NCBI GenBank assembly: GCA_002269645.1
Contig: NIVC01001450.1
Location: 124,001 to 188,000, forward strand
Direction of reading: 5' to 3'
Length of the DNA: 64,000 nucleotides
Source of the DNA: Macrostomum lignano
Lineage: Eukaryota
Both the position numbers and the translations under genes were made by a program. The notes beneath the pieces are model-generated. The model saw only the letters and a program-made list of their open reading frames with translations. It was not told the origin of the DNA and ran no database searches. This document shows positions 1 to 64,000 of the stretch, piece by piece; the first letter of the stretch is position 1; each line of letters begins with the position of its first letter.

Positions 1-1356
1 AGTTTCGCCGAATTCGTCCAATCTAGTAATAGCTTTTGCTACTAATGGCTCATCTTTCTCGCTAATTTGACTGCGGCCTGAAATGAAGCCGAGTTCTGCA
101 GTCTCTGGAATATCTTTACATTTAGCCTTGACATAAATTTCGCTCATCGGTGCTATAGATACTTTCTTGACTACTTGCAGTAGGACGCAACGCGTTTCAT
201 CACTCGTTGTTACAAGCGGAATTCTGCGATCACTAAATTCTAAGGATTTTCCTGCTATATCTAATTTAATTTTATGCCTAGTTAACAAATCGATGCCTAT
301 AATTGATGATGTTAGTAAGCCTTCAGCCACATAGAATGGGTGCGTAATCTCGCAGTCCCCAAATCTGACGCGCAATGCTACTTGGCCTAATAAATTTGAA
401 GTCTGGCCATTGGCGGATCGCATATTCACTGAGCATGGCTTCAGACTATGATTGGCTGGATAGAGGCGTTGATATAATTTCTTATCGATTAGGCAATTTG
501 AGGCGCCGGTATCAACTAATATTTTTTCGCTTAATCCGTTAATCTGGCTATCGAGGAATAATCCTGAATTCACTAATTGGCTAGATATGTCTGCTTCTAC
601 GGTCTTCTCTTGCTTCTCTGTTGCTTTCTTTTCAGCTGCCACATCTCGCTGGATGGCTGTCTCGAACTTTCTTAATTCCTGCTTCATTTCCCTAAGTTCA
701 GCTCTAAGTTCTGCTGTCGTTGCACTCTTGTCAGGTTCTTCTTTCGCTGATTCTTCCTGGACTTTTCCTACCAAGCATTGGCGCAAGTCCTTCAATTCGG
801 TTCTTAGATCTGATAATTCTTTTACTACCTTCGATTCGTCTGCTGAAGCTTTCTTTCCTTCTACTTCACTAAGTCGCAAGTCTATGCTGTTTAATGCGCT
901 TCTCTGAGCTGCCGAAGCTTCGCTTCGCTTCCCTAATTCTTCTGTCAATGCCTCTGACTGTCTAGCTAAGCTCGCTGACTTCTGTTTATCGATTTCTGCT
1001 AATTTGCGTTCCTCGCTTGAGCAAATTCTAACATTAACTGCTCTCTGTTTCCTACTATGAGTAGTATCGCTAGTGCGGATAAATTTTACTGTCGCCCTCT
1101 GGCGCAGAAAATGCATAATTTCGTAATCAGTTGCTATATTAGTATTAGTCACATGAAAGAAAATATCTCTATTATTGCTATCCCGCAGAAATCCGTAGCC
1201 TCTGTAATAATTGTACCAAACTAAATTGCCATATTCTTCGTTGCCTGATCTAACTCGCTGGTCTTCTACTGCTGCGGCTCTTCTATTGGGAGTGAATCTG
1301 TTTAGTGGCTGGGGGCGGTTGGCCCTCCCTTGGTGCCGCCCCGTCGGTAGTTTAAA
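1..1356 (-). CDS. pol: Gypsy Pol N-terminal part (-1 frame from gag): cold-shock-like domain, coiled coil, aspartic protease; runs off the window start
   Basis: Manual translation from TTTAAAC (1356-1350) is stop-free to base 1. It contains EEYGNLVWYNYYRGYGFLRDSNNRDIFFHV (from 1239), the retropepsin motif ILVDTGAS (DTG at 513-505) and SSIIGIDLL. Absent from the ORF track because it has no start codon of its own. Confidence 0.88.
1288..1356 (-). promoter_or_regulatory. -1 ribosomal frameshift signal (slippery heptamer plus stem or pseudoknot)
   Basis: U_UUA_AAC in the gag frame, 7-nt spacer, GGGGCGG/CCGCCCC 7-bp stem. Loop GGGAG is complementary to downstream CUCCC (1292-1288). Confidence 0.75.
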
Positions 1357-2534
1357 GAATTTCGTCTAACTGGGCAGTCTCTAGCCAGGTGAGTTTCTTC
1401 GCCGCACTCATAACAGGCCTTTCTCGCATTTGGCGCGTTCGCCCCCGAAGGTTTGAACCTGTCATTGGCCCCTCCGGCCTCGTGACCAAAGCGTGGCGGG
1501 CGTGTCATGGCGGGCCTGACAAAAGGCGAAGACTGCCGATTATAGGGTCTTGAGTAACTGCTCATGTGATGCTGTGGCCGAAAGCTATTCGGAGGCTGCA
1601 CTGGTGCCTGTGGCCTATAGCTTGGGTTTATTTGTCTATGGGCGAACCTAGGTTGCCATTGCCTGTAGTCGAACTGAGGCTGATAATTCTGGTACGATTG
1701 GTACTGCGAAGGATAGTTGCTCGGGGAAGCAAACTGAGGTCCAAATGACTGGTGGCCTTGCCCCGCGCTGGGTGCTGGCTTTTTCTGCTCTTTTTCTACT
1801 TGAGCTGTCAAAGTATTTGAGCCCTCCTGCTTCCTTCTATTCTTTTGACTGCCTGGATTTGCGAGTTCTTCGAGGATCTCCTCATTCTTAGCTGCAGTCA
1901 ATAAATCTTGAGTCTGATACTTCGATTCATGGGTTCTACGATAGGCAATAACTGCGCGCCTGACTTTATAATTTGCTATGCCGGCTTCAAATCGTTCAGA
2001 AACTCGCTCTCTAGCCTGACTCTCTAGTCCTGCTTTCCTAACTAATTCAACTAATGCGTCGTAAAATTCTTCTAATGATTCGTCTTCCTGCTGCTTGCGG
2101 TTCATCAGCTCTAGCTTCGCTTCTTCCTTCTGTCCTACGGGCTTAAATTTGTCCTTTAAAGTCTTTTCGATGCTTTCGAATGATTCGGTGCTCGCTAGGC
2201 CTAAGTTAATGTAAACCTTGTAGGCGTCTTCGTCTAGGAGCGACAATAGTTGATACACTTTAGCCGATTCATCTATACTGTTGCCTTGACAGTAATTGTT
2301 GAAGATTCTTAGAAACAATTCGAAATCTGAGCCAAGTCGGTATGGCTTTGGCTTTGCTACGCTGTTATGCGACTTCAAAATCACTCTAGGTTCGGGATTT
2401 TCGGTTTCCATTCTTCTTATGCGGTCCTGCAGTTCTCTTACTACTGTTCTCAAGTGTTCGGCCTCATCTACTTCGCCTTCGTTCCTAATCTCAACTGACT
2501 TCGATTCTTGACTATTTTCTCCGTCTTGCGCCAT
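1302..2534 (-). CDS. gag: Gypsy Gag with capsid-like region and one CCHC zinc knuckle
   Basis: 410-aa ORF with RKQQEDESLEEFY (major-homology-like) and CYECGEETHLARDC knuckle, directly upstream of pol. Confidence 0.9.
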   Translation of the reverse strand: MAQDGENSQESKSVEIRNEGEVDEAEHLRTVVRELQDRIRRMETENPEPRVILKSHNSVAKPKPYRLGSDFELFLRIFNNYCQGNSIDESAKVYQLLSLLDEDAYKVYINLGLASTESFESIEKTLKDKFKPVGQKEEAKLELMNRKQQEDESLEEFYDALVELVRKAGLESQARERVSERFEAGIANYKVRRAVIAYRRTHESKYQTQDLLTAAKNEEILEELANPGSQKNRRKQEGSNTLTAQVEKEQKKPAPSAGQGHQSFGPQFASPSNYPSQYQSYQNYQPQFDYRQWQPRFAHRQINPSYRPQAPVQPPNSFRPQHHMSSYSRPYNRQSSPFVRPAMTRPPRFGHEAGGANDRFKPSGANAPNARKACYECGEETHLARDCPVRRNSLNYRRGGTKGGPTAPSH

Positions 2535-3040
2535 GCTAAGTTTTAATCAATCGGAATTTCTATTACTGCAACTTCAGAAAGTACAACTTGTAGGCTATAA
2601 CAATTTCAATAATCTAGCTTTTCTATTTTATCTAATGAGCGGAATCGGTCGCTTCGCTCGCACTGGCAATAACTGATAAGAAAAACTGAATGTACACTGA
2701 GACAAATTCAACCAATGTACTCTCTAGTGCGCGCACTCGCAGACTATGCTAATAAACACTAATGAAATTTTCAACTGTAAACAAAATCTACTGGCACACG
2801 CAAGTTTCTATCAAAGTGCTAATTTGAGTTTAGAAAGTCAATTTTATTTTTCCCACTCCTAAATCCTATTCAGTATTTTGGGGTAACTGGCCAACCGCAA
2901 AAACCACACCTAATGCGGAATTGCTGCACACTGCGTGGTTGACGAAATAGCCGCTACGAGCCTGGAACAGACTCGTTGAGTTTTAGTCTAAGCTTGCTCA
3001 CTTAGAGCGCCTACGAATAAACTGCCGCCTGTTAACTATT

Positions 3041-3058
3041 GGATTCCCAGGGGCTCCA
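3041..3058 (-). promoter_or_regulatory. Primer binding site of the Gypsy element
   Basis: Minus strand reads ...ATATCACA-AG-TGGAGCCCCTGGGAATCC, i.e. TGG two bases after the LTR-terminal CA. Cognate tRNA not identified. Confidence 0.6.
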
Positions 3059-3060
3059 CT

Positions 3061-4571
3061 TGTGATATATAGGCAATTAGATAATAGCATGCACGGTAAG
3101 CAATTATTTAGGCCCTAGACAAACCTACTTGGAGCGTTTGGAGATTTTAAAGCTATTAATCCTAATCGCCTATCGCCGGTCGGCGAGTCCTACCAGTCTT
3201 TCTCCAATAGCCGCAGGTACAGTACAAGAAAAGAAAGAACACGAGGGAACACAAACCGAAATATTTAGAGAGTGATAATCCTATGATACAAACTGATAAT
3301 TGGCTAGACGATTTAATTTGATTACTCAAGTTACAGGATTCAAGCAATTTCGCGACGCAGATAATTAGACTGATGATAACGAATAATAACGATTAATAAT
3401 AATGATTATATTACGCACTGACAAGCGTATCTCAGCTCGAAGAAGAAGAAGGAGAACCGAACACGACCACGGAGAAGACTCCTAACCCCTGGCCTAAGCC
3501 AGAACCTACACTCAAACGAGAGCCCTGCCGAACCGACCGTTCAACGGAGTACCGACTAAATTCTATCGGCACTGCCCTTCAGTGTAACACTGAGGCCCTC
3601 GGGGTCGAGGCCGCGTACTTGATCAGATCCGACAGTCTCTATCTAACCGCGCTTGATAGCGACGACTTCAGACAGAAATTTGCCGTAGACGTTACGCCAC
3701 AAGACTACTGCGGTTGGGCGGGAACAAAGATACGGACCGGGGGTGATGAATTCAGGCGCCTCAAAGCGCGAACCAAAGGGAAACAGCTAGGCCACCGGCC
3801 GGGAGACAAGACAAAACCGGGGAAAGAGAGCAGGGAAAAAAAATGAGATCCGATTGCCAAACACACATTCATATATAGTCAGAGTCACAACCCCTCAAAA
3901 CCCCCCTCAAGCCGGGTGGTGGTCGTCTGGCCGGCCGCTTGCTTAAGCCGAATTGCACTGTGCCCGCGGCGCCGGGTAGAATTGAAACTTGCCGCGTGCC
4001 AGGGTCCAGGCCGGTTCTGATTGGCTGACCGCACAAAGCTGGGGTTCGCAGACAAACTCAACCCTCCGCTGAGTCACAAATGGCGTCTAACTCTAACCTG
4101 TTTACGCAAAATTGATTCCAACTAACAAGGAAAAAGTACACCAAAAACGTATGACTAAACTAAAGCAAAATAATAATTCAATAACAATATAGAAACTAAT
4201 GCAGTCAATTTACAACAAAATACACGCAAAGATGCTCACACTACACAACCAACAGGAGGGGGGATAGAGAAGAATTGAAAAAATGGTAGTAAAACGCAAT
4301 GATTTTTATACACAAATAATACATAGATCCAATTGGGGGAACACCGAGGGGAACACTGGCGGGAAAAAAGGCAAACCCCGGAAGGAACACAGCAAAACAA
4401 AGCGGGACCAAGGGAAGGGGCAACTATTGGACCAAAGGTGGGGGCAACGAAGGGAAAGCGCACAGTTCATCCGGGGGAGCAGAAGTGACGTCAAAATTAT
4501 CCCACCGGGTGGAGGCGCTTCGCGCGTCGCCAACCGTTGCAGGAGCCCCAGTGGTAGACCGGCCTACCACA
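3061..4571 (-). mobile_element. 5' LTR of the cold-shock-domain Gypsy element (outer boundary uncertain: 4078 or 4571)
   Basis: Inner end ...TCACA next to the PBS is clear. Candidate TGTG starts at 4078 and 4571; strand-biased composition continues to about 4571. The second LTR lies outside the window. Confidence 0.5.
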
Positions 4572-4584
4572 CTTTTTTATTTAA

Positions 4585-6205
4585 TGTATCGTAAATTTAT
4601 GATTTCTAAAGTTCATATGAGGTCAGCGATACTATTGTTATTGTCAATTGTCATGCATTTAATACAGTTTTAAAGTAAAGTAAAACTATTCAGACACTTT
4701 CTCAAAACCTCTAGCAGTACATTGGCCGTGCAATTTTAGAATTTTTGGAGGCTATTATCCATCAAACATTACACTGCGGAGACAGGAAAAAGGTTACAAG
4801 CCAAAAGTTATATTTACCCACTAGTGACATTAGTAGCTAAAATATTTTGTTTTGCTTCGTCTTGAAGCAAGTATATATATATAATGCAGAATATAAAGTG
4901 TGAAGAAGTGACACAACAATAAAATTAATTCATAGAGTATAAAAAATAAAAACTAGAAAGATGAAACTTAATAATGCGCAACTATTACTGTATATAATAC
5001 AGCAGAGTAACATGTTGTGCACGCTAAATTAAAATAATGGTAGTCCTCATCCTCCAGAATGAAATGCTTTAGATAGTATATTTTGTTCTTAAAACATATT
5101 CTCCTCTCTGCAGTGTATTTTTACAGAAATCAGCCTCCAAAACAATTACAGGACCTCTGAATCTGACTGTATCGTGGGTTGCTTTCACAAGCTGGAAATT
5201 TCACATCGAAACCAGTTATTTTCATGAGCTCGAAATTTCACAACCTCGAAAATTTCAGCAGCCGACTTCATAAGCTCAAAATTTCACAAGCTCGAAATTT
5301 CACAACCTCGACAACCATTTTAGCAGCCACTTTCACAAACCCGAAACTTCATAAGATCGAAAATTAATATCCTCGAAAATTTTAGCAAGCGACTTCATAA
5401 GCTTGAAATTTCACAACCTAATATAGATGCACAAGGAAGGCCCCTTGCGTGCACCCGCGCTCGCAGCTCACACTGCTGCTAATATCAACAGCAGTCTGAG
5501 GAGTAAGCTCAACCGCCTGCAAGTTAGCGATGTGGCAGTCCATTAGTGTAGCAGTTGCAGGCTTAAAGTAACTCTCATGAAGTCATGGACTCATTGTCTC
5601 TGTTTTATTCGCTTGTTTTTGTTTTGGCACGGTTTGAGTCTAGCAGTACTAATATTAAACACATAGTAAACTTTTGTAACACTTGGGGTGAAGCACATTT
5701 AGTTCCTGTCATATTTATTGTCATTGAAGTCGAAGATCAATTATATACCGGTACCGTATCGATGTATCGTATTTAAAAAAAATAGATTCTTTATTTGAAA
5801 GTTCAACTGTTGTGCTACCTTAGATACATTTTTTCTGGTAAAAAAGTCTTGTTTTAAATGTATTGTGATAAAATTAAAAAACTCTCCTGCTTCTATCATG
5901 AACAAGTTATAAAATCGAAAAGTAAGTTTATTTTTGTTAATTTTTTCCGTTTTCTTTTGACAACAGGAACTAATTACCTTTTTATTTAATTTAAATGTAA
6001 ATCGTAAATTTATGATTTCTAAAGTTCATATGAGAATGCAGCGATACTATTGTTATTGTCAATTGTCATGCATTTAATACAGTTTTAAAGTAAAGTAAAA
6101 TTATTCAGACACTTTCTCAAGACCTCTAGCAGTACATTGGCCGTGCAATTTTATAATTTTTGGAGGCTAATATCCATCAAACATTACACCGCGGAGCCAG
6201 GAAAA
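4585..6205. repeat. About 200-bp direct repeat pair (4585-4790 and 5995-6205)
   Basis: Near-identical ATCGTAAATTTATGATTTCTAAAG...CATCAAACATTACAC blocks. Confidence 0.85.
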
Positions 6206-6459
6206 ACAGGCTTGCTAAAAATTTTCGAAATTTTGCCTGCTAAAACATTTATCCAGGGGGGCAAACGGCAACTTAAACCGAGGGACTCTGTGACATCCGC
6301 CAGCTTTTCGTTTTTCGAGGAGGCTCTTCCCCCTCCTTTTCGTTCTGGCCTGGCGTGGAAGCGGCTAGCTTCCTCGTCTTGGTCTGCTGGTGGGGGACGG
6401 ATCCCCCCTGCTGCTTTTTTGCGGGGCAGGTGGCTGCTAAGTAGTTGGCTGCTGGCTAA

Positions 6460-11543
<5,084 letters not shown>

Positions 11544-12943
11544 TCCTTGTGCTCTTTTACCTTGGGGTTGCGATAGGGGCCTCGCGGCCTATTCGCGGCG
11601 CCTGCGCCCCCCGTCAGTACCAGTACCAACATTTATCCAGGCGCCTAGGTGCATGTAGATAAGTAGCTGCTGCAAAAGCCGTCTGTCTGTCTGTTTATCT
11701 GTCTGTATGACAAAGCTGTTAAAAGTCCTTTTGCAGTTTTACTGTCTCGGCTTTTTGCAGTCTCAGCTGGGGCTTAGGGCTAGGGCCCTAACTAGGCCTT
11801 TAGACGTTTACATGAACTTTATGGTCTGTCTAGACACAAGAGTCTAGTCTGTTGAGTCATACTTTAGCCCCGTCGTATATATGTATATATATACTTGAGC
11901 AGGGCAAGAAGGAAAAAGATTTTCCTTCGTATATAGCCGCGAAAAGAATTCGAATTACGTACAAATTCGTAATTCACATACGGACAGTTCCCAGAAATAT
12001 ACATACATATTGATTTGTAGACTATGCTTTCTCCAATCTGAATCTGGACGTTCTGTCGCATACATGCAGATAGTATAAAGTTACTATAGCAAATTACATG
12101 TACATGTAGGTAAGTAAGTGACTACAGCTAAACGTTTTATAATGTTTTCAGTATGCCATTTGTTGTATTCCCGAATACAAGAAAATCAGTTTGCAGCATT
12201 GGAGAGCTTTATTGAATTTTTTTATTACATTTCTTGATCCATAACTGGCAAGCTATGCAAGAACCATCCAACCAAGAATCAGGATAACCGAAAAGCAAAA
12301 TCATAAGTTTGAGCATTTTCTAATCGTGTTGCTATGGTGACAAGTATCCAGGTATCCAGGCGATATCCAGGTGCAGGTTTGTGGTGCTTCTATGGCATCG
12401 CAGCGGCCAGGCCATAGCGTTGAACATCCTGGGCCCCAAGTCCGGCTAGACACATAAAGCCGGCAGCCCAGAGCTTCGGCAATGGCAGAGCGCGCTGGAA
12501 GCTCTCGTAGCGATCGGGCAGAATCTGAATGAGAGTGCAAAATGTGTTTTTGACTGATTAGTCTTGTTGTCTTCGTTACATATCGCTGTAGATTCTGGGG
12601 GTGGATTCTGAAGGTTATTTGCTTAAGACGAACGAGTCAATTGTGGATAGAATGTACTTTTCTGTTGTAGTAGGATGCAATAACTCGTAGGATGGTAGGA
12701 TGCGGTGCCGCCAAGTATCAGAACGTAGCCGAGTGGCCAAACCAAGGCTGCTGGGGTGCTGGAATTGAACTTAATTGGTTGCATTGAACAGCAGTCCTAA
12801 GTAATATTTTTTAAATGTAAATCGTAACAGTGTGCAATACTTTTTTTCTGATTACAACTTGCCAAGCTTATACTATGGTATGATCAATAAATAAGGAAGA
12901 AATTGAAGGCAAAGATTTTTAATCCAAAAAGGGGGCTGGGTAA

Positions 12944-13332
12944 GAACCCTCGGGGCGAACCATTTTTATTTAAATACAATACATAATCTACAGAGAATAC
13001 ACAGATAATACACAGCAAACCATTTCGCCCCGAGGGTTCATATCTGATTGTAGGGAAAGTTCTCGGAATTGTCTGTCTGTCTGTCCTTCTGTGTGTCTGT
13101 ATGTATGTCTGTATCGGTTCGCCTGCCTGTCAGTCTGTCTGTCCTTCTGTATGTCTGTCTGTATCGGTCTGTCTGTCTGTCTGTCTGTCTGCCTGTCTGT
13201 CCTTCTGTATGTATGTCTGTCTGTCTGTCTGTCATTCTGTATGTCTGTCTGTCTCTCGGCCTGTGTCTGTCTAAAAATGTCTGTCCGTTTAAAAATGTTA
13301 AAAAATTCCGAAAACTTTCCCCACAATCAGAT
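12944..13332. repeat. Non-autonomous element-like unit: two inverted-repeat pairs plus (TCTG)n core
   Basis: 16-bp IR at 12944-12959/13024-13039. 29-bp IR with 2 mismatches at 13042-13070/13304-13332 enclosing TCTG repeats. Confidence 0.6.
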
Positions 13333-13475
13333 AACCCAGCCCGCCCAGCTCAATTAAAGTTCGAAGCTCAAAGCTCAATTAGAGTTCAAAGGCAAAGGCT
13401 AAAGCCGTAGGCCGCTGCTTCGTAGGCGCCGGATCCGGCGCCGAATGCGGCGCTGAGGCAGCGGCGGCGGTGGTG

Positions 13476-13506
<31 letters not shown>

Positions 13507-15959
13507 CGGTGGTGGCGGTGGCGCTAGATCCATCTGGAAAAGAAACCAGAGTTGAGTGAAAAAAACCATTTTTCGCGCCATCTTGAAACCATAATGATGA
13601 ATTGCGTCACTTAAAACATGATGCTAGTGTATGTCTAGAAACCATAGTGCACATGTCCTCCTCACACTACTTTTAGTAGCCTACTCTTCCTAGTTGTCTC
13701 GCAGGTCACTCAGATACTCAGGGGTAACCTCCTGGATTTAAAGGTCTGTGTTCAGTATATTGCTTGTGTATAGGAAAAATTTGTGTGCTTTGGGAGCACT
13801 AGAAACGGTGGGAAAGAGAAAAGTGGATGGTTATGTAATCCTACTAAATTAGTTACGCCATGAAGATTTTAACATTAAGATTCGCATAAGGTAATTTTTT
13901 AAATCTAAATGGCCTCCTAAAAATGCATATTTCCTTGGTTGTTACACTGCCGCAGACTGTGATGGAGCTGGAGATACACAAATTCCTCTTAGGGCTGCTG
14001 ATTTATTAGTTTCAATATTTAAGTTTTAATTTCAAGTTGAAATAGGAAGTTTCAACTCTGTAACTCAACCGAAAAAGAAACTGTAAGCATGTGAAGTTTG
14101 TCTGCTTTTTCTGTTGTTTTTGCCACTCACTCACTCATTCCCCCAGCCCAGACGAAGGGTCAGGCGATAGGGCTGAATGTACATAGCAAATGTACCGTGT
14201 TTTAGAATAACTTTTTAATAGCCTTCTGTGTACCCCCGCGCGTGGAAAGGCTACGTTTAGCCATGACAGTTTAGTGAGAAATTCTAACCACTGTCCTCTG
14301 TATTGGCAAACTCTGCAGCAGTTTAACAGTGGATGGCAAATCGAGGGAATTCAGCATGGTTTGTAAAAGCGAAAGATTTATGAAAAGGCGATGCAATGCA
14401 ATACAACCCTACTAAATTAGTCACACCATGGAAATTTTAGGTTTCTCTTAAAAGTACTTTGAATTTTAAATTTCCTCCTAAGAAATGCGTATTTCCTTTG
14501 TTGTTAAACTGCTGCAGACTGCAGTGGAGATGAAAATACACAAATTCCTTTCAGGACTGCAAATTGGCAAGAAAGAAGACATGATCAAAGCATGAGAACA
14601 GCCATGAGAGTACTAAGAGAGGAAAGAAGACGGGAGAGAGAGCAGAGGAGAGACAACGGGAGAGAAGTGGAGTAAGACAGACACTAAGAAAGACATTAGG
14701 ACAGACACTAAGATAGACACTAGGATAGATAACAGATATGACAGAAATAACTATATATAGCTTATTACTAAATATATATATATATAGCTTATTATGAACT
14801 GTAAATATCCACCTATAATAAATGTCTAAGTCTGTTACAACTAAATGCGCATAGCTTAAAACTCACTATATATGCTTATAACTAAGCAAATATTGGTTAT
14901 TATGAAGCGTATTATCAAAGTAAGACTCTAGGAAGTCGAACAATTTTAAAGTTCAAAATGCCATCCACAATTTGTGCAAGCGAAAATCACAATCAAAAAA
15001 AACGTGGCGCCAAGTCTTATGACGCTCGTTAAAAGATTAATCTAATATATTCCATTGAAAAAACTTGATATCGTGCGCTTGCAGCAAAACTGAATTTTAC
15101 TAAGAATTATTCAAACAGTGGCATTTTCGATTTAAAATTATTCGATTCCTTGAACTTACCTGTATTTAAAGACAAATTAAAAATAACCAAGTATAGCCGT
15201 TAAGCTTGCGCTCAAATATTTATACTCTATGCAGGCCTATGCTTAAAATGAGACAAGGATAGCCTTTTCTTTCCAGCTCTTTATATAAGCTCCTTGATAC
15301 TGGTGAATAAAGCCACAAATTAACTTACACCGTGGGTGGTGGCCGTCGTTGAATCAAAAAGCGAGAGGCTCATTAATCAAAGGGAGGGGTTGGCTTGCCT
15401 AACTCACCGTGGGAGAATTCTCATTGGCCCGCGTGCTCAGTTTTGGGGTGGGTGTAGAACGGTGGCCCTCTCTCAATGTACGATAACTCCTAGTAGGCTG
15501 CTTGCAAGTCAGCGTTCAAACTTTGATGGGAAAACTATTCGACTATATATAATATACTAGAATTTAGAATTAGAATTTATAATGTATATTAGTACATATA
15601 GAATATATACGAGCGCATGGTCAGACACACAAGACAGACAAATCTGCTGGCTCATCAGTTCAAGTGCTTGGAAGGTCAGTTTGTCATTGTGGGGGGACAG
15701 AATACTCTCAAGTCGCAATCAGATAGCTCGTATTAGGACAGTATTTGAATTCCTTACTGTACTGTCATGGCTTAACGTTACCAGAGAAGGCTATAAAAAA
15801 TTATTTCAACTTTCCCTCACAGTTATCCCTATCACCTGATCCTTGTCTGGGGGAATGAGTGAGTGCAGTAGCACAAACAACAAAAAGCAGACAAACTTCA
15901 CATGCCTACAGTTTCTGTTCTAACTGAAGTACAAAGTTGAGACTTTATATTTAGACAGA

Positions 15960-16860
15960 GAATGAGTCAATAAAGAATTGTATAAAGTTTGAAGTCAATC
16001 GCTGTATACGTGGAGCAAACTTGTGTCAGCTGAAAGTTATTCAATTTTAAACCCCTTTCACACATCTGTCTAGTGGCCAGGAAGGAGAGAGACGGAGGTT
16101 GGGGTGGCTGTCTCGCTGACGAAAAGCAGACTAACTTTAAAAGTACACAGTGCCGTTCAGAATTAACTTCGAGACTCGAAACTTTATACGATTGTGTCAA
16201 AATAGTTGTTCAAATAGTTGTGTCAAAAAGTACAAAGTTTGGACTTTATATTTCGACAAATAATAAGTCATTGAAGAATTGTATAAAGTTTGAAGTCAAT
16301 GGCTGTATACGTGGAGCAAACTTGAATTGAATTCAATTGAATCTGGAATCTGAGATCTGGAATCTGAAATCTGAGATTTAAGATCTGAGATCTGGGATCT
16401 GGAATCTGAGATCTGGAATCTGAGATTTAAGATCTGAGATCTGGGATCTGGAATTTGAGATCTGGAACCTGAAATCTGGAATCTGAGATCTGGATCTGGA
16501 ATCTGAGATCTGGGATCTGGAATCTGAGATCTGGGATCTGAAACCTGAAAACTGGAATCTGAGATCTGGGATCTGAAACCTGAAAACTGTAATCTGAAAT
16601 CTGGGATCTGAAACCTGAAAACTGGAATCTGAGATCTGGGATCTGGAATCTGAAATATACGTGGAGCAAACTTGTGTCAGCTGAAAGTTAGTCAATTTTA
16701 AACCCCTTTCACACATCTGTCTAGTGGCCAGGAAGGAGAGAGACGGAGGTTGGGGTGGCTGTCTCGCTGACGAAAAGCAGACTAACTTTAAAAGTACACA
16801 GTGCCGTTCAGAATTAACTTCGAGTCTCGAAACTTTATACGATTGTGTCAAAATAGTTGA
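15960..16860. repeat. Local tandem duplication, second copy interrupted by a 331-bp 7-mer satellite
   Basis: 16005-16210 is repeated at 16656-16860. Insert 16325-16655 is flanked by TATACGTGGAGCAAACTTG on both sides. Confidence 0.85.
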
Positions 16861-18854
16861 AAATTGGATTGTGTCCAATTTGAAGAGGATTGGTAAAAGT
16901 GGAGCGACGCTATAGAGGATTTAGTGAAATTCTTGCGAAACTTGACTAAGCAAATTGTCTCTACCGAATTACAACTTCCTGAGTTCGGCTAGCCAAATTG
17001 CTGCTTGCCGGTTTTGTTTGGATTCTCGCTAGCAGATTTCGGCTAGCTAAATCCTCGCTAGCAAAATTCCTGCGAGCAACTTTCGGCCAGCAAAATTCCT
17101 GCTAGCAAAGTTCATAGACCCGCTTAGCACAAGCTACTGAAAACCGCGTATATTGAAACCGTGGAATTCCAATTCCCGAAACTACTTTTGCATGTTTTCC
17201 AAAATCTGAAGTCATATTCCAACAAAAACTTGTCAATAGTTGAAATGGCTGGGGTGCTGCGCAGAATGTCAGGAAATGTCTGTCTGACTCAAAGCATGTA
17301 TTGGCAAACTCTGGCCTCTGCCTCTCTCACGTCCCTCGGATTCTTCTCTCGTTGATTTTCCCTCACATTTCTCACCTGTCTGTCTGCCCGTTTATCTGTC
17401 CTTCTGTCTGTCTGCCCGTTTATCTGTCTTCTCCGTGTTTTTCTGTCTGTCTGTGTCTGTACAGGTGTCTGGACTGTACATGCATGTGTCTAAAAAATTA
17501 AAATTTGTGTGTTGAAAAACAAATGGTGTACTATGGCAACTTACCAATGATGGACGGGCTGGCCGCCTCGCCCTCGCCCCCCGCTTCGCCCTCGCCCCCC
17601 GCCTCGCCCTCGCCCTCGCCCCGCCTCGCCCTCGCCCTCCGCCTCGCCCTCCGCCTCACCCTGGCCCCATAAGCCGAAGCCAGTATTTCTGTAAAGTTCA
17701 AAAGTCGCAATCTAAGTTTTTTTGAGAGGCGCGCAATTTGTTCTATCAAGATATTTCGGGTGGGGCGGGAATGGGACGTGAATAAGGTCTCTGATAGCAA
17801 GAACATTATAATTAGAGAACAAGTGTAAGTTGTACTCTGAGAACTGTTGATTATTTCATTTAAAGTAAATTGCTTATTAACTCAAAACTGCTCAGCTTTT
17901 GATGCACAGAGACGTTATACATAAACTATAGTTACGTATAAGGCTATTCTGAGATTAACATGAGGGAATCAGATAGGAAGATATGACATTCAGGGATAAG
18001 GATGTGAGAATAAGGAAATCTGGAGATTCGGGGATGCCTTCTCTGACCAGCTACTTCAAGTAGAAATGTAAATCGTAAATGGAGGAAATGAGACTATTAA
18101 TTCTATTAACTTTCGAAATTTGTATTTCCAAATATACTAAATCTCTAATTTATATACTAAATATGGGAGAAGTGAAAGATAGGGTGAATAGGGAAAAATG
18201 GGAGAGAAAGAAGTAAGAGCTCGGGTGCATTCGGAGATGATACACGACAGAGGAGGGAGTCAGTAGAAAGAAAGGGGAGAAAGAGAGGAGAAGAGGGAGT
18301 TGGAGTCGTGGGAGTTCTAATACACAGTTATTTTCATAAGAAAACAAGAAAACATTAAGAATATATGCATAATATAGGTAATGACTGCTAGATTTTGTAT
18401 ACTTAAAAGTTTAGGATCCCGCGGGATTCAGGCATTATCGAATCGAGATCTGGGATCTGAAATCTGGGATCTGAGATCTGATATCTGAACTCTGGAATCT
18501 GGGAGATCTGGGATCCCAGATCTGAAATCTGGGAGATCTGGGATCTAACTAGTTATATAGTAACTGTGATTGTTGGCCAACCGTGTTTTTGTAAACAGGG
18601 TTGTTGTCTCTCCTGCACCACGCAGAAGTCATCACAACGCAGGAGTGGGGATCTGGATGTATGCAAAGTGACAATAATTACCCCAGCAAAGTATACAGAA
18701 TTGAATTGCAAAGTGGGCAAAGTCACAGCAGTGAACCACATCTTCTGCCACAGCATTTTCTGCAAAGCGGCTAGTCTTGCAAAGAGACTGGGGATTGCTT
18801 TACTGAGTATAAAATCAGTAAGTTTTTTGGCTCTTAATTCGAATAAATACATGC

Positions 18855-19526
18855 TTAACTATAGCGAAAAGCAGCCGAGCGGCCGAATAAACTGATAGTA
18901 GTCGGATTGGCTCTCGTCTCTAAAGCTGAATGAGACATGCCTGTTTGATTACTGTTAACACCTGCGACACTAGTGTTAGTCAGTAGAGTAGCAGCTCCCT
19001 GCGGCTGCGCTGGCACTGTTGCACTGCTTTGGTCCTTGTGAAAAAATTCTCGATAAGCGCTGGTTCCAGATCCAAGCTCGTAGTTATCAAACTCATCAGG
19101 TTTGTCTGCCGGGATGTTCATTTTAGCACTCGTGGCTATTGTTGCAGCGGCCGTGGCTGGTGTCGGCTGGGCCGTCTCTGGGGCCGGCTGGGCCGAATGC
19201 ACTGCATCTGCAACAAGGTCAGAATGTTGGTAATTGACAAATACCAAATCCGTATTTTCCAACTTTTCGGCCAACTGAACACATTCCGCCCTATTTAAAT
19301 GATGGGGTGATTTAAAATCAAGAGAAAATCTTCCGCGTGCAAATCTGGTTTTGTTTTGCTTGTCACTCTCCATTTGCTTCCATGGAATCGGGCCTCTGTT
19401 TCCAGCTCTCTTGAAAGCAGTCGTTGCTCTCTCCTGGATTGACCGTCTCAGATTCTTCACATCACGAAAAGCGTTGGAAGGTCCGGTACGTTCAGCTGGA
19501 ACTGCTGCTTCTGTCGTAGCTTCCAT
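18855..19526 (-). CDS. Uncharacterised 223-aa ORF, probably a TE accessory gene fragment
   Basis: Long non-repetitive ORF abutting the EnSpm remnant; no motif recognised. Confidence 0.3.
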   Translation of the reverse strand: MEATTEAAVPAERTGPSNAFRDVKNLRRSIQERATTAFKRAGNRGPIPWKQMESDKQNKTRFARGRFSLDFKSPHHLNRAECVQLAEKLENTDLVFVNYQHSDLVADAVHSAQPAPETAQPTPATAAATIATSAKMNIPADKPDEFDNYELGSGTSAYREFFHKDQSSATVPAQPQGAATLLTNTSVAGVNSNQTGMSHSALETRANPTTISLFGRSAAFRYS

Positions 19527-19659
19527 TCGGGCTTGAGAGGCGATTTTTATTCCTCTCCTTTCTGGATGATATCAGAAATCTGTTTCACCGCTGCAGTTAA
19601 TTCCTCTTGAACACGGGAAGATACGCCATCAGAAACGTAACATTCGGGATTATCTGTTG

Positions 19660-20158
19660 GGGCTTATCTGGCTTATCAGATCTATTATGTCTTAGAGCTT
19701 AGTAAGTAGATCGCAAAATGGAGCGGAAAAAGTGGCGATATGCTGCGTCAGGCAGAAAGTCTCGAAAGACGACGGGGCCGAAGTAAAGTATGAACGTTCG
19801 AAACTCCGTAGCCTTGAAGTGGGCCAACTCTCGATCGATTCGCCTTGGCCGGCGTTGGAATTCCGACGGCGTAAAAGGCGTTAAGCTCTCAACTAGATCT
19901 GACAAAGCTGCTATGTCGGCTGGTCGAAGCTTGCAACGCCTTCCACCATCAGAAAGGAACAGCAGGTTGAACAGTTTCCTCCCGACACCTAGATACACAA
20001 GATGCATAGCGTCAGGTGGAATAGCATCTGGTAGATCGATTGCCGGGAGAGCGAGTAGTGGGCTAGGCAGCTGAATCTTCTGGTTGAACTCTCTGTTTGT
20101 TTAATGTTATCGATAGCAGGGCTAGAAACAGTAATTAATCAGAAACGGAGGAATAGAT

Positions 20159-20192
<34 letters not shown>

Positions 20193-21157
20193 TAGGCACT
20201 AGGACATACTGGTACCCCACCTGCATAGGCGGTAATCCCCCGGTGTCCGCTCCTCTCCAACAGTTGTTGGATACACTGTGCGTCTCGACAGTCCTTGCGA
20301 CCACTTTGCAGTACGGACAACCGTGGTGGCCATTATGTCCAACAGTGGCCGTTATTAATGATCTGAATTTCAGATGTAAAAATAAATTTGCTCTCATGCT
20401 CATTAATCATATTTAATTAATAATTATATTAGAACTTAGAAGATAGATACAGTTGATTCGCGTTTTACCATGATTTAATATACAAACCTTGCGGGGGCAT
20501 CACAGATGAACCGGACATTGGCGATACGAACTAGGATTCGGTTGACCAGCACGAAGTCTGCCATGAAAGCCGCCATCTCATTGCAGAATTGCGCCAGATA
20601 TTCTTGCAGAGGTGGTTTGCCGATCCTCGCATAAACTGAATGTTCATAAAAAATGATAGTTATAGTTTATAAGAAGAGATGCTACATTATAGACAGTAGC
20701 TTTAAGTGAATAAAGCAAAATGCAATTTTTACCTGCCACCGGAAGAGGACGGCTGGAACCGTTGAACAACGCCAAAATCAGCCAAGCGGAGAAATTTGAG
20801 GAGTTGTACAGTGGCATTCCGTCTATGCCGATTTTCACGTCAATTTCATAGCCCTGTGTGCCGTCGGCTAAGATGGTCGGGCTCGGCAGAGTGATCTCTC
20901 GCTTTTGTAGCAGGAAGTTGAGATTGGAGGCAATCCCGAGGTAGGCAAAATGGCCGTTGCCCATTTCGTGCTTCGAGAAGCCTCCTTTTTTAGCAGATCC
21001 GGACATGTGCGTGAGCAGGTGCACAGTCCTTGCATTTAGAAGAAATTCCATTCCTCTGATTGGCACTTTATACTTCAAAAAGAAGACCAACAGCTCTTCG
21101 TTCAAGCTCTCCAGGCTTGGCTGCTGTGGCGTGTCGTCATCGGGCTCGGGCTCTCGG
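19660..21157 (-). pseudogene. EnSpm/CACTA-type transposase remnant with introns
   Basis: IGIDGMPLYNSSNFSAW, ICDAPAR, GHNGHHGCPYC, DAMHLVYLGV, PSEFQRRPR...FKATEFRTFILY, scattered over several frames. Confidence 0.8.
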
Positions 21158-22699
21158 TAATCGACCTGAACGGCGGCTACTTCCAAATTCCGATGAAGCC
21201 GGAAGACAAGCAGAAGACGGCCTTCAGCCCAGGGCCTGGAATGCCGCTGTACCAGTTCAAGCGGATGCCGCACGGCGTCTGCGGCGGGCCGAGCTCGTTC
21301 ACCATCCTAATGAACCGCGTGTTCAAAGGCGCCGCGCAGACCTTCACCTACATGGACGACACGCTGTGCTTCTCCAGATCGAAGGCTGAGCATCTCCGGC
21401 ACCTGCGAGAAGTCTTCGAGAAGATCAGAGGCGCTGGGCTCACCGTCCGAGGCAGCAAGTGCCAGCTAGGCCTGCCGGAGGTCACTTTTCTCGGCACCGT
21501 GTTCTCGGCCAAGGGTGCCACCGTGAGCCCTGAGAAGGTGCGCGCTATCCAGGAGTGGCCGATACCGCATTCGCCAACGCAGGTGCGGCAGTTCCTGGGC
21601 CTCTGCAACCAGTACAGGAAGTACGTGCCGAGATTCTCCGACATCTCCGGGCCGCTGCACAGACTGACGAGCAAAACAGAGAAGTTCGAGTGGACCAGCG
21701 AGTGCGGCACGGCATTCCGACGTCTCAAGGAGGCCCTGCAGCAGCCGCCGATCATCGGCCACCCGGATTTCTCCAAGGAGTTCCAGCTCTACACGGATGC
21801 CAGCAACACCGGAGTCGGCATCGTGCTCAAGCAAGGAGACCAGGTGATTGAGTACTGCAGCAGAGCGCTTACGGCACCGGAGACAGGAGTGCCTGGCTAT
21901 CCTGCACGCCCTGAAGACCTACAGGCACTACCTGCTTGGCCGGCACTTCACGGTCTTCACCGACCACTGCCCGCTCACGTTTCTGAATTCTCAGCGGGTC
22001 GACAGCCATGGCCGGCTTGGGCGCTGGCGGTTGCTGCTGCAGAAGTTCGCCTTCACCATCAAGTATACCAAGGGCGTCGACAACGTGGAGGCGGACGGCC
22101 TGTCCAGGATGCACGAAAGCCACGGCGAGGTGATCGGAGCGTCGGCAACGGAGCTACAGCCGAAGGTGTCCAATCAGGAGATGCGGCAGGCGCAACTTGC
22201 CGATCGGAAGCTCAAGCTGGTCCTCGCGGCGCTGGAGAAGGACAGCACGACGCCACCAAGATGGTCGGACACCAGCCTGAGACACCTCAGCCGCATCTGG
22301 CGGAAGCTGAGGATCCAAGATGGCTTTCTCTGCCGGGCATTCAACGACGCCGCAGGACCGAGAGACATTCCTGTGATTCCGGAGTCGCTGCGGCGCCAGT
22401 TCCTGACCGACTTCCACGAAGGCATCGGCGGCCACTTCGGGCCAGAGAAGATGGCCGATACGCTGAAGCAGGCCGCGTACTGACCGGGACTGCAGAGCGA
22501 CGTGGTGAGTTTCTGCCAGGAGTGCCAGACCTGCCAGCTAAAGAAGGCGCAGCAGCGCCCCGCGGCCCCACTTGGAGAGATGCCGATCGGCAAGCCCTGG
22601 CAGACTGTGGCCATCGACGTGCTGAAGGTGCCGCTGTCAGACCGCGGCAACAGCTACCTGCTAGTGATGCAGGACCAGTTCTCCAAGTTCCTGACCGCC
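21158..22699 (+). pseudogene. pol: Gypsy pol internal fragment (RT, RNase H, integrase N-terminal half), no LTRs
   Basis: IDLNGGYFQI, YMDD, LYTDAS, FTDHCPL, NVEADGLSR, H2C2 finger (H..GGHFG...C..CQ), VAIDV. Frameshift near 21885 and TGA at 22481. Confidence 0.9.
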
Positions 22700-23638
22700 T
22701 GATTGCCGATTTCTACGCGAAGGAAGGCGTCACGCTGGACAAGGTCGAGCCCAACCCAGGACTTCGCTTTGTAGCGAAAATCTTTTTGAATTCGTAAGTA
22801 ATCATAAATTCTGTTTTGTAAACGATTTCTTCTACCAACAGTAACCAAATCTTTTCACAGGCTCTGGGGCAAATTCTGTCAGCGTTACGAGTGACGACCT
22901 GACATCGATTGAAATTGTGTCCAGCTACGAGGACTGGCTCGCCCGGCTGACCGACCCCAACCTCAAAGTCAAGGCCTGCGAACCGATTGGCAGCGAGTTT
23001 ATGTTGCTGGAGTATCTGCACCGCTACTTTAATCAGCGGCCGTTCCGCTACTCCAACGTGCCAATCGGTGTCTTTACGACCACGCAGGCCCGGCTGCGCC
23101 TGTACGAGGCCTTAGAGGGTCTCGGCGAACGGGCCATTTACTGCGACACCGACTCGTAAGTATTAGCTGGATAAATTCTTTTAGAATTGATTGCATGTAA
23201 ATACTTGGCATGTGGAACTAATTGCCTATTTTCTCTCCCACACACAGGGTCGTTTACCGGCATTCCGAGGGCCAATGGGAGCCGCCCCATGGCACGAGCC
23301 TCGGAATGTGGACCGATGAGGTGCCCGCAGGCAGCCGGATGACCGACTTTGTAAGTAGAGGGCCTAAGCTCTACACTTACATTGTCGAGGATGCGGCCAG
23401 TGTCCGGAGCCAGGTCTTGAAGTGCAAGGGCATCCGCCTGACTCCTGAGATACGGGAGCGCAGTGAGGACCTGCGCAACACCCTGCTACACGGTGGCTCT
23501 CTACAGCTGCCACAACTACAGTTCAGGCGCAACAAAGCGTCTTGTACCATCCATACGATCAATATGGACAAGACGTTTCAGCGCGTCCTGACGAAACGCG
23601 TGTACGGGGCTTGCAGCAGGCCTTACGGTTATAAATAA
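22700..23638 (+). pseudogene. polB: Polinton/Maverick protein-primed DNA polymerase B, C-terminal part, with two GT-AG introns
   Basis: After splicing: AKIFLNS|LWGKFCQR and IYCDTDS|VVY, plus GPKLY, KCKGI, KRV...PYGY*. Introns 22794-22860 and 23156-23247. One frameshift near 22885. Confidence 0.88.
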
Positions 23639-24492
23639 TGTAGTCCTTGTGACTGACTATTAAATTTAAATTATTGTATTGTTAAATTTATCAGAGTATA
23701 AAAATCTATTTGTTGTACATATTTTGCATGTCAATTAATGAAGAGGAACCGACTATACAAATGTACATAAAGCATTTTTGTATTGTATGTGGCGAAATTG
23801 CCAATTCATGTAAAAATCTATTGTACATATTTTGCGTGTCAGACTTGTTTAAAATCATTTATAAAGAGAAAATTATTGAAAAACAATGCAAAATATTCTG
23901 TATATTATATTCGCTGGTAATGTTGTACATAAATAATTTCATCTAATATGCTACTGATTTATTGTAAATACATATTCTTTTTAAATACTGTTTGTGAATA
24001 GTTTATACATATACGATGTGAGTTACACAATTAGTTGACTCATTTGGTAGTAGGTGGGATCGTACAGCTGGCACGCGCACACCGACCCACCTCTGCGCAA
24101 TACTGCGCTGTACACGTAACAATTAATGTTTCGAGTTGAAATTGTACATATAATCTTGTGGGGTTGACGATTCAAATATGCAAGAGCGGGGGCCGTCTGG
24201 GGATTAATGTAGGACACTGTACATATAGAAATTGTCATAGAAATAGATTATTGTACATGTAGAAGTATGTACTGTGTTATATATCGCGAAGCCGAGAGGG
24301 TTATATCTTCTATAGCGCGCAGTCTGATGAAAATAAAGCTCAGAGGGCGTGGCCGTCTCTCTAGGCCGTCAACGTGTATTTATACCATAGACAGTACTAT
24401 TCATATAGCCCAAGCTTCAGTGTCACCCACATGCATATGCACACTCATACACAACACCTCCCCCCTTCAGTTACAATGTGACTTCTTGTCAG

Positions 24493-27400
24493 TCAGTCGT
24501 ACGAACTTTTGCGGGGGTCAATCTGAAGCCTGTTGGGTGGCCGACGGTTTCTCGTATGCCACGGTCTTGATCGTCCTTCGGGCCCTCTGGCTCCATTCGT
24601 ACCTTGCGAGTCCGCAGGGCCAGTATTGGGCTGGTAGCGAGCTTCTGCCGCATGTGCTGGAAACCTTCTCCGCAGGAACTTCCGGTTTCTCCGAAGAACC
24701 CGGCCGCTGGTCAGCTTGACTAGAAAGTCGTTGTTTTTCATTAGCTCGACTACCACGCCGTACTTGTCCCATCGCTTGGTCTGGGCGTCCTGCACTGCAA
24801 CTCTGTCTCGCACTCGCAAGGCTGGGAGTTGGTGAGCTGCTCTATTGTAGTACACCTCCATCCTCTCCCTCTTCTCCGCTGCCCTGTTGTCCACCTCATC
24901 TGCTGCTGCTTGCCATTCCTTGGCGAACGCTCTCCAGTGAACTGGCAGGGTATCGCGAACCTCGTGACCGAACACCATGTGTGCTGGTGACCTGCCGTCG
25001 TATCGCGGAGTGTTGCAGTACATCAGTATCCCCTGGCAGAGATCGTCCCAGTTCGGCTCTCTGGCTCCGTGATTCCAATTTCCACGCACCAGCTTTTTCA
25101 TTGCCTTGACGGCTGCCTCCGCTCGCCCATTGCTCTGAGCGTACGTGGGGGATGATGTCCTCTGCTCCACATTCCAACGACGCAGGAATCCCAGAAATGG
25201 CTTGGCTGTGAATTGCGGTCCATTGTCTGACCATAACACCTCCGGCGCGCCCTTCTCACAGAAACGTCTTCGCAGCACGTTGATCACCTTGTACGTTGAG
25301 GCATCAGTTCCGAAGTAGTCTAGTGTTGGCCAACCAGACTTTCCGTCCACAGTCACCAGGAACATCTTCCCAGCGAATTGAAACAAGTCGGCATGGACTT
25401 CTTGAAAGACGCGTTCCGGTTCCTTTCTCACAACCATCGGCTCCTTTACTTGACTAGGCAAAGTCTCTTGGCACGGGATACACTTCCTGGCTGACATTTC
25501 TATATCGTTGTCGATTCCCGGCCAGTAGAAAGTCATTCTGGCTCTCTCTTTCATCTTAACGATTCCCTGATGCATCTTGAGCATCCTATTCATGACTTCT
25601 GCTCGCATCTCCTTGGGAATGAGCAATCGCCTTCCTACAACGATCAAGTCATGCTCGACTGCTAGTTTGTCGCGGATGTCCCAAGATTGTCTTAGATGGA
25701 CCGGTACGTTTCCCTTCTCGTTAGGGAATCCTTGCTGAACCAATCGCTTCAGCTCCTGGTACTCCTGGTCTCTTCTGGCAATCCGCGTCAACTCTGCTTC
25801 AGAAGCTTGAATCTCATCGATAGCCATGATGATATTGCTGTCGTGCTCCTCCGCAATTTCTTCGTCCTTGGTTGCCGGCTCTACCGGGGCTCTTGACAAA
25901 GCATCGGCGGCTTTGTGGTCACTGCCTTTCACCCATCGAGCCGTGTACTGAAAGCAATCCAGTTTCTGTCGCAACCTCTGAAGCCTCGGATTCTCGATCT
26001 GATCCAAGGTGTATCTATTAAAAATCGGCTCCAACGGCTTGTGGTCGATGATTATCTCAAAATTCTGCAGTCCTTCGAGGAACAGACGACATTTCTTTGC
26101 CGCCCATACGACTGCCAACAGCTCCAGTTCAATCATGGCGTATCACCTCTCTGTCTCCGAAATGAACCGCGAGCCTGTTTGAACCACTTTCCAAATGCCA
26201 TTGTTTTGCTTTTGCTTGAGCACGAATCCAAGCCCCTTCAGTCGAGACGCATCCGTGTGCAGTGCTCTCTGCCTCGTGTGGTCATAGTAGGCCATTGTAG
26301 GAACATTGCTTAGTTCTTTCCGCATGCTGTCAAATGCTTTTTCGTGTTCGCAGCTCCACATGAACTCATTCCTCGGTTTCAACAACTCTCACAACGGCTC
26401 ACCGAGGGAAGCTATCTTGTCACTACAGAACCCAATCTGATTCACTAGTCCGAAGAACGCTCTGAGGTCGGTCAGATTTTCTGGCTTCGGGAAGTCTCGA
26501 ATCGCCTTCACTATGGCAGGGTCTATAGCGTAGCCTTTCGAGTCCAACTGGAATCCGGCAAATGTCACACTGGGCTGAGCAAACGCAAACTTCTCTGGAT
26601 TCAGGCTGATGCCGCAGTCCCTGCATCGCTGCAGAAACTCGCGAACGGCACGGCGATGCTCGTCGAAGTCGCCGTGAGCCAGCAGTACGTCGTCCACAAT
26701 ATGATAGGTGCTCTTCAGTCCCTCTAGCACTTCATCCACACGCCTATTGTAATGCTCCGATATGGACGACAGTCCAAAGGGGGCACGTAGGAACTTGTAC
26801 CGTCCGAATGGTGTGATAAAAGTTGTCAGTATTTGTGACGCGTCATCCAGCGGCACTTGGTGGTATCCTTTCGTGGCGTCAACGGTTGTGAAGAACCTGG
26901 CGCCCTTGTGTACACTTGACACAACTTCAAATGGCGTTTGGCTGACGTAGCGCTCTCGGATGACGTATTTGTTTAAGCACCGTAGGTCGACGCACATTCT
27001 TATCTTGCTCTGGCCTTTCTTTGGCTGCACGGTGATCGGCGCACACCATTCCGTAGGCTCTGTGACCTTTGCTATGATCCCATCTCGCTCGAGATCCTCC
27101 AGTTCCTTCTTGAGTTGTAACTTGAGCGGTTCCGCAATTCTTCTCGGGGTCGAAATGGCAAACGGCTTTGCGTCCGCTGATAGTTTAATTCTGAACATCT
27201 CACCAGCCCTTCTGCCAACTTTTCCGGTGAACACGTCCGAAAACTCTTTTTTTAGGTCCTCCTCTGTGCCAGCGTTGGTATCGTGCTGATTCATACTTGC
27301 CACGATTTGCTTTGGAAAGTTTCTTGGAATGATACCCAGATCACGACACGCGACACGACACGACACGACATAGAATCATGATGGATATTCCGCTGAGGAC

Positions 27401-27590
27401 GTGAAACGTACACTGCAGCTCAGTCTCACCCATGGATACTTGCAGCTGAATCGAGCCCTTGGCTTTTAATAGCCGGCCGTCGACTGCCTTGGGTTTGATG
27501 TCTGACGGATGTAGGTTGTTCATATCTGCTCCTACTATAGGCAGCAAGCTCTCAGGGATGGCATCTATGAAAGCGCCTGTGTCCGGTAAG
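24493..27590 (-). pseudogene. pol: Pol of the Mag-like element (protease, RT, RNase H, integrase), disrupted
   Basis: LPDTGA (frameshifted), DATKGYHQ, IVDDVL, HTDASR, DHKPL, ADALSR, HADLF, SDNGPQF, SNGRAE. In-frame TGA at 26389-26391 and 26143-26145; (CACGA)n expansion at about 27345-27370. Confidence 0.9.
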
Positions 27591-28557
27591 GCGCGATGGT
27601 CTTTGTTCCGTCAGGGGTGCGAATTTTTACCTCCACACAGCATGCTGAGGTCCCTTGTGCGCCAGTTGCGGCGAAAATTGAGTGGACTCTCTCGCCGTGC
27701 TTGGCTGACTGTCCACTTCTGCACTGCTTAGCGAAATGGTTGAGCTTGCCGCACTTTGTGCACGACTTCCCCCAGGCCGGACATTTCTCTTTGCCGACCT
27801 CGTGCTCTCGTCCGCAGAACTTGCAGGCTTGACCAGGATGTTTCGCCCGGCTCTGTTGAACAGGTCTTCCTGCCTGTCGATTCTCCGCGGCTCCAGTCCG
27901 CTTGGCCTTCCGATAGCTTGACGCGTGTCGCACAGCGGAGACGGTCGGTGTCTCGCCCTTCATTATGGCGCAGTTTTTCCTCGAACTCTCCATCGACTCA
28001 CAAATGGTCTTTGCTTTCTCCAGCGTTAGCTCACTGCCTTCCTCTAGCAACTTCTCTACAGTGCTGGGGTCGCGCAGTCCCATGACAATTCTGTCTCTGA
28101 GCTGGTATTCGGCGCACCCGTCACAGCATCGCTCGAAGTTGCACCTGGACGAGATTTCTTTGATGGACACGTACCAATCATTGAAGCTCTTACCTTCTGC
28201 TTGATTTCGTAGCCAGAATTCCCTCCTCTCGAATATCTCGTTCTTCTGCCCGGTGATGAATGCTTCCAGGGCCTTGATGATCTCCTTGGCGTCGTCTTTA
28301 TCCTTTCCTAGTAGCTGAGGTAAGCTGTCCACCACTCGTAGGGTCTCCAGACTCAGGCAGTGTCGCAAAGCGAAGAGTTGGAACTTCTTCTCGGCCTCTT
28401 GCTCGATGTCGTTCAGGCCTGATAGTTCCTCGAAAGCCTCCCACAACTGCTTCCATTGTGGGAATACGGCCTTCTGAGATTCGAGGTCGAAGTGTGGAGC
28501 GCTTTTTAAGTCAATTTTCGGCTTTGGAGGCATTTCTACAGGAACGCCCCAGAACAA
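27565..28557 (-). CDS. gag: Gag of the Mag-like element, two Cys/His knuckles
   Basis: QLRDRIVMGL...LTLEKA; CKFCGREH...CPA..KSCTKCGKLNHFAKQC. Confidence 0.85.
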   Translation of the reverse strand: MFWGVPVEMPPKPKIDLKSAPHFDLESQKAVFPQWKQLWEAFEELSGLNDIEQEAEKKFQLFALRHCLSLETLRVVDSLPQLLGKDKDDAKEIIKALEAFITGQKNEIFERREFWLRNQAEGKSFNDWYVSIKEISSRCNFERCCDGCAEYQLRDRIVMGLRDPSTVEKLLEEGSELTLEKAKTICESMESSRKNCAIMKGETPTVSAVRHASSYRKAKRTGAAENRQAGRPVQQSRAKHPGQACKFCGREHEVGKEKCPAWGKSCTKCGKLNHFAKQCRSGQSAKHGERVHSIFAATGAQGTSACCVEVKIRTPDGTKTIAPYRTQALS

Positions 28558-30199
28558 TTGCAGCTCTGCAATCTTGCTCTTGCTTAGCCTTGACTTCTTA
28601 TTCGTGGGCTTCTTCTCTGGCTGCTTGCGAAGCCATGTTATATATCGCGAAGCCGAGAGGGTTATATTTTCTATCGAGAGGGTTAAAGCTCAGAGGGCGT
28701 GGCCGTCTCTCTAGGCCGTCAACGTGTATTTATACCATAGACAGTACTATTCATATAGCCCAAGCTTCAGTGTCACCCACATGCATATGCACACTCATAC
28801 ACAACATACTGTACAAGTAGAAAATTTACATATAGAATTGGGGTAGACATAGAAGTAGACAACCCAGTGGGAAAAAACGTTCCGCCTGACGTTCCGGCGA
28901 CCGTCTGTTTTTGGTCGGGCGACCGGATTTTAGGCGGTATTAATGTCCGCACGCCTGGCGCACCGGGCAGGCCCGCCCCGGGCGACTGTTATAGATATTT
29001 TTAGCTTAAAATCCTTTCAGTCTACTATTAGTAGCATGTGATGAAATTGCATGAATCTGATTTCTAGCTAGCTGCTTCCCATTCCCGCTTTCCGCTCGCT
29101 ACCCGCTCCTCGCTACCCGCTCCTTGCTACCCGCTCCTCGCTACCCGCTCCTGTCCCACTCATTCATGTGTTACTACGCGTTGAATCGCTTATGCCAGTA
29201 CGTCACATCAGCAACATAATGGAACTAGTATGCCCTGTATGAGAGGCGTAAATGTTTTATTTAAGCTAGCATTTTCGATTGTATTTATAATTTTAGTAGT
29301 AAAATAAAAATTGCATCTAATATTATGGAACATGCAACATAAAGTTATGACACGTGTTGGGCTGCGCCCTTTCAGTGCGTATGTACTCGTACTTGTGTTT
29401 TCAGTTTTCATGCCACCCCGCCCCGTCCCCAGTCTCGCGCCCGGGCCAGGGTTTGTGAGAGGCGTAAGTCTCAACCCTGGCCTAGCCCTTTGCACCCAGC
29501 CCCCCGGCCCAACCTCTGTCCAATCTGGGTGCCGACCCCACCCTCTCCCTCGTTGCCCGCCTCACCCTGGGGCTGCGCGTATTGGCTGGCTGGCTGATAA
29601 GCCGGCTGGGCCCCAGGGTTTGGCTCGCCCTCTCCAGTCTGCCCCACCCCGTTCCCCCTTTTTTTGTGTATTATTTTAAGGCTAGCCCTGAGCGGGCTGC
29701 GCTCCACGCGCTTCGTTCTTACTGTTTTTTTCGTTCTTCGGCGTACCTCTGCCCTTTGCGTGCCAATAACTGCTTCGTGCCAATAACTGCTTCGTGCCAA
29801 TAACTGCTTCGTGCCAATAAACGCTTCGTTAATAACTCGATACATCAAGAAGAGGTGAGCGCGTGCTTTCTTCTTTCGGGTTGCCGCGTGGGGCCGGATC
29901 TGTAGGGACCTGGGACCGGTGAACACTCGCTGATCCCAGGGTGGTCGGTCAGGCGAACTCTCGCCGAACCGAGCGAGGCGGTCGTAGGAGTAGCCGGGGT
30001 AGAGGGCTGGGACCGGGGTGTCTCAGGCGGGAGGGCCCGAACCCTGACCCGTCCAGCGGCCATTAGGCCGAGACACAACACACGCAAGACATGGCATAAA
30101 TTAAAGTAAAAAGTGCGAAGCTCAAATGTAAAATCTAGTAAAGTAATGCATTTTTCAGTTCAGGGGATTTCACTTTCAGTATAATAAAGAAAGTTTTCA

Positions 30200-32439
30200 G
30201 CTGGACGGATCTTCGTCCGAAGAATCCGAAATAATTGCCACCATTGTTCGGCGCCTCTTGGCTTGCGGTTGCAGCCAAGCAGCTGGCAGCTGAAGCAGCT
30301 GGCGAAGCTACCAGACTGAGGCGCTGACGCGGCTCGGGTCTCGGCGTCAGGAGCAGTCTGCAGCCCGTTGCTGCCGGCGACTCTGCGAGACCGATTGATG
30401 AACCCGCTGCCGCCTGCTCAGGCGTGCCGGTGTGAAGACGAGCCGGGTGGCCATCAGTTCGACGCCTGTGCACTCTCGGCGTTGATCGATCGCTGGCGTG
30501 CTTTAGAACGGCCTTAATGGCCTCCTTGACATCATGCTTCAGCGTCTGCGGCGGCTTCTCCGGTGGCTTGTAGAAGCCTTTAACAGTGTCTGATGTGGTA
30601 AATGAAGTAAGGTAATACCTTATTAACAAATTTACGTTTTTTTTGCATGCGTAAAAACTCATGCTACTTGTTAGTAGTATGGTTTACAAATACAGTAGCG
30701 GCATGAAATTCGAATTTGGTACTCTTTAATTCTTTAAAGTTGTTTAAGGATTGCTACTTGCAGTAGGATATAAAGAAAAGTAGATGATGTGAAATATGTT
30801 ATTCGTATACGGCACTTCTTATCTAAATTTTCCCGAAGGCAATACTGATTCTTACCGACAAAAAGGTCCAAGAAATTCTGCCGAACGCTGAGCTGTTTCT
30901 CACTGAGCTCGGTCGGAACTTCTCGCTGAGCCCTGGCAGGCATCCCAAGTCCCGTCAGGTTAACCCCGCACTGGAAGGCTGGCGTCATTGCGGTGTCCAA
31001 CATCATCCGCACGGAGGAGCGTAAATCTGCACCCTGGCAGCAGTGCAGCAACGCCACCTGTTCTAGTGAATCAGGTGGGAGAGCAAATTGCTACGATTAT
31101 GTGTGCTCCTATTGTACCTGAGTACAATCAGAGTACCTCAGCGTCAAATCTTTTCGACACACCCTATTGCACCACATATAATGAGCTCACCAATTCGCGA
31201 ATGTTCTCCAAGGGAGATATCGCAAAGTGGACATAATCCTGCCAACTTGAAATTGGCCAGAATCTTGTCCGCGGCTCGCCTGCCGTGTCCGGCTCGCCTA
31301 CCGAAGCGGCAGCTGAAGCAGACGACGGCGCAACTGAGGCAGCGGATAGTCTTGCGTAAGCAGCTCGCAAGCCAGCCATTTCCTGACGCAGAGCCGACTG
31401 CTCCCTTTCCCTGGTGGCGTGCTCGTCGGTCAGTTTCCGCAGCAGGCAGAGAAACAGAAAGCTGTGGCCCTCTGAACTCGTCAGGCTGCAGTTCATCGCA
31501 GCCTGGGCTTTCTCTCCTAGCCGACGGATGACCTCGTTACCCGGCCAATTGAGGAAAGCCAGATCGGCTCGGGGTTCGAACTCCATCGCATCACCCGCTG
31601 CAGTTGCTGCTGCTGCTGCCACAGTCGGGGACTTCGGCCGGCAAGACGCGTCGGCGTCGCTGTCCGCCGCAGCTGCAGCCCCTGTCGGCGACTCCGGCCG
31701 ACAAGACGCATCAGCGCCGCTGTCCGCTGCAGCCACGGATACAGCCACCGTCCGAGAATCCTCATCGTCCGATGACTGCAACTCGCCGTCGTCCTCAGGG
31801 GCAAGTTGCGCCTCCGTAGTTGCGCGGCCTCGCTGAAAATCGATGAGCGACTTGGTCCGACAGGTCTCTTCAACGTCGGAGTCCTCGACCGCTGCAGTTG
31901 CTTTGGTGGCGCGCCCGTTTACAAAGGCATCGCTGTCGAGATTTGACTGCTCAGACTTCTCACCCTGTGCAATCGAGACAGCAATTTGCAAATATTTTAG
32001 GATCGTATATGGATCGTATATAGATAGATAGATAGATAGATACAGGAATTTATTTTCCGTTTATTATATAACGAACCTGTGCCTGATACAGACGGCGGGC
32101 TAGCTTGGCGTCCGAGGGCTTGAAGACTCGCGGCCTCAGCTTCATGAGAATGTCTGGTATGCTCATTCTCTTCTGCAGCAGTTTCCGGACGTAGCGGATA
32201 CTGACCTCCGTGTCCGTCGGCACCAACTGGTTTAGATCTTCCAGGTGCACCTGGATGATGATCGCGTTGTACGCTACACCTTCGTAGGTCGCGTCGCACA
32301 TCCAGGCTTCCTGGGCGTCTTTTTTCTCCAACCACTTCTCCCGCGACCATCCCTCCATTTCGCTGGGAAGGAAGACGTTGGTCTCAGGAACTTCCACAAC
32401 CTGTCTGTCCTTTTTGAAAATTACGATTAATTTCATCAT
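30200..32439 (-). CDS. Multi-exon EnSpm accessory gene with DUF4806-like domain (exon and stop boundaries approximate)
   Basis: Exonic ORFs 32439-32077, about 31990-31190, 31057-30860 and from about 30600. FWPISSWQDY...SSVRMMLDTAMTPAFQCGVNLTG...VKEAIKAVLKHASDR pattern. Divergent from the transposase. Confidence 0.65.
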
Positions 32440-32757
32440 GTCGTTGACTCTCAGTTGAGTTTGGCTTCTGAATAGTTAGGACACTATATTCATATACCTG
32501 AGCTCAACTCAACTCAACGATCTATTACTCAGCCCCCCCCGATGCAGGTTGCTCATTGGCTGCCTGGGATTCACGTTTGGGATCACTTCCTCAGCCGCTC
32601 CCTGCACATTCCCCAACTCCGTCTCCCCTCCGTCAACCCCTCTTTCTATTTGAATTTTTCGTTGTCACATTTTCTTACTACAGAATGTAATGCTATAATG
32701 CTATTATTTCTACTATAATACTGGTACAAAGACTATTCCTTTAATAGAAAAATCATA

Positions 32758-34756
32758 TTGACCCCTATGGATAGAATATATACAAGCAGGCAAAAGCGGC
32801 GGCGTGTTGAGCAGCTGACTGATCTTCTGTTTAGTACCGACCGCAGGGCTAATACAAATGCTAAGTGCACTGTGAATGCTGTGAGCCAGGTAGAGTCGCA
32901 AGAGGCTGAAGACGTGCTGCAGGACGTGGCTGCTGAATCACTGGACAACCCTGTTTGCGTTGACGAGCTGCCAGAGGAGCCTCTGACAAGCGGCTTAGAG
33001 CAAGAAGAGGCCATTTTCGACTCCGAACTCCGCGTGGAAGATCAGCGGAGCATGGAAACGAAGCTGCTCGACCTTCTCGTTGTCTTCTTCATTCTCTACA
33101 ATGTCCCTCGGGAAAGCATTGACTTCCTTTGCCAAGGACTCAACAAGCTTGGAGTACCGGCCCCGAAGTCTGCTTACGTGATTCGGAGTCGTCTGGAGGA
33201 AAGCAAGTCCGGAGGAAAGGAGCAGAAGATGTCCATGGTGAAAGTTGGTGAGGGGTACTTCAGGTACATTTCTATAGTCTCTAATCTCAAATGGCTATTC
33301 TCGAAAGGTCTCTTAAGACTCACAACGCCAGTCCCTTGAGTTCAACGGACGAATATAAAGTCTACAGCTTGAATGCTTTTGTGAACTCTGACGGCCTCCC
33401 AACTTTTAAGTCGTCCAACTTTGGTCTATGGCCTCTTCTGATGAGGATTCCCGAGGTCTTCGCCAGGCCCTTTGCTATTGGACTTTATGCTGGCAAAGGC
33501 AAAGCCCCACTTGACGACTATCTTCGCGAATTCTGCAAGGAGGCCACAGAACTGTCAAGACAGCCGGCGAAAATATGCGACTCGATTGGTATAATGTTCA
33601 AAAGCTTTTGCTTCGTTGTGGACACCCCCGCTCGATCGTACCTGTGTAGAATCGCAGGACACACTGCTTACGATGGGTGCAGCTATTGCCGAGCCCATGG
33701 GCTTTATGTTCAGGGCAGAGTGACTTTTCCTAAGAAGGTCGAAGCACCTAGAAGTGCAAAAGAATGCCGCGCAGGACAGGAAACCAATCAGGCGAATAGA
33801 AGACTGTCGCCATTGCTGAATGTTCCGAATGTCGACTTTGTCAAGTCCTTTCCGGTCGAGGTTCAGCATGCTGTTTTTTGGGAACCGTTCGTCGACTGTT
33901 TACTTATCTGTTTGACAAGGATGAGGGCCGGAACTGCAAGATTAAGCCAAAAAAAGATTAGTCTTCTGTTTGACAGAATAGAGTCGATCGCCAGCTGGAC
34001 ACCTTCAGAATTTCAGCGGAGACCCAGGAGATTGGACAAGGACCTCAAGTTCTTGAAGGCCAGTGAATACAGGCAATGGGTTCTGTACATAGCACCTGTA
34101 CTTTTTAAGGGCGTTCTGCCTGACTACCTGTACGACAATTTCATGCTGCTACACTACGCACTCTTCGTGTACTCCTCACCTCGCCACTCAAAGCGCTTCA
34201 TTCAGGCAAAGACTTCAATTGAGGTTTTCGTGCAGCAATGTGCCACTTACTTCGGGCAGGTGTCCATTAGCTATAATATGCATGCACTTCTGCACCTGGA
34301 TGACTTCGTCCGGCACTATGGAGGACTGGCAGACATCACGACATTTCCCTTCGAAAATTACCTAGGCGGACTCAAACGGCGCATCAAAGTTACGCGACAC
34401 ATGGCTGCCCATTCAGTGAAACAAATTCTGCTGCTTCGAGAATTAACTACAGACGATGCAGTACGTTGATCCAGTTTTCCAACAAGAAGCGGGACAACTG
34501 CTGCTATATTGGTAAGAAAGTCGTTTTAATCGACTACATCAGTGGAGCTGTGGCGGAGGGGAGAGTCCTGCAACCTGTGGAGAACGTGTACACTTATCCC
34601 TACAAATCTTTGACTTTGGGCATTGGTGTCTACCGCCTGACTGAAGAGTCTGCAACTGGTAGTCCGACCCGCAAGTGCTGGCTTCTGCCGCATGTCGACT
34701 GTGCGAGGTCTGATCTCTTCTACGTGATTCCGCTGGCTGGAGAAGATGGATATTAG
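32758..34756 (+). CDS. EnSpm/CACTA transposase (frameshifted in this sequence)
   Basis: NSDGLPTFKSS..LWP, VDTPAR, GHTAYDGCSYC, QHAVF(L)G, PSEFQRRPR, KASEYRQW, SYNMHALLHL, FPFENYLG. Confidence 0.88.
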
Positions 34757-35064
34757 GTGAGATTTCGAAGCAGTTTATTTCGAAAATATAATAGACTGAG
34801 AGTGATAAGTTGATACGTTGCAGTAGATAGAGAAGTAGAGGGAGAGTAATGTATATATATATATCCAATTGTCAGAGAGTGAGATTCTGAGATGGGAATT
34901 TTATGAGAGTGAGATTATGTAGAGAAAGTTAGGGGAAAGAGGCGATGAAGATGGAGAGAGGAATAGACTAGCAGATTGGGTAGATCTGCTGATTCGGGGG
35001 AATCGAATGTCAAGGTACCCTAAATAAAATAAATGAAGTAGATTGAGCAAGTAGGGTTACAATC

Positions 35065-35270
35065 CTCTCGCACCTCCTTATCTTCAATGCAGGAAGTGTT
35101 CCGACTCCTCTGCTTTTACTGCCGAATCTGCAGCTGTCAGGTGCTCGGGAATTGTTTGGGAACATTCAGTCATTGATAAACCGATTGCTGTCTGATGCCA
35201 GTGTCCTGTACGGTGACATTATAATGACATACAATACCCACGTGCTTTTGCACATTTTGCACATTGTCTG
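35065..35270 (+). pseudogene. Short second EnSpm transposase fragment
   Basis: Translates ...DASVLYGDIIMTYNTHVLLHILHIV*, matching the LYG...YN.H.LLH motif. Confidence 0.5.
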
Positions 35271-36308
35271 AGCTGAATGCTATGGAAATTTGTTTGCTAG
35301 GAATACCCGTTTAGCGCATTAGGTATTTCGATTATTTATCTTTGAATGTTTCTTCTTTTATGTTTGCTACGGAATATCTCATGAAGTGAAATATATTTGT
35401 ATTTTTATATTTTTAGGAGAGAGTTAGCGTTTTCAATTCTGCATTTTTTCGAGCTTGAACGTCTTGAGTCTGGGTTATGAATAATTCATTTCTCTGTTGT
35501 TCCTAAAACAAATACAAGACTATTAATACCAGCTATTTCATTTTTGAAGCCTTTCATTTGCACGAAGTGTCAGTTGTTTGTTGCCACCTGCATTCAGTAT
35601 TTAGAATCAAAAGCAAGATATATATATATATATGGAAACCTAAAGACGAACTAACTCTACATCTGTTCATGGGGCTATACGGGCATACAGATAAGATATC
35701 GGCTGTGCTCCGCTACCTCAGAGCTCAGACACTCAATCATCCTGTCATAGACAGTTTTATGGCAGGAAGACTGTTTTAACCGCAGGCCCTTATCGAAAAA
35801 TATATGGTCTGTTGCGCGGACCCGTGAGTAAGTAAGCAACTGGACACGGGGGCAATGCTTCTCCCTCCGTCTTTCCCCCCAGTTGGGGGCTTGGGGGTCT
35901 TTGTTCCACGAGGGAACTTTGTTCTTTGTTTCTTTTTTTCCCTTATTGTAAATGTATCTAAGAAGGCGCATTTCCAACGAATTGGGTTGATCACTTCCAA
36001 ACCTGCTTATCAAAATCGAAACTGCATTTTTATTCCTTGGTCTGTTGGGGCTGACTGGGAAATTGAAAATTTTTTGATAGGAAAAAAGGCAAATTGGCTA
36101 AAACTAAAAAACAATGGCTCTGTGAACTTTTTATGCAAAAGGCTTGCGATGGTATGAATGTCTCTCTCTTTCCCTTCTCTTTGTTCTGTCACGAAAATCT
36201 TTACCGGAGAGACACAAGCCTCATTTAAGGCTTGTAGATAACATTTGACATGAATTTCTAACTCAGTGTGCGTGTGCACGCTCTCGAAATGCACAAGCAT
36301 ACAGTGGA

Positions 36309-39211
36309 GTGAGTGGACTCACTCTGACTCACTGCCCAGTGCCCCACTCAAAAGTTTTTGCCCTTGCTCCTACCCTCTGCTCTGATTCCATATCCTCTCC
36401 CCTGCTCAAAAACAACGAGAACAATTTCATACCACATGTTTGTTTTCCTCTCCTCTCCATCCCGGGAATTATGCGCTTCGAAATGTCAGCTGGCAAAACA
36501 CGAGCCCCTGGAAGGATGTCTTATCCAAGACACATCTTATCTGATGTTCTGACGATCACCAAAGAGCTGCGAGTCTGCAGCTTGCACTTCCTGTCTACCG
36601 CCTACAACTGCCCAGCTTTAAGACACAGTGCCGGAGCACGGCTGCGCTGGGACGCCCTTCCAGACCTCGAACTGACGATGCCTCGCTTGAGTCGTTACGA
36701 TATCAAACCAGTGGTAGCTAGAAGTGATGAAGAAGCGGATAACACCTACCCACCTCAGCTCGAGCGCTGGGACAAAGATCCAGTAGCGGTAGCTATGCCT
36801 CATTTAATTCTGTCTACGCAGTCTAGAAATCAGTGTGTTGCAAAATCTGCCATAACCGCTGGGCATAGCAAGACTTTAGTACAGCTAAGAAAAACACGTC
36901 AGCGCGTGAGCAGACAACGAGCGACCATCAAGCGTCTGCAGCAGCAAATTTGCAAGGCTAAGGGGATTAAATTCAGAAGTACTCCAATGCGTCGTATGGC
37001 CTCAAACAGCAGGAAGCTTCACTTCATCGCAGCTCGCGGCATGAGATGGTCAAAGGATGACCTCACCGCTACAATAAGGCTCCACCATAAAAACCCGGCT
37101 GCATACAGGATGCTCAGAAAAGATTGGCAGCTACCCCTTCCTTCGGAGTCTGCACTCAAGCGCCGGACATGTCAGTTCTTCAAATCGCCAGGAGTCTGCT
37201 CAACAACTCTGATGCTGCTGAAACAGAAACTTGCCACAGGCCCAGAACATCAGCGAATAGCAACCCTATGCTTCGATGGGATGAGCCTATCACCTAGCGT
37301 TCGCTACGATCAACACAAAGATAAGGTCATCGGCTTTGACACAAGCAGCTCCACTGAAAATGCTCAGCGAGTTCTAAAGCCTATCACGGAAGCCATCGTT
37401 GCTGTTTTGCGAGCCGTTTCAGCAAACTGGAAGCAAGCTATCGCCTATTACCCAGTTCATCGAACTCTCGGACAGTCGGGCTTTGCCGCTGCAATCGAAA
37501 ATTGTCTCCATGCGAGTCATGCTATCGGTATTCGAGTCATTGCTCTTGTTGCTGACCAGGAGACAACACAGTGGGCACTACTCTCTCGAATGGTAAGTTA
37601 GTTATTTGGCTACTAACTTGTATTTGTGGGACTATACGAGGACTATATAGTCTATACGGGGACTATATCGATATAACTAAATCTGAAATATCATTTACTG
37701 ATTTACAAAATTTCGAGTAATTAAATGAAAGCTAAATCGCCTAAATGTGATTTGCAGGTCTCACCATCTGCGCCTTTTTTCGTCACCCAGTGAGCCTAAA
37801 GCCGGTGTATGTGATAGTAGACATACCACATTGTCTGAAGAATCTACGCAATGCGCTTATGAAAAACGATGTGGCTTTTGACGGAAACAAACTGGCAAAA
37901 TGGCAGCATGTTGTGGATTTTTTTGAAGCCGATCGTAGCCGTTCACTTCGATTGGCAAGTCGACTTACTGACGCTCATATCGCCCTACCGCTTGGACAGA
38001 AGATGCGCGTGTCTATAGCAGCTCAAGTGCTCAGTCATTCAGTTGCCAGCGGTATGCAAACTCTTTTGCATTATCAGGAAATAGAGCCCAGCGCTTCGCA
38101 GACGGCGGAGTTTCTACAGCGCGTAAACGATCTGTTCGATATGCTGAACTCCGCAATAGTGCACGACAAAGGCTTCAAGCGGCCGATCTGCCGCGAGTCG
38201 CTAGCTGCACAAACTAACGAACTGCGCAAAGCCGAGGCCTTTCTGCAGAGCTTGCGATTTTTACCGAAAAGCGGCAAGCCTGAAAAGTCGACTATGAAGT
38301 TTAAAGAAGCTTGGCGCCTTTCAGCTGCATCGATTCGTGAGCTCTCAACTGCGCTGATCGACGAGGAGAGTTTCGACTACGTCTGCACTCGCAGTCTGAC
38401 TCAGGATCACGTGGAAGTGAGTTGTAGAATAATTTTAATGATAATAAATTAAAATAGCGAGTTATCAATTAAATATTCAAAAAATGGCAACGTTTTGCAG
38501 AATCTCTTCAGCATCATAAGAGGCCGAAATGGTTTCAATGAGAAGCCCGAGCTGGCAGCATTTGTCGGAGCATTGAGATCAGTGGCAGCTAGCGGACTTG
38601 ATCGCCCTGATTCTGCAGCACGGAATTGTGAAGACGATGGGTGCACTGCGGCTGTGACAGCCAATCTTTCGCCTGCTGCTGCAGACACGAGCTGCGCATC
38701 TCCAAGCGACTTTCCTACGACCAGCATTGCTCAGCAGGCATCGCAGCCATCTCAACCAGATCCTATTCTTGCTGAAGCCACTAAGTACGTCGGTGGCTTT
38801 GTGCTCAAAACAAGCCGTGTTCTGGAATGCTGTGCATGCAAGCAGGTGCTAACTGCCGCAGAGCCTAGAGGTGTACACCTAAAGAACAAGCTATTTAGCC
38901 ATGCAGTCAACGGACTGACGCAGCCTTCAGCTGCTGCCCTTCATGCGTTTTCAAGATTGGAGGCGTCTTTTTTAGAAAAAATTGAAACATGCGCTTTGCT
39001 TCCAAAGGTGGCTGCACAAATTGTTAGCAAACTCCTGTCTGATGAAATCCAATTTCCGGCTTGCAGTGCACATTTTTCTGATGTGCACAACAGTATTGTC
39101 TTGGCATTTGTTCGCTTGCGGTTGCATCATTGGTGCCGGGAAAAGATGCGCAGCTTGAAAGCTGCTGCTTATAAGCGGTGTGCAGTTCGCAAAGTAAAGA
39201 AATTTAATTAA
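36309..39211 (+). CDS. THAP-domain P-element-type (THAP9-like) transposase, three exons; start uncertain
   Basis: THAP-like CSLHF...LRWDALP. Catalytic CFDGM, VADQ and QDHVE|NLFSIIR; DIPHCLKNLRN; QKMRVSIAAQVLS. Introns 37593-37757 and 38417-38500. One base missing in a T-run near 37780. Confidence 0.85.
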
Positions 39212-40059
39212 TTGACAATAAATTAGAAGCTGAATATCCTGACTAAACTGTTTTTTTACATTTTTCGTATTTTTCTACAGTCTTAAGTCTTAAATTCATT
39301 TCTTTTTAAATTAGTAAAACTGGGCAGACATGCTTATTTAATTACCTGCTTTTAGAAAGGCAGAGACAAATTTTGCACCTTTAAAAACTTTAAATTTCGT
39401 TTAAAACTATATAAATTTTACCTTCGCTTTAATAAAGGCAAAAAACGCTAATTTTACTACTGAAAAAAGAGTAGAAAAACGCATTTTTTGCGAGTGACAT
39501 ATCTAATTGTTCTAGTATCTGTGGTCTGAACAGGACCAGGTCTCTGATTCATCCATGGGTACGATTTGACTACAGACCATATATGACAGCTATATTAATT
39601 TTAGACCATATTTTTCCGTATTGTGGCGGCCAGATCGGTGCACGGCTGAGAGCGGAGCCCGCCAATACACAGGCCCCTGCACGCTTGGCTGCTGGGGAGT
39701 TTTGCCCAGTCAGCCAGTTCGATCTCATACCTCCCTATACTTGTTAACTATAAATGACTAGCTTAAACAAATATACGCGAGATCTTTTTGCTCGCTTGCT
39801 ACTTTTCAACTAGCTACCACTCGCAAGCCGCTTTAGTAGTTGAAAACTGGCAAGCGAAGCGACAAAAAAGGCTTCGAGAAGTTATGTTTTTCTTAAGCTA
39901 AGAGAAAACAAAGAGGAACAAAGACCACCAATAGACTCCCAAACTTCTATTTTGAAGCATGAATTTGCTAACTTTTTTGCATCAAGCAAACACAGGTTTT
40001 TGTGTTTGCTTCACGGTTATAAATATGGACTTTTACTACTAAATGCGCAAGAATAGTTT

Positions 40060-41230
40060 GGTTGGGCTCATTCACGATAGGATTAGCTACTCACTCACCT
40101 CTATTGGGGACATCAGGTCTGGAGACTCAGCAGGCGTTCGACTCCAGTTGATTTTGTTCTCCTCAATGAATTTCCGAGCAAGCCGGCTGGTATGCTTAGG
40201 ATCATTTTCCTTATTAAGGCAAAAAAGCAAGTCAAGGCAAGAATAATATTTCATGGCAATTAGTTTTAGAATAAGAAAATTAACACAGCTAGGACCAGTA
40301 ACTACGAGACTTGTACACATATACGCTCGTACACGCATCTAGCGAACACTTACTGCAAACAGTCGGTGGCCATTCGGAAACATGCTCTGAATTGTTGGCA
40401 ACAGAGCTCTGGCAAGAATTTCGTTGACATAGAACTCGGCTTTCATGATCCCTTTGAAGATTACAACTTGAGTGGCACCTCTGCGGCTAATTCCAGCCCA
40501 CACATGAACCTAAAGTATGCATGTTATGTATATTATCGAAAAAAAGTTACGATTCCAAGCATTGCCTCGTCGCTTAAGCCTTGTCTATAATATTGCCTAT
40601 AGAGTTCTCACCTTCAATGAATGCTTGGGCATTTGCATTTTAGGACGAGTAGCATGCATTCTCCGAAAAACAGTGCGGTGCGTTGTGCGAGACATGGCAA
40701 CTGTGCATTCGTCAGTAAATATCACATTATCAAACGAGTCGTTAAGGGCTAATTTCGTCAAGCTCCAGAGGCACCGAACAGGCTGGTTTTTTCTTTTAAT
40801 CACTTGGCAGTATTGAGTCGTTGTTCTAATCCACCCTAACTTTCGTCTTATTCTCTTAACGGGGCTAGAGCTAATTTTGAGACCGAATTCTGACTTTACT
40901 TTTAGACAAATGTCACCAGCTGAGATGCATCCCTCAGATTTCTTAATAAGGGTGTCAATATAAATCGCATGTTCAAAATCCCACTTGGTTTCGTTCTCCC
41001 TTCGAGTGATGGTACTTCTTTAAGAAATTAGATGGCGTCGAACAGCAGACTGTGAAACCCCAATAGTCCTACTAACGTCATTTACAGTTTTATGCTCTAA
41101 TAAAAACATTCTCCCAATGTCCGTTTTTTGAGAGGATGATAAACGGTAACCCTGCCTCATTTCGCTACAAAGAAAATTTGTATACTCGTCAGACAAATGC
41201 TAGGGCTAATACTGCAGTATATGCTTGGGA
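40060..41230 (-). pseudogene. Tc1/mariner transposase remnant
   Basis: VSRTIGVSQSAV (HTH-like), FDNVIFTDE, PKH..KV, ENDPKHTS, TPAESPDLMSPIE; several stops. Confidence 0.8.
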
Positions 41231-42278
41231 CACACAGAACATATATGAATTTTTATATGGTCATTAAATACAGCCAGCCCCCAGTCCCAACCAAGCAATC
41301 ATGAAAAGTTATAGAAACACTATGAAAACTATAGAAGACTGATACCAAGCGCCATGTACATGTACAGCGGGAATTGGGTGATTTAGTTTTGTGTACAGGG
41401 GACAGGAAATTTAGTCAGACCACGGACTGTATGAAAACTGATTGAGTATCTCGGGACAAAGAAGCAACAGAAAAAGACCGAGCATCAACTATTCAATCAT
41501 CATTTCTCTCTTTTCAAGCTGCTTCAAAAATGAAAAATCGAACGTGTAAAAACATAACTAGTTTCCGCACAAGACACCCACTAGCTCCATCTAAAAATGT
41601 GTTGAAATTCATGTTTCAGGCGAATATCTGGAAAGCGGATTAATCTAGAGACACGACTCTTTCTGCGGGTGATACCGACTGGCACACTCTAATGATGTGT
41701 AGAGTCCCAAAGCTGAGGCTACTGATACAGCTTGGAAATGTATACAAGCCTTTTGACTGTCAACTGTCACGTCACCGTGTCATTATCTCCCGGTTGCGGT
41801 TTGGTGGGGGGAGGCTGTCAGTGTTCTCTCAATTGGCCGCCTTTCAACCAGTGGGAACAAATATTCTATAGAATTCTATAGAACTACAAAGCGATTCCAT
41901 AGAAAAATCGTGTCTTTCCGTGAACCCAACTGAACCCCGACAATTTATCCCAGGAAGTCGGGATCAGGATTGGGAACGCATCTAAACTCTAAACAATAAA
42001 GAAAAGAAAATTATATGCTAGCTAAATTTTATCCATGTTAAGTTGCTTAAGTTTCTCACTATGGATGCTTGCAGAAGGGCTGTTGCGGTACTTAGTATAT
42101 CATTTGGTTCCGCAGCTAGTCACAGGTAATTAAGCCCATTCCACGGACTCGTGCACAAACACACACAGATACGTAGCTTGTACGCAGGCAGGCAGGCACC
42201 AACTCAACAAGTGTGTACATCTGCCCCTAATTTTTTTGAGTCAGGCATTGTCATTATTAAATAGGTTCTTTCAACGGC

Positions 42279-43987
42279 AAGAGACTCAGGGAGAGAGAAT
42301 CAAGAAGAGATAATCTGGGAAAAATAATCATGAAAAGAGACTCAGGGAGAGAGAATCAAGAAGAGATTATCTGGGAAAAATAATCATGAAAAGAGACTCA
42401 GGGAGAGAGAATCAAGAAGAGATTATCTGGGAAAAATAATCATGAAAAGAGACTCAGGGAGAGAGAATCAAGAAGAGATAATCTGGGAAAAATAATCATG
42501 AAAAGAGACTCAGGGAGAGAGAATCAAGAAGAGATAATCTGGGAAAAATAATCATGAAAAGAGACTCAGGGAGAGAGAATCAAGAAGAGATAATCTGGGA
42601 AAAATAATCATGAAAAGAGACTCAGGGAGAGAGAATCAAGAAGAGATAATCTGGGAAAAATAATCATGAAAAGAGACTCAGGGAGAGAGAATCAAGAAGA
42701 GATAATCTGGGAAAAATAATCATGAAAAGAGACTCAGGGAGAGAGAATCAAGAAGAGATAATCTGGGAAAAATAATCATGAAAAGAGACTCAGGGAGAGA
42801 GAATCAAGAAGAGATAATCTGGGAAAAATAATCATGAAAAGAGACTCAGGGAGAGAGAATCAAGAAGAGATAATCTGGGAAAAATAATCATGAAAAGAGA
42901 CTCAGGGAGAGAGAATCAAGAAGAGATTATCTGGGAAAAATAATCATGAAAAGAGACTCAGGGAGAGAGAATCAAGAAGAGATAATCTGGGAAAAATAAT
43001 CATGAAAAGAGACTCAGGGAGAGAGAATCAAGAAGAGATAATCTGGGAAAAATAATCATGAAAAGAGACTCAGGGAGAGAGAATCAAGAAGAGATAATCT
43101 GGGAAAAATAATCATGAAAAGAGACTCAGGGAGAGAGAATCAAGAAGAGATAATCTGGGAAAAATAATCATGAAAAGAGACTCAGGGAGAGAGAATCAAG
43201 AAGAGATAATCTGGGAAAAATAATCATGAAAAGAGACTCAGGGAGAGAGAATCAAGAAGAGATAATCTGGGAAAAATAATCATGAAAAGAGACTCAGGGA
43301 GAGAGAATCAAGAAGAGATAATCTGGGAAAAATAATCATGAAAAGAGACTCAGGGAGAGAGAATCAAGAAGAGATTATCTGGGAAAAATAATCATGAAAA
43401 GAGACTCAGGGAGAGAGAATCAAGAAGAGATAATCTGGGAAAAATAATCATGAAAAGAGACTCAGGGAGAGAGAATCAAGAAGAGATAATCTGGGAAAAA
43501 TAATCATGAAAAGAGACTCAGGGAGAGAGAATCAAGAAGAGATTATCTGGGAAAAATAATCATGAAAAGAGACTCAGGGAGAGAGAATCAAGAAGAGATT
43601 ATCTGGGAAAAATAATCATGAAAAGAGACTCAGGGAGAGAGAATCAAGAAGAGATAATCTGGGAAAAATAATCATGAAAAGAGACTCAGGGAGAGAGAAT
43701 CAAGAAGAGATTATCTGGGAAAAATAATCATGAAAAGAGACTCAGGGAGAGAGAATCAAGAAGAGATTATCTGGGAAAAATAATCATGAAAAGAGACTCA
43801 GGGAGAGAGAATCAAGAAGAGATAATCTGGGAAAAATAATCATGAAAAGAGACTCAGGGAGAGAGAATCAAGAAGAGATAATCTGGGAAAAATAATCATG
43901 AAAAGAGACTCAGGGAGAGAGAATCAAGAAGAGATTATCTGGGAAAAATAATCATGAAAAGAGACTCAGGGAGAGAGAATCAAGAAG
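42279..43987. repeat. 56-bp tandem satellite, about 30 copies
   Basis: Unit AAGAGACTCAGGGAGAGAGAATCAAGAAGAGAT(A/T)ATCTGGGAAAAATAATCATGAA; essentially one variable site. Confidence 0.97.
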
Positions 43988-46066
43988 CTAGAATTAGAAG
44001 CAATTAGAATCCGGATATTTAAGCGTTTTTTCGTGTAGTCGACGAAAGCTTTCAAAACAAGAAATCGATTTTTTATCACGACAAGTCAGCCGCCCCGAGC
44101 GACCTTAAGGCGACCGTGAGGCGACCGAATGAAAGTGCATAAGAGCTTAGGAAAAACATCCAAAGTACCATTTTTTGCTGAAAATGCTCTCTAGATTGCA
44201 ATTAAAGTACTCTAAGAACAAACTCCAAAAATATTTGGGCGATCGTTTGGGCGGCGCCGCCCGCAGTCGCCCCCAGTTTTTTCCCACTGGGAATGTACAT
44301 ATACAATTTGAGATAGATAGGGATTAATGCAAGTACATGGGATTAATTTACATATGCTAGTACATATAGAAATATGCTATGTATATGTATATCACGTTTA
44401 GGATAGCGTTTTCATATACTACTTACTTCATTTTGAGATAGTAGTATAGTTTGCGTTTTTTGCGTCAAAACATCTGAAAACCCAGCAGTTTCTGCGCATT
44501 ACGTAGTCGCGCGGTATTTATATACCCACAGAATCAGTGCAGTAAAACAACTGGTAGACCTCTTGTCACACATATACGGTAACCAGTGAAGCATGAGTTT
44601 CCAGTGAATTAATTTCGCACGTTAGTATGATCTCAGAAGTCATTAGTAATTAATACTAATTAGCGTAATATAAACGATGAATTCTAGGAGCCCTACCACA
44701 CTTAGAACTAGGCCCCTAGTTTTCTTTTCAATTTCAGATGGGTGGGCAGCAGAGAAAGCAAAGCACGACAGTCGGGTGAACGATAGTTACCAAATTCTTG
44801 TGTATTTACATGCAGTTTATTTTGCCGTGCAAGAAATGATGCATTGCTTAATTTTTTGAGTTTATTAAAAACTTCAGTGTACGCAGGCCTAGCGGCTTAA
44901 ATCGATCAATCAATTCGTCTGCAAAGTAACTTACAAGCTTACAGGTGATCGATGTAGCTTTATTTCGTTATCGGGATCATGATTTTTAGACTAGATGTGA
45001 TGTGGATAACTGCATTACATGTATATCGCGATTGCACTTGCATGCCACTCGGTCACACCCGCTGCATAACTGCAGAGCATACCTACAGCACAGTCCTGTG
45101 ATATATTACCATTCAATCTCTATGGATACTGGATAATAATGAATCACAGAGGTCCCAATTATCATAGTAAATGCACTATCGATAAGACAATTATATGTTC
45201 TTTAACCTCCAGCTCGATTTATAAGAAAATCGAATGTAGCGTCCTACTACTCATGTACTCCATCAAGAACTCCGCGACCCATTCCGCGGCGGCGGCTTCA
45301 GCATGCTGGCAATCGACAAAACGCCGAGTACACGCCTGTCCCCGTCAGTGGGGTGCCTGCAGTGTCAGCGGCAGTACGACTGGTCTCCAGCTGGAGTCGC
45401 CGACAGCGCAACAGTTGTCCATGGATAGCTGTTACACACAAACATTGCTAGTCAACCAGAAGCTGCCGGTATGTAGATGCTGTAACTACAAGTTTTCTCT
45501 GTCTGTCAACTGACCCGCGACATCTTACAGAAAAACAACTATTTGCTTCGCAGTTGACATGTAGGACTAGCTAAAGACCTAACAAAAAGGAAGATAAGTT
45601 GAAAGGGTCGCGCGAATTAGCACTAGAGAGCCAGCAGAGAAAGAGCAGAGTGCTTGAATTCATGCCGATCGGCCCTCTGCATCGGCATCGCCTGTCGTGA
45701 CTTAACACTTTGCTTTCGAGCTTTCGAGTGAGTGAGTGAGTGAAAGTCTTGACAACGCGGAATTCAAGGAGGGAGCGGCGCAACAGCCTTTAGGAGAGAA
45801 AATTCGTGTGAGGGAGTAGAGATGGAAATGGAAAGGGGGAGGCTGAAGACGCTGTTTGGAGCCCCGGGAAGAAAATTAAATTTCGTCTCCGGTCCGCTTT
45901 TATTAGATTCTGACCGGCTCGGTTCGGCTGCATCGCCTCGCCTCTCAGGGCTTCGGTCGTAGGTCATTTGCGCCCTCCATTTTCTAGTGTTTTATTTTTA
46001 GTGTATTCAGCAGCGCTTCCGGCTACTCTGCCATCTTCATCAGTCTCTGTCGATACCAGTGCTTTG

Positions 46067-46180
46067 CTGTCTGTCTGTCTGTCTGCTTGTTTGTCTATCT
46101 GCCTGTCTGTCCGTCTGTCTGTCTGTCTGTCTGCCTGTTTGTCTGTCTGTCTGTCTGTAGTGTCTGTCTGTTTGTCAGAG

Positions 46181-46219
<39 letters not shown>

Positions 46220-46232
46220 CTGTCTGTCTGTG

Positions 46233-46263
<31 letters not shown>

Positions 46264-46264
46264 G

Positions 46265-46337
<73 letters not shown>

Positions 46338-46385
46338 GTGTCTGTGTCTATCTTAGTGTCTCTCTGTCCATGTCTGTCTGTCTTC
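46067..46385. repeat. (TCTG)n microsatellite
   Basis: Direct reading. Confidence 0.95.
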
Positions 46386-47250
46386 TTCTTATCCCAGATC
46401 TGCTAGAATTCTAGCCTTTGATCGATTCACTTCTAGTATTCCAAGGCGCAACCCAAAACACACTGATGTTACATCAGCACGGGCTGTTCAACATCTATTC
46501 AAAACCCTTTTGACAATTATCGAACCAATTTCCTTTTCACCAAATGACCTCTCAGCACTCGGCTCCTCTCTTTCTGGCCTTGTCCCCACAGGCCGGCAGT
46601 CTATCATACTCGCTACTGCAAATCGAGTTTCCATCACTCTACAGCCAGCCTGGCCCAGCCAGCCAGAATACTAAAGAAAGCAATTCAGCCGACGTTGCTT
46701 GCTTTTTTGCTGCTGTTGCCGTTGTCTGTGTTCAGTTTGTAACCCGGCGTGACGCAATCAAACCCTGCAATTTTCAGGCTTAATTGCGCGCTGTCGCTGC
46801 AGTTACGCTTTTTGCTATGCGTACTTCGGGTGCCGTCCATCTACCTTCATCTCAGCAGCAAAATGTAAAGGGTAATTGAAAGCTTGCATGCGAGCCAGCT
46901 GAGTGTGTTTTTGTGACCTCTATACGAGTTATAGGGCTGGAACTGGCCTGCGCAATGGACTGACTAACTTTTTTGGGTAGGTAGCTTCCCCTGTGACACG
47001 AATAGCTGCTGCTAAAGGCGTGAAGTCAGCACTGCTAAGCACTAGTGCGCGTTCATGTTGGCGCATATGAGAGCACCACCTGCCATGCTGAACGTTAATT
47101 TATGCGCGCATATCTGCACGAACCGCTTTTTCGATTAGTTCTACCTAGATTTCAAATACTCTCGTATATGCTAGTACTTGCAGGTCTGCTTCTCGCCAGA
47201 CCAAGGTCAAACCCAATGTGCTAACAAGCTGTAGCACTGACAGTCAGTCA

Positions 47251-47760
47251 TCTCTCTTCTCCCTCTCTCTCTCGCTCTCGCTCTCTTCTCTCTCGCTCTC
47301 TTCCTCTCTCTTCTCCCTCTCTCTCGCTCTCGCTCTCTTCTCCCTCTCGCTCCTTTCTCCCTCTCTCTCTTCTCTCTCTTCTCTCTCTTCTCTCTCGCTC
47401 TCCTCTCTCTCGCTCTCTTCTCCCTCTCGCTCTCTTCTCCCTCTCTCTCTCTTCTCCCTCTCTCTCTTCTCCCTCTCGCTCTCTTCTCCCTCTCTCTCTC
47501 TCTTCTCCCTCCATCTCTTCTCTCTCTCTCTTCTCTCTCTTCTCTCTCGCTCTCTTCTCTCTCTCGCTCTCTTCTCCCTCTCGCTCTCTTCTCCCTCTCG
47601 CTCTTCTCCCTCCATCTCTTCTCTCTCTCTCTCTTCTCTCTCTTCTCTCTCGCTCTCTTCTCCCTCTCGCTCTCTTCTCCATCTCTCTCTTCTCCCTCTC
47701 CCTATTCTCTCTCGCTCTCTTCTCCCTCTCGCTCTCTTCTCCCTCTCTTCTCCCTATTTC
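47251..47760. repeat. CT-rich polypyrimidine repeat
   Basis: Direct reading. Confidence 0.9.
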
Positions 47761-48404
47761 CCTCCTCTACCTTTCATTCCCATATAGCCGCCTCCTTTCC
47801 CCCATCTCTCTATCGGCATAGCAGACCCAGACAGGCCCGCAACCAAACACAGAGGGACACCGCCACCCCTGGGTCCTTAAAAATTTCAATCTAGCAATCT
47901 ACTAGAGCAATCGGGTCTATAGCGAGTGCCAGCAGTTTATCTCTGCTGCAGCATCCTCCATCAGACTGAAGTGGCTCCTAGCGCTTGCCCGGCTCACAGC
48001 CATAAAATATTTATCGCCCTGACCTCAGAAGCCCGCATGTGGATGAGTGCAGCAGCTCATCCTGCATGACTCAAACCAGCTGCATATTCATCCAGCCTTG
48101 TGCTTCTGGTTGGCATTAAAATTTCAATAAACTGTGCTGCCATTTCCTCATTAAATTGACTGAATGACACTTTCACATTATTAAAGGGTATTGGCCTGAG
48201 CTCTGCTCAACCCCAGAGAGTCTCGTGGGCTTTGAAAATTTCAAATTTAAAAAATCCAACAAATAATCCGATTGACGATGTGTGGAGCTCTGCAGCCTCT
48301 GCTGGCATTTCATTTTTTGAGGAACTGCAGGGCTCATCTGGCCTGTGCGCCCTCCGTGACTTATTCTTGACTTCCCTTCTGTCTTTCCGTTCACTCTTCT
48401 CTGT

Positions 48405-49545
48405 GTCGTGTCCTGTCCTGTCCTGTCCTGTCCTATATTTCTCTTTGTCATGTCCTGTCCTGTCATATCCTGTCCTGTTCTATATTTCTCTTTGTCATGT
48501 CCTGTCCTGTCCTGTCCTGTCCTGTCCTGTCCTTTCCTGTCTTGTATTTCTCTCTGTCCTGTCCTGTCCTTTCCTGTCTTGTATTTCTCTCTGTCCTGTC
48601 CTGTCCTGTCCTGTCCTGTCCTGTCCTGTCCTGTCCTGTCCTGTCCTTTCCTGTCTTGTATTTCTCTCTGTCCTGTCCTGTCCTGTCCTGTCCTGTCCTG
48701 TCCTGTCCTGTCCTGTCCTGTCCTTTCCTGTCTTGTATTTCTCTCTGTCCTGTCCTGTCCTGTCCTGTCCTGTCCTGTCCTGTCCTGTCCTGTCTTGTAT
48801 TTCTCTCTGTCCTGTCCTGTCCTGTCCTGTCTTGTATTTCTCTCTGTCCTGTCCTGTCCTGTCCTGTCCTGTCCTGTCCTGTCTTGTATTTCTCTCTGTC
48901 CTGTCCTGTCCTGTCCTGTCCTGTCCTGTCCTGTCCTGTCATATCCTGTCCTGTCCTGTCCTGTCCTGTCCTGTCATATCCTGTCCTGTCCTGTCCTGTC
49001 CTGTCCTGTCCTGTCCTGTCCTGTCCTGTCATATCCTGTCCTGTCCTGTCCTGTCCTGTCCTGTCCTGTCCTGTCATATCCTGTCCTGTCCTGTCCTGTC
49101 CTGTCCTGTCCTGTCCTGTCCTGTCATATCCTGTCCTGTCATATCCTGTCCTGTCCTGTCCTGTCCTGTCATATCCTGTCCTGTCCTGTCCTGTCCTGTC
49201 CTGTCCTGTCCTGTCCTGTCATATCCTGTCCTGTCCTGTCCTGTCCTGTCCTGTCCTGTCCTGTCATATCCTGTCCTGTCCTGTCATATCCTGTCCTGTC
49301 CTGTCCTGTCCTGTCCTGTCCTGTCCTGTCCTGTCCTGTCATATCCTGTCCTGTCCTGTCCTGTCCTGTCCTGTCCTGTCCTGTCCTGTCCTGTCCTGTC
49401 CTGTCCTGTCATATCCTGTCCTGTCCTGTCCTGTCCTGTCCTGTCCTGTCCTGTCCTGTCCTGTCATATCCTGTCCTGTCCTGTCCTGTCCTGTCCTGTC
49501 CTGTCCTGTCCTGTCCTGTCCTGTCCTGTCATATCCTGTCCTCTC
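48405..49545. repeat. (TCCTG)n satellite with interspersed variant blocks
   Basis: TCTTGTATTTCTCTCTG interruptions in the left half, TCATA in the right half. Confidence 0.95.
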
Positions 49546-50980
49546 CTCTCCTCGTCCAACCATCCCCGTCTTCTACAACTCAGACAAGATATAAGCGGAC
49601 AGACTAAGAAAGCTACGAGGACTGAAGCAGTGCAGCTGCTACTCCAATTGAGCGCCGATAACTGCATGCTCTGCACTCCTGGCAACCACTGATGGCCGGC
49701 CCACTTGGCCCAGACTAAACTGGCACTCCATGTCCAACTGCTATTACCAGTGCACTTGGCAACCAAGCCGAGCTGTCAAGAGGAGGTGAAACTTGATAGC
49801 TAGCTAAGGGACAGGCGGACTGTCTGGGGATGAGAGGAGGCTGGGCCTGGCTTCACATCTTATCTGACTAGCTATCTGCCCAACAACCATTGGTTTTCTG
49901 TTGACGGCGTACTGGGTGGAACCTGCGTTCAATGGTGAAGTTTTAAAAAAAATTTCATATTTCCAATCAGGACACAGTCACCCCATTTATATATCCCAAT
50001 CTCTCCCTTGATTTATCTCAATCTCACTCTTCATCCAAACCCTATCTCACCCTTCATCCAAACCCTATCTCACCCTTCATCTAAACCCTATCTCACCTCT
50101 CTTTTAACCCAATCTCACCCTTCATCTTTCCTAATCTCACCCTTTATCTTTCCCAATCTCATCTCCCATCTATCCCAATCTCACCCTTCATCTTTCCCAT
50201 TCTCATCTCTTATCTATCCCAATCTCGCTCTCAAGCTATTCCAGACTCACACTTTGTCTAACTCAATCTCACCCTTCATCTATTCTAGTCTCACCCTCTG
50301 CTAAATCTCTAATTTCACCATTCAAAAATCCCTCCCCTCGAAGATGCTTCTCCCAGCTGCAAGCTACAGGACAACCTCAACCTCAGTTTTTCCCTAATTT
50401 GCATTTATTACCCAGCAGACCCTCCTGGGGAGCAGACGCGGGACCAGAACAGCAATTGGGAGCCGAGACGCATGAGGGGATTTTAATCCTCATGGGAGCT
50501 GCCATGCAGCCGGCAGCAACAGCAGTATCTTGATCTTCACCCCCTTTGCCTTTCCTCCCAAACTACCGGCTAACCGCCGCCATCATATAGCCGTGGCCGT
50601 TGGTTGCTGAGACAGCGAGCGGCCCACAGCCACAAGAAAACTCGATTAGCAAAATTCTGGGCAGCTCTTAACTGCCTGTGTGGCCTTGAATGGCGAGGAA
50701 GGGGAGACGGTTAAAAAGAACGTCGAGTACATTTCTTATCGCTTAATTCTGATGATGAACTGGGGGAGGCTGTGTGGCTTTTCATAATTTTATGGAGGCC
50801 TGCAGCTGCATCTGAAAGCTCGCCCCAGCTTTTTCTAAGAATTCCCAGGGCGTAAATGCTGGCTGCTTAGCTGCGATTCCTTGGCGTGGCTTTTGTACTT
50901 TTCTGGTAGTGGCGGCTCTGAATGTCAGTATATGAGATCTACTTGTATATATTCTGGTTTTTCCCGGTTAACATTGCGCC

Positions 50981-51470
50981 CCGATGCTCACCAGTTGGCG
51001 CCCCCGATGCTCACCAGTTGGCGCCCGCGATGCTCACCAGTTGGCGCCCTCGATGCTCACCAGTTGGCGCCCCTAATGCTCACCAGTTGGCGCCACTAAT
51101 GCTCACCAGTTGGCGCCCCCAATGCTCACCAGTTGGCGCCCCCGATGCTCACCAGTTGGCGCCCCTAATGCTCACCAGTTGGCGCCACTAATGCTCACCA
51201 GTTGGCGCCCCCAATGCTCACCAGTTGGCGCCCCCGATGCTCACCAGTTGGCGCCCCCGATGCTCACCAGTTGGCGCCCCCCATTGCTCACCAGTTGGCG
51301 CCCCCGATGCTCACCAGTTGGCGCCCTCGATGCTCACCAGTTGGCGCCCCCGATGCTCACTAGTTGGCGCCCCCGATGCTTACCTTGGCGCCTCCCCGTA
51401 ATCATCTTGGCGCCTCCCCATAATCATCTTGGCGCCCCTGATGCTCACCTTTGGCGCCCCCAGTGCTCAC
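50981..51470. repeat. 23-bp minisatellite (GATGCTCACCAGTTGGCGCCCCC)
   Basis: Direct tandem copies, degenerating at the right end. Confidence 0.95.
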
Positions 51471-51829
51471 TGCACTTCTTCAGGCATTTTAGCTGTCAAA
51501 CTGTGGTTGTTGATCATAGCAGCTGTGAATTATAGCATCTCATATATATACTTCACTTTGTAAAATGTGTGATAAGTTCATGAAAATAGGATGCTACTAT
51601 TCACGGATGTAGCTCGTATATTTCCAAAAATGGTTCTGCAGCTTCAATCAGTGCTATATTTCAGTCATGACGGGACTCAGATTGAATCCGATAAATGAAT
51701 CGGTGACCTATTTATAACTCCAGCACGGCCGTGTCTGCCATCCTGCACTGATCTTCACCTCTTCACCTGTATTTATTTGGCTCCTTTTGACGCTGGCGTT
51801 CTGCGACATTATCCCTCATTTAGGGGGGT

Positions 51830-52270
51830 GAGAAGAGAAATGAGAAGGGAATGAGAAGGGGAATGGAGAAGGAGTGGGAAGGGGAGTGAGAAGTGGAATG
51901 AGAAGGGGAGTGGGAAGGAGAGTGAGAAGGGGGTGAGAAGGGGAATGAGAAGGGGAGTGGGAAGGGGAATGAGAAGGGGAGTGAGAAGGGGAGTGAGAAG
52001 GGGATTGAGAAGTGGAGTGGGAAGGGGAGTGAGAAGGGGAGTGGGAAGGGGAGTGGGAAGGGGAGTGAGAAGGGGAGTGAGAAGGGGATTGAGAAGTGGA
52101 GTGGGAAGGGGAGTGAGAAGGGGAGTGAGAAGGGGATTGAGAAGTGGAGTGGGAAGGGGAGTGAGAAGGGGAGTGAGAAGGAGAGTGAGAATGAAATGGA
52201 AGGGGAGTAAGATGGAGAATGAGAAAGGGAGTGAGAGGGGAGTGAAAGATGGATTGAGTGGGGGGAAAAA
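51830..52270. repeat. 12-bp purine-rich repeat (GAGAAGGGGAGT)
   Basis: Direct reading. Confidence 0.9.
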
Positions 52271-52944
52271 GAAGGGGAATGAGATGGGGTGGTAAATTAA
52301 CGGGGTAGAGGAACGCGGGTACCAGGAGTCAAGAGACAGGGCTACAAGACAAAGCCTTTTAAAGTCTAAACCAGCGGAGTGAAGGAACGCCATAAAGGAA
52401 AGATTTCTAGCGGAAATCTGTGTCCAAATAAAGTCAACAATCAATGCTTACAGAGCCACCCCAATGCAGCTCAAGCATCACAGGCGTTCACTGGTTGTGC
52501 AAACATTTCGTATTGCAAATCTGGAGAGCGCTACATGCAAGTACAGATCGTTTGCAGCACAGGCCATTTCATAAGCAGAGCGCCTGGAACTGATCCGTCC
52601 GCCAGTGTGATGGATGGCAACAATGCCGTGGGAAATTATTAATAACAATGTATGAGAAACATGGACTCCAATTCAAATTAGCAGCACAGTGTTTTGCTCA
52701 GACTTATCTGCATCAAATCACTGGTACTGTTGACGCATTGGGGATGTGCTGTAGTCTGCTTCCCTTCAAGCAGAAGCCGCCACCTGCTCTTCATCAGATT
52801 GTGGTTGACTGGGTGCACAACTTGGCATTGGTTTTTGCACTGCGCTTTTGGGGCGTTCTGAATCGGAAAAGCTTGAAATCAGGAATTGTAGATGCTTTCA
52901 GCAGGTTTACCAGATGATCCTGGAACAATTTGAAGGTTGAAAGA

Positions 52945-53955
52945 ACAAGATAGAGGATCCTGAAGGTTTCGATAAGAAGCTAGAGGGTCCTGAAGGCCTT
53001 GGTAAGAAGCTAGAGGGTCCTGAAGATTTCGATAGAAGCTAGAGGGTCCCGAGGATTTTGATAAGAAGCTAGAGGATGCTGAAGGCTTTGGTAAGAAGCA
53101 AGAGTATGCTGAAGGCTTTGGTAAGAAGCTAAAGGATGCTGAAGGCTTTGAGAAGAAGCTAAAGGATGCTGAAGGCTTTGGTAAGAAGCTAGAGGATGCT
53201 GAAGGCTTTGAGAAGAAGCTAAAGGATGCTGAAGGCTTTGGTAAGAAGCTAAAGGATGCTGAAGGCTTTGGTAAGAAGCTAGAGGGTCCTGAAGGCTTTG
53301 GTAAGAAGCTAGAGGATGCTGAAGGCTTTGGTAAGAAGTTAAAGGATGCTGAATGCTTTGAGAAGAAGCTAAAGGATGCTGAAGGCTTTGGTAAGAAGCT
53401 AAAGGATGCTGAAGGCTTTGAGAAGAAGCTAAAGGATGCTGAAGGCTTTGAGAAGAAGCTAAAGGATGCTGAAGGCTTTGAGAAGAAGCTAAAGGATGCT
53501 GAAGGCTTTGAGAAGAAGCTAGAGGGTCCTGAAGGCTTTGGTAAGAAGCTAGAGGATGCTGAAGGCTTTGGTAAGAAGCAAGAGGATGCTGAAGGCTTTG
53601 GTAAGAAGCTAAAGGATGCTGAAGGCTTTGGTCAGGAGCTAGAGAATCCTGAAGGTTTTTATCTGAAGCTAGAGAATCCTGAAGGTTTTGATCAGAAGCT
53701 AGAGGGTCCCAAATGTTTTAGTAGCTCTTAAGAAGCTAGAGAATCCTGAAGATTTTGGTCAGAAGCTAGAGGGTCCCAAATGTTTTAGTAGCTGTTAAGA
53801 AGCTAGAGAATCCTGAAGATTTTGGTCAGAAGCTAGAGGGTCCCAAATGTTTTAGTAGCTCTTAAGAAGCTAGAGAATCCTGAATATTTTGGTCAGAAGC
53901 TAGAGGGTCCCAAATGTTTTAGTAACTCTTAAGAAGCTAGAGAATCCTGAATATT
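52945..53955. repeat. 30-bp minisatellite grading into a 67-bp higher-order unit
   Basis: AGAAGCTAAAGGATGCTGAAGGCTTTGGTA units to about 53690, then about 4 copies of a 67-mer. Confidence 0.9.
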
Positions 53956-54474
53956 CCAAAAGTCAAACTGATAAATATTAACACGCTACCAGAAACATCA
54001 CAAATGCTAATTTAGGTCTCAGTCCATCAAAAACCGATCCAACTGCTTATCTAGCGTTAGGTGGTCTTCAAATTAAAATTGCATGCATTGAACAACACAC
54101 AAGCTCAAAAACCTCGAGCAGCATGAGAGTTAACAGGGCCAACGTCCCAGTGCAGCGTTCATTTTTTGATGGATGATTTTTTCCCGCTGAAAATCTGCTC
54201 TGAAAATTTCCTGGTAAATCACGAAAGAACTGGCAGGCCGGAGGGGGTGCTGGGAGGGAGAGATGCGGAGAGGAGAATAGGGAGAGCAGAGTCCACTCAG
54301 ACAGCACGGGAGAGGCTGCAGTGAAGACAGCGACCGCTGGGTAAAACATGTGAATCAGGCTGATAGCCAAATCTCTTTGAAACTGACTGTCAAGACTTCA
54401 TTTCCTGCGACTGTCTGCTTCCAGGGGCTGCATGATCGGAATGAATGGCGACTGGCAAAGGACAGAGTGAAACG

Positions 54475-55160
<686 letters not shown>

Positions 55161-55334
55161 AGTTAGGCAGGCATAGGAAATTTGAGCAGGCCGCGGATGT
55201 GGCAGAGCCGTGAGCCCCGCACATTCCTCACTGCCCGGGCTGGGGGCAGAGCTGCAGTGCGCAGCCGGGCAGGGCAGGCTGAGGCTGCACCGCCCGGTTC
55301 CGGCGCCATGCGCCCCCCCCCCCTGCCCTGCCTG

Positions 55335-55355
55335 ATTGGCAAGCGGCCGTCCAAT
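55335..55355. promoter_or_regulatory. Possible CCAAT boxes upstream of the 555-aa gene
   Basis: ATTGG at 55335 and CCAAT at 55351 in a GC-rich island about 340 bp before the ATG. Confidence 0.3.
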
Positions 55356-55692
55356 GGCCGAGGCAGCAGGCAGGAGAGGCTGAAATTCCTGCCTTCAGTG
55401 CGCTGTCGCCTCAGCGCCCTTCGCCTTCTCCTTCCCCCCCCCAGCCCGGCGGCAGGGCATTAAAGTGTGAGCAAGCCGAGGTGCGCTGCCCCCTCAGTAG
55501 GAAACACTGCGACAGCTTTTCGATTTCCTTCCACCCAGCCCCACCCCCGAGAGTAAGCCGAGAGCTCACGGAACTCTTTGAGCTCGGGTACCGGCAGGCA
55601 GCTTGGCCTCCTCAACCTGAGAGCCGCTCCAACCCCCATGCTTGGGGCTCCCTGCCGGCCTTCAAAACTGTTGAGATGACCGCGGCGTCGCC

Positions 55693-57360
55693 ATGAGCAT
55701 CTTCTCAAGGAAGTCGCGCGCTGCGGAGCCTCCGCCTCAGCCGCACGGCCGGGCGGTCACGCAGCCGCTGGCCATCCGGGTCGGCCCGGCCAGCCGCCCG
55801 CAGTCCGGCCACATCGGCGGCTACTCGGCCACCATCGCGGCTGCCGCATCCTGGCGGCCCGGCTGCGACGCCGGCGGCTCCGTGGCGCTGCGCAGGCGGC
55901 CGCAGCTGGTGACCCCCTGCCCCGCGCATGGCAGCTACGGCCTCAGCCCCAGGAAGCCGCCGCCACCACCGGCTGGCGTGGCGCCGCGGGCCGACTTCTA
56001 CGGCAGCTACTTTTACCCCGGCCAGGACGACCGGCGGAGCAGCGCCGGCTCCCAGCGGTTCGCCACGGTGGCCAACCGGCTGTCCTTCGCTTTCGAGGTC
56101 GGCTCGCTGCCGCAGCTAGTCACCAACCTGCCGGCGGACGCCGCCCAGCCGCCCGACCATCCGATCCCGACGCCGCCGCCGACGCCGCCGGTCCGGCCGG
56201 CTGCCGATCATCAGTCGCGGGCGTCGCAGCTGTCCGAGACTCCGATTAAGAACAGCTGGAGCCGGGAGCAGCAGGAGCAACAGCAGCAGCAGCAGCAGCA
56301 GCAGAGCGTCCCCGGAGCCATCGGCAGCCTGACCTCAATCGTGCAGTTCATGCGCCGCACCAACAGCACCTGCAGCGCGGACTCGCAGTTCAAGGTCACC
56401 CTGCGCAAGAGCCGCAGCCGGAGCCGGCGGTCACGTGACCTGCCCAGGCTGCGCTTCCTGCCGGCGCTGTCGCGGTCGCCGAGCTCCTCCGGGCGCGGCT
56501 ACGAGGTGATCGACAGCCACCCGACCGTGCTGTACCGGCCGCGCTACTTCGCCCAGCGCCGCTCCCTTGTCGAAGGGCTGGAGAAGCTGCACCTGTTCGG
56601 CGAGCTGGACCCCGAGGACGGTCTGGATCTCCTGGACGATCCCAGCGAACGGCGTGGCAGCCGGCGGCGTCGGCAACGTCGGGACTCGTGTCCGAGCAAA
56701 CTGTTGGGCGGCGACGGCGCCGACGACTTCGGCCGGAGCGCCTCCGACCACGGCAACGCCAGCCAGCCGCGGCGCATCGGCGAGGTGCGCCAGGAGGCCA
56801 GCCTGCGGCGCCGCTGCCGCACCTTCTCGCGGCCGCGGGACGGCCCGCTGCCGAAGAGCCCCCTGCCGGTGCCGCGCCGGGACCGCAGCCAGCACGCCTT
56901 CTACTTCTTCCACGTGCGCACGTGGAACCTGGCGCAGACCGAGTCGTTTCTGTTCGACACCATCGTGACGCTGCTGGCCAGGCGGCACTCCTGCACCCTG
57001 CGGCTGCTGCCACAGGAGGAGGCGCAGGACCTGCCGGACGGACTGCGCCGCGTGGAGGTGGCCGGCCCGAGCCTGAAGGACATCAAGCGGTTTCTGTACT
57101 ACCTGACCACCAGCGAGGAGACGGTGAGCCTGCAGCGCCAGATACAGGAGCGGTACACCCTGAGCCGCGGCCTGACCGGCCACCTGGGAGGCGTCGACGT
57201 CAACGGAGGAGGAACAGGAGGACCTTCGCCGGCCTTCAGCGCGCGGCTGTGGCGAGCGAATTCGGTGTCGGCGACAACCGAAGCGGCTACGGATGTCCGG
57301 CTGAGGCAGGCGGCGGGGTCTGCGGGCGGATCGCGGAGTCGGGTGAACGGCTGCGACTGA
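55693..57360 (+). CDS. Probable host gene, 555 aa, low-complexity N-terminus with polyQ and a compact C-terminal domain; function unknown
   Basis: Long ORF with GC-rich third positions, good ATG context (TCGCCATGA), no TE motifs, possible splice donor GTGAGT just after the stop. Confidence 0.7.
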   Translation: MSIFSRKSRAAEPPPQPHGRAVTQPLAIRVGPASRPQSGHIGGYSATIAAAASWRPGCDAGGSVALRRRPQLVTPCPAHGSYGLSPRKPPPPPAGVAPRADFYGSYFYPGQDDRRSSAGSQRFATVANRLSFAFEVGSLPQLVTNLPADAAQPPDHPIPTPPPTPPVRPAADHQSRASQLSETPIKNSWSREQQEQQQQQQQQQSVPGAIGSLTSIVQFMRRTNSTCSADSQFKVTLRKSRSRSRRSRDLPRLRFLPALSRSPSSSGRGYEVIDSHPTVLYRPRYFAQRRSLVEGLEKLHLFGELDPEDGLDLLDDPSERRGSRRRRQRRDSCPSKLLGGDGADDFGRSASDHGNASQPRRIGEVRQEASLRRRCRTFSRPRDGPLPKSPLPVPRRDRSQHAFYFFHVRTWNLAQTESFLFDTIVTLLARRHSCTLRLLPQEEAQDLPDGLRRVEVAGPSLKDIKRFLYYLTTSEETVSLQRQIQERYTLSRGLTGHLGGVDVNGGGTGGPSPAFSARLWRANSVSATTEAATDVRLRQAAGSAGGSRSRVNGCD

Positions 57361-59549
57361 CCAATCGGTGAGTCTCCCGCGGCCCGCTAAGGCCCCTTCG
57401 GCTAGAAAACTGACTGAGAGTCATTCTTCTCACAGAGCTGTCAGGGTGTACAGCTCGGCCTTGGGGAGACTCAGACCGCACGGACGTGAACTGCACCACA
57501 AGCAACTGCAGGCCAATTTTGAGCACGAGCTACAGATGAATTGCTGATTGCATGTTAATTACTGCTGAGCTTCTCTGCTTCAAGTTTAGCTTTCAAATTG
57601 ATCATTTTATGGACTAGGTAGGGTCAGTTTTAAGGGCTTCATCAAGTCTCAAGCTTTACTTATTAAAGCAAGAGATTGGCTCAGCTTTGACCTGTTGACA
57701 GGGGATTTGAGCTGTACGAATTAGCTGGAGTGAGCACAGCAGTGGGGCCGGATTACCAAGCTGAGCAGGGAGATGCTGCCCCCGCATGCGCTGAGGGGAA
57801 GATGAGGCAAGAGGAGCAGCAGCTCACCGAAATCTCCCCCTGCCACGCGTGAGCTCCCCAGCCTCTCCCGGCCATCTCCATCGTTGCGTGTCCGGCAGTC
57901 TCAATCAGATGTACATGGATTGTCACATGCTCTCTCAGTGTGTACGCTCCGGCTGCCTGCACTTTTGCAGTCTGCGTCTACCCCCCCCCCCTTGTATTCT
58001 CCTTCTCGTCTCCAGTGCGTCTCGCGCCGCTGTAACCCAATCGCTAATCCGCTGGGCTCTTACCGACGACCCGGGCCTCTTCTTTGATGCTTTTCCCCGA
58101 GGAAAATTGCTTACCGCGCTGTGCTCCCCCTCTTGACCGGGGGATCTGCACTGAAGCTTTGCTTATAATATCGCCGCCAATGTTTCTACACAAGAAGAAG
58201 TATTTTTTCCATCTTCAACTCCGATTCACAGATCTGTCAATGCAGCCCCAGTGTTTGTTTGCAATTCCGTTTCGTTGTAAATCATAAATTTCATTTTTTC
58301 ACAAAATTCATATAAAATTCATTTTCTTAAAAAAGCAACTGTCGCATACGAGTACTATGTTGAACGCTTCCCTGTGTACTTTGTTAAACATCAAATCTTT
58401 TTCGTGTAAGTCTTCTGGCATAGCTACTGACTATTTAGTAAACTTGTTTACGTGTTTCATCGTGCAATGTACTTATTTGTGTGCAATGTACACTTCACCG
58501 TAAGCTGCGATAAGCCTGTGATTCCTGTAAATCTGTTCGGATAGAAGCTAGCTTCAATCCATATAATAAAAATGGATTTTTCCCGGCAATAAACTGCAGA
58601 GAACCAAATGCGGTCCGTATTTGGAAATGTACTTTTCGTCAAATTGATTTCTTATTCGCCTTCGGTTGGTTCGTCTAGGAAAAAAAATTGTTCGCACTTT
58701 TCCCCACTTTTGCTTGACGCACGTGATAAAAAAATTGGACTGCCGCAGTGCCTGCAGGCAATCAATATTTCTGTGCAGCCATCAGCAAATTCCGCTAATT
58801 GCATGCCATTCAGCCCATTTACAAGGCGGCTGAGGCCCCAAACCTGTGATATCACAGCCAGACTGAATTGAACTGGGAAAGAAGTCGCTACAATGGGAGC
58901 TGTTCCTGGAAAACTCCACCAATCAACCCAACACTGCTAATACTTGCCCCCCCCCCCGCCGATTCTGCGGATTGAGGTAACCCTTCCCGCACACGCAACG
59001 CTCAGACGTACCTGCACACGAAACCGTGTATTTGATTTCTCGCATGCAGTGGATTTTGTTCAGTGCATTTTCGACTTGAAGGTTATTTTATTGAAAGATT
59101 GACGACGCAGCCTGCAGCAGCACTTTCCGGGGACAGTCGCTAATGACTCACCCACTCCTCCGTTGAGCAAGCAGGAAGGGCCACAAAGCGCCTTCTCCGA
59201 GTCCGCATCCGTTGATGATGCAATCCTTTAGTCCCCCTGCTGCAGCAGCTGCTGCTGAGCCGGGCAAAATCCGAGGTACGGAGAGGCGCGGGGCGAGTTG
59301 AGTGCCACTCAAAACGAAGATGGCGCCACTTACGCAGGCTCCGCCCCCAGACTCCAGATTCAGGTCTTGAACATCTTAAGCCTGGGAGGATGCAGGATAA
59401 AGCCCTTTGCAGATCCCATTCTCCCAGTGCAGGCCTACGCTTTTTATTGAGCTCTCGATGACGAGTCTCGCTCTCTGGGATTCTGTTTTCCCCACAATGA
59501 AACCTGCTGCTGCTGCTGCTGCTGCATACCAACCCCACATCTTGCTTGT

Positions 59550-59945
59550 GCCTCTCTTCTATCTTTCCTGTCTCCCCTCTCTTCTCTCCCTCTCCTGTCT
59601 CCCCTCTCTTCTCTCCCTCTCCTGTCTCCCCTCTCTTCTCTCCCTCTCCTGTCTCCCCTCTCTTCTCTCCCTCTCCTGTCTCCCTTCTCTTCTCTCCCTC
59701 TCCTGTCTCCCTTCTCTTCTCTCCCTCTCCTGTCTCCCCTCTCTTCTCTCCCTCTCCTGTCTCCCCTCTCTTCTCTCCCTCTCTTGTCTCCCCTCTCTTC
59801 TCTCCCTCTCATCTCTCCCTCTCTTCTCCATCTCCTGTCTCCTCTCTTCTATCTTTCCTGTCTCCCCTCTCTTCTCACAAATCTCTCTCTTCTCCTCTCT
59901 TCTCACATCTCTCCTGTCTCCCCTCTCTTCTCCATCTCTCCCGCA
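59550..59945. repeat. 27-bp pyrimidine-rich minisatellite
   Basis: CTCCTGTCTCCCCTCTCTTCTCTCCCT units. Confidence 0.9.
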
Positions 59946-60469
59946 TCCCAGATCTCTTCTAATCTCCACTTTCTCAGCGCCTCTCCCAGTTCCGCCCTGA
60001 GCCTCCGCATCCCAGACACTCCGGCCTGGCTAGCACAAAAACACGCAAATCCATAGCCAGCCAGATCCGCTTTGCTTTATCACCAGTGTGCCGAAAACTC
60101 CCAAGCGTCTTTCGGGCTATGATTTATGATCCCCTGTTGCTTTTAATACACTATAATAATGTGAGAGGTCAGTCAGGGTCAATCCATGCCCCACCTTGCG
60201 GCACCGCACGGGCAAGTGTTGATTAGCCTGGCGGGCTTGCCTTAGTAATTAATGAAGATGCAACTCTTCAGGTGTACAATAAGCCGATAGCACTTTCTCT
60301 CCTGCAGTTTCACCGCCTAATATCCCTTCATCCCAAGCAACAGCCTGGCAACCAATATGATTCATCGGTGATGACTTGTACCGGGCTGAAGCTGGGAAGC
60401 TACTCGTATAAAAAGGTAAAAAGGCAATTGTGGAAAATACAGAAATTTAGGGTTGTACCGATGGACACC

Positions 60470-61055
60470 GATTGATTGAGTCCTGTCCCAGTACCGATTG
60501 ATTGAGTCCTGTCCCAGTACCGATTGATTGAGGCCTGTCCCAGTACCAATTGTTTGAGGCCTGTCCCAGTACCGATTGATTGAGGCCTGTCCCAGTACCA
60601 ATTGTTTAAGGCCTGTCCCAGTACCGATTGATTGAGGCCTGTCCCAGTACCAATTGTTTGAGGCCTGTCCCAGTACCGATTGATTGAGGCCTGTCCCAGT
60701 ACCAATTGTTTGAGGCCTGTCCCAGTACCGATTGATTGAGGCCTGTCCCAGTACCAATTGTTTGAGGCCTGTCCCAGTACCGATTGATTGAGGCCTGTCC
60801 CAGTACCGACTGATTGAGGCCTGTCCCAGTACCGACTGATTGAGGCCTGTCCCAGTACCGACTGATTGAGGCCTGTCCCAGTACCGACTGATTGAGGCCT
60901 GTCCCAGTACCGATTGATCGAGGCCTGTCCCAGTATCGATTGATTGAGGCCTGTCCCAGTACCGACTGATTGAGGCCTGTCCCAGTACCGACTGATTGAG
61001 GCCTGTCCCAGTACCGACTGATTGAGGCCTGTCCCAGTACCGATTGATCGAGGCC
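60470..61055. repeat. 26-bp minisatellite
   Basis: CGATTGATTGAGGCCTGTCCCAGTAC with variants in blocks. Confidence 0.95.
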
Positions 61056-61847
61056 TTCCCAAACACATGTCGAGTGCGATTGTTACCTGCATTCACAGAC
61101 AAACCTTCTCAAATCCAAGCCTCCACTAACACGCATTTGCTCATTGCTCATACTCATTAGCTCATTGCTCATACGCATTAGCTCATTGCTCATACTCATT
61201 AGCTCATTGCTCATAGTCCAACACTCGTACGTGCAGCTCTCCTCAGTTGACCAACTCAACCAAGCCTCAAGCAGTCATGACACTCCGGTTTTGGCACACC
61301 CGACCATGTTCAAATCTCTGGCGGCAGCAGCGCTAGGAGATTATCCCCAATCCCCTCGCCTGTCATCGCCCGTCAGCGAAATCCCCCCGCCAGGGCCTCC
61401 GCCCCTGTGGCTGTGGCAGGGGTCCAGCGATGACCGGCACCCCATCTACACCAGCAGCAGCCGCAGAAGCAGCAGATTTTGCAGCCCTTTTTATCTTTGC
61501 CGGCAAATCTCTTGGCATTATGGCTCTGGCTAAGCCTCTCCTCTCTTCTCCTAGAAGCGGCCCCCATTGAACTGATTACGTAACAATGCAAGTCGCTGCT
61601 GGGGGCTGTCTGTCACTGCCCGTCTGTCTGTCTGTCTTGCGGTTTAAAAAGCCCAAATCCCAAAAACACGCGCAACAAGTTCCAAAATATGTCTGAAAGC
61701 GCCTCTCATTATTGTAGCTGCGAGATGGCTGTGGTTCACTGGCTTGCTGTCAGTAACTGAGGTGGGCAACCGGCGCCCCCCGCCCCATGCTGACCCCTTG
61801 GCTTGCGGTAAAACTAGAATAATGGTTTGGATTCACTGGCAATATTG

Positions 61848-62555
61848 AGATCAGAGATCGGAGATCAGAGATCGGAGATCAGAGATCGGAGATCAGAGAT
61901 CGGAGATCAGAGATCGGAGATCAGAGATCGGAGATCAGAGATCGGAGATCAGAGATCGGAGATCAGAGATCGGAGATCAGAGATCGGAGATCAGAGATCG
62001 GAGATCAGAGATCAGAGATCAGAGATCAGAGATCGGAGATCAGAGATCGGAGATCGGAGATCAGAGATCGGAGATCAGAGATCGGAGATCAGAGATCGGA
62101 GATCAGAGATCGGAGATCAGAGATCGGAGATCAGAGATCGGAGATCAGAGATCGGAGATCAGAGATCGGAGATCGGAGATCAGAGATCGGAGATCAGAGA
62201 TCGGAGATCAGAGATCGGAGATCAGAGATCGGAGATCAGAGATCGGAGATCAGAGATCGGAGATCAGAGATCGGAGATCGGAGATCAGAGATCGGAGATC
62301 AGAGATCGGAGATCAGAGATCGGAGATCAGAGATCGGAGATCAGAGATCGGAGATCAGAGATCGGAGATCAGAGATCGGAGATCAGAGATCGGAGATCAG
62401 AGATCGGAGATCAGAGATCGGAGATCAGAGATCGGAGATCAGAGATCGGAGATCAGAGATCGGAGATCAGAGATCGGAGATCAGAGATCGGAGATCAGAG
62501 ATCGGAGATCAGAGATCGGAGATCAGAGATCGGAGATCAGAGATCGGAGATCAGA
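61848..62555. repeat. 14-bp (GAGATCG-GAGATCA)n satellite
   Basis: Direct reading; two alternating 7-mers. Confidence 0.97.
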
Positions 62556-63294
62556 GTCCAGCAGGTTGCAATTCCAATTGATCACATGAAGCTGCTCAAC
62601 GCCTCATCAGTGTACCCAGCTTCCCGAACAGCGTCATCATTAGCAGCCGCAGCTCCCGTGCACCGTGGCCACTGAGGTCAGCGGCAATCGTGGATTACGC
62701 AATCGCGTCCTGCCCCGTCTCAATTTCTTTTTTTTCTTGCCACTGCCGTCGCGGCGCAGCTCAAAGCGATGGCGTGACCGGCGGCAATTACGGCGGGCTC
62801 GGGCCGGGCATCGATTGCGAGGCTGGTCGCTCCCTGGCTGCTCAGTATCGCTGCAGCATCCATGATGTTGGGTGGACTGCGGGTGATTTTGTAGCCTTGT
62901 GTCCATTCACAGATCAGCGTTTGATTTCGGTTTTTTTATTCCGCCTCAGAGATGGACACAGAGGGCGATAGACTGCGGAAGACAGCTGGGAGAATGGGAG
63001 AGCTAGGTGAGGCAGCGCTGGATTCTACCGCTGTACTTATGACTAAGTGACTAGCTGATTGACTATTGAAATATTGACTGTACATCCAGTGTACCCACCA
63101 CCCCGATTTCGTACCCCGTGCGCCCCGCCACCCCAATGCGTTAATAGTTATATATTGAGCTTCGTTTGTGTTAGCATCGTTTATGATTAATATATCGAGA
63201 CTGAGACATCGTTCATTTACAATACCAAATCATCGTGTTGCTCAGTTGAACTCTTAATTAAACGACGCGACACTAGGAAAAAAAGTGAAGAGAC

Positions 63295-63740
63295 GGTAGG
63301 AGAGTGGAAAGAGTGGGGAGAGAGAAAAGAGTGGGGAGAGTGAAAAGAGTGGGGAGAGTGAAAAGAGTGGGGAGAGTGAAAAGAGTGGGGAGAGTGAAAA
63401 GAGTGGGGAGAGTGAAAAGAGTGGGGAGAGTGAAAAGAGTGAGGAGAGTGAAAAGAGTGGGGAGAGTGAAAAGAGTGGGGAGAGTGAAAAGAGTGAGGAG
63501 AGTGAAAAGAGTGGGGAGAGTGAAAAGAGTGGGGAGAGTGAAAAGAGTGAGGAGAGTGAAAAGAGTGAGGAGAGTGAAAAGAGTGAGGAGAGTGAAAAGA
63601 GTGGGGAGAGTGAAAAAAGTGAGGAGAGTGAAAAGAGTGGGGAGAGAGAAAAGAGTGGGGAGAGTGAAAAGAGTGGGGAGAGTGAAAAGAGTGGGGAGAG
63701 TGAAAAGAGTGGGGAGAGTGAAAAGAGTGGGGAGAGTAAA
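63295..63740. repeat. 18-bp minisatellite (GAGAGTGAAAAGAGTGGG)
   Basis: Direct reading. Confidence 0.95.
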
Positions 63741-64000
63741 AGGTAACAGCCTGAGCGTGCGGAACTTTCTAGGAAATCGATGGACCTTCAGCGCCGCAGC
63801 CGCCACAGCCTCGGCACGCAGCTGATGGCTGGCCAAAAGGTCAGTCGAGTTCAAAGCAGTCCGGGGGGTGAACAGTTTCCCTAATAAATTTTACTGAGTG
63901 AAGTTTTTTCAGCAGAAGGCCGACACGGGGGTGACCTGGGGACACGCGGCTTGCGGCTCACAACAGCAACTTTGGATAATTTCTGCCAGCTCTGAACAAG

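Follow-up and report, generated by a model that had tools for sequence, protein, structure and literature searches.

GT-AG introns in the catalytic motifs of a broken protein-primed DNA polymerase gene from a Polinton-derived element of Macrostomum lignano

The gene for the protein-primed DNA polymerase of family B (pPolB) from a mobile, reduced Polinton derivative in the flatworm Macrostomum lignano is split by introns in its catalytic motifs. Polintons, including those with a VSR-type pPolB2, are already known; the new observation is the spliced, motif-split polymerase in such a derivative. The starting point was a stretch of 64,000 nucleotides (contig NIVC01001450.1, positions 124,001 to 188,000), referred to here as the window. 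We hold it very probable that the window contains GT-AG introns in a broken pPolB fragment of a Polinton-derived element. The complete reading, in which the introns came to lie in the motifs through targeted gain at nuclease-cut sites, falls a little short of an even chance, and gain at nuclease-cut motif DNA, taken by itself, is put forward tentatively.

The window copy carries two inserts (67 nt, 30% GC, and 92 nt, approximately 35% GC), which are AT-rich by contrast with the surrounding coding DNA (50 to 66% GC). Both read GTAAGT...CACAG in phase 2 and interrupt a Ser codon (TC|G), the first in polymerase motif B and the second in motif C (Table 1). An earlier note on this DNA stated that exact removal of the inserts restores motifs B and C. 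Removal did restore these motifs but not an open reading frame: a frameshift near the beginning of the middle exon leads to a stop (positions 22892 to 22894), so that splicing alone yields no open frame there. That note also missed the truncation of the copy, which comprises only the last approximately 310 codons of pPolB, and the additional intron in motif A described below. Neither the 5' part of the gene nor the left terminal inverted repeat (TIR) of this copy was found in the window or in the 70 kb upstream. The window copy is a dead, frameshifted 3' fragment.

The polymerase gene is abutted and truncated at approximately position 22700 by a Gypsy fragment that is not part of the element. 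Two stretches downstream of the gene match consecutive parts of one sister TIR, and this colinearity makes it likely that they are a single TIR parted by 20 kb through later insertions. Between the two halves lie P-element/THAP9-like transposase fragments with TNP-like RNase H and GTP-binding domains (positions 36249 to 39211). The window also holds a Gag fragment (1302 to 2546), a LINE with reverse transcriptase (RT) and RNase H (8380 to 11543), and, on the minus strand, a broken LTR retrotransposon (24493 to 28689), and minisatellites are abundant in its right half.

Table 1. Polymerase fragment and adjoining features of the window
Positions	Strand	Feature	Basis
21040..22700	+	Broken Gypsy-type retrotransposon fragment (RT, RNase H, integrase zinc finger)	Pfam
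22700..22793	+	3' remnant of pPolB exon ending in motif B; 5' gene part missing	Sequence reading
22794..22860	+	Spliceosomal intron, 67 nt, phase 2, in motif B	Counterpart in sister copy L003 skipped in contigs of runs X1, X5
22861..23155	+	pPolB exon, motifs B to C; frameshifted here	Open in 28/30 copies; dN/dS 0.052
23156..23247	+	Spliceosomal intron, 92 nt, phase 2, in motif C	L003 counterpart skipped in contigs of runs X1, X3, X5
23248..23638	+	Last pPolB exon, open; PYGY-type tail, then stop	dN/dS 0.118 among copies
23639..24060	+	AT-rich 3' non-coding part of element	84% alike to sister copy L026
24031..24253	.	Right TIR, inner part	85% to left TIR of L046, positions 2350-2122
44292..44507	.	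Right TIR, outer part, ending ...TACGTAGT	Match to sister TIR

A DNA search of the same genome, in which 40 of 111 candidates were scored, gave at least 42 matches at 85 to 91% identity besides the window copy. Among 30 copies of this family (family A), the motif B intron (67 to 78 nt) started with GT in 29 and GC in 1 and ended with AG in all 30, and the motif C intron (74 to 92 nt) started with GT in 28 and ended with AG in all 30. The phase 2, TC|G introns of 67 and 92 nt reported in motifs B and C by the earlier note are thus borne out, with splice ends kept in 28 to 30 of the 30 copies. Intron lengths drift through all three phases modulo 3 while the splice ends are nearly invariant, and 28 of the 30 copies have an exon of 288 nt between the two introns. 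Where a copy extends to motif A, as 26 do, that motif is interrupted by a third motif intron (81 to 88 nt, phase 0; GT in 26, AG in 25), whose splice context and phase differ from those of the motif B and C introns. The 5' part holds three further GT-AG introns, which a search with anchored patterns recovered in 7, 13, and 12 of 17 stretches, and the gene model comprises seven exons and six introns.

The introns show the traits of the U2 type, namely GT...AG ends, an extended donor consensus, a pyrimidine-rich 3' end, and a drifting interior, and several copies carry TACTAAC upstream of the motif B acceptor. Indels amounted to 1.7 to 3.9 per 100 nt in introns versus 0.07 to 0.33 in exons. The dN/dS ratios among distinct exons of equal length were 0.128 (n = 8), 0.052 (n = 19), and 0.118 (n = 19), with many copies being near-duplicates and the pairs not independent. 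The exons are under purifying selection. Given their lengths of 67 to 92 nt, group I or group II self-splicing introns are unlikely. No open reading frame or nuclease gene was present in the motif introns of any copy read (65 to 144 nt across both families described here), and the class of spliceosomal homing introns (shintrons) was rejected because no intron encodes a homing endonuclease. The motif introns are also mutually unrelated, with local alignment scores within the shuffle range in 9 of 9 comparisons, which argues against an introner origin. The motif A intron of family A (L003:984-1065 and its sisters) has 0.034 substitutions per site versus a dS of 0.16 to 0.19, and at its start the terminal words AGTAGT and ACTACT form a short inverted repeat, which is absent from family B.

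Splicing was examined in assembled contigs of sequencing runs aligned to sister copy L003. Runs X1 and X3 (study P1) and X5 (study P2) are RNA by guess rather than by record, and X15 is larger and DNA-like. Contigs skipped the motif A and motif C introns at their GT..AG ends in X1, X3, and X5, and the motif B intron in X1 and X5; no spliced joint at the motif introns occurred in X15. The short side of most joints was 21 to 29 letters long (71 in one), and unspliced contigs occurred beside spliced ones in X1 and X3. The check for spliced reads that the earlier note proposed was therefore positive for the motif introns in these presumed RNA runs, and no joint at the three 5' introns was seen among the matches listed in a second contig alignment. 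These results indicate host-type splicing of the three motif introns in sister copies, in probable RNA.

A second family (family B) has approximately 60% amino acid identity to family A and the same element ends. Its introns occupy the same six positions with unrelated sequences and were present at motif A in 29 of 30 copies, at motif B in 27 of 30, at motif C in 9 of 9, and at the three 5' sites in 8 of 9. The three N-terminal introns have thus survived the split of the two families. In a quick tree, families A and B formed one long-branched clade (SH-aLRT, 100); the backbone of the pPolB tree did not resolve, and outside loci L285 and L324 were left out of it. An intron-free version of the gene was not found, as the outgroup query matched only families A and B among the 38 scored of 435 candidates. 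The joined contigs and the six positions common to both families uphold the proposal of an intron-bearing, Polinton-type pPolB lineage that depends on nuclear splicing.

The polymerase gene belongs to a multi-copy element of 9 to 10 kb with long TIRs (approximately 0.5 to 1.4 kb) and the ends 5'-ACTAC(G/T)...AGT-3'. Target duplications of 6 bp flanked 10 of 11 pairs in family A and 6 of 6 in family B, as well as further ACTAC-ended elements (8 of 8 and 8 of 8). The starts of the TIRs are 99 to 100% alike between loci, and a family B TIR word had 201 exact matches in the genome, compared to 0 for the control. The element shares a protein-primed PolB, long TIRs, and a target duplication of 5 to 8 bp with Polintons. 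It lacks the integrase, capsid, packaging ATPase, and 13- to 25-kb length of Polintons, as well as the 5'-AG termini that are the rule for them. The only gene besides the polymerase is a divergently transcribed PC4-like open reading frame, which occurs regularly in family B and in 3 stretches of family A, a paralogue of which passes the Pfam cut-off.

A profile of 18 integrase open reading frames was blank in 31 element stretches with a positive control, tblastn found no integrase in the element stretches apart from nested neighbours, and queries for capsid and ATPase had no match inside elements in 118 stretches. The full Polinton with the same introns that the earlier note proposed to seek through capsid, ATPase, and integrase genes did not appear, as none of these genes lies inside the element. 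Capsid, ATPase, and protease genes are not expected, since 9 to 10 kb leaves no room for them. An ACTAC-ended partner with integrase and capsid was likewise absent from 20 + 20 + 8 TIR-anchored stretches, out of approximately 100 family B-type elements and with 40 candidates scored per search. The element is a mobile, reduced Polinton derivative that works as a non-autonomous element, and we do not file it as an autonomous Polinton. Capture by a CACTA transposon, at which the ends hint, is ruled out by the 6-bp duplications and the absence of a transposase.

The polymerase matches PF03175 (E, 1e-27), with phi29 polymerase as the best PDB match. A profile comparison matches the insert that separates its exonuclease from its polymerase domain to E. 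coli Vsr (E, 5e-5). Comparison by fold also gives Vsr, followed by the homing endonuclease I-Bth0305I (E, 0.01 to 0.1); Pfam alone did not call a Vsr domain. A Vsr-like nuclease domain within the polymerase, a trait of VSR-type pPolB2, is thus present. A search of IMG/VR with the flatworm polymerase protein gave no match.

Also common in this genome, with 73 capsid matches, are full Polintons that have capsid, ATPase, and integrase genes. These encode a polymerase of another class or a D5 primase, as well as Endonuclease VII domains. All readable ends of integrase- or capsid-bearing Polintons are 5'-AGTAG rather than 5'-ACTAC, and no trans-acting integrase with ACTAC ends was found among them. 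Genome-wide Pfam searches missed the A32 ATPase and protease genes that the genome does contain, so these blanks are uninformative. One AGTAG-ended family has a 95- to 112-nt, phase 0 GT-AG intron near the start of the integrase gene at 23 of 30 integrase loci (L181:5865-7288, G000:C592; L203-L227), away from the catalytic residues, and several of its copies keep capsid and ATPase remnants with the polymerase present only as fragments. In a capsid-bearing family (L081-L088, L095-L096), F5/8 lectin domains accompany a PLA2-integrase, an A32 ATPase, and a D5 primase-helicase, and no pPolB was seen within 10 kb.

Numerous ACTAC-ended elements are non-coding palindromes of 3 to 9 kb with 6-bp target duplications and are up to 99% alike between loci (L346, L361-L364, L366-L368, L051, L056, and L067). 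They look like products of snap-back replication that may still be able to integrate. One short ACTAC-ended derivative contains a dUTPase gene (L053:3974-4588).

We additionally compared intron positions with conservation. Measured against 125 outside homologues, 3 of the 6 flatworm introns, those in the motifs, lie in 7-residue windows that rank among the 3.3% most conserved (P of about 7e-4 for three or more of six, calculated post hoc). Equally conserved windows of the 867-amino-acid exon (exonuclease and GGR blocks) are free of introns. The whole polymerase domain of 88 outside loci (80 from metagenomes and 8 from viral contigs; 36,595 aligned residues) was then scanned for breaks and insertions. 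Motif A was contiguous in 76 of 78 covering loci, the others having one intron and one small deletion, and 2 of the 88 loci carried an intron in motif B. Motif C was intron-free in 80 of 80 loci, a site under-sampled by one retrieval pattern that required an unbroken motif C. The three GT-AG introns are a 124-nt intron in a Ser codon of motif A, adjoining an ATPase gene (L285:768-891), and two in a Trp codon of motif B, one of 90 nt in phase 1 (L266:3551-3640) and one of 75 nt in phase 2 (L324:963-1037). Loci L285 and L266 hold further introns outside the polymerase domain.

All three polymerase-domain introns of the outside loci thus lie in motif A or B. They fall within the top 1.6% of the domain, and P was about 5e-4 when the looser threshold set by the flatworm introns (7.9%) was applied. 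Their distances to the flatworm sites are 5, 5, and 6 nt, and their phases are different. The comparison across relatives that the earlier note called for therefore agreed at the level of motifs A and B and disagreed at the level of exact bases. Judged by position and phase alone, the introns point to independent gains, suggesting recurrent, motif-targeted intron gain in pPolB. The earlier argument for a single gain mechanism from the common TC|G context was not sustained. A 3-nt context shared among six introns arises by chance approximately 21% of the time (P of about 0.21), the motif A intron differs in context and phase, the introns are unrelated in sequence, and a proto-splice site is AG|G, which TC|G is not. 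Position is more telling than context: motifs A, B, and C each hold an intron, and in outside lineages the same motifs are interrupted at other bases.

In the explanation that we prefer, the element would be transcribed in the nucleus and spliced by the host, and its polymerase would copy it by protein-primed synthesis from the ACTAC ends, with the PC4-like protein, where present, probably serving as a single-strand-binding helper and integrase borrowed in trans. The numerous ACTAC-ended non-coding palindromes, as snap-back replication would yield, count in favour of this explanation. More tentatively, sequence-specific nucleases of Polintons might cut the DNA of the catalytic motifs, the few stretches beyond recoding. 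An intron might then be gained at the cut site, by homing or as a repair scar, and would be kept since it splits the nuclease site and is spliced out without cost. We favour gain at nuclease-cut sites because the polymerase and the co-resident Polintons carry homing-type nucleases and because spliceosomal homing introns are known from mirusviruses. The lack of an intron-encoded nuclease and of a depleted cut word (in both families, the long exon contains every 4- and 5-letter palindrome) counts against the nuclease step, and the three introns kept in the poorly conserved N-terminal part count against targeted gain. A broader scenario appears doubtful to us, namely, that Polinton polymerase genes repeatedly gain introns in their catalytic motifs because nuclease warfare among co-resident Polintons drives homing or shielding at unrecodable DNA, the flatworm outcome being a capsid-less, integrase-less, splicing-dependent replicon that would be a segment or satellite of a divided Polinton.

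The main rival, which we rate as unlikely, is a retention ratchet. Introns would land anywhere, and their imprecise loss or drift into coding sequence would be tolerated only in variable regions, so that motif introns become trapped. This is the logic usually given for inteins. It accounts for a motif bias at differing bases with neither a shared word nor a nuclease, and it suits an element that replicates fast and sheds genes. However, the introns in the variable N-terminal part outlived the split of families A and B, and the equally conserved windows of the 867-amino-acid exon hold none. Two other readings are less likely. Tissue- or stage-specific splicing, for which the P element is a precedent, could limit the polymerase, as any retained motif intron kills the enzyme. 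The occurrence of spliced and unspliced contigs together in X1 and X3 and the unusual conservation of the motif A intron would fit such a switch. A stop-bearing intron would, however, serve at any location, the splice sites are consensus-strong, and splicing rates cannot be read from the contigs, some of which may be DNA; we regard this reading as improbable. Ordinary intron gain in a long-resident nuclear element, with the motif bias due to chance and detection bias, is hardly more credible. The integrase intron of a Polinton in the same genome, away from catalytic residues, is in its favour, as are the introners entering dinoflagellate Polinton-like elements according to the accessible text of PMC11957031, the small numbers (6 + 3), and the post hoc nature of the first statistic. 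Against it, the outside set is an independent sample with 3 of 3 introns in motifs, and breaks and insertions were scanned along the whole domain. Domestication of a Polinton polymerase as a host gene, raised by the earlier note, would explain the multi-exon structure, a TATA box, and spliced transcripts. It is largely refuted and very improbable: at least 40 dispersed copies have TIRs and their own 6-bp target duplications, and many copies, including that in the window, are broken.

The premise that Polinton core genes are described as intronless held in the available text of two sources. Core Maverick genes of nematodes, polymerase included, are termed "intronless," with introns only in captured host genes (10.1101/2022.07.12.499685), and endogenous viruses are said to "not contain introns" (PMC10120064). 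Group I introns are described in PLVs (PMC12220804, accessible part). Our literature search, whose scope was papers, brought up none that deals with Macrostomum Polintons or with spliceosomal introns inside the motifs of a Polinton polymerase; Repbase and supplements may already annotate such introns. Surveys based on open reading frames, which in the available text of PMC10120064 assume intron-free core genes of Polintons and endogenous viruses, would score lineages such as that of the flatworm as broken or miss them. Independent gains piling up in three short motifs offer a direct test of targeted gain versus biased retention, and the family bears on the standing question of the origin of new spliceosomal introns. 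The element may be seen as a Polinton reduced to a nucleus-bound replicon that is still spreading.

Inteins and self-splicing introns sit at the conserved motifs A, B, and C of family B polymerases. The flatworm introns resemble them in lying in these motifs but are host-spliced. As in the mirusvirus shintrons (PMC12768974, as far as its accessible text goes), GT-AG introns occur in conserved viral core genes. Shintrons encode a nuclease, of classes including VSR-like and HNH, and are mostly in virion genes, whereas the flatworm introns of 65 to 144 nt encode nothing and are in the polymerase. Dinoflagellate Maverick-Polinton-like proviruses (PMC11957031, available part) also have spliceosomal introns inside Polinton-like elements. 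Their introners are young, repeated transposons mostly gained after integration; in contrast, the flatworm introns are mutually unrelated, old, and passed on through transposition under selection. Spliced genes within a Maverick-type element are common to nematode Mavericks and the flatworm element, but to judge from the accessible text of 10.1101/2022.07.12.499685, the polymerase itself is split only in the flatworm. The closest likeness is to the VSR-type pPolB2 Polintons of a marine nematode and a mollusc, described in the available text of 10.1101/2023.08.22.554363, with which the flatworm element has in common a protein-primed PolB, a Vsr-like insert, long TIRs, and 6-bp duplications. The flatworm element is 9 to 10 kb rather than 13 to 25 kb long and is without integrase, capsid, ATPase, and probably protease, and it ends in 5'-ACTAC, in contrast to the 5'-AGTAG of the co-resident full Polintons. 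It further differs from the VSR-type pPolB2 Polintons in having six spliceosomal introns, three of them in motifs A, B, and C.
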